Of a DNA stretch of 64,000 nucleotides, positions 1 to 64,000 are shown piece by piece. The position numbers and the translations under genes were made by a program. Within the stretch, counting starts at the first letter, position 1. Every line of letters starts with the position of its first letter. Under the pieces are notes generated by a model. That model did not search any database and was not told the DNA's origin. It saw nothing but the letters and a program-made list of their open reading frames with translations. Source of the stretch: Guillardia theta CCMP2712 (taxonomy: Eukaryota; Protista; Cryptophyta); assembly GCF_000315625.1 (NCBI RefSeq), contig NW_005434670.1, positions 682,016 to 746,015 on the forward strand. The letters run 5' to 3'.

Positions 1-3000
1 TTGCCAGCAGTACAGTTGGATGCAGGAATGATTGGATAGGGAGCGATCGTGCAGCAACACCTGGCTGATGTCCCAGACATACACTTGTCCGTGTTCGGTA
101 GCGGTGAAGAGGAAGCTGTCAGTGGGGTCAACCTGCATGGCGAGCACTCCAGATCCTTGTTTGCTGGCTCGAAATGTGACATGTAGAGGATCTTTGAGCT
201 GAGGATCCAACACGTGGACGTTCCCAGCAGAATCTCCCAGCAGACACAGGTTGTTGCTCTTGTTCAGCTTCTGCGAAGAGATAAACTTGAGGTCGTAAGA
301 GAAGCACCTGTCACTCTCTGGCTCCAAGAAAATTGACTCCCTTGACGGGTCCCAGATGACAACCTGTCCGTCCCTTCGAGCAGCGACCTGCATGCCGCCA
401 TCAACAGTGATGCAACTTGACCAGATTTTTTCTCTGCTCACCACACTCAGATGTTCATCACTGCCGACCACCGCTAGACAAGTTTGAGGAGATGTGGAGA
501 AATTTATTCCGAGCAACCTCGGCATGTCGATGATTCTTGTCTGGAAGAGAAGCGTCAGGAGAGCAGCAGGAGCCCCGCAAGGCTCTCACAGGCTTCACGT
601 CTCGCTCGTAGGGTGATGGCATCCATTGAACGAAGTAACCCCCCCCGAAGCACGCGATCACTGACCGGAACCGCTTGTGCCGTCTGGTGATCTCCATGTC
701 ATGGATGGAGTTGACGCAGGTGCAGGAGTCTGAGATCAAGTTGTTCACGAGCGACCCGTTGCTGAAGTTGTAGAGCTGAACTGAGCCCTGCGACCATCCG
801 ACCATGAGGCGGCGGGAGGAGATGTCGAACGATCCGAACGCAACGGAAGGTTCTTCTATAGTCTCTTGAACAGACTCGCACATGAACTTAAAAGACTGCA
901 GGCCTGTATCACAGTGCCATATGCTGACAAACCCTGTCTTGTCTACGGTCAAGAGGAGATCAAAGTGATCGTTGTACAGAAGCACCACCACATCTGCCTC
1001 GTGCGCTATCACTTTCTCTGATTCGCGCCGCAAATCCAGCGGCTTCACCCCATGAACTTTGATGTGATTGGTCGCGGTCACGAGGTGCATCTGCCCGGGG
1101 GGAACAAGGATACGACCGACCTTGTGGTTGATATCTGCGGGACTCTGATGGAGAGGATCGACCCGCGTGACTGGCGTCCTGCTGGCGATGTCCCATGCCA
1201 CTATCAACCCCGAGCTGTCGAGGGAGAAGAGCACGTCTCGCACCTCGTGGAAGGCAAGGTCCACCAACCCGGCATTGTGGCCGAGCAGCTCCCCGCACAG
1301 CAGGTGCTTGCCGTCTCCGCTCACGTTGGGTCGCCACAGGTGGATGGTTCTCTCCAGACCTGCGCTAGCAAGCACGTTGTTGTGTCTCCCGCACCATTCC
1401 AGGCACTTGACGGCCGAGGGATGCCGCTGGTACGGCGACAAGAGCGTCATCGAGTCAAGAGAAGCCACTGCTATGGCGCCAGAGGAACCGGCGACAAGAC
1501 AGACGCCCATGATACCCACGTCAGGCACAAACTTGACGGTGTTGCACCAAACTTCTCGTTCCCTCTCACTAGACGGGAAAACTTTGAGGCTCCTGTAGTT
1601 CACCAGCGAGTCAGAGAAGACATGAACAATATCCTGCTGGGATCTGTACGCCATGATATCATCTTCCGCTACCACATGAATGCTTCCATTGCTGTCTCCC
1701 CACACAAACCATCCTTCATGCTGCTTCTTCCCCTCGGCATTGACGTTGTCTGACCCTTCTCTTGACGGCAACAAGAAGGAAGTCAGCGCTGTCGGCCACT
1801 TGTTCTCGCACTCGAAGGTCAGAAAGTGCTTGAGCGTCGACGCGTCGTAGAGGCGAATCCTGAAGTCATCCAAGCCGATGGCGATGACGGGATGCTTCGA
1901 GAACGCCTGCCGACTGTCACATGCGGCAACGGAACCACGAGGCTGACCGTCATCGACAAGATCGTGTTGGTGCCAGAGATGCTGTCGGTCTGTCGAGAAA
2001 GCTTGGAAGACAAGGCGCTGTGGTTGAAGTTTGATGTCCGGACCTGCAGCACTCCGGCCTTGCACACAGACGCGAACATGGACAGTTGTTGTATGAACAT
2101 GAGACCAATCACTTCATCGGGATGATGAAACGCGAGGTCAAGATCCTTGAAGCATGAGCATCATGACAATCACAGGAAAGCTCTCAGCACCTCTTCGACG
2201 CTTCCATCGAAGACAGCATCGCCCTTGGCTGGGGCACTCTCTTTCATTTGCATGTCCAAGACGAAATCAGCAAATTCATCCCTGCCATGTATCGTATCAC
2301 CAAGAAGCATTCCAGATCAACACACAACCATGTCATCACTTCATCGCAATTGATGTCAATCTTGTTGAATAACAATTCAAGCTCCTTGAGAGGAAGCCTC
2401 AACACAGGAGCAAAAATCTGTAATCGTTTCAACTCTACCACCTTAGCTCAGTTGTACATACGATACCTTGACAAACTGATCTTTGTTGATGCCGGCCTGC
2501 GCTTTCGTGTTGAAGAGTGAAACTTCTCTGAACGTCTGCTGGAAAGGTAAAGAGACAACACTGACATCCCTCCCTGAGACTGACAGACCTCACTGAGAAC
2601 CTTCATGTCTTCAACCGACAACTCAGTTAGGCTTCTTGCATCAGCGACTACTGAGTTTCTCTTTTTCCGGCGCATGTCTGAACGTCTTTTGGAGAGCGAC
2701 GGGGAAGCAACGCCGAAGACAAACTCTGAGGACAGACATCAGAGAAATCTTATCGCACTCCCGTCTCGTACCGTTCAAGCTCATTCCTCCTGCCTTCATG
2801 ATGATCATTTCGATTGCGCTGGCGAATTCATATTGTGAAAGTTCCTGCACATTCACAAGAAAGCATCACTGAATGGAATCATGACAGCAGTTGACTGACC
2901 TTAGAATCAAAGTCTGAAACAGCAGAATCATTGTTGACATACTTGAACACCTTGATCGCAGTCCTTTTGTCCAACGTGGAAGGGAGCAGCTTTGAATCGT

Positions 3001-3600
3001 CGAGGACATTGAGAAATTCTCTTTGGTTCATGCTTCTACGGGACTTTGACCTGTGAGATTTCTCAGTCTCACTGCTATTCAACAATCTATTCTCGTCTTG
3101 TTGCCATCTGAACTCGAAAGCATTCTCACCCGCTGTCTGCTTTTTGTGAGGAATATGCAGCATAAATCTTGTTGATGACTTCATGTGCAAACGCCTCATC
3201 CAATGAAGCAACGCTGTTGGAACCAGCATTCTTGCTTTGAGAGAGAATTTCCTGCCGTGAGGATATGTCAGATGCCGAGTCTCCAGCAAGGAGTGAGGTC
3301 AACCTGAGAAAGATAGTTGTAGTCTTCCACTGCCTGCTTCGCAAACAGTTGGAAATTGGAGATGACTTGACCTAGTTCAGGTCTTCCGAGTCTTGCGATT
3401 GAGATTTCCATCCTTATCTCGTCAGTTCGTCATCTCATGGCCTGCAGATATCGGCTGTCGGCTCATCGTTCATACTGTGGACGAGGCTGCGAGCCCAGTG
3501 GGCGGGAGGAGAGGTCAGAGCAAACAGACTCTCTCGCATCTCTTTGCTTGTTCTCAGTCACTGTTACTTGTCGATCTTTGTTTGCAGCATGACTGACCAT
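1..3600 (-). CDS. Multi-exon EF-hand-like + WD40 repeat protein (WDR49/WDR64-like architecture); runs off the window start
   Basis: ORF 458..2065 has WD40 repeats (HPSAVKCLEW..LASAGLERTIHLW; GHNAGLVDLAF..LIVAWD; AHEADVVVL..GFVSIW). Upstream exons carry EF-hand-like segments (ELELLFNKIDINCDEVMTW; SMNQREFLNVLDDSKLL). More WD-type sequence lies in 1..400. The 5' end is uncertain. Confidence 0.75.
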
Positions 3601-4206
3601 GCTCCTGCTAGCCGCCATGCCCCCCCGCGGCTGTCGCTCCATCGGTCACGCATGCCCATGTAAGTACCTGATGTTCATGGAACCCATTTTACACTACCAC
3701 CCCTACTTTTCCCCTTATAATAACCCACCCCTGGTCTCCCCCCAACCAACTGCCCAGAGGACTCCGATGGTCAAACGTGATCGCCGGAGATCGACGCGGG
3801 ATGAGAGACTGGTGTTGTTCTCCACGACAGCAGTCGACTGTTGTCAGACAGTTCAGGTAACGTCTAAGGATGTGAATTGAAATGCTGTCGAGGCACTGAC
3901 GATCTTCGTGACGATACAGAGTGACATCGTCCTCCACCTCTCGTAGCAGCCGCAGTGCTCACAATCAGGAAATTTGAGGTTGTCACATTTACTTTCATAA
4001 AAGAGCTAAGTCAAAGGAGCTGGTGGGATTGTGATGAGTTATGGAAGTAGAAGCGATCAAAGGAGCGACACTCTGATCCAGCAGGGCTAACAACAACCGA
4101 GTTCTCTGTTTGCTGCGACATATCCTGTGGGCAGGCAAGGCTGTCCTCCTTGTCACACCATACCTCTCATCTCTTCTGAATCCCTCTCGCCCCGCATGTC
4201 CATAAC

Positions 4207-5715
4207 TCAGGCCTGCTGTTTCTTTGCCTGCTCATCTTGTCAGATCCACATCAACTTCCTGCCGGACAACCAACCCTGATCATGCCGTAGGTCATCAAGC
4301 CGCTGTCAAAGGCTCTGTGCATTCTCTCTATAACAAAAACCAATCACGGATCTTATCTCAGCAGTCATGTTGCTTTCATACCAAGAGTCACGATCTCACG
4401 GATCACCTTCCACCAGATCCAGGGCCCAACTTTGCTGGTGAAACCTGTTTCAACGTCAGGGCGGCCGGTACGGACTTGGCCTCCTACCCTTCCAGATGAC
4501 AATCCAGGGGTCCCAGATGCCAACCCAGATTGAGTGCCGCCAAGCATGGATGGTCTCCTACAAGCTCATCTGTCAGACCTCCCCAGTAGAAATCTGAAGC
4601 TGCGTACCTTGACCCAGTTTGCGCCGCTGATGGCCTCAAGCTTGCCGGTCTTCTTGCAGTGCCTCTCGTACTCCTCGATAGAGATGAAGTATGGATGCGC
4701 CCACTCCTCATACAGGAATTTCAACTTGTCCTTTTCACTCTCAGTGAACTCTGGAGGAGTTTCACGTTGGCACCAGGTCGCTATCACAAGAGTCCCGCCG
4801 GGCTTCAGCACCCTCGTCATCTCCTCGACGTACTTGTACCTGACACGCACGAGTCATACCATTGAATGCTTTCACATGATGGCTCTACTTGTCCGGCATG
4901 TGTTCACCAGATTCACATCCCCACACAAGGTCGAAAGTGTTGTCAGGAAACTCCATCTTGAGAGCATCCATCACTTTGAACTCAACGTTGTCAAGGCCCT
5001 TCTCCTTGGCAAGCTCGGTAGCTCGTTGAACCTGATTGGGGGACAGAGTGATTCCCGTGACTTTGGTGTCTCCTCCCAGTTTCTTTGCGAGATATCTTGA
5101 GGTTCCTCCGATGCCGCACCCAACGTCGAGCACCTTCAAGGGCTTGTTGCCACCAGCTTCAGCTCCACTCCACTTGTACATCTCATCTATGAACTTGTAC
5201 TTGGTCTCCTTAAACACAGCCGAGCTCTTGATAGGGTTTTTGATGTTCTGAATGTCTGATTTGTTGTAAAAGCCGAGATGAATGTGCTCACCCCAGTAGT
5301 ACTCCAAGATCCCCTCCTCGGTCCAAGCATCGTACTCCTTCCCGACGGTATTCTCTCCAGCTTGATACGCCCTACTCGGTTTGTTCAAAAGAAAAGCAGC
5401 AACAGACATTGCCAAGATGCAAGCTCCAGCCAAGACGACCACAGGGTTCACAGGCATTGACAGTGCGCCGACACTCGCAAGGCTTGTAAGAGCGTTGCTC
5501 GCCAAGCCCATCTTCACCGATACATGTTCCTTTCTTGCACTCGCAGTCTGGAGGGGAAGGCGATGAATACCATGAGGCTGCACAGTGCTAGACCTCTGCA
5601 CTATTGGACCGGTTCCTCTCAGTGGGAGAGACGACAAGGTGAAGCCATTCCCAGGCACAACGACTCCGCTGAACATGGCAGAGAAGCACAGGTATGCTAC
5701 ACACGATCGCGGCAT
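4207..5715 (-). CDS. Plastid-targeted cyanobacterial-type MPBQ/MSBQ methyltransferase (tocopherol/plastoquinone synthesis)
   Basis: EYDAWTEEGILEYYWGEHIHLGFY, SAM motif VLDVGCGIGG, CESGEHMPDK, RVLKPGG, EEWAHPYF. ATG at 5715 starts a signal peptide ending GNG-F, followed by a transit peptide. About 5 short introns; probable stop at 4207. Confidence 0.88.
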
Positions 5716-6736
5716 CTCCAGGATCTTGAGGAACTTTGTTTCTATAACTGACCAGGCAGCCTTCTTCTCAATCACAAGTTTCTCTTCCCTCTACTCGTCG
5801 CTCCTGCGCATGTCGCTCCCCTCGCGCGTTTAGCTCTTTCCCTCACTGCCCGCTTATATGTACAGGGTCTCTCGAGGGTTTTGAAGAAATAACAAGCTCG
5901 CCTCAGGTGATTTATTAGGGAACGAGAAGAGACAGAAGTGAAGTCCGGAAGTTCAGGTGCCGCACCGGTTTCCGGGTTCACCTCAGGCTAGTTTTGATAC
6001 CACCCAGCTGTCTACGGTCATGAGGACCGGTGGAGGAGCTTACATCAGTAAAATTCTGATGGGGTAGTCGGTATTGTCCAAAGGGGGTACTCAATTCTAC
6101 TTGGGGAAATGAATGGAATATAAGGGGGTGAAGCAACGGAAAATATTGGGTAGCCCACCCCACCCCACCCTTCAATTACCTCCCTGTGCGTTTCCCACCC
6201 CCTCCCGGCTCCCCCGATCCTTTGAGTGTATTGGGAAAGTTTGCAGTCTACAGAGAGGGTCAGGGTACTTGATTTTATTGGACAACCCCCCTATATCATA
6301 TGAATTTACACGGGTGTTTGTTAGAGGTGAGGGGTCATTGAAGAGCCCCGCTGTCCAGGGTGGGTGGAGTCGTAAAACCATGGAGGCTGGCCCTCAGTGG
6401 AAGTGAACGAGGAAGAGCAGAGAGAGAGAGATAGAGAGGGGGGCAGAGGAGAAGCAGATGCAAGAGAATACGAGGGAGAGACAAGGCAAGACAAGGCGAG
6501 ACACGACGAGACCAATGCGGTGTAAGGAGGCCAGGAGCCAGTAAGTGGTGAATGCCGCGTGCGGGACCCTAAGAAAATTAAGGATCAGAAGCAGGTCCAG
6601 GGCGGCCTCTACGGATCAACCCAGCATCCAAGCCATCAGTCGCGAATAGCGACATATTCATTAGTCGCGAATACCCGGGCAGAATCTACTCTCACATTGA
6701 ATACCCAGTTCTAGAGGAAAGAGGTGGTTGCCAGCT

Positions 6737-8176
6737 ATGTTATTTTTTCAGGGGAGCGAGTGTTTTCTCGTCTTCCTGGTGCTGATGGGATTATTGAAAT
6801 ATGTCTCGCCATTCTCTGGAAATGGATGTTTGATGAGCATGTGGAGTGGTTCAGAGCATAGAATCCCAGCTCATCTCCTTCAGCCAAAGGGCAGAGGTTC
6901 AATGTCTAACTGTGCCCACCCTTCGAGGGGCACTCGATCTAGTGTACGGATGAACAACGAGGAACATCAGCCAAGACGCAACGAGATAAAGTTCGATGCA
7001 GCGGCAAGATACAGGAAGGCCTTTCCTCTTGGGGTAAACAATGTTCTGGACCAGGTCCGAGAATCATTAAACCTGGCTCTCGACGACGGCCTTTTCCGGC
7101 TCAGAGTCCAACTAAATATCCATCAGTTCGATCAAAGGCTGCAATCATTTTCTGACGGCAAGATGCCAGAGCTGGTTGCGATGATCGGGGAGCTGTTGGT
7201 TGAGAGGGGAATGAGACCGAGCATTATGTTCAACACGATCATGGATGCATCGATCGCACGAACAGTCCTCCCAGATCATCTGCGAGAAAAGGTTTCGATC
7301 AACGTGCTGGGGCTGGGAGAGTTTGGGGAAGAATACGATGCAGCGGTGTTGGTTGCCCCAAGTAACGAGGGCAATGAGAACCTCCAGAGGATCGAGGCAG
7401 TGGAGAAACTGATATATTCAGGTCCTCCTAGGGGACTGGTATCCCGGTCAGCAAGGGCAAAGTACATGCAAAGACCGATCATCCTGATCAACCCCGTGCT
7501 TGAAGCCATCCACTCCCTGTCTACTCCGCATGTAATGCTGACTTTGTTTGTGTCTCAATTGTTGACTTCGACCATCACCAGAGCAAAGTGCCGCCCATGT
7601 TCATGAGTGACTTTGATGTCGTGTACTTCTTGCAGGTTAGTATCCGATGTGATCACGTGTTATGTGATTGAGATTGTATCTACAGTTACAGGCTTCAATG
7701 GTCCGCGTTCGCATTGGAAATGCAGGTGAATCAGTGTTCACACCGTGTGGCTCGTGAGCTTTGATGTAATGAGCGAATCACTGTCATCAAGTGTGCACTC
7801 GCTGCAAAGATGCATGTTAGTGGGTGTTATATGATGTGACAAGGGGGACTGTGAGCATTCAAGTCAAAATCTAATCTTGTTTCGAAAAAAGCCATTTTCA
7901 GAGCGTATCCTTCTCAATGGCAGGTTGAAATTTTTCGGTCTATTCCATCATGTTGAAATTTTGCAGCTCTGGATTGAAGCCAATGATGGACAAGAGCGAG
8001 GTGTCAGTCAAAGAAGGCCATGGAGAGGATTCCGCTTGATCTGGTGATTCCCATGGGATGATCCAAGCGTTTCTAACTTGACGCACCACAGGGAGAAGCC
8101 AAACTCCTTATCTTCACAAGACGCTGCTTTGTTGGACGATCTAAGGGACTGCCTCCATCAAAGATGGCAACCTTAG
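6737..8176 (+). CDS. Plastid-targeted DUF1995-domain protein
   Basis: Signal peptide + VSP-F; QVRESLNLALDDGLFRLRVQL, RPIILINPVLE; later exons FDVVYFLQ and RAYPSQWQ(LW) fit DUF1995; stop TAG at 8174-8176. Confidence 0.7.
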
Positions 8177-8340
8177 GCTGTCTTGATCATGAGCCTGTTT
8201 TTATTCTTTTCTAGCGATGTATAGACTTATTTCATGAACCGCGTGAATGGTTCTCCTTCTAATATGTAGCTGGTCGCCCAAATCTGGGCCAAATAACAAC
8301 AAATTTCTATCAAGCACTGGGGCCTGGTGTCCCAACGACC

Positions 8341-9018
8341 TTAGGCAGGTAGCTGACTCGCAATTGACATTGCGCGGAAGTACTCCATGCACAGGGAGTG
8401 ATCCTTGAAATGCAGACAGATGCTGTCGTTGGTCTCCCTTGAGGACAAGACGATGCATCCCTCGTCAGCACTCTTCACACGAACAAACGTCTCGGGCAGA
8501 TGCAACAAAGCGATTTGCCGGGACATATCCTCTGATTCAAGAAGAAGATCGCTCATAGACTTCATCCTACAGACAACTTGCATCCCTTGTTTGTCATCCA
8601 CGTGTGCTCTCAAGGTCACCATACATGCTTCAAGGAAATGGCGGTGAGAGGGGCTTTTTGCATGGTGGCTTTCTTTATGCCCCTGCTGAAGTTGATTGCT
8701 TGCACCGTGACCAAGCTGTCCATGACGACTTGCGCCATGCATATTCTGGTTGTGATGTTTGTGACTGTTCCTTTCGGAAGAAGAGCGCGGACTTTGAGAT
8801 GTATCAGGATTGTGTTTGCTGTTGCCGTCGACGACGGAGGTCGGAGACTCAGACTGAAGCTGAAGCGGTCGTTTCTTCTCAGATGACGCAGTTGGAGATT
8901 GATAGCTTAGAAAACTATTCTGAAGTTCTGCTTGCAGCGAATTCCGACCTTTTGAAGATGAAAAGTTTGGATTGGATAGGTTTGCTACCTCGACACTGAG
9001 GTTTCGATGGTATCCCAT
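8341..9018 (-). CDS. Hypothetical protein: low-complexity S/H-rich N-terminus and possible PH-like C-terminal domain
   Basis: Intact 225-aa ATG ORF. The C-terminal ~90 aa have alternating beta strands and a terminal helix (ICLHFKDHSLCMEYFRAM). Confidence 0.5.
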   Translation of the reverse strand: MGYHRNLSVEVANLSNPNFSSSKGRNSLQAELQNSFLSYQSPTASSEKKRPLQLQSESPTSVVDGNSKHNPDTSQSPRSSSERNSHKHHNQNMHGASRHGQLGHGASNQLQQGHKESHHAKSPSHRHFLEACMVTLRAHVDDKQGMQVVCRMKSMSDLLLESEDMSRQIALLHLPETFVRVKSADEGCIVLSSRETNDSICLHFKDHSLCMEYFRAMSIASQLPA

Positions 9019-9342
9019 ATCTTGATGGAGTCAAAGTGGAGCGAGCAAGGGCAAGAAAAAGTCGAGCGGTGGGAGAGAGCAAGGCGGATGGAGTCGAGGG
9101 AAGGGACGGACAGGATAAAAAGTGGCAGGGAGGAGGACGACATGGAGCAAACGTGGAGTCGTATGGAGGTCAAGTGAAGAGGACGGGAAGCATGTAGTAA
9201 AAACTTCATGGTACCCCAATGAACCAGTTGCAAAGCACGGGTACCCGAAATACTGGGCATATTTCAAACACGTCGTTTCGTCCAATGTGACTGCATCTAA
9301 AACTACTTGTAAACTTCTTCAGTACTTCTGCTCTCTTGGCTT

Positions 9343-9470
9343 TGACTAAAACTTTTAGTCACACGTTTAACACAGACGTTAAGGTTGCGGCCGCCGACTT
9401 GCCGGTCACACGGCCGGCCGGCTGATCACTGGCCGGGCGGGCCGAGCCTGATGAGTAAAACTTGGTATGG
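9343..9470. promoter_or_regulatory. GC-rich intergenic island with hairpin GACTAAAA-C-TTTTAGTC and a TGAGTAAAACTT motif
   Basis: Lies between divergent genes and shares motifs with islands at 29.2, 53.4 and 56.1 kb. Confidence 0.4.
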
Positions 9471-9515
9471 GCTAGCGCGCGGAGAAAGATGTGCGAGTGG
9501 TCGATGAAGGAGGAG

Positions 9516-9627
9516 AGGAGGAGGAGGAGGAGGAGGAGGAGGAGTATGACGACGAAGAGGAAGAGGAAGAGGAAGAGGAAGAGGAAGAGGAAGAGGAAGA
9601 GGAAGAGGAAGAGGAAGAGGAAGAGGG
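9516..9627. repeat. (GAG)n / (GAGGAA)n microsatellite
   Basis: Directly visible tandem purine repeat. Confidence 0.95.
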
Positions 9628-9905
9628 CAGACGAGGAGAGACGGGGTGCGGGGGGATGAAGAAGGGAAGGAGTTGAGGTGGTAGTACAGAGAAAGAAGAA
9701 CATTATGTGACTAGCTGGATTGAACGCACTTCTACTTCCTGCCATACAGGAGAGGGTTTGATTTCAACCTGAGACTCTGGTCAGAGCCTGAGGTGCTTGT
9801 ATAAATGGGCAGAAGAGAGGAGGAGTTGCATTGGATGGATTGTACTGGATTGACACACCTCCTCATCAGCCTGAGATGCAATTCCAACGCTGATGCTTCC
9901 ACAGG

Positions 9906-10711
9906 ATGCTCAACTGGAACAAGATGAACCCTGCCAACGCCGCACAGATTCCTCCCATGCAGTTTACAAGACCTGCTGCAGTGCCGCCAGGGATGCCATC
10001 CATGCCTTATACGCCGAACCAAGCTGTTGGGGCCACGATAAATCAGTCAGATCCATCCTTGCAGGACAACAGTCTACCTTACAAGGTGAAAGTTGTCAGA
10101 ATATCCTGCCTGCTGACTGCCTCTCAGATCAATACGCTGACTCAAGTCGAGGGGATCTTGAAAAGGAAGCTGGAGAGGTAAGGCACTGCCCTCGCAGCCG
10201 ACTTGTTGAGGCTTGAGGTGGCAGGATGGAGGAGAGGCTTGAAGCAGCAAGGCTGAAGCGTTCAAAGATCTTGGATCATCTCCTCACGTTGGAGGGCTAC
10301 TGGTCTGGCCCTCCCTCGAGCCACGAGTGCTCGGCTGAGAGCGGAGACGAGCAGCAGGAGGCGGAGGTGCTGCAGAGGAGGAGCGCTCTGAAACTCAAGG
10401 GGAAGATAGCTGCGGGAGGGATGATGATGCATGGCAGGCTAGATTTTGCTTCTCCCCCGATTCTCGCGAGCCCAGGGGGCCAGGCGCTCACCCCCAATAA
10501 GATACCGGCGATGTCCCTTGGCAGGGTTGGCCCGGGTGCCGTCAGCCCGGCAGGAGCGGGGAGGGCGGCGATGCACCTTGCACCTATAGCAGCGATGCAC
10601 CGGCCTGCTCCTCCTCCTCAGGAGGGTCCTAGTGGAGGAAGCCAGCAGTTGCTGTCGGAGGATGCGGCTATCATCGCAATGCTGAGCAAGGCGACCCACC
10701 CACAAAACTGA
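9906..10711 (+). CDS. Hypothetical P/M-rich protein with a coiled coil resembling the INO80E/TFPT N-terminus
   Basis: Splicing two short GT-AG introns gives YK-INTLTQVEGILKRKLER-MEERLEAARLKRSKILDHLLTLEG followed by an S/E-rich stretch. The start is uncertain. Confidence 0.55.
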
Positions 10712-11169
10712 TGGTGAGGCGACAAGCAGATTGAAGAGGGGGAGGGGGAGAAGCAGGCGAGAGTGAAGAGGAGAAGGAAGCGAAGTGGAAGAAAGCAAGA
10801 CGAGGAGAATTGAAGAGGGACAAGAGGTTCCTTGTTGTAAATACAAATGCCGAATGCGAAAACTTTGGATCTGAAAAACAGGATGGGAGGGCGAGGAAGG
10901 GAGGAAGGAGGAGGACGAAGCTTGCGTCTGAAAGAATAACATGACAAACGCGTCAAGATACGCAGGGACAGAGGCGGGAGGTAGATTGATGCTTCGCCTC
11001 GCACCTGCCGCGCGTTAGAGAGGAAGAATGCCGTGGGGGCAAAAGGATGTCAGAGGGGAGGATGAGAGGAGGAGAAGGAGGGGGAGGGGTCAAGTAAAAG
11101 CAGAAGTAGAAGGGAGGGGGAGGAGGAAGAGGGGGAGGGGGAGGGGGAGGAGGAAGAGAAGGAGGAGGA

Positions 11170-11242
11170 AGAGGTGGTGGTGGTGGTGGTGGTGGTGGTG
11201 GTGGTGGTGGTTGTGGAGAACGAGGAGGAGGAGGAGGAGGAG
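11170..11242. repeat. (GTG)n and (GAG)n microsatellites
   Basis: Directly visible. Confidence 0.9.
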
Positions 11243-11243
11243 G

Positions 11244-14200
11244 TCACTTCGGGATGACGTCGGTGATCAGGCAGTATCCAAACGTTGGATGTCTGGTATC
11301 ACTGACAAACACGGGGATGTCCTCCCCTACCTCATACCCGCAGCCTGCATGTCCATGTGAGAGGGGACGGAGGGGAGGGGAGGAGGGAGCGAACCGTGCG
11401 GAAAACAGGAGAAGTGAGAGGAGAGCGACTTGCAATTGTTGATGAAGTCGAATTGCTGCATGTCACATATCATCCCTGCGAACAATCCAGTAAGATCCTC
11501 CTCCTCCTCCTCCTCCTCCTCCTCCTCCTCCTCCTCCCTATGAATACGACCTCTATCTCAACCTGTAGCAACTCTCCTGCTGCCCCGCTCCTCTCATCCT
11601 CTCCTTCCTGCCCGTGCTGCTCTCTGCATTCAAGCTACTTCCACAATATCCTCCTCTCCTGCTCTCCTCCTCTCCTCACCATTCCGCTTGCAGTGATCCA
11701 GGCAGCTGACACCCTGTGGGGCAGCTGAGGCCTTGAAGGAGGGAGGAGGCACGAGCTTCTCTTGCTCGGGAGTGAGAGGGCTCAGCCTCCTGTCGTACAA
11801 GAAGATCGTCTTGCGATTCCTCTTCACGATGGACACTCGCCTGCCAACATGTCGGAACCTCCCTCTTCCTCCTTCTTCCCTCCCCCTTCTTGCTCCCTCC
11901 TCCTCCCGTCTACCAGCTCTCTCCAACCATCGCACCCAGTTGCACCCGTCCCCTGCTCTTCTCCTCCCTCCCGAATGCGAGCAAGTCTCACTTGAAGGAG
12001 ACGCGCGGCCAGTTAGAAGGATACGCCCCGAGGCCCCGCGCCAACTTGCTCCACTCCTCCCGCACGTAGCCAACACGGAGAGTCTGCTGTGACCCGTCCG
12101 GGACGATGGAGAGAATTTGGTGAGGGCCGACGGGTCGAGCAGCAGCGAGCTGAGCCTGAGGAGAACAGCATTAGCATAGCGAAGCGAGAAGGAGGAGAGG
12201 AGGCGGGATGGGGGGTGGAGGGATTCGGAGGAGCAGCAAGGGTGGCACGATAGAAAGGGGGCAGGAGATAGTGGAGGGAGGAGCAGGGGTGGTAGGAGGA
12301 GATTCCACCGTCATCCAGGCCTGGTATCGATCATGCAAGAGGTAGGAGAGGTCGCCGTAGTCAACGTGCGGGGAGGTGGCGACAGCGATCTTGGACAGCC
12401 TCTGCTCGTAGTCATAATTGCTGACCGTCGCCCCCGTCGACCCGATGTTGTGGTTGCGAGGGACCTCGGGGATTATGCAGTCTCGTCCCTTCGCCTGCTC
12501 GTCCACTCGCATCCAGTGGTCCCAACTGTCACGAGGACGGTCAGCTCAAGAACCAGCTCCTGCCTCTCCTCCCCCGTCACCGCCCCCCACTCCTCTCCCC
12601 TCTTCCTGATACCCTTCCTGTCCATGGTTTCACTTTTCCTCAACTTGCTCTCTCTCTCCTCCTGCTGACCAGCTTCTTTCGCCTCCTGCTTCCTCCATCT
12701 CACCTGTGCATGGGCCACTTATGTCGGAGCTCATCCATCCACAGTTCCTTTCGGAGCATCCAACCCAATCCAGGAAAGAAGTCTACATACATCGCATGGT
12801 CACCAAATGAAGGGAGGGGGAGGAGGAGGAGGAAGAGGACTATGAAGAAAGCAGAGGAAGAGAATTGAAGGGACAGGAGACCGAGGAGGGAGGGGAGTGG
12901 AGGTTGGAAAGGATGAAAGGAAGCAGCACCAGTGCGATGAAGCGTTTTCTCGTCCATGTCCATGTGCATGTATGCGTTATCATTCCAAGAGGAGACGCAC
13001 ATGAGCGTTGCATCTGAGTCGAGCAGGGGAGCAGTAGCCTGCACCCTCGTGACCTTCTCCTCCCTCCTCCCCCTACTTCTCCTCCCTCCTCCCCCCTCCT
13101 CCTTCTCCTCCTCCCTCTTCCTACCCGCACCCTCCTCCCTCCTTGTCCTGACCTCGAAGTAGGCGAGCGCGTCTGGCGCCATCACCATGTCCTCCTCGAT
13201 TAGGATCGCGTGGTTGATGTTCTTCTCTGTCTCAAAGACCGTCTTGAGCACGAACTTGTAGTGATCGGCGATGTAATGCATGGTTGCTTGATCACCCTTT
13301 GATCTATGATCCTGTGTCCTCCATTTCTCAGCCAACATGCTTTCTCCTCTTCCCTTTCCTCTTCTACATTTCGTCGCCCCGTGCCCATCCCTCCCAACTC
13401 ATCCTGCCTGCTCCCCTGCCCTCCTCCCATTCCCCCCTTCATGTCTCGGACTACCTGCCTCAAGTCGTTCACGACGAACTTGATGAATGGCTTTGAAGAT
13501 TCCAGGTCCTGTCTGCATGTCAACGACGCCTACGGAAACATGCCCACGGCAATCGCCACGAGGGATGAAGAGCAAATCAAGACGTCAAGGAAGAGTGTGG
13601 AGGGGATTGGGGAGGGAGAGGAAGAGGAAGAGGAAGAGGAGGGGAGGAGAGAGATTGAATTTCTACCTTAGCATACATCCTGACCTTGGCGTCGCTGCCA
13701 TCCTGGGAAATGAAAACCTTCGCAGCAAACATGATGAGAGAAGGCGAGGAGGACGAAGCAAGAGCAACACCTTGTACTCTTCGATCCCCTTAAGATTCAG
13801 CAGGGAGCCCATCGTCTGCCTCAGATAGTTCTCCCGCTTGCACGCCAGCACAACTATGGCAGTCGTCTCCCTCGAAAACATCTTGGAGTCCCTGCTGACC
13901 GGCCAAGGAGTCAGTGGAAGCACGACAGGCGACCCGGAGGAAACAAGGCCAGCACAAACAATCGCTCCTCACCTCAAGATCTTCGAGAGGCTCTCCCGAC
14001 TGCCTCGCTCCTCGTCCTCCAGCTTCTTTGTACCTCCTCCTCTCTCTGCCGGCTGCGGCAACGGTCGATCCTCCGCTGCTTTCTTCATGCCGCTCAGCAA
14101 CGAGGCGTTCAGCAGCGAAGAGGAAGGAGAGGAGGAGGAGGAGGAGGAGGAGGAGGAGGAGGAGGAACTGAGATCTCCCTCCACCTTTCTAGGTCCCTCC

Positions 14201-14923
14201 TGCCTGTTCACATTTCCAGCCAAGACGGGAAGATCAGCCTGAGGAAGCTGGATCTTCACTTGACCTTCCTGCCCACCAGCCGCCCTGCTTCCCTCAAAGG
14301 AGCGTTCCAGCTTCGCTTGCGAGTCTTGAGCATGAGCCGCTGCATGTGGCAGAGTCGCACTCGCAGCAGGGCGACCCTGTTCCCAGCATGTTAATTCAAT
14401 GCCGATGACGTCAAATGAAACGGGAGGCGGCGATGATGGGACGGATCGAATGATAGGTTGAAACGGAGGGAGGCAGGAAGGGGAGAAGAGAGACAAGGGG
14501 CTCTAGAGATATGAAATGACGAGCATCAAAGATTGACACGAAGATCGCACACCCGCACCCTTCCTCCAACCCTTGACCCGCAGCGAGTGAACCCGTACTC
14601 GCGTGCCCCGGCAGCACAACAAGGAAACACATCACGTCCGTGGGAGTCGAAGTCCAAGACGCAGCAGACAAAGGGGAAGGAGTGGCCCATGTCACGAGAC
14701 GCAGGAGGAGCTTCAGAAGGGGGGGGGGGAGGGGGTTTGATGAGCGATGAGGACAGCTTGCTACAGCTCCTCCCACCTTCTTGGCGTGGGACCAGTTGGG
14801 GGGTCTCTTGAACCCCCAGGCTTCTTCGTCCTCATGTGGAGGCAACGTGAAACTGTAAAGGAGCAGCGACATGGCCCACGCCCCCACCGACAGCCCCACC
14901 AGCCATTCCACGCCTAATCGCAT
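11244..14923 (-). CDS. GT13 family N-acetylglucosaminyltransferase I-like (alpha-1,3-mannosyl-glycoprotein GlcNAc-transferase), type II membrane protein
   Basis: N-terminal TM (LVGLSVGAWAMSLLLYSF); AIVVLACKRENYLRQT; IADHYKFVL; IEEDM (DxD-like); CVSSWNDN; DFFPGLGWML; RDCIIPEVPRNHNIG. Many purine/pyrimidine-rich introns. Confidence 0.88.
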
Positions 14924-15762
14924 CCTTCCATATTCCTTCACCCAGAGCTTTGAGGTGATCTTTACCACTACCCGTACTTCTCAAATTCACCCGTCCATTG
15001 AAGCCCTTTACATGGGGAAAAGTGGGGTATTTCACACCTCTTACACACCTCATACCCTACCCTAGATACTCACTACCCCTTTCACTTACCTCGCAATCCG
15101 ATGATTCCGGGAGTCCCCAAAACAAGCACTACCCCTATTTTCCATATGTAATGTACCCACCCCCTCTCCAGGAGCGTGACTTTACTTCGCACATCCGCTC
15201 AGTGAAGTTCCGGCCGGCCCGGCGGCCCGGCGGCCCGACAGGCTGTGAGTGACGGATGAAGCCTTTGTGCCTTTAGAACAAGAATGTGAAGGGGTGGGGG
15301 TTATGTGATTACCGGTGTTATGAGCTGAAATAAGTACCGTAGAGGAATATTTTTTACGAAAGGGGGGTAGGGTTATGATTGAAGGGTTGGCCCGCAACGA
15401 GCACGAGCGGGGAAATGGCCGAGGTGAGCGTGATATGTGAAGAGAGGAGGAGGAGGAGGAGGAGGAAGAGGAGGAGAGGGAGGATGGTTCAGCATAATTT
15501 AGACAAGGAGAAGATCAGACGACGAAGAAGGTCAAGTGCGTAGCGAGTTGTGTGGTATAGGACGAGGGCAAGGAGGCATAGGGTCTCGCATTTTGAGGGG
15601 GTGTAGACGCTGAGTTTGTTGAAGACGGTGCAAGACATTTAGGTGAGACGAGTGCCAAGTGTAGAGGGGAGGAGAGGAAGGGAGGGAGAGGGAGGTAGTG
15701 ATGCACAGCTACATCAGGACAGGAGAAGTGTTTCATCCTACTTCTGACTCGCTCTTCCGTAG

Positions 15763-18700
15763 ACGCTCGGAAAGAATGGACTGGAGGATGTCCCTCAGGA
15801 CGTTCGATTTCCAGCGGAGGAAGAGAAGATCCTTGCCTACTGGGATCACATTGATGCCTTCCAAACCTCTCTGAAGACTTCACGTGAGGAAGGGCGGCCT
15901 GAGTTCACTTTCTACGACGGCCCTCCGTTCGCAACCGGCATGCCCCACTACGGGCACATCCTCGCAGGGACCATCAAGGACTGCATCACTCGCTACTGGC
16001 ACATGAACGGGTTCCACGTGGAGAGAAAGTGGGGATGGGACACGCACGGGCTCCCGGTGGAGTACGAGATCGATCAGAAGCTGGGGATCAAGTCGCGCGA
16101 CGACGTTCTGAAGATGACTGTGGCAAAGTATAACGCGGAGTGTAGAAGCGTCGTGATGAGGTACGCCAGCGAGTGGAAGCGAGTCGTGAGGAGGCTGGCG
16201 CGCTGGATCGACATGGAGAATGACTACAAGACGCTGGACCCGACCTTCATGGAGACGGTGTGGTGGGTGTGCAAGCAGATGTTCGACAAGGACCTTATCT
16301 ACCGGGGCTACAAGGTCATGCCCTACTCCACCGCCTGCAGCACTCCCCTCTCCAACTTCGAGGCTGGGCAGAACTACAAGGATGTCTCCGACCCCGAGTG
16401 CGTCGTCAGTCTCCCCATCATAGGCTCCGAACCTCCCGCCAGCATGCTCGCATGGACTACCACGCCGTGGACCCTTCCGTCCAACCTTGCCCTCTGCGTC
16501 CACCCGACGATGGAGTACGCATACGTAGAGGATGTAAAGACGTCTGCTGTGTACGTGCTTGCGGTTCCTCGCCTCGTGCAGCTGTATAAGAAGGAGTCGG
16601 AGTACAAGGTGTTGAAGACAGTCAAGGGCCAGGAGCTGAGGGGTTTGAAGTACGAGCCGCTCTTCAACTTCTTCGTGGAGAGGAAAGGAGACGTCGGATT
16701 CCGAGTCCTCTGCGACGAGTACGTGACGGCAGACTCGGGTACGGGGATCGTCCACCAGGCCCCCGCCTTCGGAGAGGATGATTACAGGGTCTGCCTCAAG
16801 GAGGGTGTGATCTTCAAGGGAGAGCACGTGCCTTGCCCTGTGGACGCCGACGGACGTTTCACAGAGGAGGTGTCAGACTTCCAGGGACAGCACGTGAAGG
16901 AGGCGGACAAGGCCATCCTGGCGTCGCTAAAGGCGAGCGGGAGGTTGGTGAAGTCAGGGGCGATCAAGCATAGCTACCCCTTCTGCTGGAGGTCCGACAC
17001 GCCGCTGATCTACAAGGCCGTGCCTTCCTGGTTCGTCAAGGTAGAGACGCTCAAGGAGAAGCTGCTGGCGAACAACGACAAGACCTACTGGGTCCCCGAC
17101 TTCGTCAAGGAGAAGAGGTTCCACAACTGGCTGGCTGGAGCGCGAGACTGGGCCATCTCTCGCAACAGGTTCTGGGGCACCCCCATCCCCATCTGGCACT
17201 CGGAGGACTGGGAGGAGGTGATCTGTGTGGGGAGCGTGGACGAACTGGAGCAGCTGTCGGGGGTGAGGGTCAACGATCTTCACAAGGACTCCATCGACCA
17301 CATCACCATCCCCTCCAAGATGGGCAAGGGAGAGCTGAGGAGGGTGGAGGAGGTGTTCGACTGCTGGTTCGAGAGCGGCTCGATGCCGTACGCGCAGTGC
17401 CACTACCCGTTCGAGAACAAGGAGAAGTTCGAGAAGACCTTCCCTGCCGACTTCATCGCCGAGGGGCTGGACCAGACCCGAGGATGGTTCTACACGCTCA
17501 TGGTGATCGGAACTGCTCTCTTTGACAAGCCCGCGTTCAAGAATGTGATCGTGAACGGGCTTGTGCTTGCGGAGGACGGGAAGAAGATGAGCAAGAGGCT
17601 GAAGAACTACCCGGACCCCGAGCTCGTCATTAACTCCCACGGCGCAGACGCGCTCAGGATGTACCTGATAAACTCGCCGGTGGTGAGAGGAGAGGAGCTT
17701 CGCTTCAAGGAGCAGGGCGTCAAGGACGTCGTCCGAGATGTCTTCCTCCCCTGGTACAACGCCTACCGCTTCCTTATCCAAGTGGTCCGCCGCCTCCAGA
17801 GCGAGGAGGGCGTGACGGTGCAGGGCAGCGGGACCGGCTACATCCAGTCGGACAACACCATGGACCAGTGGATCCAGGCGGCAGCGGCTGGCCTCCTGCA
17901 GTTCGTGCAGAAGGAGATGCAGGCCTATCGCCTCTACACCGTCGTGCCCCGCCTGTTGCGCTTCATGGAGGACCTGACCAACTGGTACGTGAAGATGAAC
18001 CGCAAGCGCCTCAAGGGAGGAGCAGGAGTGGAGGAGGCGACCGTGTCCATCCGTGTCCTGCTGCAGGTCCTCCTGACCCTCGTGCGCTCCATGGCGCCGT
18101 TCACCCCGATGTTCTGCGAGCTCCTGTACATGAACCTCCGCAACCTCCTCCCCGAGAGCGAACGCAAGGACAGCGTCCACTACCTCGACTTCCCGCAGGC
18201 GAACCTGGAGGCCGTGAACGAGAGGATGGAGCTCAAGGTCCGCAGGATGCAAGTGCTGATCGAGAAGGGGAGAATCGCCCGCGACAAGCGCGGCATCTCC
18301 CTCCGCACGCCCATCCGCGCCGTCACCGTGATCTGCCCCAACACCGAGCTCCTCCAGGACATCGAGGACCTCAAGGGCTACGTGCTCGAAGAGCTCAACG
18401 TCCGCTCCCTTTCCACGACGACGGAGGAGGGAGACATGGTCACTCGGTCTGCTGCTCCTGACAACACCATCCTCGGCCGACGGCTGGGCAAGGCGTTCAA
18501 GGAGGTGTCGGCCAAGATCAAGACGCTGACCAACGCGGAACTGATGGAGTACGAGAGGAAGGGACAGCTGGACGTGTGCGGGAGTGTCCTGTCGGGAGAC
18601 GACCTAAAGATCACCCGCTCCTTCAACGGGGACACGGAGACGGTGCAGGCGGAGTCGTACGACGAGGTCCTCGCGCTGTTCGACGTCGGGCTGGACGAGT

Positions 18701-19404
18701 CACTCCGGCAGGAGGGGGCGGCGAGGGAGATCGTGTCCCGTGTACAGCAGATGAGGAAGAAGGCTGGTCTGCTCCCCGAGGACCTGATCGAAGTCTTCTA
18801 CGAGAGCAGCGACGAGTCGTTTCTCAGCATCCTCGCCAACCACATGGACACCATCAAGTCAGCCATCAGGGTGGAGCTCCTGCCGCGGGGAAGGATGCCT
18901 GGATACCTTCAGCCCCTGGTCATCCTCCAGAGCGAGGAGGACGTGAATGGCATGAAGATTAGTCTCACGATCACTCGCGCGTGCCTGCACGTCTCTCAGC
19001 AAGCTGCAGATGTTTCTCAGGGAGTTTCTATCGAAGCATTGCAGGTTACCTTCTACCTCATCCTCCTCCCTCTCCAACTTGCCCTCTCCCTGATGTCCCC
19101 ACTGTTTTCTTCCCTCTTTGCCGCACCTCCCCCTTTTCTACTTGTTGCTGATGAGCGATGCGTCCAGTCGGCCGTTATGAGTCTGCAACTTGCCTCAGCC
19201 AAGAAGTCGATGACGTCTGGGGCTATCCAGGTGGTTCTCATCGCGCCTACTGCCCTCCTGTCGATTCCTTGCTCGATACCACTCACGTTTATCCCTCCCG
19301 CCCTACCATCTGACTCTCTTTCTCTGCAGGTGGCGGTGGATGGCAAGCAAGTGGAGCTACAGGCGGGCAAGCATGTGTTTCCCAGCGTTGCTGAAATGAA
19401 TTAG
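15763..19404 (+). CDS. IARS1: Isoleucyl-tRNA synthetase, cytosolic (eukaryotic type); first exon upstream unresolved
   Basis: FYDGPPFATGMPHYGH (HIGH motif), WTTTPWTLPSN, GTGIVHQAP, DWAISRNRFWGTP, EGLDQTRGWFY, KMSKR. The frame is open from the splice acceptor at 15763. Two short in-frame introns lie near the 3' end. Confidence 0.97.
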   Translation, partial: TLGKNGLEDVPQDVRFPAEEEKILAYWDHIDAFQTSLKTSREEGRPEFTFYDGPPFATGMPHYGHILAGTIKDCITRYWHMNGFHVERKWGWDTHGLPVEYEIDQKLGIKSRDDVLKMTVAKYNAECRSVVMRYASEWKRVVRRLARWIDMENDYKTLDPTFMETVWWVCKQMFDKDLIYRGYKVMPYSTACSTPLSNFEAGQNYKDVSDPECVVSLPIIGSEPPASMLAWTTTPWTLPSNLALCVHPTMEYAYVEDVKTSAVYVLAVPRLVQLYKKESEYKVLKTVKGQELRGLKYEPLFNFFVERKGDVGFRVLCDEYVTADSGTGIVHQAPAFGEDDYRVCLKEGVIFKGEHVPCPVDADGRFTEEVSDFQGQHVKEADKAILASLKASGRLVKSGAIKHSYPFCWRSDTPLIYKAVPSWFVKVETLKEKLLANNDKTYWVPDFVKEKRFHNWLAGARDWAISRNRFWGTPIPIWHSEDWEEVICVGSVDELEQLSGVRVNDLHKDSIDHITIPSKMGKGELRRVEEVFDCWFESGSMPYAQCHYPFENKEKFEKTFPADFIAEGLDQTRGWFYTLMVIGTALFDKPAFKNVIVNGLVLAEDGKKMSKRLKNYPDPELVINSHGADALRMYLINSPVVRGEELRFKEQGVKDVVRDVFLPWYNAYRFLIQVVRRLQSEEGVTVQGSGTGYIQSDNTMDQWIQAAAAGLLQFVQKEMQAYRLYTVVPRLLRFMEDLTNWYVKMNRKRLKGGAGVEEATVSIRVLLQVLLTLVRSMAPFTPMFCELLYMNLRNLLPESERKDSVHYLDFPQANLEAVNERMELKVRRMQVLIEKGRIARDKRGISLRTPIRAVTVICPNTELLQDIEDLKGYVLEELNVRSLSTTTEEGDMVTRSAAPDNTILGRRLGKAFKEVSAKIKTLTNAELMEYERKGQLDVCGSVLSGDDLKITRSFNGDTETVQAESYDEVLALFDVGLDESLRQEGAAREIVSRVQQMRKKAGLLPEDLIEVFYESSDESFLSILANHMDTIKSAIRVELLPRGRMPGYLQPLVILQSEEDVNGMKISLTITRACLHVSQQAADVSQGVSIEALQVTFYLILLPLQLALSLMSPLFSSLFAAPPPFLLVADERCVQSAVMSLQLASAKKSMTSGAIQVVLIAPTALLSIPCSIPLTFIPPALPSDSLSLQVAVDGKQVELQAGKHVFPSVAEMN

Positions 19405-20385
19405 CAATCTGTGTGTTCAGTTCTCTTGTCATAAACTTTACACGCATACAGTCGTTTTGTTTTATTCCCACATGATCCCTCAACCTTGAACCTCAGCGGC
19501 CTGGAACGTCTCGTGGGGTTCTATCACTAAGAGCACCGTGCCGTGCCCCTTCTAACTCGCTGAGAAGTATATCCCACGGCCTCCATGAAGGCATGGCGGA
19601 GACGCAGCACGTCGGAGTCATCGGATCGTCTGCAGCACCAGCGGCCTCCGCTGAGTGCCATCGCTGCGTTTCAATTGTGTCCAGGTCTGGGCGTCCAGAC
19701 ATGTCGCATCATACATTCTCCTGGCTCGTCGATCCCTTGAGTGGGGTCGTATTATCTTATCGCAACTTCGCTTGCAGGTAGCTGAGCGCACCGTGACCCC
19801 CAAGTAGCGCAAAACACTTGACACATGTTTGCATTCGGATCTAATTATGTGCTCCTGAGACACTAGGCTACACAACGCGCCCTGACGGCGCCGACGGGCC
19901 CCGGAGTTGCCTGAAGCGAAGACAGCATGCTGGGCCCAGCGATTGAGCCATGATCATCGCCCACTGATCAGCAGCTCAATGTGATCCACTACTCCATAAA
20001 TTTGACGGGTCCCAGTTTCAGCCATGACATGTTCACCAGAGGATCTTTCCTTCACGAACTTGATCTGTAACTGTCACCGTTACATCAGGAGTCGTAAAGA
20101 TCCATCCGGGAGTCCCGCGACTTGACTAAAACTTAGCTGTTAATTAACTCTTCGGGATTTCCCGTGACCCTTGTGCCCTCCCCTCCCCCGCCCCCCCTCC
20201 CAGACCACCCCCCAGGCCACCCACCCCCACCCCTCATCCCGGAGTTGATTTCCCGAAAAAAAGATTTTGTTGGAAGTGACCGCCAGGTTTGTGAACGTCA
20301 AAGGCAAAAAGTCGGAATAATTTCAAATATAAAGACAATAAATGAATCGTGTTTTAAACTTCTCGGCAATGACCGAAGGGCCTTC

Positions 20386-20767
20386 GGCCCGTTTCCCGCC
20401 GGCTCCCAGATTCCAGATTCCAGATTTTTTCATACAAATATAAGTCAAATTCTTTTTTTTCTACTCCAAATGTTTTGGAGAACTCAACTATAAGTCATTT
20501 TAATTTGAGAATGAAACGATGCGGTTGACTTTCCCAGATTTTGCTTTTCGAATGGGCAGGCACTATATGGAAATATACTATTAGCTCAATCGAGAAAAAT
20601 TGTTAGAAGGTAGGGAGGGTACGCTGGGAGCATCAAATATGAACAGGCAGTGGACCCACCCCCTGTCAGTATGTATTGAAAGCACCGGTGAATATTTCGG
20701 GGTAAATTTCAAATTAGTTTGAATAAAGTCAAAAATCTGGAATCTGGGAGCCGGCGGGAAACGGGCC
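20386..20767. mobile_element. Non-autonomous MITE, PIF/Harbinger (Tourist)-like
   Basis: Left end GGCCCGTTTCCCGCCGGCTCCCAGATTCCAGATT is the reverse complement of the right end AATCTGGAATCTGGGAGCCGGCGGGAAACGGGCC. TTC lies immediately outside both ends (3-bp TSD). The interior is AT-rich and non-coding. Confidence 0.75.
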
Positions 20768-22919
20768 TTCTCCTTTCCATGCATTTTTCAAATTTAACCA
20801 GCAGGCCCTACACAACCCCTCCCCCCTCTCCTCTCCCGATCACCACCCCCTCATGGGGTGGGGTACCGAAAAGAAAATTACATTTTTTCACAAATCGAGT
20901 TGAACGGCCGGACTCGAAATGGCAACGGTTGGTGATACCATCTCATGCAACTTAAGTTGCAAGTCACGTGTCCTAAAAAATTGAAAACTATATATACCCC
21001 ACCCCACCCCTGAATACTAGGTGTTTGCGTACTACCCCTATCTCCATTGATCTGCACAAAATCATATGCCCCCCTTGGTACCACCCCACCCCTTTGATTT
21101 CACTGAAGTCAACTTTTGCTGAACTTGCTTCTCCCGAACGAAAGACCCCTACCTCCTAGTTCGAGGCTGTGCTGTCCCCACAAAATCACCATCATTGCCT
21201 GCACGGCCTGCCTTCGAGATTTCTATAGGCAGTCTATATGATATCAGACGCCCATCCTTGCATACTGCCGTACATGCTGCTGATCCCCACACCCTAGATG
21301 CCCTTATCCCCTCCTTCTCCCAGGCTGCCACGAGGTCAGCCTCACGGACCTCTTAACGCCTCCCAGCTCTGTTTACTTTGAAAAGTCTTGACCTCAACGT
21401 ACCCCTTCAAATCTCCTTTTTTCAGACCCCACCCTATTAGACAGAATGTATCTGCCCTTACAAGCAGTTAGGACGGGCAAATCGGAAACGGGCAAACGTG
21501 TTCACAAAGTAGCAGGGGTGACTAATGGGTGTATGGAGGTAGGGGTACTCAGTCGGATACGTCAGGGGCAAAAAGCTGGCAGGGGGAGGCGGAAGGGGTT
21601 GAGGAAATACAGAGGTAGACATGAGGCTCGGAGGAATCAGCGGGGAATGTTGGGGGAATGAGAGCAGGCAGGCGGATGTACTTTTAAGTGCGAGAGGGAA
21701 ACAGGGGTGGGTATCGTGAGAAGAGGGTTTCACGTGGGGTGGGGGTAGGGACTGTGACTGGGCCGTGAGCTCTGTTGATGACCAGCTTTTAAATCGATGC
21801 GAAAGTGGTACCACACCCCACATCCTGATCAGGACCCCACACTTGAAATTGGGTCCCGTGCTTGACCCAGGTTCCTTGGTGAAAAAGGGGGGTATGAGCG
21901 AGTCAAATTCATTCACCACCCGTCTGAAGTAGGGTGCTACCACACAAGTTCATACGGGGGCATAAGAGGTCCTCAAAACCTTAAGTACCTTCTGCGTACC
22001 ACCCCAATCTGAAGCTTCCTATGCCTCCCCTCGATGGACCCACCCCGTCCCACTCAACCGACAAAAAGCCACCCCGTAACTTCTTTCTATTTCCCTACCC
22101 ACCCACGGTGCCTTCCGATGCACCTCAATGAAATTCTCTACCCCATCTTCTATCCCTTCAAACTACCCCTAGTCAAGTAAGGATTGACTTCTCCATGTCT
22201 TGTGACCCTTTGCAGGTGCTCTGGTCTACCCACCCCTTCTCAAATCAACCCACCCACCCCACCTACGTGTTTGATTGGGGATCATTCGATCCAGTCTCTT
22301 TCGGAAGGATTCTTCCATCACGACCCCCGTAGTTCAAACACCCCCGTCAAATTCCACCCCACCTCCTCGTTCCGAAAAAAAATTGTTGAGTTCCGAGGCT
22401 ACCCCCCTTCCATCGGTGTTCCTCCAACAAACGCATTTCCACCCCTGGCTTTCCCACCTACGTCCTATAACATATCCTATTAAGGTTCCACTACCCCCGT
22501 TTGTTCATCAAAATTTTACTTTTGTATCTCTTCATGACCCCACCCTAGGATCCGCCCACTACCCCTACCTCCCTATGAAATTCAATCCAAACCCCCACCA
22601 CAGTGCAAGACGTTCCCCCCAAGTCAACATTCATTGCTCCTCATCCACGTTTCCCCTGTCCCCATCTTTCTGTTCACGAGACAAGTTTGACGGCAGCCCA
22701 ACACTATCGAACCTGCTTGCCGCTTCCTTCCCTGCTCTTTCGACTACTTACCGTGAGAGTCGATCCCTTCCTGTCTTTTAAAGCTATACGAGTGACAAAA
22801 TTTCGCCACTCTTCAATACCGCCCCGATCATGCATACCGGTATCTGGCCATGGCCTACGAACTCCCTCCTGGAAGAAGCTTTGTTGCACGTTGAGCAAAG
22901 TCTTGTAAGAACGACAAAG

Positions 22920-23606
22920 ATGAGGAGCTGGTCTTCTGTTTTGAAGCTGTCGACGGAGAACGAGCTGATAAGCTCAGCAAGCATATCTGAAGAAGACGTG
23001 GATGCTGATGCAAAACCATTTGCCTTTGCTGAAGCTCCCAAACGGAGGCACGTCTGGACTGAATCTGCTCGAGAGCAGCACAAGCAAGCTTGCAAGGCTA
23101 AGGGGAAACTTACCCTCGGACAAAAACTTGAGATTGTGCGTAGGCATGAAGCCAGAGACCCTGAGGATCACAAGACCCAAGCACAACTTGCTGCAATGTT
23201 TGGAAAGAGCAGATCAGCAATTTCAAAGATTCTTCGTCCAGAAAATATCTCCAAATTGAAGAAGATTTCGGATACTGGAATTCACCCCGGTGTCAAGAGA
23301 TTCTCGCCCGCACAGCACCCTGAGCTTGAGAAAAGGATGCATCAATTCGCCCTTGAGGCTGCCAGCAGGGGAGTCTGCAGAAGGGCACAACTCTGCAAAT
23401 GCGCAGAAACCATTGCGAAGGAAATGGGCATCTCCAACTTTCGGGCAACTCATGGATGGTATTCGAGATTCGTCAGGCGCCATGGTTTGGCAAAATCACC
23501 GAGGGAAAGCGCGACATCGCCAGTGCTGACGGCAACTGCCTCGAACGAAATGGATCTGGTCAGGGGGAATAGCTCTTCATCGATATCTACAGTTGGTGAT
23601 GAGTGA
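22920..23606 (+). CDS. CENP-B/pogo-type double-HTH DNA-binding protein lacking a DDE domain
   Basis: KLTLGQKLEIV..TQAQLAAMFGKSRSAISKIL (psq-type HTH) + HPELEKRMHQF..AETIAKEMGISNFRATHGWYSRFVRRHGL (CENP-B HTH); intronless; in-frame upstream ATG at 22830 is possible. Confidence 0.85.
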   Translation: MRSWSSVLKLSTENELISSASISEEDVDADAKPFAFAEAPKRRHVWTESAREQHKQACKAKGKLTLGQKLEIVRRHEARDPEDHKTQAQLAAMFGKSRSAISKILRPENISKLKKISDTGIHPGVKRFSPAQHPELEKRMHQFALEAASRGVCRRAQLCKCAETIAKEMGISNFRATHGWYSRFVRRHGLAKSPRESATSPVLTATASNEMDLVRGNSSSSISTVGDE

Positions 23607-23911
23607 AGACTGGACGGAGATCTCTTCTGTTATGAACGTAACTGCTCTTTCTGTAAAATGATGCCGGAAAGTACTATCGTTTTTCTCTTTGATATATAAA
23701 GATTTGTCCTAAATCAGCTATGAGAATGCTTCCCAACATGATGAGCATCAGTAATCTCCTTCCTCCTTCGATCTTCATCCCTTCAGCGCACCATCCGTAC
23801 GACATGAACTACGTCATCTAGGTAGCAAATTCCGTCACGTCGCAATTTCCCAATTGCTCGTTCTTGTTCGTTACAAAATCTATAACCGTACAATGCAGAG
23901 GTGATAGGCGA

Positions 23912-25320
23912 ATGCTGCCTTGGCGGCATCGTAGCAGGGGTCGAGGATGGAGCTTGTCGCACTGGCTTGTGCTCGCCATACTGGCCCTCGTCGCTCAGCT
24001 GGTCTTGATCGGTCAAATTTCCTTCGACGTCTCCTCTGCCGTCAAGCTTGAGGGGCTCTTTGAGTTGCAGTCGGGACTCCGAAAGCTCCTCACGCTCCCG
24101 CAGCTGCTGAACACGAGCAGCATGTGGACTGAGAGGAAGAGGAGGGCTTCGAACGAGACTTACCAACACCTGCTGCAGCTGCTTGAAGGGTGCGGAGATC
24201 TGTGCGATCTGGCAGATCGGCTGCATCAGGATGTCGACAAGGTGGCCATGAACTGTACGATGTTATACACAAAGTCCATCGATCCGCCGAAGCTGTCAAG
24301 GAGCAACTCCGTGCACCAGCTCGTGTGGAGATACTTCAGCCACTTCGGCAAAGTCACCATCGACCCCAGACTGATCATCTCTCCTTACATCGGAGGTCTG
24401 CGTCAGGTGCACGGTGTGGAGCTGGGGAGAAGGACGAGGAGGTGGAGCTCCGACAAAGTGCAGCGGCTGATCAGCCAGTGTGAGAATACGAATGCTGCCA
24501 GCTCCTCCATGGTACTGTGATCATCTCGCTGCTGGCATGACATGACGGCTGCGTTGACATCAGCTAGCGTTCAGGCGGGCGCTGAAGCACATGGGGAACG
24601 TAACGGGAAGACACCTGCTGGTTCTGAGCTCAGGGGAGCCTTGGCAGGAAGCGTGTCTGCTCGCAGCTGGAGCCAGGAGCGTCTGGAGGGTCGGGCATGG
24701 GCGAGTGGAGAGCATGCATCCCCGACTAGTCGCTCTCACCCACCTGGAGGCCAACGGCCTGTACGCGCAAGGTAACGGGGGGAGCAGGGGTGCAGCTGAG
24801 GCTCGAGATGCTCATCCTGCTCCCTTGCACTAGGGAAGCTCGGTCCCTTCGATGGGGTTGTGAGCTACAACGAGCTGCAGCATGAAGGGTTCGGAAAGTG
24901 AGTTTTCCTTCTCTTCGCAGCCCCCGTTGAAGGCTGCCTCCAGCTATGGCGAAGTGATCAACCCTATCGCGGACGTCCTCATCATAGGCAGGTGATGTTG
25001 AGCCCGAGCCTGCTCGTCTTGGCCGTCACGCACCAGGATGGCAGGTCTTGGTGTGTCAGCAGGCCGTCGGCAGAGCTCTTGCTGTCGGTGCCGACATGCG
25101 CCATGGATTGTACTGTCCTTGCCTTTGGGTAGCTCCTTGCTCATTCGGCGCTTTCCTGCAGACATTCACTGGCGGGATCACCGATGCTACGGCAAGAGGA
25201 TGCTGCAGAGATTAACGGGGTGAGACGCTCGCTGCCCACTTGCTCCGCGTGTGACCCCGACATGCCAAGATACTGGAAGTCCCTGTCGACCAGCAGGAGC
25301 ACGGTGACTTGTGAAACCTG
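23912..25320 (+). CDS. DUF268-like SAM-methyltransferase-fold protein with an N-terminal TM anchor
   Basis: TM WLVLAILALVAQLVLIG; exons LLVLSSGEPWQEACLLAAGA, FDGVVSYNELQHEGFG, YGEVINPIAD, HRCYGKRML match the DUF268 pattern. The 3' end is approximate. Confidence 0.7.
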
Positions 25321-25672
25321 ACTATGCTGCCGTGTGTAACCGATTGTTGTGTGTTCCTTCCATTCAGATGTTCGAAAGGCTTTCTGTACATGTCTTTCGC
25401 AAGTAAGCCCGACCAAGTTCGAGTTTGCACTCCACGACCTTGTACATGAGCATCTGTAGATACAGTCTGTCTTTGAACTCTCGTCCCATCAAGGATGAGC
25501 AAGCATTCATCTCAGCCTCGTGCTCGCTGTCTCCACCATCACGCCAACCCTTCCCCTCCTGCCTTCAACCTTCCCGGAGTCCATCGGGGCAGACCACCCC
25601 ATTTCCAATTTCACCCCTCAATTTTATGGAGTCTCACTAATATTAGGGGGTGGGGGTACTATCTTCCGAAAG

Positions 25673-27192
25673 ATGAAACATCTTACATGGCGGCCGATGG
25701 CCATAGTGGCCATGGCTGTGCTACTTGGCCACGTACAAGGAGCGCAGAAGCTGGGAAAGGTGCCAGGACTGGATGAAAGCACCAACGACCAGCAGGAGGT
25801 CTGTCTCCCTCCTCCCCTGCCGATGCGTTTGACTCGCAACCCTTGCAGCAAGCCTTCAACAGCGCGGACAAGAACGGGGACAGGAAACTCTCGTTGAGCG
25901 AGTACAAGGAGATGCTGACGCAGGCCATGAAGAGCTATGGTGAATTCAAGTTCGTGCCCTGCAGGTCTGCTGTGACTTCCTGACAGGAAGCGAGGAGGCT
26001 CTGCAGCAGCAAGAGGCGAAGGTCCAGGAGTTGTTCAACAAGCTCGACAAGAACTTGGATGGATCCATCGCTCACGATGAGTGGCTGGTGGCTGTGGCGG
26101 AGGGACAGAAGCAGGCACAAGAAGCTGCAGCCATGCAGGCGGCGGCTCAGGAGACGAAGCTGAAGATGGTGTTTGACGCAGCAGACAGCAACAGGGACGA
26201 GCATTTGGACCTCAACGAGCTGTGGGAGGGGTTCAAGACCTACGGCTATGGCAAGGAGCAGATCGACGTGTTCTTTACTGTCGGTGACCAGGACAAGAAT
26301 GGGCTGCTGAACTTTGAGGTCGTCGCCTCCTCAACTTGCTGTCATCCTCTGCCTGTTGTCACGTCGGACTGGTTCTCATCGGTTTGTGGGCTTGCAGGAA
26401 TTCAAGGTGGGGAGGGAGGGAATGCAAAAGGCCAGGTCAGCCTCCCCGTAGAATCACCGACCCTGCTGACCCTCCTCTTGCAGAGAGGTGGAGGCGATGA
26501 TGGACAGCCTAGGATCTGAGGAGGACCAGCTCAAGGTCAGGGGAGGAGGAGGGTATTCGCCCACTGACATGCCTGCCAGGCCTTCCATGACGCTGATATC
26601 AACAAGGACGGCAGTTTGACTCTCCTCGAGTATCAAAAAGCCTTCGAAGACTTCATGGCGGTGACGGCAGCAGCTGCTCCTCCTCCTCCTTCCCTCATTG
26701 CACTCTGTGTAGGCGGTAGCCGGCGATTCTGCTCCTCAGTCGATCGACGTGGGCCAGGTAAGAAGACAGTCACATGTTTCATTCTACCTGACTCGCACAA
26801 GATCGCCGAGATGTACAAGGGCTACGACACGGATGGCAACGGAGGTTTCATCCTCCCCTCTCCTCCCCCTTTTCTCAACAGCTTTTCCCGCTCGCTCTCC
26901 TCGCCTCCTCCTTTCATTCATGCTTGCCTTACGGTGCTCGGCAGGTGTGTCGCTGGAAGAGTGGAAAGCAGCGGTGAAGACCAACATGGTACAAGAGGAG
27001 CAAGACGGACGCGAGGCGACGGAGGACCTGACGGTCTGCACAGGCGAGAACGCAAGCAGAGCGAGAGGCTCTCAAGAGTTCCTCTCAGGGAGCCATCTAA
27101 CGCCCGGTGACACTAAAAGCTCTCTCCCAGCAGCCTTCACTCGTATCGCTTCATGCACAACCAGAGATGTCCCTGCCCTCAGCTTCTCTTGA
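25673..27192 (+). CDS. Secretory-pathway multi-EF-hand Ca2+-binding protein (about 6 EF hands)
   Basis: Signal peptide MAIVAMAVLLGHVQGA; loops DKNGDRKLSLSE, DKNLDGSIAHDE, DSNRDEHLDLNE, DQDKNGLLNFEE, DINKDGSLTLLE, DTDGNGGVSLEE. Confidence 0.85.
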
Positions 27193-28768
27193 CCGTTCTC
27201 ACACGCGGGCTTGACCCTTGGATGTCTCCGATGTAGTTTGTCGTCCTGTACTGTTTGGGGGTGAAGGGAGTAACGCGCTGCCCATCAGTGAGGAGGAGGG
27301 AAAAGCAGGCAGCGCTCCTTACCGACGAGAATTTGCCGAGACTTCCTGGCTGAGAGCCTTCAACGTCTAGCTCATCGTCATGTGACGCAACTCGCTCTCC
27401 TCCCCTCACCTTCGTTTCTCAGCATGTACTCCCTGTAGGTGATGTCCCCTCGTCGTCCTGGCGTGTCGTGGAAAACAGGACCTGGAGGGCACAGGAAGCG
27501 TGAGGTAGAGGCCTGACGGGCTGAGCTCACCCATGTAGAATCGGCTGCTCCTGGCGTTGTCGATCTTGCCGATCGTCCAGTTCTTTCTCATCTCGTCGGT
27601 GACGGCAACCCCCTGACTGTGGTTGGCACTGAAATCAGCCTGATGGACTTGCACGTCACAAAACATCGTCGTCAGCCTCGTCACGACTCACCTGGTGGGG
27701 GATGTTGTAGCGATACTCGGGCGTCAGAGGATTGGTGCAGCGAGAAGACTTGCTGAAGTCGAAAGGCAGTCGTTTCCTCTCCTCCACAGGCTCCTTGGGC
27801 CGTCGACCGCTCCTCTCTGCCCCTCCAGCATGCTTGTGAGCCTGGGGTGAACATGAGCCATACCGAAGGAGAGGAGCAGCAGTCAAGGCACCTGCTCGAG
27901 GTCAGATGAGCTCCACTTGACGAACTCCCGCTCGTTTCCTTGTGGACATGCTGTCAACATGACACTTGTGACAACGTCCTGAAGCACCAGGAGAGGCGAA
28001 GAGTTGCCTCTTCTTCTCGCCCATGATGTCTTTGCAGAACAGAGGATCTCGGATGAAGCGGGGGGGTACGATCTCAACCTTCCTGAGCAACCATGTATCA
28101 GCTCGTATTTTGATCGTGAGGGAAGGATCTTCACCTGCTCTGCGGCCAGTCGTACTCCGGGCAGAGAGGGTTTCTCGGATCGCTCCTCCTGCTTTCTCTG
28201 TTCCTCGGCGACGCTCCCTCGATGTCGTTCGTCTGCAAGGACAGAGACTGTACCGCACGTCAACAAGCAGCAGTTCTCCACACATCTCCGCTGCTTCACC
28301 AGTCTCGGTTTCCTCATCTTCCCTGCCGAGGTTGAATTCAGAGCGATGAAGCTTTTCTGTTTACAGATCTCAGAGCACGTTCAACTCAGTCGCAATGTCA
28401 GTGTCGGGTTTCCCTACTCACATCGGACGAACTTGCAGTGAGTTTCCTCGAAGAATGTCCGCGGTCATCAGCCGTCTCAGCGTCAAGCTTGACGGGTCTA
28501 CAAGTGATTGTCATGTGGCTGCAGTGAGGCAGTAAGAGCATCACTCGAGCGACGTGCGGTTGCTCGAGCTTCTCTTCGCTTTCACTGCGTTGGGCTGCCC
28601 AACAAGAACACGGTGAGAGGGAGCAGCAGGAGAGAAGTAGCTCAGTACAAGGGTAGCAAGAGACATGCTGCGATAGTCTGTCTTCTGCTCTGTTGTTTGA
28701 CGCTGCTTTTCCACATTTGCAAGGAACTCGTTGGAGATGCACGGGTTCTCCAAAAGGGTGGAGTCCAT
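27179..28768 (-). CDS. Hypothetical multi-exon protein with repeated DIEGaxP...NPLxPxY motifs
   Basis: Exons give NDIEGASPR..RNPLCPEYDW, TNPLTPEYRY, DVEGSQPG and DIQGSSPR. Start and end are approximate. Confidence 0.6.
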
Positions 28769-29412
28769 GGCAGCTGAGAAACAGCTGGGCCCTGCCCGCT
28801 CCTTTCAGCTGAGCGCTGTGGTCTCCTTGCGATTGAGCATCATGATACCCTCGATCCTCTCCTGCTGAACCCGATCACTGAGTTGCAATGAGAGAGAGGG
28901 AGGGAGGTCAGAACATGACGGCAAAACACGAGTCTAAGCAACCACTACCATGCTAACTCTGCCGTGATAGTAATCCTTAGCAACTGATCAGAGTCTGAGC
29001 GGCTTGTCTTTGCACGGCACTGCCGCGGCAGTGACTGAGTAAGCAGCCGGCACTGAGGTGAGAAGTTCCGAAGTTCGACCGCCGCCATGGTGCCCTTAGT
29101 ATGACAGCTGGGCGCCGGTGCCACGGTCGGATCACTGTCACTGTCACGTGAGTACGACGGTCTTGACTCCCTCGCGTCTCCTTCGCCTCCTCCTCCTCGT
29201 CTCTCCTCCTTCCCTTCCTCCCGTCTCACCTGTACGGTAGCAACCGTGACCGTACATTATTTACTCAAAGTTAAGTTAAACATCAGACACTACTCAGTAC
29301 TGCCGGCCCCGGCGGCCGCCCTGACACAGTGATCATCATGGCAGTTAGACCCGTTATACATACATACATACATCTAACCGTTACTTACGGGCATGTGAGG
29401 GGATGTGGATAA

Positions 29413-30820
29413 TTATCTCACCCCGGCGTTTCGCGCAGGTATGGCAGTATGTGAGCGAGAACTGGAAGGAGGCGGGGAGGGGTCGGGAGAGGATGATATC
29501 TGGTGGATGACCTGTGATCTGTAGGCGACAGGATGGACCCTGTGTTTCCTCTGTTCGCTCTGACAGCAGCGGCGGGAACAGCTGTCGTCTATCAAGAGGA
29601 GGAGAAGAGAAAGCAACCAGCCGCTGAAACCGAAGCTCGGGACCAAGACGACTTCAGCGAGCCAACATACAACTGCGACTACTCGTTTGCAGGTAGATGA
29701 TTGTTGATCTCTGCTGGCTCCATGGCTGCAACTGATGAGTGCGCAACAGTGACAGGGGGGTGGTGACGATAGGATAGGACGGTAGGCCCAGGAGGTTGTG
29801 TTGAACCTGGTGTGTAGAGTTTTGTAATAGAAACACAAAAACCCATTATGAATGAGTCAGGAAAAGAAAGAAGGATGCAGCAAAGGAAACATGTTGGGAA
29901 ATGATTCCACTCGTCTTCTAGCAAACAAGTTAAGATGATTCCACGTCACTCTTGTCCTGGTCCTGTTCAGGTCGCTCCGTGGTGCAGTTTGCAAGTTCCA
30001 CAGACAGGACAACACTGCAGATTCCAGGTCAGACTTGTTGCAGAAGAACACGATGCATGATGAACGTACCCCGAGATGTAGAGATCGAACGCGATCGGAG
30101 GAACGCTCTCGTTCCAGACTGAAAGGGCAATTTTCAGAGGTGGGCCGGGAATCATGCATATGGACAGCACTCACTCTGTTGTCGCTGCACGGGAGCCTGT
30201 AAAGCTTGCAGAAAGATTTCCGGCAGATTTGCCGAGAAGTACTCGCTGCGCCGGCTCATTGTGCTCACAACGCTCAGTCTAGCTCTTATTTGTCGAGCCG
30301 CATTGCGCTGATAGCCCCCCCGCATGCAGAACAGATAAACTGCTCCTGCAAACACAGCAACCCCAGGGACAATGTAGAAGAGCAGAGAAGACTTGGAGCC
30401 TTCTTTCCTTGCCTGCAAGAAATCAAAAGGTCAACCAGGAAGCACATTGCCTCTTAGGTTGAAACACAGCTTACCTCATCAGTGTAGTCGATACATCCGT
30501 CGTACTCCATGGAATTGTTGTTCTCTTTACATTCATTCAACTGAAAAGAGACAGGGCATTCAGTTCAATGCACATCTCCGCTATCCATGCTGCAAAGGAA
30601 ACCAACCTCTCCGTTGTTCTTGTTTACTTTGCAGACCTTGTTTCCCGTTTTCCATCGACAGGTGCAGCCACCTCTGAAATTGACATCATAAATATGGCGA
30701 AATAAACAAACATTCATTCCAAAGCATGAATAGATTGAATTTATGCAGTTCAAACCCTCAAAGAACACCAAGAATGCTTTCGTTACCTGCAGCATTCCCC
30801 GTTTGTCCATGCCCAGCAAC
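29413..30820 (-). CDS. Hypothetical multi-exon protein with a single TM helix
   Basis: Fragmented ORFs with splice-like junctions; TM LLFYIVPGVAVFAGAVYLFCM followed by basic residues. Confidence 0.4.
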
Positions 30821-31529
30821 TTGGAACACCTAGTTTTCTTCGGTCAAAACAGTAACGAAGTGCAATGGAAACAAAACGACATATTCTCTACAGACCTTGG
30901 CATTGTTGAAAGGCGTTTGATCTGCATACCGAACCGCAGCAAGAGAACACCTCTTGTGGTAAGGCTGTGTGTAGTAGCCCACATTGCGTCAAAAGAAAAA
31001 GAAAAAACCCGGATGGTGTCATTAAAGTCCGCAAGCAACGGTCTAGGCACATGGCAGCTCAAAAGATCTCCGTCCTCTCCTCGAGGTCGCAAGCTCTGCC
31101 CTGCCTGGTCAGGCTTGTCTGCATGGAGCCATGGCCTTGGGAATGTTTTGACCACACTGGGTGGGGTACTTTCAACTGGAAACAAGCCTTCGGTAGCATG
31201 GTAGGGTGGGTGAGTTGAACAATGCTAAAATGGACGAGGGAGGGGTACTTTTCAAGGTAAATTCAGCGGTACTTTGTGAAGATAGGGTATGTGCATCAGT
31301 TGTACCCGGGGAGAAAAAGATGGGTGGGATTGCAGAAGGATGAAGATCAGTAAAAAAGGGTAGGGTACTTGGCTGGAAAATTGAGGGTGGGGGTGTATTT
31401 ACAGGTATTCGCAATCAGCGTTTGCTGCTGGTGACTTGAGGGGCAGATTGATTTAATTCAAACGATTCAGTCGATTACTTTTGATTCTATTCCATTCAAA
31501 CCGCGTTGGCCCCAGTCGGGGCGACTGCA

Positions 31530-33541
31530 ATGCGGTCAGCACTCAAGGAGGCGGCAGAGGCGGCGAAGGAGGAGGCGGCACGAAGAGTAGCAGCCGTGTT
31601 GAGAGAAGTCGGCTATCAAGCACGGGACGAGGAGGATGAGGATGGCGACGATGCAGAAGACTTTGATCAGGATCTCGAAGAGGAGGACCACGTCGTGGAG
31701 TGGAACTACAAAGGATCCCCTCCGTCGCATTGGGACCTGCGAACATGGCTGCATGAGGAAGTCAGGCTGGAGACAGAGATAAACAAATTCTTTGGTAGAT
31801 TCATACAAGAGAAGAGATACTCGAGTGGGAGCGGAGAGACTGGTCCTGTGAAGAGACTGGAAATGGGTGGGCTGACAGAGCACGACGTGAGGAGGTTGTT
31901 TGAATCAGCCTTGCCAGTCCTCGTCTCCAAAGTCTGTGACGCAGTGAGAGACCTGATGGAAGATCCCTCTCCTTCAGACACTACGCCGTCCAGCAAGTGT
32001 TTCCTAGACGCGTCGATCTTGACGAGCAAGCGGCGCCACGAGATCAACTTCTGGCAAGGGGACAGCTCACTGCAGCTCGCGGCGATGCAAGCAGAGCACT
32101 GCTTCTCGCTGGACTCGGACATGCTGCTGAGGTTCGAGCATGACAACATGCTCCTCTCCTCCACCCCCCGGGAGGAGTGGGAGATCGTCGCTGGCCCGCA
32201 CGCCCTCAACTTCGATGGAACCTTTGACTTGAGTTCGGTGCCTCCGCAAGAAGGTGGGAGCGGACAAGGGAGGAAGGGGAGGTCAGTGATCTCCATCAAA
32301 GACCTCATGGAAACCTCCATCGTCGATCTCTCAGATGGGAGCTCGCTCAGCGAGGAGGAGGTGGTGGCGCTGCGCCTGTGGACTGGCCCCATGCACATCA
32401 AGTACAACGCGGCGCTGACAGGGGAGCCGCACGAGGTCGCTGCCTCTCTGCTCGGAAACTCATACAGCACGACCATCCAGATGATCAAGAGCGCGATGTT
32501 GAAGCTCGCCGCTCACCGGAAGCTCACGGTGGAGAGATGTTACGTCGTGATGGAGAGTTGCGGAGAACTCCGAAGGATCGACAAGACAGGCGAGGAAGCA
32601 TTGTAGATGCAAGTGGGGATGATTGTGATGATGGAACTCGTTCGGGATGGTGACGGTGATGGTGACGACAGTGTTGATGTTCCATTGCAAGGAGGAGCAG
32701 AGATAGGAACAGAAGAACTAGTTGTTGACTCGGGCATATGCAGGAACGAGGGGGTACACCAGCAAGGGCTTCGTCTCGGCGACCCGGAACAAGCTCTCCG
32801 CCATGGCTCTGTCAGCAGCCGGGGTGGGGAAGGGAAACAGGCAGCAGGAGAGAACCCCACGAACCTCCATGGACCTGCTGGGGACAGTTGGAGTCGTCGA
32901 GCTGAGACGGTGCAGCTTCGCCGCGGACCTCTCTCTCTTCTCGCAGTTTCCCGACGAGGAGGAGGTCTTCAATCTTTTATACCCTCCTCTTCTCCTTCCT
33001 CCCTGTTCCCTCCAACACCGCCTCCTCCTTCTAGTCCTAGTCCTTGTCCTTGTCCTCCGCCTGGTCCTCGTTTTCCTGTACTCATTGCCCTTCTCCTCCT
33101 CGTTTTCCTCCTCCTCCTCGTTTTCCTCCTCCTCCTCCTCCTCCTCCTCCACCTGCTACTACTACTACTACCACTCCCACTACTGCTTCTCAGTATCATC
33201 ACTGACACGGGCTCAGATTCTCCTTCCTCCGGGAACTTTTCTCGAGTTCGGCAAACAAGTCTCCATCCCCGGCAGAATTCGCTTCCTCCCCATCCTCGCG
33301 TGCCAACTTCCTGACACTTCGTCCTATGAGGAGGCAAAACCGCCGCTGCTGGTGGCAGGAAAGATGCTAGTGAGTCGAGAGGAGAGGAGAGGAGAGGAGG
33401 GGAGGGGTCTTACAAAACCACACAGGAGGAGTCTCTCCGCCAAGAGTTGTACCTCCTGGGAAAGTGTTCTCTTGACCTCAAGGGCAAGTTGGTGGAAGAG
33501 GGAGAGAAGAAGTTGGAGGAGGTGATGGCGAATCTGGTTGT

Positions 33542-33584
<43 letters not shown>

Positions 33585-35028
33585 TCGCCTGTTACAGGTC
33601 GGCAGCCTGTCTCCTTCTTTTCCTCCGTCTTCCATCGCTTCTTCCTCTCCTTTGCCGAGAGCCTTCAGGCAATTCTTGACAACTCAGTCAAGTCCTTGGA
33701 GGAGGAGGAAGAGCTCCAGTCCGGGAGGAAGCTGCTGCTCTTCCTCGCGTGCTTGTCTGCTCATGGTTCTCTCCGCCAACTCCAGCGGACGCCGTCGGAG
33801 CAGGACCTGCTGCTTCATGCTAAGTTCATTCGATTCGTCGAGTCCAACAACCTGCGTGAGGAGAGGAGGAGGAGACGAGGAGACGAGGACTAGGGCGATG
33901 GAGGATTGGGAGCTTGTCGGTTGGGAGTGAGCAAAGATGAGGACGTTGACGAATGAGGACAGAAGAGGGAGAGGGAGAGGGAGAGGGAGAGGGAGAGGGA
34001 GAGGGAGAGGGAGAGGGGGAGAGATAGGAGGAGCGAGAGGCAGCTGTTGTCGATACTCCCTTGTTGTTTTCTGACTTTCACGCAGACATCACAACCTTGC
34101 AGCTATGCGACCTTTACTCTGAGTTTGCCGTGATGGTCAGAAAAGCGGTTAGTCACCAGGAGGTTGTTGCGAGGGAGGGGGGGGTTAGGGTTTGCACGAG
34201 GACGAGGATGGGGGGACCAGGGGGGAGGGGGGGGTAGGGGCGTCGATGCTGTCTGTCACTTGACTTGGTGCTGCAGGGTGACTTGGAGCTTGCCGAGTGG
34301 CTGCTGGAGGAGGTGCTGAAGAGGAGGAAGAAAGAGCTCGGGGAGGGCCACATGCTGGCGGTAGCGACGATGAACAACCTCGCAAACGTGTACCAGAGCT
34401 GGGGGAAGGAGGACAAGGCGATCGGCATGTACAAGGATGCTCGGGCAGCTCTAGAGCTGCGGTATGGCCCTCGGAATGAGCACCTCCCGGCCATGCTGAA
34501 CAACATGGCCATGCTCTTCCGCAGGAAGAATCAGATCAAGTGAGACGGGGAGGGGGAGAGGGGGAGGAGATGAGGAGTAGAAGAGAGGGGGGAGAGGAGC
34601 ATGCGGAGCTCTCACAGTGACAGCAGGAGAGCAGCTGACCTCTACCTAGAGGCTCTTGACATCAGCCTGAGGTGGAAGGGGGTCAACCATGCTGATCTCG
34701 CTGACCTCCTTTACAACCTCGCTGCTCTCTACGCCAGCGTTGGGGACAGGTACGATGCCCTTTCCTTCCTTTCTCTCCTGTCCTTGTCTTCTCCCTCTCT
34801 CCTTCAGGATCCTGCCTTTGTTCCCTCCCTCTGCACGACTTGCACTTCTCCCCGGTTGATCGATGGAGCAGGGCAACAGCGGGGCCTCTGTTTCAACGTG
34901 CAGCACAACTGCATGCATCCAAGTACGGGTGGGAGCACGAGCTTGCTAAGGACGCGAAGATGAAGGCGAGCAAGTGCCTGGGGAGGAAGGAAGAGGAGGA
35001 ATCCTCTTCCTCGCTGATGCTTCGTTGA
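31530..35028 (+). CDS. ADP-ribosyltransferase-like (ART) domain + polyQ + C-terminal TPR (kinesin-light-chain-like) protein
   Basis: AEHC..TPREEWEIV; EEVVALRLWTGPMHIKYNAAL; YSTTIQMIKSAMLKL; GFVSAT; AADLSLFSQFPDEEE|ILLPPGT; TPRs LAVATMNNLANVYQSWG, AMLNNMAMLF, DLLYNLAALY. Confidence 0.72.
33543..33582 (+). repeat. (CAG)13 coding polyglutamine tract
   Basis: Directly visible; in frame within the ART/TPR gene. Confidence 0.9.
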
Positions 35029-35195
35029 TCACACCAAGTTGATTTACCATCCCTCGTTACTACCTTCCTCCACCTCCTCTTCCTCCTGTTCTCCTCCTTG
35101 TCCTCATCCCCTCCTTGTCTTCTTCTTCCACCGTCTTCCTGGGTTAATCTCACCTCCTTTCAACTTTGCCTTCTCGTCCTTGATCCGCCTCTCAC

Positions 35196-38100
35196 CTACT
35201 GTCCCTTCCCTGCCTTCCTCGAGCTCGTCAAGACGTCCATGAGGATGCTAGAGGAGGACGCGAACTGCTCTAGGACTCCTTCGGCGGAGAGGAGGTCGGT
35301 CGAGAGGAGGTGCAGCTTCACTCCGTCTGCGTACAACCACAGTGAGCGACAAGACTGAGAGGAGAAGCCATGGAGACGAGGGACACCAGCACCAGCGAGA
35401 ACAGCAGCGCTAGGAGGGCTACGAGCAAAGCGAGCGGTACCAGGAGAAGCAACAAGAGCAGCAGGTAGAAAATGAGCAGGAGAAAGACTGGTGGGAAAAT
35501 CACAGGTGGGAGGACAAGGACAAGGACAAGGACAAGGAGGAGCGGCGGCGGCGGCAGAAGCAGCAGGCTCACTTGCAAACTCTCCCACATCCCGGACTGC
35601 AAGAGCCTCATCCGCAGTGACGCCTCCTGTTGGCGACAGGTGAGGGCAGCAGGTACGGGCGCCTCCTCTCACCCATGACAAAGATGAACACGGCTTCGCA
35701 TCCCTCCCCGATGTTCCTCCCGCTGCCCGACGAGCTCACGCTGGACAGGAAGGACGAGCCCAGCTGAAGAGCTCGTCCCAAGGAGGAGGAGCCCTTCCCT
35801 CCTCCTCCCCCTCCCCCTTGGGTTTCGTCTCCGCTGCTGTGGACGTACAAGGAGGAGAGTGTGTGTTTGCCCTCGGCGACTTTCCTCGTCACTGCAGCAG
35901 GAGATGAGAGGAGAGGAGAGGAGAGGAGAGGAGAGGGGGGCAGAGAGAGGCTCACGGGTCTCCAGGACGGGAAGGTAGGAGGAAGGAACTTCTTCTGTTC
36001 CTGCGCTCTCGGCCATCTCGACACAGCACCTCCTGCATGTTCGTCAGCCTGCACGCCAGGGACGCAGTGAGCTCACCAGTGCTTTCTTGCTACCCACACG
36101 AGCGTTTGGATCATCTTCCCTGCCTCCTCCTCGCAGTCTTGCTTCGTATGCGAGGACGGGGAAAGCGAAACTTGCTGGCGACCATCCGTCACTGAAGCTG
36201 TCTTCTTCCATCTTCCCCTCCTCCTTCTCTTCCTCCTTCCCGTCCTTCCTCTCCTCTCCCTCCCCTCACCTGCCAGAGAGCTTCTGCGATAGCCGACTGG
36301 AGGAGGAGGAGGGGCGGCGACTCGTGGACTTCTCCTAGGGCTTCGGACAGACTTCTCTGCCTGCGAGGGGAGCGTGACGGATACAGCAGCTGGTCTCCTC
36401 CGCATACCCGAGCAGCCCGAAGGAGAAAAGCAGGAGCTCAACGAGGTCACGGAAGGTGAGGCGATCCTTAGCATCATCGTCGTCGCTGTGGATCAAGACT
36501 GATCAGAGGGATCTGCAACCTCGGTTTCATCACAGCAGTTGGCACCTGCTCTCCCGCCGCGTGAAGGAGGTAAAGAGGTCGATGAGCTGCTGCACGACCT
36601 GCTCTTCCTCTCAGACACCTCGCAGTTCTCCCCCCTCCTCAACCTCTTCCGCAATCCCATCCGATGCCGCCAGCTCCATGAGTTTCGCTGCGTTTCTCTT
36701 CTGGACGAAGGTAGAGAGCTTCCCTTCCTCCCCCGCCCCCCCTGTCTCCTCGCACACGCGAGCGACGACTCGACACATCTGCATACGGTGTCACGTTGGG
36801 TCTGCGAAGGACAAGGAAGAGGCTTCGAACCTCAAGGAAGGAATGGTACTTGAGGAGGAAGGATGCTTTATCCTCCCTGCTCGCCGGTATGAGTTGCAAC
36901 AGGGCATTGAGCCGATCGCTGCTTCTCCCATCCCCTGCCACCATTGGCAATTGTCATTGTCCTGGCTGCGATTGCGCAAGACAGGCACCTGTTGTCTTCA
37001 ACAGATCGTCGTCAATATGGTGCTCTCTATCAACTCCATGTCAGAAAATAACTTGACCGGCACTGCAGATCATCACCGCAAGATTTCCTCTAGCCTGCCG
37101 ACAAGGAAGTCAAGGCAATCGGGGATTTCTGTCTGCCATGCTGATCAGCTGCATGGTTGCCGTGGGTGAAAGACATGTGGTAATGGAGACAAGATCTGAA
37201 ATCATCGCACACCTGAGAGAAAGACCTCAGAATCTGCTTCGACTGCGCGTCATTCATCGACAACAAGTCGTCAACACTCTTGGTGTCCCTCACTGGGCTG
37301 AAAGTTAGGACGGGGCACTGGCGTACATCTCCAGCATGACATACCACCATGACGATGCCACAAGATGTGGGACAGCGCCGATCTCTGAAGCAAAGGCGAT
37401 GAGGCTGCAAGGAGATCCGACTCCCTGTCCAGGATGAGGAGCTGTGCTCGCTTGAAGAGAGCCTCCTCCTGCCACATCTCCTGCTTCGCCTTCTCCTTCA
37501 CTCTTCCGGATACGGCCTTCATCGCAGAGGCCAGAGCGTTTGGCCGAGCGCCCATTGCAAATACGTCGTATCCTGCCTGGCAGAAAAACTCCAGAAAGCT
37601 CGAAACCTGAATGGCTAGCTGACTATACTCAAGGGACTTGGCGCTGCTGCAGAACGGGAGGTCGTCCGCCCCTCTGAAGAGGAAGAGTGGGATAGGTAGG
37701 ATGTCAACAGTCTGGATGAACACAGGGAGAAGCTTGCTCTTGCTCTCCGGCTCCACGGTTTGAGGAGCACAGCAGTACAATGAAACTCTGAACCCCTCCT
37801 GCTCCAGAAGGTCGACCGCGGCATCCACAGCGTCTGTGCGGCATGAGACCAGAAGAGTGCATTCATTGCACTGATCCTTCTCACCCAGCTCTCTGAACCA
37901 TCCTTCCCCGTGTAGCCGACTGACTTCGCTCAGGGCTATAGCTCCCAGTGCTCCCCTGTAGAGGACGTTACTGAGAAGAGCTGGGTCCGACCGGAACACG
38001 CTTGCTACATGGTCATCGAGCAGCACGAGCGACCTCTCAACCTTGACACGTCCGACGTTCACTGACTGCAGGCCCTTCACAACAGCCACTGCCGCCGACA

Positions 38101-38209
38101 TGCCCGCCCGACCTCGTCTAGGCTGCTTCAAGCTCGCATTGCACAAGCAGGCAGGTCCGAGTTCTTTCCCCCCAATCAAGTCCTTGCTGTCCTTGCTATC
38201 TTCCTTCAT
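35196..38209 (-). CDS. Sec1/Munc18 (SM) family protein, SCFD2/MIP3-like
   Basis: SLVLLDD N-terminus, AQLLILDRESDLLAA, EAVFIFVMG-GVTADE and LHLLSTDLLS are SM-family hallmarks; multi-exon. Confidence 0.72.
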
Positions 38210-38211
38210 GA

Positions 38212-38870
38212 CCTGAGGTGGGCTCGGCTGACCCTCAGCAGGCTGGGCCCCCGGGCCGCCGCGCCGGGCGGCCGCGGCCCGGGCTCGGACTCCCGGAGTC
38301 CGACCACTCAGCCCAGCCTACTCTGACTGCCGGCAGGCCCGTGCCGCTCGGTCCTATCGATCGGATCCGCCCCCGGACCGTCGTCGGCGCCCGCGGGGTT
38401 TATGGATGCAGTTCCACTGAGAGTTGCCAGCCGCTGAGCCGGCCTGTAGGGGTCCGACCCTGACCCTAGTAGCGGCGCCCGATCTACCACCGGTCATACC
38501 GTAGGCTACCCCGCCCCGCGGCCTGCCGGGAACCCTTCGGTCCAATAGTAAAATGATGGGGTGGGGTACTCAGGAGCCGCACAATTGTGACCCACCCCTA
38601 CCGTGACTAGTACCGAGGTCCATTGACCACCCTCCTCTTCTGAATAGAGTAGAGTCACAAAGGCACTAGCGCGGCCCACATCTCCCTACTAGCCCGCCGA
38701 TGCGTAAGGTACGTACCCCACCCCACCCTATTGGGATACTCACCCTCACCCCTACACGGTACCGGTGTCATTTACTTTCTACCCACCCCTAGTACTGTCA
38801 CTGATTCAAACCTGAAGTCACCCTACCCCTGGCTACTCGAATTTCAAAACTTCGGTTCCAGCCGCGGCCC
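38212..38870. promoter_or_regulatory. GC-rich island followed by an ACCCC/GGGGTA-rich tract; probable bidirectional promoter
   Basis: Lies between head-to-head SM and LIM-like genes and has the same composition as the other islands. Confidence 0.45.
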
Positions 38871-39217
38871 ATGCTGGATGTACGGTGCAGCATCACTGTG
38901 GATGCAGTGGCTGTATGATGATGAAGATCACGTGCATGAGCGTGCCGAAGAAGCGCATCTTCTGACGCGATAAAGAGACTTCGTATTATTCATCTAAATC
39001 TGACTTGATCTAGAGTACACAACCGTGTTTCACGTCATTAGATAAGGATGAGAAGAGTTTGATAGGCGTTCTTCTGTTTGTTCAATACGATAGAATAGGT
39101 GCAAGTGTCACATATACTGTCATAGTTTCATATAATTTCGTTCGAACTCCAAAATGACATCCAGAAATACTATCGTCAACAAAATACGTGCTGATCTTGT
39201 CTTTTTCCAGGTGAAGA

Positions 39218-41140
39218 ATGCAGCAATATTATGTCAGGACTGTTCCTGCAGGGCAGCAAATGCAAGCTCCCATGATGATGCCCTCACCACAGAAAACCTA
39301 CATATATCAGCAGCAAGCTCCTGAAATGAGGACATTTTCCCATCCCACCGGGATGAATATGAATCAGAATCAGATAAATCAGGTTCTGTATCGATCTTCC
39401 ATGGATAACCAGGATCGGCAAAGCAATTTCATTCCCATGCAAGCTGGCAGTCGGATGCAACAGCCGAGCCGTTCTCCACAGTATCCGAGTTATGCTAGGA
39501 TGCCAAACTCGCAGACTGTGAATCAATATTCTGTCCCCCAAGGTGGAATGATGCCTCAAGGAGGTATGGACGCAGTTTGTTTTGAAATGGATCTTTGCTT
39601 TGCCCAGAGTGTTGAGTCGTGATTGACTGCAGGATCCATGCCGATCAATCGGACGGTGGTGTCGAACTCACCCCGACAAGGCCCCAGGACTAGTCAGGTG
39701 TCTGAGATGCGAAAGCAAGGAGTGCTGTTCACTCACGCCACGTGTCCAGCAGGTTCCATACAATCAAATGAATCAGAGCCCTGCTGGCCCGAAACCGAAT
39801 GCCCCACAGGGTCCCAGAGGCTTCCGCACCGTCCAGGTCCCGAATATGCTAAAGCCTCCGCAACAGCCAAACATGAATGTAAGTGATTGAAGGAATGGAT
39901 GAGCATTTCCTACCCTTGACCTGGCTTAGGATGGAAACTATCAAGGAGTCATCAACTCCGGACAACAGATGCCCAATTCTTGGAGGTCTTTGAAATCAGC
40001 TGCGTGTTGTGGAATACTTCTGACGTGAGTTTCCAGACCTCAAGAAGCCAAAGACGCAGAGATTGCAAAACTACGATCAGAATTAGATCAAGCGCTTGGT
40101 CGGGAAAGGCAGCTTTTGTCTCTTGTTGAAGAACTGCGTGATCAATTGAACCAATTGAAATCTTCCCTTTCTTCAAGACCTAAGCCAGAGGCACCTCCAA
40201 TGCAGGTCTGCTGTGTTATCATGGACTGAGAGTCATTTAATGCATTCATTACAGCAACCATTACCCAACGTAAAGGAAGAGCTTGTCTCACAAAGATCCA
40301 CCAGCCCAGCCCCAATCTCGAAGGGGCAGTGTGGCAATTGCATCCATCAAGTGAGAACTTGCGTTGATGCGTGCATAAGATTCATTTCCTTACCACTGGC
40401 GAAGGTGTGGAGTGACGAGGAACGCGTGAAGAGTGAAGATGGTGTTTACTTCCACAAGCAATGCTATGAACGTGCGATGTCAGAAAAATCCAAAGCACCA
40501 ACGAATCAGACAGAAGATTACAGCAAGAGCTCGATGTTGTCACCCAATCAACCATTTTCACTTGCAGGCCAAGTTCCCATGTACGATGAGACGTTGAAAA
40601 ATACAGCACCTCATACAGTCAAAGTATGTCCTCAGCAATGATCATCATGACAAAGTAACGAAAGTTGTTCTTTAGTTGATCAAAAATTCGGACGGATTCA
40701 AGCCAATGGTCGTGGACAAGAAGCCAATGAATTCTGTTCCAACCATCCGAACATCACGAGGCAAGTGTGGAAGCTGCAAACTTGAGGTCAACATTTCTCC
40801 AGCATGATGATCACGTGATGAAAACTTACACTTTTACAGGTGTACAATGATGAGGAGAGATGCTCTCACGAAGGCGTGTACTATCATAAGACTTGTTTTG
40901 AAATCACCCATGGACAAGCAATAATTGAGGTTTTGTTTGATTCCTTTGTATCGTTCCTGTTTAACGATGGAAAAAGGAAAACTTCTCAAGCGACGCTGTC
41001 CAGATGTAAGGACAGAAATCAAGCCATTCACCATGCTGGCTCGATACATTTATTCTTCGAGGTCGAAAGAGGATATTGGTATTCATCAACTTCTGGATGT
41101 TATAAATCTACAAAAGGCATTCAAGAGCGATTGCCCTTGA
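39218..41140 (+). CDS. Q/P/M-rich protein with two LIM-type single zinc fingers
   Basis: CGNCIHQ|VWSDEERVKSEDGVYFHKQC and CGSCKLE|VYNDEERCSHEGVYYHKTC (CxxC..HxxC); many short introns. Confidence 0.68.
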
Positions 41141-41386
41141 TATTGTCATCATCATTAGCTTTGATTGGAAGCTTCGATGTTGAATTGTCTCGAAGCAAAC
41201 TCCTGAGATGCAATGGGACTGCCTCCAAACATTTATCAGAGCTGCCATTTGTTATCAGAATCGATCAGAGCATTCCAAGGAGTGAACTCACCTGGGCAAA
41301 AAGCCTCCATTCTCAATAAGATTTTCCAACATCATGCCAAGATTGTTTCTCTGCGAGACGATGAGAAGTGTCCAACATTCCAAATG

Positions 41387-41484
41387 TCATCCAAGAATAC
41401 AGTACGTTATCATCAAAATCATCCAAGAATACAGTACGATATCATCAAAATCATCCAAGAATACAGTACGATATCATCAAAATC
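41387..41484. repeat. 32-bp tandem repeat x3 (TCATCCAAGAATACAGTACGATATCATCAAAA)
   Basis: Units start at 41387, 41419 and 41451, with one mismatch. Confidence 0.95.
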
Positions 41485-41522
41485 TTGATTTCTCTTTGTT
41501 GGCTTGATTCTCCTATCTATGC

Positions 41523-42666
41523 TCATGATCGCCTAGAGATGATAAGAACAAATAACGCGTTTGAAAGAGTTTTGTTTTGCACCTTGGCACAGTAGTGCAA
41601 GGGGTTTTGCGAGTAGACGTTCATAGCGTTTGGATCAGCTTTTCTTCGCAGTAGCTCCTCAACCTGCTCCATGCTCAGGTCTAGTTGCAAGGCAACCAAG
41701 CGCAACCACAGAGATGTTCCTCGACGTCACGGCAGCGTACAAGGGCGTCTCTCCCATGCTGTTCTTAGCTTCGATGCTGGCACGGAAGCGAAGGAGTAAG
41801 ATGATCACATTGCGGTCAGCCTGAAGCAGCGTCAGTGGAGGAGAGGAACGTCCATTCCAAGCATTCCTTGGCTGCCGCATGATGCAATGCTGTGTTCCCC
41901 GAGCCATCGGGAGTATCGACTTTTGCCTGCACCTGCGACAGGGGGAATGACTCGCTCCTTCATCAACCGCCTGTGCCTTTCCTTGGTCTCATCAACTTGC
42001 CGCCCTTGAAGGAGAAGCTGAATGACCTCCACGCTTCCTCGCGATACTGCAGCATGCAGCGGGGTCCTGCCCTCCCCCTTGAGTTGTTGGGTCGCATCTT
42101 GCATCAAAGAACGCGCGTTGACGTCTGCCCTGTGCGCTATCAGGTACTCCACCGTCTCGACGCTTCCACTCTCGCACGCAAAGTGTAAAGGCGTGTAGCC
42201 TGCCGGTCAGAGCGAGTGAGGGCGGGGCAGGATCTTGCTCAAGAACTGACCAGTGTTGAGCTTTTGAATGTCGACGAGCGCCTTTTTCTCTATCAAAGCC
42301 TCGCAGGCTTCACGTTGCCCGTTGGAAGCAGCGTAATGCAGGGGAACCATGCCTGCAGCAAGTGAGCGGCAGCTATACCAACAGGTGGCCTTAGACCTGA
42401 ATCATCGGAGGCGTTGACGTCCAGCTCCGGCATCACAGCCTTGGGCAGTCTGAGGGCCAGCAGCTCATGCACCTGCAGACGAGCTGGTGATGAGACGGAC
42501 AGACGCTGGAGGTTGCCTGCGCTGATCCGTGGAGAGCAAGACGATGCAACATCCCTGCTCCAGGCGCTTCCACGAAATTCATGCTCGTCATTGCTGGCAT
42601 ACAGGATGTCACTCGTAAAGACGCAGCTGATCGCAGACCTTGCTTGCGGACAGTGTTGGATGCCAT
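41523..42666 (-). CDS. Ankyrin repeat protein
   Basis: GMVPLHYAASNG, GYTPLHFACESG, GRTPLHAAVSRG, GNTALHHAA, GETPLYAAV, QNPLHYCA across exons. Confidence 0.9.
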
Positions 42667-43359
42667 ACGGCTTTCTTGCGGGAGAAAGACTCTCTCTTCC
42701 TCTCTGTCTTCATCCCGCTGTCTCGTTTCCCTGGTGGTCGAGCCGATGGTCTTGGCTGCGGTCTAATGCTTCACATGAGGAGCAGGAGGGAGCAGCGACT
42801 CACCCTGCCTGCTTGTGCTGGTCGTGCTCATCCTCCAACAGCTCCTGCTTGCCCGCGTTCGCGCAGCCTCTCCACCATGCGCGTCACTCCGACGTCAGGT
42901 CACTCATGGTGAAGGAAATGTGCGGGCCTACCACGCCGCCGAGAAAATGGCGAGGGGGAAGGCGGTGGAGCAGAGTGAACGAGAGCTTGAGGAAGAAGAG
43001 AGGAGGAGGGAAGTTGAGGGAGAGGCAGAGGAGGAGGTCAAGGTTGCTTTATTCGTAGACCATCAGGTGTAACAAGTCCTCACAGATGATTCCATGTAGC
43101 CTATCCAAGAATCAGAGCAGGAGAACAAGTCATCAACTCACTGTTGACTCCATTGTGACGTGCGACAGGCACAGCTGCCTTGTCTGGATCGAGTGTTGCA
43201 GGAAAGCTTGGAGAAGTCACATGAGGAACATGCAGTACTTCGGAGCTTCGCTGCAACTCTGCGATCTTTACCTTGACCTCCTCGTTTTTGATTCCGCTAG
43301 GTTCCCATCACGTTTGAGCAAACCTACCCTGTTGCAATCAACTCATACCTGCTTGTAAC

Positions 43360-45055
43360 CACCTCGTCGAGAATCGTTGAGATCTTGAATAAACCAAGTA
43401 TAAGAAGCTAACAAAAAGTGGAACTCAGATACCCTCTTGATGTCTTGTTTTCTCTGTTCTGCAACCTGACATTTCACAAGATCACTGTTTTCAAAAGCAA
43501 AAATCGTAGTGATTGTATGCTTACTGTCCTATTCAAAGCATCCAATTGTGCTCGAAAGGAATTCTCTTGCTGAAACAGCTGCTGCTCTCGGGATCTTACA
43601 GCTTCCCTTAAGGTCTCATTGCTCAGCTCCACACGTTTCAAACTCTCTCTAATCTTGAGCATTTCTGTATAAAATGTTTGAGAGTCTCATCAGCACAGCA
43701 TGAACAGTACCAACCTTGTTCGAGCGCATCTCTGTGTTGACCCATGGCAGCCTGTCAAAACATGCATATGACTTCTTGTCATGTCGTTGTTGGTGATCGC
43801 AGGCTTCTTACCGGGCCCCTGGGCAAGTCGCTGTGAGAGGCTTCATGGACCTGCGGTTGTTCTTGCTGAGCTGGAAAGCGCGAAAAGGATCGGGAGAGTC
43901 CCGCAGCCTGCAAGCCTGAGGATGAGGAGAAACAGGAGGAGGAGGAGAAAGAGGAGGAAGAGGAGGAGAAAGAAGAAGAAAGTGTTGAACAAAGAGAAGA
44001 AGAGGAGGAAGAGGACGAGGAAGTGGACGAAGCTTGACCTCAACGACTGAAGGTTGTAAGTTGTGACGGATGGTGGCCGGAACTCGACTTGAGGAGCTGA
44101 AGATCGCCGGACAAACAGGCTCAGGGGGTGGGGTGGGGGGACAACGGGGGTGGCGATGGTGGTGATGGCAAGAGGGGGTGGGGGGGATGTGGGGAGGGAA
44201 GAAGAGGCTGTGAGCACCTCGAGCCGCTCGACGTCTGTTCTTGCTGCTCATGTTGATATCATCGACACATGAGCAAGACACTTGGCGATCAGTCGCACCG
44301 GCGAGATCTCGTCGAGCGCGATCGCTGAAGCATTGCCCGAGAGAAACCTTGAGTAGGTAGATTGAGAGGTTGGCCTGATCAACGAGGATGAGCAAGGGAG
44401 AGAGGGCGAGAGAGGGGAGGGAGAGGGAGGGAGGGAGAGGGAGGGAGGGAGGGAGGGAGGGAGGGAGGGAGGGAGGGAGGAGGGAGGGAGGGAGGGAGGG
44501 AGGGAGGGAGGTGCTCGTAACTTTCCAAGACGCAGGGGAGGTTGACCAGGAAGATGAATCGCTGGAAGGGGGGAGGCTCGAGACTCTGAAGTTCCACCGA
44601 CCATCACATCAGCTCGTCAGGTTCAGATTGCGTCTTACCAGGAGAGTTGGTCGTTTTCTGGTCGTTGATGATGATGGTAGCAGATCCTTGTTGTCGTTCA
44701 TTCTCCTCCTCCTCCTCCTCCTCCTCCTCCTCCTCCTCTCTTCCTCCTCCTCCTCCTCCCTCACCTTTGAAATACTTGTCTGGAAGTCTCAGGGCCTTCG
44801 ATCATCACATCCTCGTCATTGTTTCTTCTGGCATCACAGTTTCTCCCACCTTGTCGGCTCGACGAATCGTGTCCTCGTAGCTCTCCATCCTCCCCTGTCA
44901 GCTATCAGTCTTCACTTGGCAACCTCATTTTGTGCATTACTTGAGTAGTTCGACGTCTTGTCGCTTCAAGCAGGTCTGCTTTTCCTAGCCTCCTCTTCCC
45001 TTCCAGCAGCTGCAGTTGAGACCTGCTAGCTACATTCAGTACACTGTGACTCATG
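43360..45055 (-). CDS. Hypothetical multi-exon coiled-coil protein
   Basis: Exon MLKIRESLKRVELSNETLREAVRSREQQLFQQENSFRAQLDALNR and other charged helical fragments; boundaries uncertain. Confidence 0.4.
44420..44510. repeat. (GGGA)n microsatellite (probably intronic)
   Basis: Directly visible. Confidence 0.9.
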
Positions 45056-45222
45056 GATTCGTCGTTTCAAGCTCCACATCAGACAAGTCGCTTCAAGCAT
45101 GAAGACGCTGATGCTTGATAACAATAACTGATTGAAGCCCCGGCTGCTAAGCACCATAGCGGCTGCGTAAGAGTTTCGATCCGATCTCAGTTAGAAGTCT
45201 AAGAGTCTAAGGGCTGGTGGGA

Positions 45223-45289
<67 letters not shown>
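45223..45289. repeat. (CCTGCT)n hexamer microsatellite, about 11 copies
   Basis: Directly visible. Confidence 0.95.
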
Positions 45290-46105
45290 AGTCGGTAGGC
45301 CCTCACACACCTCGCCTGCTAGCTAGCTTGCCGGCATGTCGTCCGTTACTCTCATTACCAGCTGCCCGTTACAGCCTCTCCAATGACCCCACCATGACCT
45401 ACCCACTTTCAGGTCAGCTTTCATCAGACTACCCTATCTTCTGACTTCAGAAAAGGCTATAGATCACCCCTTGTCCTCACTACCCCCCATGCTCGTTCTC
45501 CGTGTTTCCTCTTCATGGGCGCTCTTCTCATGAGGGTGCTACGAAGTACGAGCGTTCCGTCTCAACCGAGCATGCACGAGCATCAGAGGAGACGCTACGA
45601 AGAAGAGAGACGAAGAGAGATGTAGGATGAGAGAGGAGAGAGGAGAGCGGAGAGAAGAAAGACAGAGGAATAGGGGCCATGAAGGAACAAGAGCGAGGAA
45701 AACAAGGTGGAGAAGTGGTGAGCAAACCAACACACGTTTGATGAAACTCATTTAGATTTCCTATGAAGAGAGCAAAGACTTGCTGTGTCTGGCTGTGTCT
45801 GCCGTTTGAGACAGAGATTGATGCGAACCTTTGCATGCCAAAGAGCAAAGGTTCTCAAACAATGGACGATCTCTAGGAGATCTATGCAGCATGAGTTTTG
45901 AGGACTGCAAAGACCGTTAAGGTAGCGGAGACTGAAGCTCATAGTTAGAGACGCAGATATGTGAGGCCAGAGAGCTTGTTCGTAAATCGCCCGCAACGAT
46001 AATGTCTTTATTTTCCATGCCGACGATCATGGCACTGCCTGCATCCTATAGATCGTGTAACATTTCCTGCAGGTTTGATGGTTAGCGTCAACGGATTCTG
46101 AGACC

Positions 46106-47330
46106 ATGATTCTCATTGCCGGGACCACAGGGGTTTTGACCCTCTGGGATGAAGAGACTCGAGTTCAAGTGGGTGAGAGTTGGGCTGGGCATCGCGGGAA
46201 CATCAACTGCTTCAAGTTTTCCCCAGACTGCCAGCAAGTTGCATCTGGTGGTGAGGACAAGTCGTTGAGGGTCTGGGATGTCAAAGAGGGAACTGAATTG
46301 GCTTCGCACAAGCCTGGCAAGGCAGCGCCCATCCATGCTCTCAGCTACAGCCCGTGCGGGAAGAACATTTTTGTTGCGAGAGACGACCGCACTGTCAGCG
46401 TTCACTGCTCGTCAACATGCAAGCAGCTAGGCATGCCATGGCTCGGGCACACTGGCCCCGTTTACACTGTAGCATGCAGCCCGTTCGGTGACATCGTGGT
46501 GTCCGGAGGATCTGACTTCAGGTGAAGCAAGTTGAGGTTCTTCAGTTGGATGTCTTGCTTGACCTTGTCGATGTTGTTTTGGCAGCCTCAGGATCTGGGA
46601 CGCTGAGAGTGGTAAGACTCGAGGAGCTTGGGAGGGCCACACGGGTGCCATTCGCATCGCTGAATTCAGCCCGAGTGGGAACATCATCGCGACGGGAGGT
46701 TATGACCGCATGATACGCTTGTGGGACGTTCGGTCAGCAAAACAGATAGAAAATATCTGGGCCCCGATGAAAGGGCACACGGCAGCAGTGAGGACACTCG
46801 CGTTCAGCCCTTGCGGGACGAAGCTGTCGAGTGGAGGGGCTGATACGACAGTGCGTGTGTGGGAGCTGGGCTCAGGAAAGCAGATCGGAGGAGGTTCCTG
46901 GAGGGCGCATGCATACTCTGTGTACGGAGTCTGTTTTGACAAGACCGGCAAGTTTTTGGCGGTGCGGTGCGCATGGATTTCTATCTGAGCTGCACTCTGA
47001 CCCGGTCTGATCTGTTTTCTCGTGAATGGCAGAGTGCCAGCTACGACAAGACTGTCAAGATTTGGGATCTTTCTACTGCTCGACTTGTTGGTGATCCCAT
47101 CGTTCCCGGCTTTCAGGTCTCCTGCGTCAGTTTTGTGCCGACGCAGGGAGAGAGCAATGCGATGGGCCAGAGGGGCCGAGCAGCTGGGGCCCAGGGCTCA
47201 ATTTTTGAGTCGTCGGAGCTGATGACAGAGGGCAATGAGACGGTGGGTGATGCTTTGAACAAAACACGTGAAGCTGATGCTGCTTGTAGAGTGATTCCGG
47301 TCCTTCCAACGTGAGGACCGCTGAAGACAT
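46106..47330 (+). CDS. WD40 repeat region (about 7 blades)
   Basis: GHRGNINCFKFSPD..SGGEDKSLRVWD; GHTGPVYTVACSP; GHTGAIRIAEFSP; GHTAAVRTLAFSP..VRVWE; SASYDKTVKIWD. Upstream exons may exist. Confidence 0.88.
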
Positions 47331-47466
47331 CAGGCTGTCGCAGGCATACCTGCACTGGAGGATCCTTGCTGACTTCTTGATTGGCCCGCAGCAGGTTGAC
47401 TTGTGAAGTGTGCCTGCGGCATGGCTGACTTGAATTCGTTCCCTGCTGCTCCCCTGTGTGCAACAG

Positions 47467-48575
47467 AAGACCAGGGGAGGAGGAGGGCGAAGCAGACGAG
47501 CAGCGGAAGCCTTGACTTTCCTAGATGGAGATGGCGGACCGGGCTACTGGGAAAGAGACCAGCGCGGAAATCGAGTGTGGGTATCGTACGGGAGAGGCAA
47601 AACCAACGACCAAGCCCAGGGAGGGGACGAGAACATGCAGGGTGACAATGGACAGGCACTAGACTCCGCGCCTCGCGATCAGGAAGTGCCTGCTGCTGGT
47701 TCTTCGCGGCAAGTGAGAGGCAACGAGAAGAGTTTTGAGGTCGGACAGAAGGTGATGTGCTCACAGCCGAAATCATGGTCGGAGATGACTGAGTGGTTCT
47801 CCTGCTCGCAGGTTCTTGCATTGTACAAGAATGGCGATTGGTATGAAGCTGAGGTACAGCAAATCTTTGATGGCAAGATCATCCTCAGGTTTCGACTCTC
47901 TTTGTTTCCGCCTGCACCAACTTACCCTGGTCGACTTGTTCTTCATCTTCCGTTGTCGCAGCTGGGATGATGGAGATACTTCTGACACGGTCAAGAACCC
48001 TGAACATGTGCGTCCCCGTGAGGGAAAAGAGCGCACGAAGCAAACGCGGGCAAGAGCGGTCGAGGAGCAGGAGCAGGAGGCGGACATGGAAGCGACGCGC
48101 GTTACGAGGAGGAGGTCGAAACTCAAGGCTCACACGTCGACCAAGGAGGGTGGAGGAGAAGCATCGGACAAGCAGGTCGAGGCCGACATGTCTCCATTTG
48201 CGATAGGGATGAAGGTGGCCAGAGAGGAGGAGGATGTGATGGGGGTTTGTTGACAGTGCGGGCAGGTGATGGGGCTGTACAAGAACGGCGACTGGTACGA
48301 AGCAGAGATCAAGGGGAAAGTAGGAGAAAAGTTCGAGCTGATGTGCTGCTAGTGATCCTCCTCTGCTCCCGATGCTCACCAGACGTGCAGATGGGCGGAC
48401 GGCGACAAGTCAGACACTCTCAAGCTGTCGAGAGAGATCCGAGTGCCCAACGAGGAAGATCTGAAGGAGATAGAGGAGAACAGACTGCGAGGGAAGAAGA
48501 GGGAGCGGAACCAGGCAGGGTTCAAGAGCCGGAAGGAAACAAGGAGCATGCAGAGGGGGGACAAGAAGAAGAAGC

Positions 48576-48638
<63 letters not shown>

Positions 48639-48655
48639 GGGACGAGGGCGAAGAG

Positions 48656-48703
<48 letters not shown>

Positions 48704-49165
48704 AAGGGGAGGAAGGAGAAAGAGAGGAAGGAGAAAGAGAGGAAGGAGAAAGAGAGGAAGGAGAAAGAGAGGAAGGAGAAAGAGAGGAAGGAGGAGAAGG
48801 AGAGGCAGGAGAAGGAGAGGCAGGAGGAGAAGGAGAAGGAGAAGGAGAGGAAGGAGAAGGAGGAGAGCGAAGAGCAGAGCAAGGGAAGGAAGAGCGAGGA
48901 GGAGGAAGAGGAGGAAGAGGAGCGTCAAGTGAGGGAGCCTGAGAAGGAGAGCCAAAAGGAGGAGGACAACGACATTACAGGAGTTGCGGCCAAGAGAATG
49001 AAGCTTGCCAGAGAGAAGCCAAGGGCGGAGCGAGTTGTGAATTTACCCGAGGAGCAGGCAGCGAAGGAGAAGGGCAGCGAAGGAGAGAAGACGACAAGCT
49101 TGCCGCGAACTGCTCAGATCCCCAGGAAGAAGAGGAAAGCGCCCATCATCACCAAGCCCAAGTAG
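47467..49165 (+). CDS. Two Tudor/Agenet-like domains with an acidic (DE) and KER-repeat tail; possibly the same gene as the WD40 region
   Basis: FEVGQK|VLALYKNGDWYEAEV..|WDDGD and FAIGMK|VMGLYKNGDWYEAEI..WADGD; coding (GACGAG)n and 15-bp (KEKER)n repeats; basic C-terminal NLS-like PRKKRK. Confidence 0.72.
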
Positions 49166-49234
49166 TGGAAGAGTAGAAGAGGAGGGGACAGCAGCCCGCG
49201 GGTTCTCTTCTTTATAATCTGACATACGACAAGT

Positions 49235-52200
49235 TTAAGCTGTGACCGCTTCCTCCTCGTTCTTGCTTGGCTCGACCCATCGGCCGTTCTCCTTGATGAG
49301 CTCGATGAGCTCGTCGCAGGCCTTCTCGGAGGGGATGGCCTTCCTCACCAGCTCCTTCCCCACATACAAGTCGATCTTCCCCGGGGCTCCGCCCACGTAG
49401 CCGAAGTCAGCGTCCGCCATCTCTCCAGGCCCGTTGACGATGCAGCCCATGACGGCGATGGTGACGCCTGGCAGGTGCCCGGTGGCCTTGGAGATCTGGT
49501 CCGTCACAGTCTGGAGGTCGAAGAGGGTGCGGCCGCAGGAGGGGCAAGAGACGTACTCGGTCTTGGTGTTGCGCATGCGGCAGCCCTGCAGGAGGCCGAA
49601 GGAGCTCAGGCGGAGGAAGTCGAGGGGGAGTGGGGCCTGCATGAGCACGCCATCTCCGTTGCCATCGACGAGGGAGCAGCCGACCTCGGAGCCAGTGAGG
49701 AGGACGACGTAGTCGCGGGACTTGTCGGCACCGAAGACGATGTGGTGGATGACGGGAGTGTCGATGCTGTTCTCCTTGAGGAAGTTGAAGACTCTCCTCG
49801 ACGCGTGGACCCTGCTCACCTCGTCCGGCACTCGCAGCAGCAGCATCACCGCCTCCGAGCTCTTGAGCTTCGCCAGCTCCTCGTCCGACTCGTCGCCCCT
49901 CACTGTGAGCGCGTAGCGGATCGCTCCGTCAGGAAGCTTCGCGCCCTTGCTGGGCATCTGCTTGAGGTCGTAGACGGCGATGGCGTTGGGGATAGGCCTT
50001 GCCTGAAGCTCCTGGGCCGGGCACAGCACGCCAACTCCCACCTCCTGCAGGCGGCGAAGAGCCGTGCGCTCCTTGCTGGCGTCCATGGCGGGGCTCTGCT
50101 GGAGAAGGATGGAGTCGCTGGTGGCGAGGTCCTTGAAGGGCATGCCGACGGCAGTCTTGCAGCCCAAGTTGTAGTAGAGCTTGTCCGGGCTCGCGAGATC
50201 CTCCAGCGAGACAGCAGAGATAACGCTCCCGTCCCTTCACAAGTTTCAAGAGGGAGAGGAGAGGGAGAGAGAGCAAGGAGGCGGGGAAGAGGAGAGAGCA
50301 GCGAGAAGGAGGAGGAGCAAGGGGAGGGTAGGCTGTTTTACCTGTGGAGGACGTTGCGGATGTCGATGGGGTCACTTTCGTGCTGGAGGGGGAGCTGACC
50401 CTGACGCTGCGAGAATGACATGAAGTTCCTGTTATGAGAATGAGAGGATGTGATTGGAACGAAACGCGAGGAGGACACGGGGGAGAGGAGGAGAAGGAGG
50501 TGAAGAGAAGGCGGAGGGGAAGAAAAGGAGGAGTTGGTGGCGGTAGACCTTGTCGTCTCCTTCCAGGTGGGGACAGGGGTCCAGATCTTGTCCTTCTGGT
50601 TCATGGCGATGTCTCGCAGCTTCGTGCAGGGCTCAAGCTCGAACCTGTAAAACTTCTCAGCTGCTGAAGCAGGAGGAGCGAAAGCAGGTGTAGGAAAGAG
50701 AAAATGAGGCGAGGAAGGAAGAAGGGGAGGTTGAGTGAGCAAGCGGGAGCTACCATGGATCCTCGGTCAGAGAGACACGGATCGTGTCGCCAAGTCCATC
50801 CTGCAGCAGAGACCCGATGCCGATGGCGGACTGGCTGCAAATTGAGCGGCTCCTCTCGAGCTATTGCTCTTCCTCCTCACCTTCATCCTGCCGTCCTCGC
50901 CCTCTCCCGCTTCCGTCACACCCAAGTGCATGGGGTAGTCCCACCCCTGCCAGTCTCCTCACACGCAGCCACCAGGAGCCAACCAGACTCACGAGGTCGT
51001 ACATCTCAGCTGCTAGGAGGCGGTAGGCTTGAACCATAACCTTGGGGTTCGAAGCCTGTCGGGGTGATCAGCTGATACTCCTCCTCCCCTTCACTTCTCC
51101 ACTTCCTCTCCTCCCTCGCTCATCGAGTCTATCCTGCTGCTAGACGTCTTTGGTCACCTTCATAGAGAAGAGGAAGTTGTGATAGTCGTGCTTCCTGCAG
51201 ATGCGCGCAAACTCGAATGCAGACTCAACCTGAAGCAGGGACGTGAGCCATCCAAACGCCTTCCCTCCTCCTCCTCTCCTCCTCTGCCTCCTCCTCCTCT
51301 TGTTTTTCCTCGTGTCTCACCATCCCAGCGGGAGTGTCGCCATAGTAGCTCAGGGTACGAGCAGAGAGGGATCCATGGTTTGTTCCGATTCTCATTGCGC
51401 GCCTGTTCCAACCACAGCATTACATTACCTTCTCCTCCTCCTCCTCCTCTTCCTCATCGTACCCGAGCTCCTTGCACTTGAGCACGAGGGGAGTGAAGAC
51501 TTCCTCGATGTAATCCAGCTCAGCCTGTTCTCGCATCAGCATCGCAGCAGCAGGAAACAGAAACGAGGGGGGGAAAGGTGAAAATCCGTGATCAAGACGG
51601 AGAGGAAACAGAAAGGCAAGGGAGAAGCCGGGGAGAGGTGGGAGCTAGAGTAGACCTTGTAGTCCTCAGGGTTTTCGTAAGTGATCTCCTCAAAGCTCTG
51701 AGAGGGAAGGAAAGATGTTAAACTCTACAACAGTTGGTCCTACCGCCGCCATCTCCTCTTCGTCCTTCACCTCCCTCTTCCTCTGTCACCCCCTCCTCTA
51801 CGTACCTTCCTGCCATCCGCAAAGTTTCCTGGATTGATGCGAATCTTGTCAAACGCATCTGCAACCTTGAGGAAGAAGTAAGCTCAAGGAACAAAGACAA
51901 CTGCAAAGACAGCACGCCCTCTATCTTCTCACCTGCAGCGCAATCTTGGGAGCAAAGTGAATGTCCGCCACCAAAGGGGTTGTGTATCCTGCAAACAGCA
52001 CGTCGGTGAGCCTTACAAGTCTCCAAGTTGCTTTCGTGCACCTTTCTTCAACAATCCCTCCTTGATCTTGCTGCATGCATCTGGTGAAACAGGCCCTCAG
52101 TCCTGCCCTCCTCCCCCTCCCCCTCCTCCGTGTCTTCGTCTGCTCGTCCAAGTCTCCCTTAGCCACCTCATGAGTTGTGCGTACCGGCTTCACGTTGCCC

Positions 52201-53100
52201 TTGCACGGTCAAGCGGACAAGTTGGGCTCCTGCAAACCCATTGAGAAGACAATGAAAAGAAAATCTCGTGGAACGAAGAGCGTCAGGAGGAGGATGAGAA
52301 TCAGCAGCAAGAGAACGACCATGATTAGGGGGAGGAATGAGAATCAGGATGGGTAGAAGGAGGAGGAGGAGGAGAAGGAGAAAGGGTAGGAGGAAGAGAA
52401 AGAAGAGGATGAAGATCAGGAGGAGGAGGATCAGAGCAGAGAAGGCGGTCACCTGCGTCAGCGCATCGCATGACCTGGTCGATACTTCCCTGGGGTCAAG
52501 GTCAGAGAGCCCGCAGCTCTTCTCTTCCCGCACCCACCTGAATGTCAGTCGTCATCGCCGTCGTCATCGTCTGCAGGGCGATCGGATGTTCACTGCCGAT
52601 GGGGACCTATAGAGCCCAACGGCACCAGTCACGCATGCTCAAGACGAAGGCGAGGCGCGTACGTCTCCGCACTGGACGGTTCTTGTCTTGCGCCTGGTGG
52701 TCTTGTACACAGAGTCGCAGTAGCTCAGCAGCTCCTTCGTCTTCTGCATCCTCTGCGGGCGGCAAACGTTTCAGCGACTGTAGCCACCAAGGCAGCTCTC
52801 TCCACCTCCTCCATGGCATTGGAAGACATGGTCAGGGAGCATTTCTTCTGAGCCCTGCTGCCTCCCACCGAGAATCTGCAGCAAGCATGAATACATCTGC
52901 GAAGCCTTGCTGCCAACCAGCATGTTGCACTACTGACCTATTCGTGCAGGGATTCAACGACGGGGAGAATCCGAATGCCATGGCGGGCTGCATGGTGTCA
53001 GGGCGATCAAGAGAGCAGGGGATGCAACGACATTGCAATTGAGCACCTGCAAGTAAGCTGCAGCAATGACAAGCAAGCAAACTGTCGATGTGGATGACAT
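49235..53100 (-). CDS. ispG: Plastid-targeted (E)-4-hydroxy-3-methylbut-2-enyl-diphosphate synthase (HDS/GcpE), long three-domain form
   Basis: Fe-S motifs [17 protein letters not shown] and [24 protein letters not shown]; [13 protein letters not shown]; bipartite leader [18 protein letters not shown]|PAMA-FGF from the ATG at 53100. Confidence 0.95.
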
Positions 53101-53394
53101 CGGGAGCCTGGCAAGCAGATCATCAAAACCGGCACATCCTGTTTGCGCTCTATGAGGATATTATGCGAGCGTAACGAGAAAGTGTGATGACTGGACGGCA
53201 TGGGCAGGGTGGGCGTGCAACAAGGACAGCATGTTGCATCAGAGCGGCGCCATCTCCCCCCTCCCCTCCCGCCATCTTCCGCCTCTTACCTCCTGCCGCG
53301 TCTTGTGGAGGCCATGAGGAGGCCGAGACGCGTCAGTGGGAAAGACGGGCCAACCCCTACATCTGTAGAAAACCGCTTACAGAATCCGTTACGC

Positions 53395-54170
53395 CGGCCC
53401 GGGTACTTGAAATGATACCCGGCCGTCAAGTTAAGTTACGCTGCAAGCCTGAGTGGACTGAGTGAGTCACTCAGTACCGGGCCGGGTGTGACCGTCTGAG
53501 TCACCGGCACTCGGCGGACACGGTGACTCGGAGAGTCACGCGGCGCGGCCTGGTGGGGGCCGCGGCAAGCCGCTCGGAGTCGAAGGGCCCCTCAGTCACC
53601 GTGTAAAGTAACTTCGGGGCCTGAACTTCAGTTGCCGGCGCCCGGCGGTTGCCGCACTGCACTCAGCCTGGCTGGCGCGGCGGCCCGTGGGACGGCCCGC
53701 CCGGGCCAGCCGCGCGGGCCGGCACCGAAGCCCGCCCCTCAGACCCGGCGCCAGTGGCAGCCCGGCGCGCGAGAAACTTAGTTGGTGACTCCGGCGGCGC
53801 GGCTACCGGGTCCCTCACTGAGTCCTGCTAAGCTGCCGACCCGCCCGGTGCCGCGGTGCCAGGACTCAGGGCCCCGTCTCCCAAACTTAACTTCAAGTCA
53901 GTACTAGAAGTACTGTGACTCTCATGGCATGATCATAGTACTCGGATATTCACTTACTTCGCGCACTGGCAGGCCGTGACAATGATTCCCCGGCCGCCCG
54001 GCGCGCGGCCGCCATGCCCCGGCGGCGGACAGTCCGACCGGCGGATCAGCAGTGTACCGTGACCGGCGCGAGTGACGTACGGTCCGAGTCACACCGAGCG
54101 GAGTCACACAACACGGTATGCCACTCCGGCGGCGTCAGTAACTGACCATGATGGCTAGTACGGCCATCCT
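53395..54170. promoter_or_regulatory. GC-rich palindrome-rich island upstream of ispG, with an inverted AAGTTAAGTT/AACTTAACTT pair
   Basis: AAGTTAAGTT at 53428, AACTTAACTT at 53884; hairpin ACTGAGTGA-G-TCACTCAGT at 53457-53475; many GAGTC/GACTC and CCGG words. Confidence 0.45.
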
Positions 54171-54526
54171 ACGAGGGTATTCCCTCGGTCGATTCAGTGG
54201 ACCAGATAAGAACAGGTTCCTCCCAAGCACACAGGGGAGCATGGAACGACTTCGGTGTGTTTCTACGAGAGCACTGCTGGGTGCAATCCGCCGCTGAGTG
54301 CGGAAAGGCGATAGGAGCACAGTGTTGTTACATCGCATGTGTTCTGACTCAAATGTTCATTAATGCACATTCACAGAATATCAAGGATCATCAGCTATTG
54401 AGGCCATCTGAACAGTGGTATCCAATGATATTTGCAGACAATTAATAAATGTGTTTTCGGTTCCGGTCATTTATCAATAATTACAAAAGGTTTTCGAGAA
54501 AAAATTAACATCAGAAAAGAATCGGT

Positions 54527-55152
54527 TTACTTCTTGGATGATGCAGAGACCTGGGTGGGGCCCTTGGACATGAGGCCAAGAGTCTCAGCCTTGATCTGCT
54601 CAGCGAAGCCAGTGTCGGGCTCGAGCTACACAAGCAAATCAGCGCACGTCCTCAGGACAGAACCAAGCATCCCACCTTTCTCAAGACGACCTTGACAGCC
54701 ATCTCGTCGTTGTTGTCACCAGCAGGGGATCCCTCGTACTCTCCAGCACCACGTGGGCATCCGCGAGCATCAAAAATGGTGATGATGGGGGTGTAGCTAT
54801 CGGCGGGCATCTTGGCGGCAGCGGAGGCCTGCTGAACGCCTCCGAGGAAGGGAGCGACGGCACCGGCCAAGGCAGCGCCCTGCACAACCTGTCTCCTATC
54901 CATGGACATGGACATGGTAGTTCCAGTGCGGAGGGCAGGCTGAAGAGAAAGTGAGATTGGCTCAATGGCTTCCAGCCAACATGTGCACTGCACAGCAACA
55001 TAGCAGCATGCATGATGCAATGAAGATGTCTGAAGATTCGAAATACACAATGGCATGGTCTGCTACAACATATCCACTATGATCACCTGGAACGCCGGAG
55101 CAAAGGCAGCGGCGGAGGCAACCATGGCAAGAGGAAGAGCAGCGCGGAGCAT
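54527..55152 (-). CDS. cpeA: Cryptophyte phycobiliprotein (phycoerythrin) alpha subunit
   Basis: 3 exons (55152-55087, 54939-54676, 54625-54527): signal MLRAALPLAMVASAAA-FAP, Tat motif DRRQVV..QQASA, mature AKMPADSYTPIITIFDARGCPR..EYEG..GDNNDEMAVKV. Confidence 0.93.
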
Positions 55153-56119
55153 GACGGTGGTGAAGAGTGAATGACGGTGGTGAAGGTAAATAGAAACAGA
55201 GGGAGCGGGAGGTAGGGTCATAAAAATGAAAGATCATGGATAGGGTCCCTACCCCTACCAGATGTCAGTGGGTAGATCGATTCCTTTCCTAGGAAGATGG
55301 TGGGCACCCCATCTGGTCGATTCGGCAATATCACAAGAATTTGGCGTCAGGTAGGATGTATATGCAGTTTATTTAGAGGCTCAATTAGAAATCGTGAGAG
55401 CCAAGTATACTGGGTGGGAGGAGGTTATGCAGCACCGTTAGGGGTTACATCTCTCTCACACTCGGGTGGGTAGTCGACTGGAGAAGAGTCATTTTTCGAG
55501 TCCTGGGGTAGGTTCTGCTATCGTACGGGTATGATGGTCTACTTTTGTCATAATGGGGTGGTATTGAATTTGGTGGGGTAGGGGAGTAGATAAGGACTCT
55601 GCAGAGGGGTCAAATATGTGGTCGAATATGTGGTTTATGGATTTTGAAAGGGGTTATGAAGGAGTAGGGTGGGTGAATGTACCTCCATGGATTGAAGGAG
55701 CGATCTTACAGGGGTAGTTCGAAATTTTTCAAGGGGTAGGGGTGGGTTCCGCAGGGGTTGGGCAGACGACCGGTCCGTTTACGCGTCACAAATGTGATAA
55801 CGGAATAACTTGTTATTTATAATAAATTTAGTTTTTGTGTTGTACCCCCAACTCATCTGTAATCATTCTTGTACCATCAAAGATCCCAAGGACCGGTTAT
55901 CACCCCGTCCCCCATTGGAGGGGTTTAATAATTTTTTTTTAAATAATTAATAGAGCTCAATCAGGATCGGGGGCCGAATGCTTAATATTCAATAATAGTG
56001 TAACTAGCAGATATAATTGTTATTTTCATAGAAATTCCGTGAGTAAGTTTGTTGTTAATGAATATATCGCCTATTCTTCCACCGAGGGCTATCAGAAACA
56101 TGTCAGATCGACCGAATCG

Positions 56120-56585
56120 AGTCGTTTACTCAAAGTTAAGTTAAAAATCAGTCCACCGGACGGGCGTCCCGGGGGGGCCGGGCCGCCGGGCGGCACCGGG
56201 CTACCTTAACTCTCACTGTCACTGAGTCCCCGTGGTCAGTGACTCGACTCGACTCGCCGCTGGATCGCTCAGACTCTCCGGGGCCCGAGGCGGCCGGCTG
56301 CTAGCACGGTAAGCAGAGAGTCTCGCCCACTCCAGGTTCAAGAGTCTAGGCTTGGCCACGCCGGGGGCAGCGGCGGCTCCGATCCGAGCGTCGGACCGCC
56401 CGGCCGGCACTCCGGCGAAGGCTCTGAATGCCGCGCGGCCAGTCCGGCCGGCGCCCGCCGGGCCCGGCGGTCGCCACTGAACTTGGCAGTGGCGAGTCAA
56501 GCGGCCGCCAGTCCGATCTTTCCTTTACTCAAAGCCTGGTAAGTTAGTGTCCTCAGTGGCAAGCGTCAATTTTGAGTAAAAGTTT
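56120..56585. promoter_or_regulatory. GC-rich island bracketed by TTTACTCAAA / TTTGAGTAAA within AT-rich flanks
   Basis: Begins with a 21-bp sequence identical to 29260-29280; inverted decamer at 56571-56580. Confidence 0.45.
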
Positions 56586-57651
56586 CCAGGTTTAAAACGG
56601 GAGAGTTCTTGCTGACCTGTTGTAATAAAGTGACATGTGTACCAACTCTAATAGAAGTTTCGATCAAACCTGAAATATTTGGATCTATATTGAAAGAATG
56701 AGAAAACAAATCTCCAAAACATTTTGCGACTTCCTCGAATGTTCTCAGAGTTTTAATTGTCATCTTTTTAAATTTTGGTTTTGGAGATTTTCAAGTGTTG
56801 TGGATACAGCGTTCATTTGTGTACCTGATACCCTACGAAAATCCAGGAAAAGTTGGGATTAAAGAGGGGTGGTGATGATTCAAAAATTGATTTTCAGTTT
56901 CGTTCTAATCAATTTTAGGGAAATCTCGGGATCATTTCGACCACCTAGGTGGGGTAGTGTAATCCCCACCAAAGTCCCCACGGTAGGGTTCAGGGGTCAG
57001 GTTGACCTGGAGAGTGTGGTCTTGTGGGGGTAGGTCATGGGAGGTTTGGAGGGGTTTCCTTGTAAAATCGAGTGACAGGCGAATTCAAACAAGGGGTGGG
57101 TGGATAGACAAGTAGCAGTAGTAGTGGGGGTTTTGGGGGTAGTGGTAGTGGGGTTGCTTTACAACAGTACGTGAAACAAAATCCTCATATCGCACTTTTA
57201 GCAGAAGGGCGGGGGTGGGGTCCTGAGAACCTTTGGTGGATGGGTGGGGTCAGCCGGGGGGGTCGTTGTAAAAATCTTGGGGTTCCCAACCACCCCCAAC
57301 TTCGTCCTGATATGGTACCCCTTAACTGTTTCTTCAGGCTTCTTGGGCAAACCACCGGTAGTTCTCATGATGGGGGTGGGCCATGGTGGAAAGTACAATC
57401 AGGTAAGCCGGAGAAAGTGTTGAGGGAGGAGGGAGGAAGGGAGGGGAAGAGAGGGTTGAGCAAGGAAATGAAGTTCCGATGATTGATCAGAAACTTGTGA
57501 TTCCATCTCAAACGGCGAGTTTCCTTGAAATGAGCCAGATCAATCAAACTCTGGTCATTCCCCGGATTGGGCAAGAAGGCTTTGTGAATGCATGTGCTTG
57601 TTTGTGTTGATTTTTTCACGTCAAACTTAGATGAGCATACGATGAAGTAAC

Positions 57652-59363
57652 ATGCGTTTTGACAGGGACGTCAAGATGACGATGGCACGATACCACCCGT
57701 ACTCAGATAGTCCCACTTCGAGATCGGAAAAATCAAGAATGGAAAAGGCAGAACAACGAAAACGAACTCGGCTTTTGATCGAAGCACTTGATCCCCTTGT
57801 GCCTGTATTCTCTAGAACCTGTACGGCAGAAAAGGGAAGCTTGAGATCGAAACGAACTCTTTTACAACTGCAGGAGGATACTGTTTTCTTTCTCAAGAGA
57901 ATTACACGCAAGAAAGCCACCAGGCATGATTATGTAGATTGCGATGTCATGCGCGAAGGCATGTTGTCGAGTAGCTTCATTATATTAGTTGAGTTGGATG
58001 TGACAACGGGTGAAATCATACAATGCAGCAATGGGCTTAGCAGGTGGTATCAGCTTCACCCATCAGAAATCATCGGGCAAAACTTTGCTCATTTCCTCGA
58101 CACCAATGATGTACATAGGTTCAAGAATTTCTTGCGACTCTCTGCAAGCAAAACGACAGCAAAAGGAATCAGAGTCAAGCTTCTGACGTTTGGATCCAAG
58201 TGCTACGAGCAGCTCGAATGCACAGTTAAGGCTGTGCAAGACCCTGTCAATGGGCGGTCTGTGTTCCTGCTGAGTTTCGATGAAGAGGCACCCAAGAATC
58301 CCGACTGCTTCCCTCTTTGGAGTCCTTGCCTTCTGCGCGGGATGTCGGGGATCTTCAGGTTTGACGAGTCACAGTCGTCAGGTCCTCCTACGGATGTTGA
58401 CGGACAGATGCGGAAGTTGAGCAGGAAGGGGAATGCGGAGCTGGGTTGGTGTCAGATTGGTGTGAGCTCCCTCCTCAAGACTGAGTCTGCTCGGGCAATG
58501 CTAGACAGACTGGGAGGAGAGAACAGGCAAGCGAGCTCGATCAGCTCGGCGTTCATGCGGCTGGTGATGAAAATGGTGGAGATGCACCTTACTTTCGACT
58601 TCAACTCCCACGACGTTCCCTTCGTCGCCATGCACGCGCGTCTGAAGCTCCCGAGAGTGCTGGGATCGTTGCGAACTCCATGGTATTCCCCTTCCCCTCC
58701 TCACCTCTTTTTCCTCGCCTCCTCTCTGCTGTCATCTTTTACTGCGCTCATGCTCGCTGCTGCCAACCCCTCGTGCCTTCTCTCTTCTCTCACAGTCTGA
58801 CCTTGTCATTGAAGGGTCGAGGTTCTACACACAAGCCTTGATGGAGCTCCCGTGGAAGGGTTTCTCACGTTAGCTGGGACCCAGCTGCGCTTCTTTGCGC
58901 ATAGGAATTCTGCTCCTGGCTCGCTGCATGTCACAGGTGCAGACGTTTTCCCCTGCTGCGTGCGGTGGGGAGAGGTTGAGAGGTGACATTGTCGTTGTCG
59001 CAGGAGCGCACTATCGGCAGGAAGAAGGCGTCTGGAAGTGCTATCACACGCGAACATGGATCATCACCCCTAACAAGTCACGGATCTACGGGCAGATCTT
59101 CCGTGACCTCGATGACAAGCCTTATCAGTTCGAGCAGGTCTGCAGAACCCCCTCCTCCTCCTCGTCTCCTCCTCCTGCCCCGCCCGGTCCTTTCGGTCCC
59201 GAAACAGGGTGCACAGTGTCTCACCCTCTTCTCACGTGGCTGCCTGCCCCTCCCCCTCTCCTGCTGTACCAGTTGTCGCTCCTCCTCTCCTCACGTTCAC
59301 TCGCAGACCTTCGTTCGGGTGGAGGACCCCGATCGCTCTCTGATGTGTAAGTATGTGGTATAG
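57652..59363 (+). CDS. Divergent bHLH-PAS-like transcription factor with an additional C-terminal beta-rich domain
   Basis: Basic/helix 1 KAEQRKRTRLLIEALDPLVP; helix 2 KRTLLQLQEDTVFFLKRI; PAS ILVELDVTTGEIIQCSNGL..SEIIGQNFAHFLDTND; spliced C-terminus ending QFEQ|TFVRVEDPDRSLMCKYVV. Confidence 0.7.
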
Positions 59364-59441
59364 CAGGTAGACGTGTAAATATTCCTCAAACCGTGTGGTC
59401 TTGCTGTAGCCCATCCATCCTTCCTCTCGTCTTTATTCCCT

Positions 59442-62400
59442 TCATGTCCCCGAGTTGTTCTGCTCGCCCTCCTGCTCCTTCATCTTTGAATCGGAGGTCA
59501 CCCCTCCAAGCTTCTTGCTCCGAAAGATCGTGTAGATGCTCGTGTACTCGTGCAGACTTGCCTGCCCTCCTGCGGGCCCGAACTCACCTGCGGTTGTTCC
59601 GTCATCCCCACTCATCTCCGCCCGCCAAACCCCTCCCGCCCACTCTCCCCCGTTCTCCTCCCCACTCTCTCTACCCTCACCATTGTAGAAGCATCCAACC
59701 ACAGGGACGCCCGTTGCCATGCTTGCCATCCTGGACTCGTAGTTGGGCTCACCGAACAGCGGCCTCCCCCTGCTCCTCATCACTTTGGTGTTCCACCTCA
59801 AATCTCCTTCCTCACCGCCCGATGCAAGCAAAGAGGACGAGGCCGGCTGCTGGGGTTGACGAGCTCCCAGTCAGAAGCTCTGTGAGCCTGTACCCCGTAA
59901 GAGACATCCTCTACCTCCTCGTCCTCCTTCCCCTTCAACTTTGCCTCTCTTCCCCTCCCTTCCTAATCCTTGCACGCTCCTCCGTCTGTTCCATTCAGCG
60001 CCACCATCACCTCTGGCGCTTGTAGGATGACATGAGCGCTTCCACCTCTGCCATCGCAGCTGATCTGTCGGGCACGTGGAGCCTGCGAGACAGTGAGCGC
60101 TGGCACAGACCCGACCGCTGCATCCTTGCCTGATCCTCTGACCCGGTCGCAAGACGTCGCCCACGAGCATGGACTTGTCGTTGGCACTGACTAGGATGAT
60201 CTGTGAGAGCGAATGAGGGGAGGGTGCATGGCGAGGCAAGAAGCAGCACGGGTCTGAGCAGATAGTCCTTTCTTGGGTCCTCCTGCGAGCTCTGGGCCTA
60301 GGAAGAGAAGAATGTGAGGAGAAGAACAGGGGGTTCACAGTGCGAGCAGGGAGCAGGGGGGGAGGAGATGATGAATGATGATAGAGGCGAAGGGAGAATG
60401 TTAGAAGACGGAGAGGGAAGGGGGGTGTTGGGGGGGGGGGGAAGGAGGAGCAATACCGTTTTAGGCTGCTGCAAGTCACTGAGATTCATCGAGTTGCTCT
60501 CGACTCCAACGAACAAGGCTAACAGAGAAAGTCTGATTTCCTCTCCCTTCCCACTCCTCCTCCTCACTTCCTCCTCAACCTCCCCTCCTCCGACTCCCCT
60601 TCCGTCCATTCTCCTTCCACTTCCCCCAACCCTCCCTTCCACCACCACCACCACATCCCTCCCTCCCCTTTTCTCACCTCTCTGCGCAAGCTCGAGCTCT
60701 GCTGGGGATAGACCCTGCATCCCTGACGTCAGCCTGAGAGACCGGGGGGTGGGGGGAGGGTGACGGCAGACCTCAATCACCTTTGACAAGGCAGCCAGAC
60801 ATGTCACCTACCATCGGCTCGTGAGAGGATGAGCTGGAAGAGGTTGGAAGGTAGTGGAGGAAGGGCGAGAAGAGTAGATGAGTGAAGGAGAAGGGAAAGA
60901 TCGATGAAGGACAGTTTTAGCCTTTGAGGAGAGAGGGAGGAGGAGGAGAGGGAGAGGGGAGGAGTGGGGAGGAGAGGGGAGGAGAGGGGAGGAGAGAAGA
61001 GTTGAGGAGTAGAATGTTACAGGCGCTTCCTTTTTCAGCGGGTCGAAAACCTCGAACACCTTATTGCCCTTCGTTCGGCTGACTTCCCACTCTGGCCCTG
61101 CGTAGGAAGCCCACATGGTCACTACAAACATGATGATGGGGAAAGAAAAGCGTTTGGGGTGATTCGAAGACTAGAGTGAGGAGTGAGGAGAAGGCGCCGG
61201 AGGGAGGAGTGAGGAGGGAGGAGGGAGGAGGGAGGATGGGGGATGGAGGAGGGAGGAGAGACGAGGAAGGAGGGAGATCATCAGGGCATGCGGAGTCTAC
61301 ACACCAATGGGGCGACACCCTTGAGCCACGAGGGCCTCAGCCTCAATGTCGCCACTGAGGGTGACGACCCAGACGCCAGGAGAAGCAACCTTGTCTCTCG
61401 TCAGCTGCACGTCCCCGAAGACCGTGGACAGGAGGTCCACGTCTTGCTTGAAGCGAGCCGTGAGGCCTCCGACCTTGGTGCAGCTGAAGGGCCCAGAAAT
61501 GAGCGGCGACAAGATGGAGAGAAGGAGGACGAGGGAGGGAGGGAGGGACAAGGAGGGAGGGGGATAAGGGAGAGAAAAGGACGGGGGAGAGAGAGGGGAG
61601 GGGACCGACCCAGGATATGCGAAGTCCATCCCCTCAAGGAAGCGATCTAAGTTGCCCCGGCCAGGGAAGTTGTGCTCGCTGAAGAGGAGGAAGACGGGCC
61701 GATCTGCCGGATCCGGGCTACCAACCTGCGACAAGGTGAGTGACGGGAAGGGAGGGTGCCGTTCTGACTTACAAGCCTCCTCCACTCCTCCACGGAATCG
61801 TTGTTAGGAACCTCCTCAGCAGCGACTCTGACAATCGAGTATGTAAGACCAAGACCGCAAAGTTAATGGGTCTATTCGTGGTGGTGGTGGTGGTGGTGGA
61901 GGAGGAAGAGGAGGATGTCATCGTCAACGATGATGGCGATCGAGACGATCTACGAGAGAGGTGAGGAGAAGGAGATGTAGTTGATGTTGATGTTGATGTT
62001 GATGTTGATGATGATGATGGTCTGGTCATGGTTAGCATTGTCTCTGACAGAGATGCTTGTGTTGACGACAACAACAACTCGCCTCTGTATCTTGACGTCC
62101 ACGTTTGGAAGGCACGCGGCTGAGATCGACACAGCCTTCACCTGCTCGTACTCCTCTGGGCTCTCCTCCTCTCCCATACCGATCACGCCGGGGCTCAGGC
62201 ACCCGATGACGTGCTTGGCGCCGAGCCTCGTCCTCAACAGCTCGGTCACCTTCATCAGGTCCTCCTGCCTGGCCGGCTCTTGCGATCCTCTCATCTCGAA
62301 GAACCTGTCGGAGATGTAGCACATGACAAGGTCGATGCTTGTCCCTTCCCCGAGGTTCTCTCTGCACTTGTCCGCTGCCTCCTCTACTGTCTCTATCAAG

Positions 62401-62813
62401 CCTCCGAAGCCTAGAGAGACCGCTGACGTCCACCTCATCGCGCCATTGGAGCTGCTGTCCTCTGACGACATACTCATCGAAGAAACAAGGTTCTTCTGCT
62501 GTCCTCTCCAGTAATCAGCCGATCTTGCAGCGCGAGGAGATCGCACGCCGAACATCCTCGTCTGTGCTCTCGGAACGTCAGAAACCCTTGGAGGCAGCGC
62601 GAGCGGCGCTGTAAAGCCGAGCTTGTTCCCACGACACCACCGAGGAGCGGAACTGCGGCTGATCCCGGCCTGAAACATCCGCGAGCATGAAGTATCATCG
62701 GCATGCAGGGAAGAAGCATCAGTGATCGCGATGGTAAGGGACGACGCGAGCAGCAGCAGCCTCTTCATCTGCATCCTCCCCATCGTCGACCTCCTTCCCT
62801 GTGCCGTACCCAT
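59442..62813 (-). CDS. FIST-domain (FIST_N + FIST_C) protein with a signal/transit-like leader
   Basis: VIGCLSPGVIG..EYE..AVSISAACLP; MDFAYPG-CTKVGGL; LVAQGCRPIG; LFACIGRG..LFGEPNYE..GCFYNGEFGP..LHEYTS. Confidence 0.85.
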
Positions 62814-63188
62814 CCTTTGTGCCCACTGGAGCAGTGACTACCCACCCTACTGACTCGAAGACTTGATCCCTGGTTTGATTGCAGTGTACCCCTACCTTCT
62901 AGTGATAAAATATGATGTAAGTACCGGTCTTTTGTCCACCCCAGTGCCTGCTCCAGCATCCACCAAGTCTTAAAGGCAAAGTAAAGTATTCGAAGTTTTT
63001 ATATTTTAGTACCAATAAACTTAATTTTTCAAATCAAATTATACAAATGATGTGTTCTTGTGGCCAAATTAATGAACATTTCAGTTTGTTTTCCTTAAGC
63101 ACTTTTCGCTATGGCTTGTCGGTTTATGCGACCGGGGCGGCGGGGATGGCGGGGAGAGAGCGAGGGGAGCGGCGAGCTGTAAGGCAGG

Positions 63189-64000
63189 ATGGGGTTCTCC
63201 AGGGGAGGCCTCATCGCGGCAGTTCAGAAGAGGAGGAGGAGGCAGTCCCAGGATGAGAGCTCGATCCGGAAGGAGCTCGACAGACTGCGGGAGCCTCATC
63301 GGATCTGTCAAGATCGCCTGGATGCGATCGACGATATCCTCGAGGACGTCGGCACCAAGACCTACTTCGGTCCATCTTACACTGACCCAGCGCAGAGCAG
63401 AGAGGCTACGGTGGACGGCCTGCTGGAGAAGGTGGAGGAGAGGATTGAGAGGTCCACCGCTTACCGCAAGCTCTTTGGGACCACCGTCTTCTTCATCTCG
63501 TTCGTGTGGATGCTGTTCCTGCAACGGAACATCACGGCGCAGTACGAGATCGAGCGGTCGATCCTCAACGGCCTGATAGAGAGCCTCCCGACGACAGGGA
63601 GCGGAGGGTACACTAACTCCAACACCGGGGCGGTCGGAGTTTTGCAGGGCTCGAGCGACTTCTACTCGTGGTTCTCGACCTCGGTCATCCAGAAGATCTT
63701 CAGCGATCCCGTCTGTGGCGACGGGATCTGCGACGCTCCCGACGAGTACGCGGGGTTCGGGCGGTTCGGTTGCTCGGAAGACTGCGGGCTCTACCTGAAT
63801 GTGACCACCGTCCAGATCGACCTACAGGACGTGATCCAGGCGAGCGGGTCGGCGATAGGGTGGGACTTTACCACGATCCCGATGATATCGAACGCAAACC
63901 AGGGGCAGTTCAAATTCAATGTTTACAGCGAGGGGATGCAGGACTTCTTGTTCGAGGTGGATCAGAATGGCACCAGCGTCTCTACTCCCGTCCCCGACGG
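63189..64000 (+). CDS. Polycystin/PKD2-like cation channel family protein, 5' part (truncated by the window end)
   Basis: Open frame from ATG 63189 to the end: TM AYRKLFGTTVFFISFVWMLFLQR, DFYSWF, and Cys motif DPVCGDGICDAPDEYAGFGRFGCSEDCG typical of algal polycystin-like proteins. Confidence 0.65.
   Translation, partial: MGFSRGGLIAAVQKRRRRQSQDESSIRKELDRLREPHRICQDRLDAIDDILEDVGTKTYFGPSYTDPAQSREATVDGLLEKVEERIERSTAYRKLFGTTVFFISFVWMLFLQRNITAQYEIERSILNGLIESLPTTGSGGYTNSNTGAVGVLQGSSDFYSWFSTSVIQKIFSDPVCGDGICDAPDEYAGFGRFGCSEDCGLYLNVTTVQIDLQDVIQASGSAIGWDFTTIPMISNANQGQFKFNVYSEGMQDFLFEVDQNGTSVSTPVPD

What the first reader, a model, noticed from the sequence alone, without database searches (positions are those of the whole stretch)
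57652..59363. bHLH-PAS-like factor apparently fused to a lipocalin/FABP-like barrel: candidate small-molecule-sensing transcription factor
Seen: a degenerate bHLH, then one PAS domain, then a ~200-aa region. That region starts SGIFRFDESQS, continues with helices and a run of short beta strands, and ends QTFVRV. Known: FABP/lipocalin barrels begin with a G-x-W/F-x-h-x-x-S strand and FABPs end with a 'R/Q-x-F/Y-x-R' strand. Classical bHLH-PAS proteins, including the diatom single-PAS ones, are not described with such a domain. Inference: this may be a cryptophyte regulator that binds a hydrophobic ligand (lipid, retinoid or bilin). It is transcribed divergently from a phycobiliprotein alpha gene.
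Basis: partly seen in the sequence, partly recalled or inferred. Interest (0 to 1): 0.72.

Follow-up and report, generated by a model that had tools for sequence, protein, structure and literature searches.

The report
Algal bHLH-PAS factor with FABP-like barrel
This Guillardia theta gene encodes a transcription-factor-like protein (bHLH plus one PAS domain) whose last ~220 residues are predicted to fold like an animal fatty-acid-binding protein, a combination I did not find described that could let one protein both sense a small molecule and regulate genes; no ligand or DNA binding has been shown.

Summary
Window 57676-59363 (+) is a four-exon gene with GT-AG introns of 132, 67 and 169 nt. 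It equals the public model GUITHDRAFT_100377 (439 aa) of Guillardia theta.

- **N-terminal half:** a divergent bHLH plus a single PAS domain. The family profile matches ARNT/BMAL1.
- **C-terminal part:** residues ~215-434, from the SGIFRFDE strand to the TFVRVED strand, form a conserved domain with no Pfam or PDB sequence match.
- **Fold:** AlphaFold2 on an intronless paralog (32% identical, colinear) gives a confident model (pLDDT 90.7). It has one strand, a four-helix cap, then nine strands. Foldseek and VIA-align both rank fatty-acid-binding proteins (FABP), CRABP and UnaG first (Z up to 9.8, covering 93-98% of the targets). No PAS domain appears among the best matches.
- **Family:** only 64 representatives among 1.84 billion proteins. 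Every named one is a cryptophyte (Guillardia, Hanusia, Teleaulax). About 30 loci carry the domain in this genome.
- **One protein, not two:** transcriptome ORFs of paralogs and relatives carry both halves.

Ligand sensing remains an inference. The window's own protein was not folded, and no RNA reads could be obtained. The scan had already met this family on other DNA of this genome (s1-434702, s1-453433). I found no paper describing it.

The parts
57676..58682 (+). Exon 1 (residues 1-335 plus 2 nt). It holds the bHLH, the PAS domain and the first ~120 residues of the barrel domain. An upstream in-frame ATG at 57652 is not conserved.
   Evidence: ORF; identical to P0069; ATG 57652 reads ATC in relative L015
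57721..57909 (+). Divergent basic helix-loop-helix (about residues 16-78): basic stretch QRKRTR, helix 1 ending LDPLVP, a ~20-residue loop, then helix 2.
   Evidence: AF2 model of paralog L010 has helices 15-40 and 61-77, pLDDT 71-89. The family profile aligns to BMAL1 from profile position 12. No Pfam HLH hit.
57943..58278 (+). Single PAS domain (about residues 90-201)
   Evidence: Pfam PAS_9 at 105-193, 26.2 bits; profile match to ARNT PAS-A, E 4.9e-9; five-strand PAS fold in the paralog model
58318..58682 (+). Barrel domain, first part: N-terminal helix, strand A (SGIFRFDE from 58345), four-helix cap, strands B and C with the conserved H-x-R-L-K-L-P ... T-P-W motif
   Evidence: C-domain profile hit in the genome at window 58318-58683, E 2e-37; secondary-structure mapping
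58683..58814 (+). Intron 1 (132 nt, GT-AG)
   Evidence: 11.6% divergence and 16 gap columns against relative L015
58815..58936 (+). Exon 2: barrel strands D-F
   Evidence: Matches the paralog motif L-D/N-G-x-P ... F-A-H/Q ... L-H; 1.6% divergence against L015
58937..59003 (+). Intron 2 (67 nt, GT-AG)
59004..59137 (+). Exon 3: barrel strands G-H and the start of the last strand (C-Y-H-x-R-x-W motif)
   Evidence: C-domain profile hit at window 59006-59146, E 9e-8; tblastn to paralogs
59138..59306 (+). Intron 3 (169 nt, GT-AG)
59307..59363 (+). Exon 4: end of the last barrel strand (TFVRVED), short C-terminal helix, stop TAG at 59361-59363
   Evidence: Aligns to the C-terminal ends of intronless paralogs L004, L005 and L010; identical to the P0069 C-terminus

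Best explanation
The gene encodes a nuclear regulator-like protein with three modules in one chain.

1. **A divergent basic helix-loop-helix** that should dimerise and contact DNA.
2. **One ARNT/BMAL1-like PAS domain** that should support dimerisation.
3. **A ~220-residue barrel where animal bHLH-PAS proteins carry PAS-B.** It has the topology of intracellular lipid-binding proteins (FABP/CRABP): strand A, a helical cap (four helices here instead of two), then nine more strands, plus extra N- and C-terminal helices.

My best reading is that the barrel is the sensor module. I expect it to take up a small, probably lipophilic or carboxylate-bearing molecule under the helical cap, and occupancy would change dimerisation, partner choice, localisation or DNA binding. 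The protein would then work as a one-component ligand-responsive transcription factor. It is one of roughly 30 paralogs that may have diversified in ligand or partner.

**Shown:** the gene structure, the domain order, the family and its narrow range, and the predicted fold (on a paralog).

**Inferred:** DNA binding, dimerisation, the existence of a cavity, any ligand and any regulatory output.

My confidence in the architecture is about 0.85, and in ligand sensing about 0.4. The figure given is for the whole statement.
For: **Gene model**
- It equals the public protein P0069.
- It is colinear with intronless paralogs.
- It is under purifying selection, with dN/dS 0.15 overall and 0.13 over the barrel part.

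**bHLH-PAS half**
- The family profile matches ARNT (E 4.9e-9) and BMAL1 including the HLH (E 1e-5).
- The full-length paralog model matches bHLH-PAS heterodimer chains in Foldseek.

**Barrel**
- The AF2 domain model has pLDDT 90.7 and pTM 0.87.
- The Foldseek list is almost wholly calycins, with FABP1/3/4/5 at probability 0.97-0.99 and TM by target 0.5-0.6.
- In the exhaustive VIA search the top 10 are all of the FABP fold type: eight FABP-family lipid-binding proteins, a SAHS protein and the Oplophorus luciferase subunit (Z 8.0-9.1).
- The second look finds 153 chains at Z 8 or more, best 9.8. The 50 best rows (Z 9.2-9.8) have rmsd 2.6-3.8 over 116-133 residues, which is 93-98% of the target.
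- The best ESM Atlas match is a lipocalin-like cluster (TM 0.70 by target).

**One chain**
- Transcriptome ORFs from G. theta, Hanusia phi and Teleaulax amphioxeia carry both profiles.

**Family**
- 64 representatives among 1.84e9 proteins, and nearly all the long ones have the bHLH-PAS half.
- About 30 loci in the genome carry the domain.
- His/Arg/Trp positions inside the strands are conserved.
- Indels concentrate in the helical cap. In FABPs the cap is the ligand portal (general knowledge).
Against: - The fold was predicted for a paralog with 32% identity, not for this protein.
- Foldseek E-values are weak (6e-3 to 3e-2), and Z 9-10 is only modestly above the tool's stated background of 7-8.
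- There is no sequence similarity to any FABP or lipocalin (5-13% identity; no Pfam hit at E up to 1). PF00061 finds nothing in the whole genome.
- I had no coordinates, so I could not examine a cavity.
- Several proteins of FABP-like fold are not known as small-lipid carriers: the tardigrade SAHS proteins, the hepatitis E virus zinc-binding domain and BFA1 (for the matches; their roles are general knowledge).
- By my hand alignment, the canonical E-box-contacting Glu of the basic region is an invariant Lys. DNA binding may therefore be atypical or absent.
- No expression data exist for this gene itself.
Confidence: 0.5

Rival explanations
1. The barrel is real but is not a ligand sensor. It would serve as a protein-protein interaction or dimerisation surface, functionally replacing PAS-B as a docking module, or simply as a structural domain.
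For: - The most conserved motif (H-x-R-L-K-L-P ... T-P-W) alternates conserved polar residues with hydrophobic ones. This fits a conserved outer surface as well as a cavity.
- The full-length model has pTM 0.68, which suggests some fixed domain packing.
- FABP-like folds without known lipid ligands are among the matches: SAHS, the HEV domain and BFA1.
Against: - The best-matching structures by far are ligand-carrying FABP-family proteins.
- The enlarged helical cap sits where their portal is.
- Thirty paralogs with variable caps fit diversification of a binding function.
- Neither reading has been tested.
Confidence: 0.3
2. The C-terminal region is a very divergent second PAS domain (PAS-B) with extra strands, so the protein would be an ordinary bHLH-PAS-PAS factor.
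For: - Language-model features of residues 205-439 land nearest PAS clusters at 0.87-0.90. The tool calls that a lead only and says it is unmeasured for parts of proteins.
- Foldseek alignments of the full-length model to bHLH-PAS-A-PAS-B chains span 357-464 columns.
Against: - The domain model has one N-terminal strand, four helices and nine strands, not the 2+3-strand PAS sheet.
- No PAS structure is among the 50 best matches shown by the exhaustive VIA search, by Foldseek or by the second look.
- No PAS profile matches the region at E up to 1.
Confidence: 0.05
3. The barrel prediction does not carry over to this gene, or is a modelling artefact. This copy's tail would then be a different or degenerate fold.
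For: - Only a paralog was folded.
- The alignment behind the model is shallow (32 rows) and comes from one lineage.
- The structural Z-scores are moderate.
Against: - The window protein matches the C-domain profile over positions 2-216 of 222 (E 6e-76). Its exon-1 part was in that alignment, but exons 2-4 were not.
- It aligns to the folded paralog with only small indels, all in the helical cap.
- All nearly invariant residues are kept.
- dN/dS is 0.13 in this region.
- All five AF2 models agree (pLDDT 88.7-90.7).
Confidence: 0.1

Closest known systems
Algal single-PAS bHLH-PAS proteins (diatom RITMO1/bHLH1a group; Annunziata et al. 2019, PMC6600994)
   Same: Both have a bHLH followed by one PAS domain. 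Guillardia theta bHLH-PAS proteins were already listed in that survey.
   Different: That paper describes the algal proteins as having a single PAS and short C-terminal extensions. Here a conserved ~220-residue folded domain follows the PAS. The C-domain profile found no diatom or other non-cryptophyte member among the named hits.
Animal bHLH-PAS factors (ARNT, BMAL1, AHR, HIF-alpha)
   Same: Best sequence and fold matches for the N-terminal half. The logic is also shared: a DNA-binding dimerisation module followed by sensor domains, and AHR and HIF-2alpha bind ligands in PAS-B.
   Different: There is no PAS-B; a FABP-type barrel sits in its place. The basic region is atypical, with an invariant Lys where the E-box-contacting Glu is expected by my alignment.
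Intracellular lipid-binding proteins (FABP, CRABP, CRBP, bile-acid-binding protein, UnaG)
   Same: Same predicted topology: strand A, a helical cap, then nine strands forming a beta-clam. Z is up to 9.8 with 93-98% of the target aligned.
   Different: - No detectable sequence relationship (5-13% identity; no PF00061 hit).
- About 220 residues rather than ~130, with four cap helices rather than two and extra terminal helices.
- It is a domain of a larger regulator, not a free carrier.
- As far as I know that family is animal-only.
THAP4 (THAP zinc-finger DNA-binding domain fused to a nitrobindin heme barrel)
   Same: A precedent for a DNA-binding domain joined to a 10-strand FABP-like ligand barrel. 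The nitrobindin domain matches at Z 6.9 and 6.3.
   Different: The DNA-binding domain is different, the match is weaker than to FABPs, and nitrobindin lacks the helical cap. No heme ligand residue was tested here.
Phycobiliprotein lyases CpeS/CpcS and CpeT/CpcT (including Guillardia theta CPES, 4TQ2)
   Same: These are calycin-like barrels that bind bilins and occur in the same organism. They match at Z 5.7-6.5.
   Different: Their scores are clearly lower than those of FABPs, with rmsd 4.9-5.3. No sequence match was seen. A profile-profile test was not run because only an exon fragment of the genomic CpeS gene was retrieved.

Membership tests
bHLH-PAS transcription factors | Basic helix-loop-helix domain | tested here: inconclusive
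   - The paralog model predicts helix-loop-helix (helices 15-40 and 61-77).
- The family profile aligns to BMAL1 from the HLH onward (E 1e-5).
- No Pfam HLH hit at E up to 1.
- By my hand alignment on the L-x-x-x-V-P landmark, the canonical Glu9 is an invariant Lys.
bHLH-PAS transcription factors | PAS domain directly after the bHLH | tested here: met
   - PAS_9 scores 26.2 bits, just under the cut-off of 27.
- The profile matches ARNT PAS-A at E 4.9e-9, including the H-x-x-D ... R motif.
- The paralog model shows a PAS fold.
- Foldseek matches bHLH-PAS chains.
bHLH-PAS transcription factors (animal class) | Second PAS domain (PAS-B) | tested here: not met
   The family profile holds a single PAS, and ARNT PAS-A and PAS-B both align to the same profile positions. 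The C-terminal domain folds as a barrel, not a PAS.
Intracellular lipid-binding proteins / FABP (Pfam PF00061, calycin superfamily) | Ten-strand beta-clam with a helical insertion between strands A and B | tested here: met
   Tested on paralog P0008:230-458, not on the window protein. Strand 20-24, helices 33-90, then nine strand segments 91-216. Z is up to 9.8 over 93-98% of FABP chains.
Intracellular lipid-binding proteins / FABP (Pfam PF00061, calycin superfamily) | Sequence membership (profile match) | tested here: not met
   - No Pfam hit at E up to 1 on four C-domain sequences.
- No PDB sequence hit at E up to 10.
- PF00061 finds nothing in the genome.
Intracellular lipid-binding proteins / FABP (Pfam PF00061, calycin superfamily) | Internal cavity that holds a lipophilic ligand | not testable with these tools
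Lipocalins | Eight-strand barrel with a C-terminal helix and conserved sequence motifs | tested here: not met
   Lipocalins match only at Z about 4-5.4, below FABPs. In Foldseek, RBP rows have TM 0.22-0.26. The strand count is nine to ten.
Phycobiliprotein lyases (CpeS/CpeT) | Fold and sequence match | tested here: inconclusive
   Structural Z is 5.7-6.5. No profile-profile test was run.

The most novel reading that the evidence does not exclude
Cryptophytes of the Guillardia/Hanusia/Teleaulax group may have built their own nuclear-receptor-like system. About 30 paralogous one-component transcription factors would each pair a bHLH-PAS DNA-binding and dimerisation module with a FABP-type pocket. 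The pockets would read different lipophilic metabolites (fatty acids or oxylipins, carotenoid or retinoid cleavage products, bilins or other tetrapyrroles). This would be an independent origin of ligand-gated transcription from a carrier-protein fold.
Probability: 0.3. Interest if true: 0.85.

Novelty: new variant of a known kind. Interest (0 to 1): 0.62.

Why it matters
bHLH-PAS factors are the clock, hypoxia and xenobiotic sensors of animals. In algae only one member (diatom RITMO1) has a known role, and algal members are described as single-PAS proteins with short tails.

Here a lineage-restricted and strongly expanded subfamily carries a confidently predicted FABP-type barrel in place of PAS-B. 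If the barrel binds metabolites, it would be a new way to couple lipid, pigment or tetrapyrrole status directly to transcription in a secondary-plastid alga. That would be a ready-made set of about 30 natural ligand-responsive regulators.

It would also show the FABP beta-clam, usually thought of as an animal carrier fold, working as a sensor domain inside a transcription factor. Even without a ligand, the family defines a new domain and corrects the published picture of algal bHLH-PAS architecture.

Tried and rejected
- **RNA evidence.** Splicing rests on homology, the public annotation and comparative divergence.
- **Dimer test.** Complex prediction on two copies of P0069:1-215 gave no verdict (score 0.15, mark 0.32). 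I do not count it for or against binding.
- **Sequence searches of the C-terminal domain.** All of these were blank:
  - Pfam on five sequences.
  - PDB sequences with profile A2 at E up to 10.
  - phmmer of P0069 against PDB.
- **Ten longer hits that lack my N-terminal profile.** They gave no Pfam domain either. I cannot say whether the barrel also occurs in other architectures or whether these are fragments or divergent copies.
- **Language-model look-alikes of residues 205-439.** They pointed to PAS clusters. I considered this and rejected it on the fold evidence.
- **Test against phycobiliprotein lyases.** I dropped it because the genome search returned only an exon fragment of CpeS.
- **Joined spliced protein.** I built my own join only inside local scripts, for alignment and dN/dS, and never sent it to a search or folding tool. 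Searches used exon references, paralog references, or the database's own record P0069.
- **Exon-junction pattern search.** I left it out for the same reason.
Full report
**Organism and gene.** The window is contig C4:682016-746015 of an 87.1-Mb, 669-contig assembly. Proteins from it carry Guillardia theta CCMP2712 names. The ORF list shows a 382-codon frame at 57652-58800 (+). Reading the DNA and comparing it with paralogs by tblastn gave a four-exon model:
- exon 1: 57652/57676-58682
- exon 2: 58815-58936
- exon 3: 59004-59137
- exon 4: 59307-59363

The introns are 132, 67 and 169 nt, all GT-AG, and the joined frame is open to a TAG at 59361-59363. A cluster look-up later returned the public model of this very gene, P0069 (GUITHDRAFT_100377, XP_005841110, UniProt L1K0Z8, 439 aa). 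It is identical to my model from the second ATG region (57676) to the stop.

**Comparative support for the model.** A metagenome contig from a close relative (L015, ENA ERZ930064) aligns at about 96-97%.
- Intron 1 differs by 11.6% and has 16 gap columns, not a multiple of three. The exons differ by 1.6-3.8%.
- In the spliced frame dN/dS is 0.15 overall and 0.13 for the barrel part (13 synonymous against 6 non-synonymous changes).
- The ATG at 57652 is ATC in the relative, so 57676 is the likely start.

RNA reads could not be obtained.

**N-terminal half.** Pfam gives only PAS_9 (residues 105-193 of P0069, 26.2 bits, cut-off 27). A profile of 16 family members (A3) matches ARNT at E 4.9e-9 (end of helix 2 plus PAS-A). 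It matches BMAL1 at E about 1e-5 from profile position 12, which includes the HLH. ARNT PAS-A and PAS-B both align to the same profile stretch, so the family has one PAS.

AlphaFold2 on the intronless paralog L010 (= P0008, 458 aa, 32% identical to P0069 over 8-434) gives:
- two long helices separated by a ~20-residue loop (15-40 and 61-77, pLDDT 71-89)
- a five-strand PAS fold
- mean pLDDT 79.3 and pTM 0.68

Foldseek on that model returns bHLH-PAS heterodimer chains (HIF-3a:ARNT, NPAS4-ARNT2, AHR-ARNT, CLOCK-BMAL1) at E 7e-6 and weaker.

There is no Pfam HLH hit. When I align on the conserved L-x-x-x-V-P end of helix 1, the position of the E-box-contacting Glu is an invariant Lys, while the Arg four residues later is invariant (for the invariants; the alignment to canonical numbering is my own inference).

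**C-terminal domain.** Residues ~215-434 are conserved across the family (A2, A4). Nearly invariant positions are an Arg and a Pro in H-x-R-L-K-L-P, a Gly, the Trp of T-P-W and the Gly of L-D-G. The domain has no Pfam hit at E up to 1 and no PDB sequence hit at E up to 10.

Word and family searches left it open, and any novelty claim rests on absence of relatives. I therefore ran the exhaustive profile search. It found 64 representatives at E up to 1e-3 among 1.84 billion.
- Of the long hits, nearly all also match my N-terminal profile.
- Ten that do not gave no Pfam domain.
- Every named member is Guillardia theta, Hanusia phi or Teleaulax amphioxeia. The rest are unnamed environmental contigs.
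- In the window's own genome the C-domain profile hits about 30 loci, including window 58318-58683 (E 2e-37) and exon 3 at 59006-59146 (E 9e-8).

**Fold of the C-terminal domain.** AlphaFold2 on P0008:230-458 with 32 aligned family sequences gave mean pLDDT 90.7 and pTM 0.87, and all five models scored 88.7-90.7. The order of elements is:
- helix 9-17
- strand 20-24
- helices 33-42, 51-58, 60-72 and 80-90
- strand segments 91-99, 105-114, 127-133, 135-138, 147-153, 162-172, 175-186, 190-197 and 206-216
- helix 220-228

This is the topology of intracellular lipid-binding proteins (strand A, helical cap, strands B-J), with a larger cap.

| Search | Result |
|---|---|
| Foldseek vs PDB | No hit below E 1e-3. 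The list is almost entirely calycins: RBP, FABP1/3/4/5, CRABP2, P2, UnaG, SAHS and NanoLuc. FABPs score probability 0.97-0.99, TM by target 0.5-0.6, about 200 aligned columns. |
| VIA-align, exhaustive, 48,161 representatives | The top ten are all of the FABP fold type: eight FABP-family lipid-binding proteins, a SAHS protein and the Oplophorus luciferase subunit (Z 8.0-9.1, rmsd 3.2-4.2, 120-144 aligned). Next come the HEV FABP-like domain (7.5), BFA1 (7.0), THAP4 nitrobindin (6.9), the lyases CpeT, CpcT and Guillardia CPES (6.5-5.7), and lipocalins (about 5). |
| VIA-align, second look at Foldseek's best 1000 | 153 chains at Z 8 or more; the best reaches 9.8. The 50 best rows (Z 9.2-9.8) have rmsd 2.6-3.8 over 116-133 residues, or 93-98% of the target. 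|
| ESM Atlas by shape | Best match is a bacterial lipocalin-like cluster (TM 0.70 by target). |

No PAS domain appears among the 50 best matches shown by any of the three PDB searches.

The tool notes warn that a best Z of 7-8 is common for models without a clear match. What lifts this case above that background is the uniformity of the top rows and the near-complete coverage of the targets. I put the fold assignment at about 0.8-0.85.

**Transfer to the window protein.**
- P0069 matches the C-domain profile over positions 2-216 of 222 (residues 215-434). Exons 2-4 were not in the profile's alignment.
The only indels lie in the helical cap.
At the sequence level, though, there is no FABP or lipocalin membership, and PF00061 finds nothing anywhere in this genome.

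**One protein, not two.** Three lines of evidence agree:
- Intronless paralogs (L004, L005, L006, L010, L013) encode both halves in one frame.
- Transcriptome-derived complete ORFs carry both profiles: G. theta (MMETSP; P0034, P0078, P0088), Hanusia phi (P0012/P0076) and Teleaulax amphioxeia (P0093).
- The Hanusia entry closest to this gene (P0002, 84% identical over exon 1) looks incompletely spliced.

**Mechanism.** The architecture is shown. The rest is inference from family knowledge. bHLH-PAS proteins act as dimers on DNA, and their PAS-B domains can bind ligands (AHR, HIF-2alpha). FABP-type barrels hold lipophilic, usually carboxylate-bearing ligands under a helical portal.

Several features are compatible with a diversified ligand pocket:
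- The barrel sits where PAS-B would be.
- Its cap is enlarged and is the most indel-prone part among paralogs.
- Conserved His, Arg and Cys residues recur at alternate positions of neighbouring strands.

They are equally compatible with a conserved interaction surface. I could not inspect coordinates. A homodimer test of the bHLH-PAS part gave no verdict.

**Literature.** Annunziata et al. 2019 (PMC6600994) surveyed about 90 algal bHLH-PAS proteins, Guillardia included. They describe a single PAS and short C-terminal extensions. Searches for the combination with lipocalin or cryptophyte terms, and for this gene's accessions, found nothing describing the barrel.

**Earlier notes of this scan.** I read these after my own analysis. 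They report the same family on other pieces of this genome with the same reading (s1-434702, s1-453433). They also report bHLH-PAS proteins fused to cyclic-nucleotide-binding domains (s1-430472). If that is right, this alga repeatedly joins bHLH-PAS modules to small-molecule-binding domains.

**Neighbourhood.** A cryptophyte phycoerythrin alpha gene exon lies at 54652-55056 (-) (PF02972, E 2e-14). It is divergent from this gene and 2.6 kb away. Nothing I found ties the two functionally.

**Verdict.** This is a new variant of a known kind: a bHLH-PAS factor with a previously undescribed FABP-fold C-terminal domain. Function is untested.

Noticed in passing
window 54652-55056 (-): First exon of a cryptophyte phycoerythrin alpha-subunit gene (PF02972, E 2e-14). 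Its presequence contains a twin-arginine-like RRQVV motif (weak TAT_signal hit, E 0.05). It is transcribed divergently from the bHLH-PAS gene, 2.6 kb away.
   Followed up: partly
window 57652-57675: The first in-frame ATG (57652) is ATC in the 96-97% identical relative L015, and the public model starts at 57676.
   Followed up: yes
window 56100-56550: A GC-rich island (0.65-0.70) in the intergenic region between the two divergent genes, with overlapping Ala/Gly/Pro/Arg-rich ORFs on both strands. I did not examine it.
   Followed up: no
window 59400-61800: Downstream of the gene there are long stretches with extreme strand skew (GC skew -0.47 to +0.58) and Pro/Ser-rich or Gly/Glu/Arg-rich ORFs on both strands. 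This may be low-complexity repeat DNA or another gene with low-complexity exons.
   Followed up: no
L015 (ENA ERZ930064, contig k127_177297): An environmental metagenome holds a genomic ortholog 96-97% identical in DNA, with the same intron positions. A very close relative of G. theta CCMP2712 is therefore present in that sample.
   Followed up: partly
P0002 (EukProt Hanusia phi): The closest Hanusia entry reads straight through the position of intron 1 and through exon 2 in another frame, and returns to frame at exon 3. It looks like a partly unspliced transcript, so its 456-aa sequence is not the true protein.
   Followed up: partly
G000 contigs C20:335001-336260 and C20:354473-355732 (L005, L004); C55 (three copies); C14, C343, C479, C484: Paralogs occur as recent duplicates (L004 and L005 are 92.5% identical and 20 kb apart) and in clusters. 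Several C14, C343, C479 and C484 matches are short or contain in-frame stops, so they may be pseudogenes or intron-rich copies.
   Followed up: no
family alignment A3, basic region (window about 57736-57765): Across 16 family members, a Lys is invariant where canonical bHLH proteins have the E-box-contacting Glu (my hand alignment). The Arg four residues later is also invariant. This hints at a non-E-box target or altered DNA contact.
   Followed up: partly
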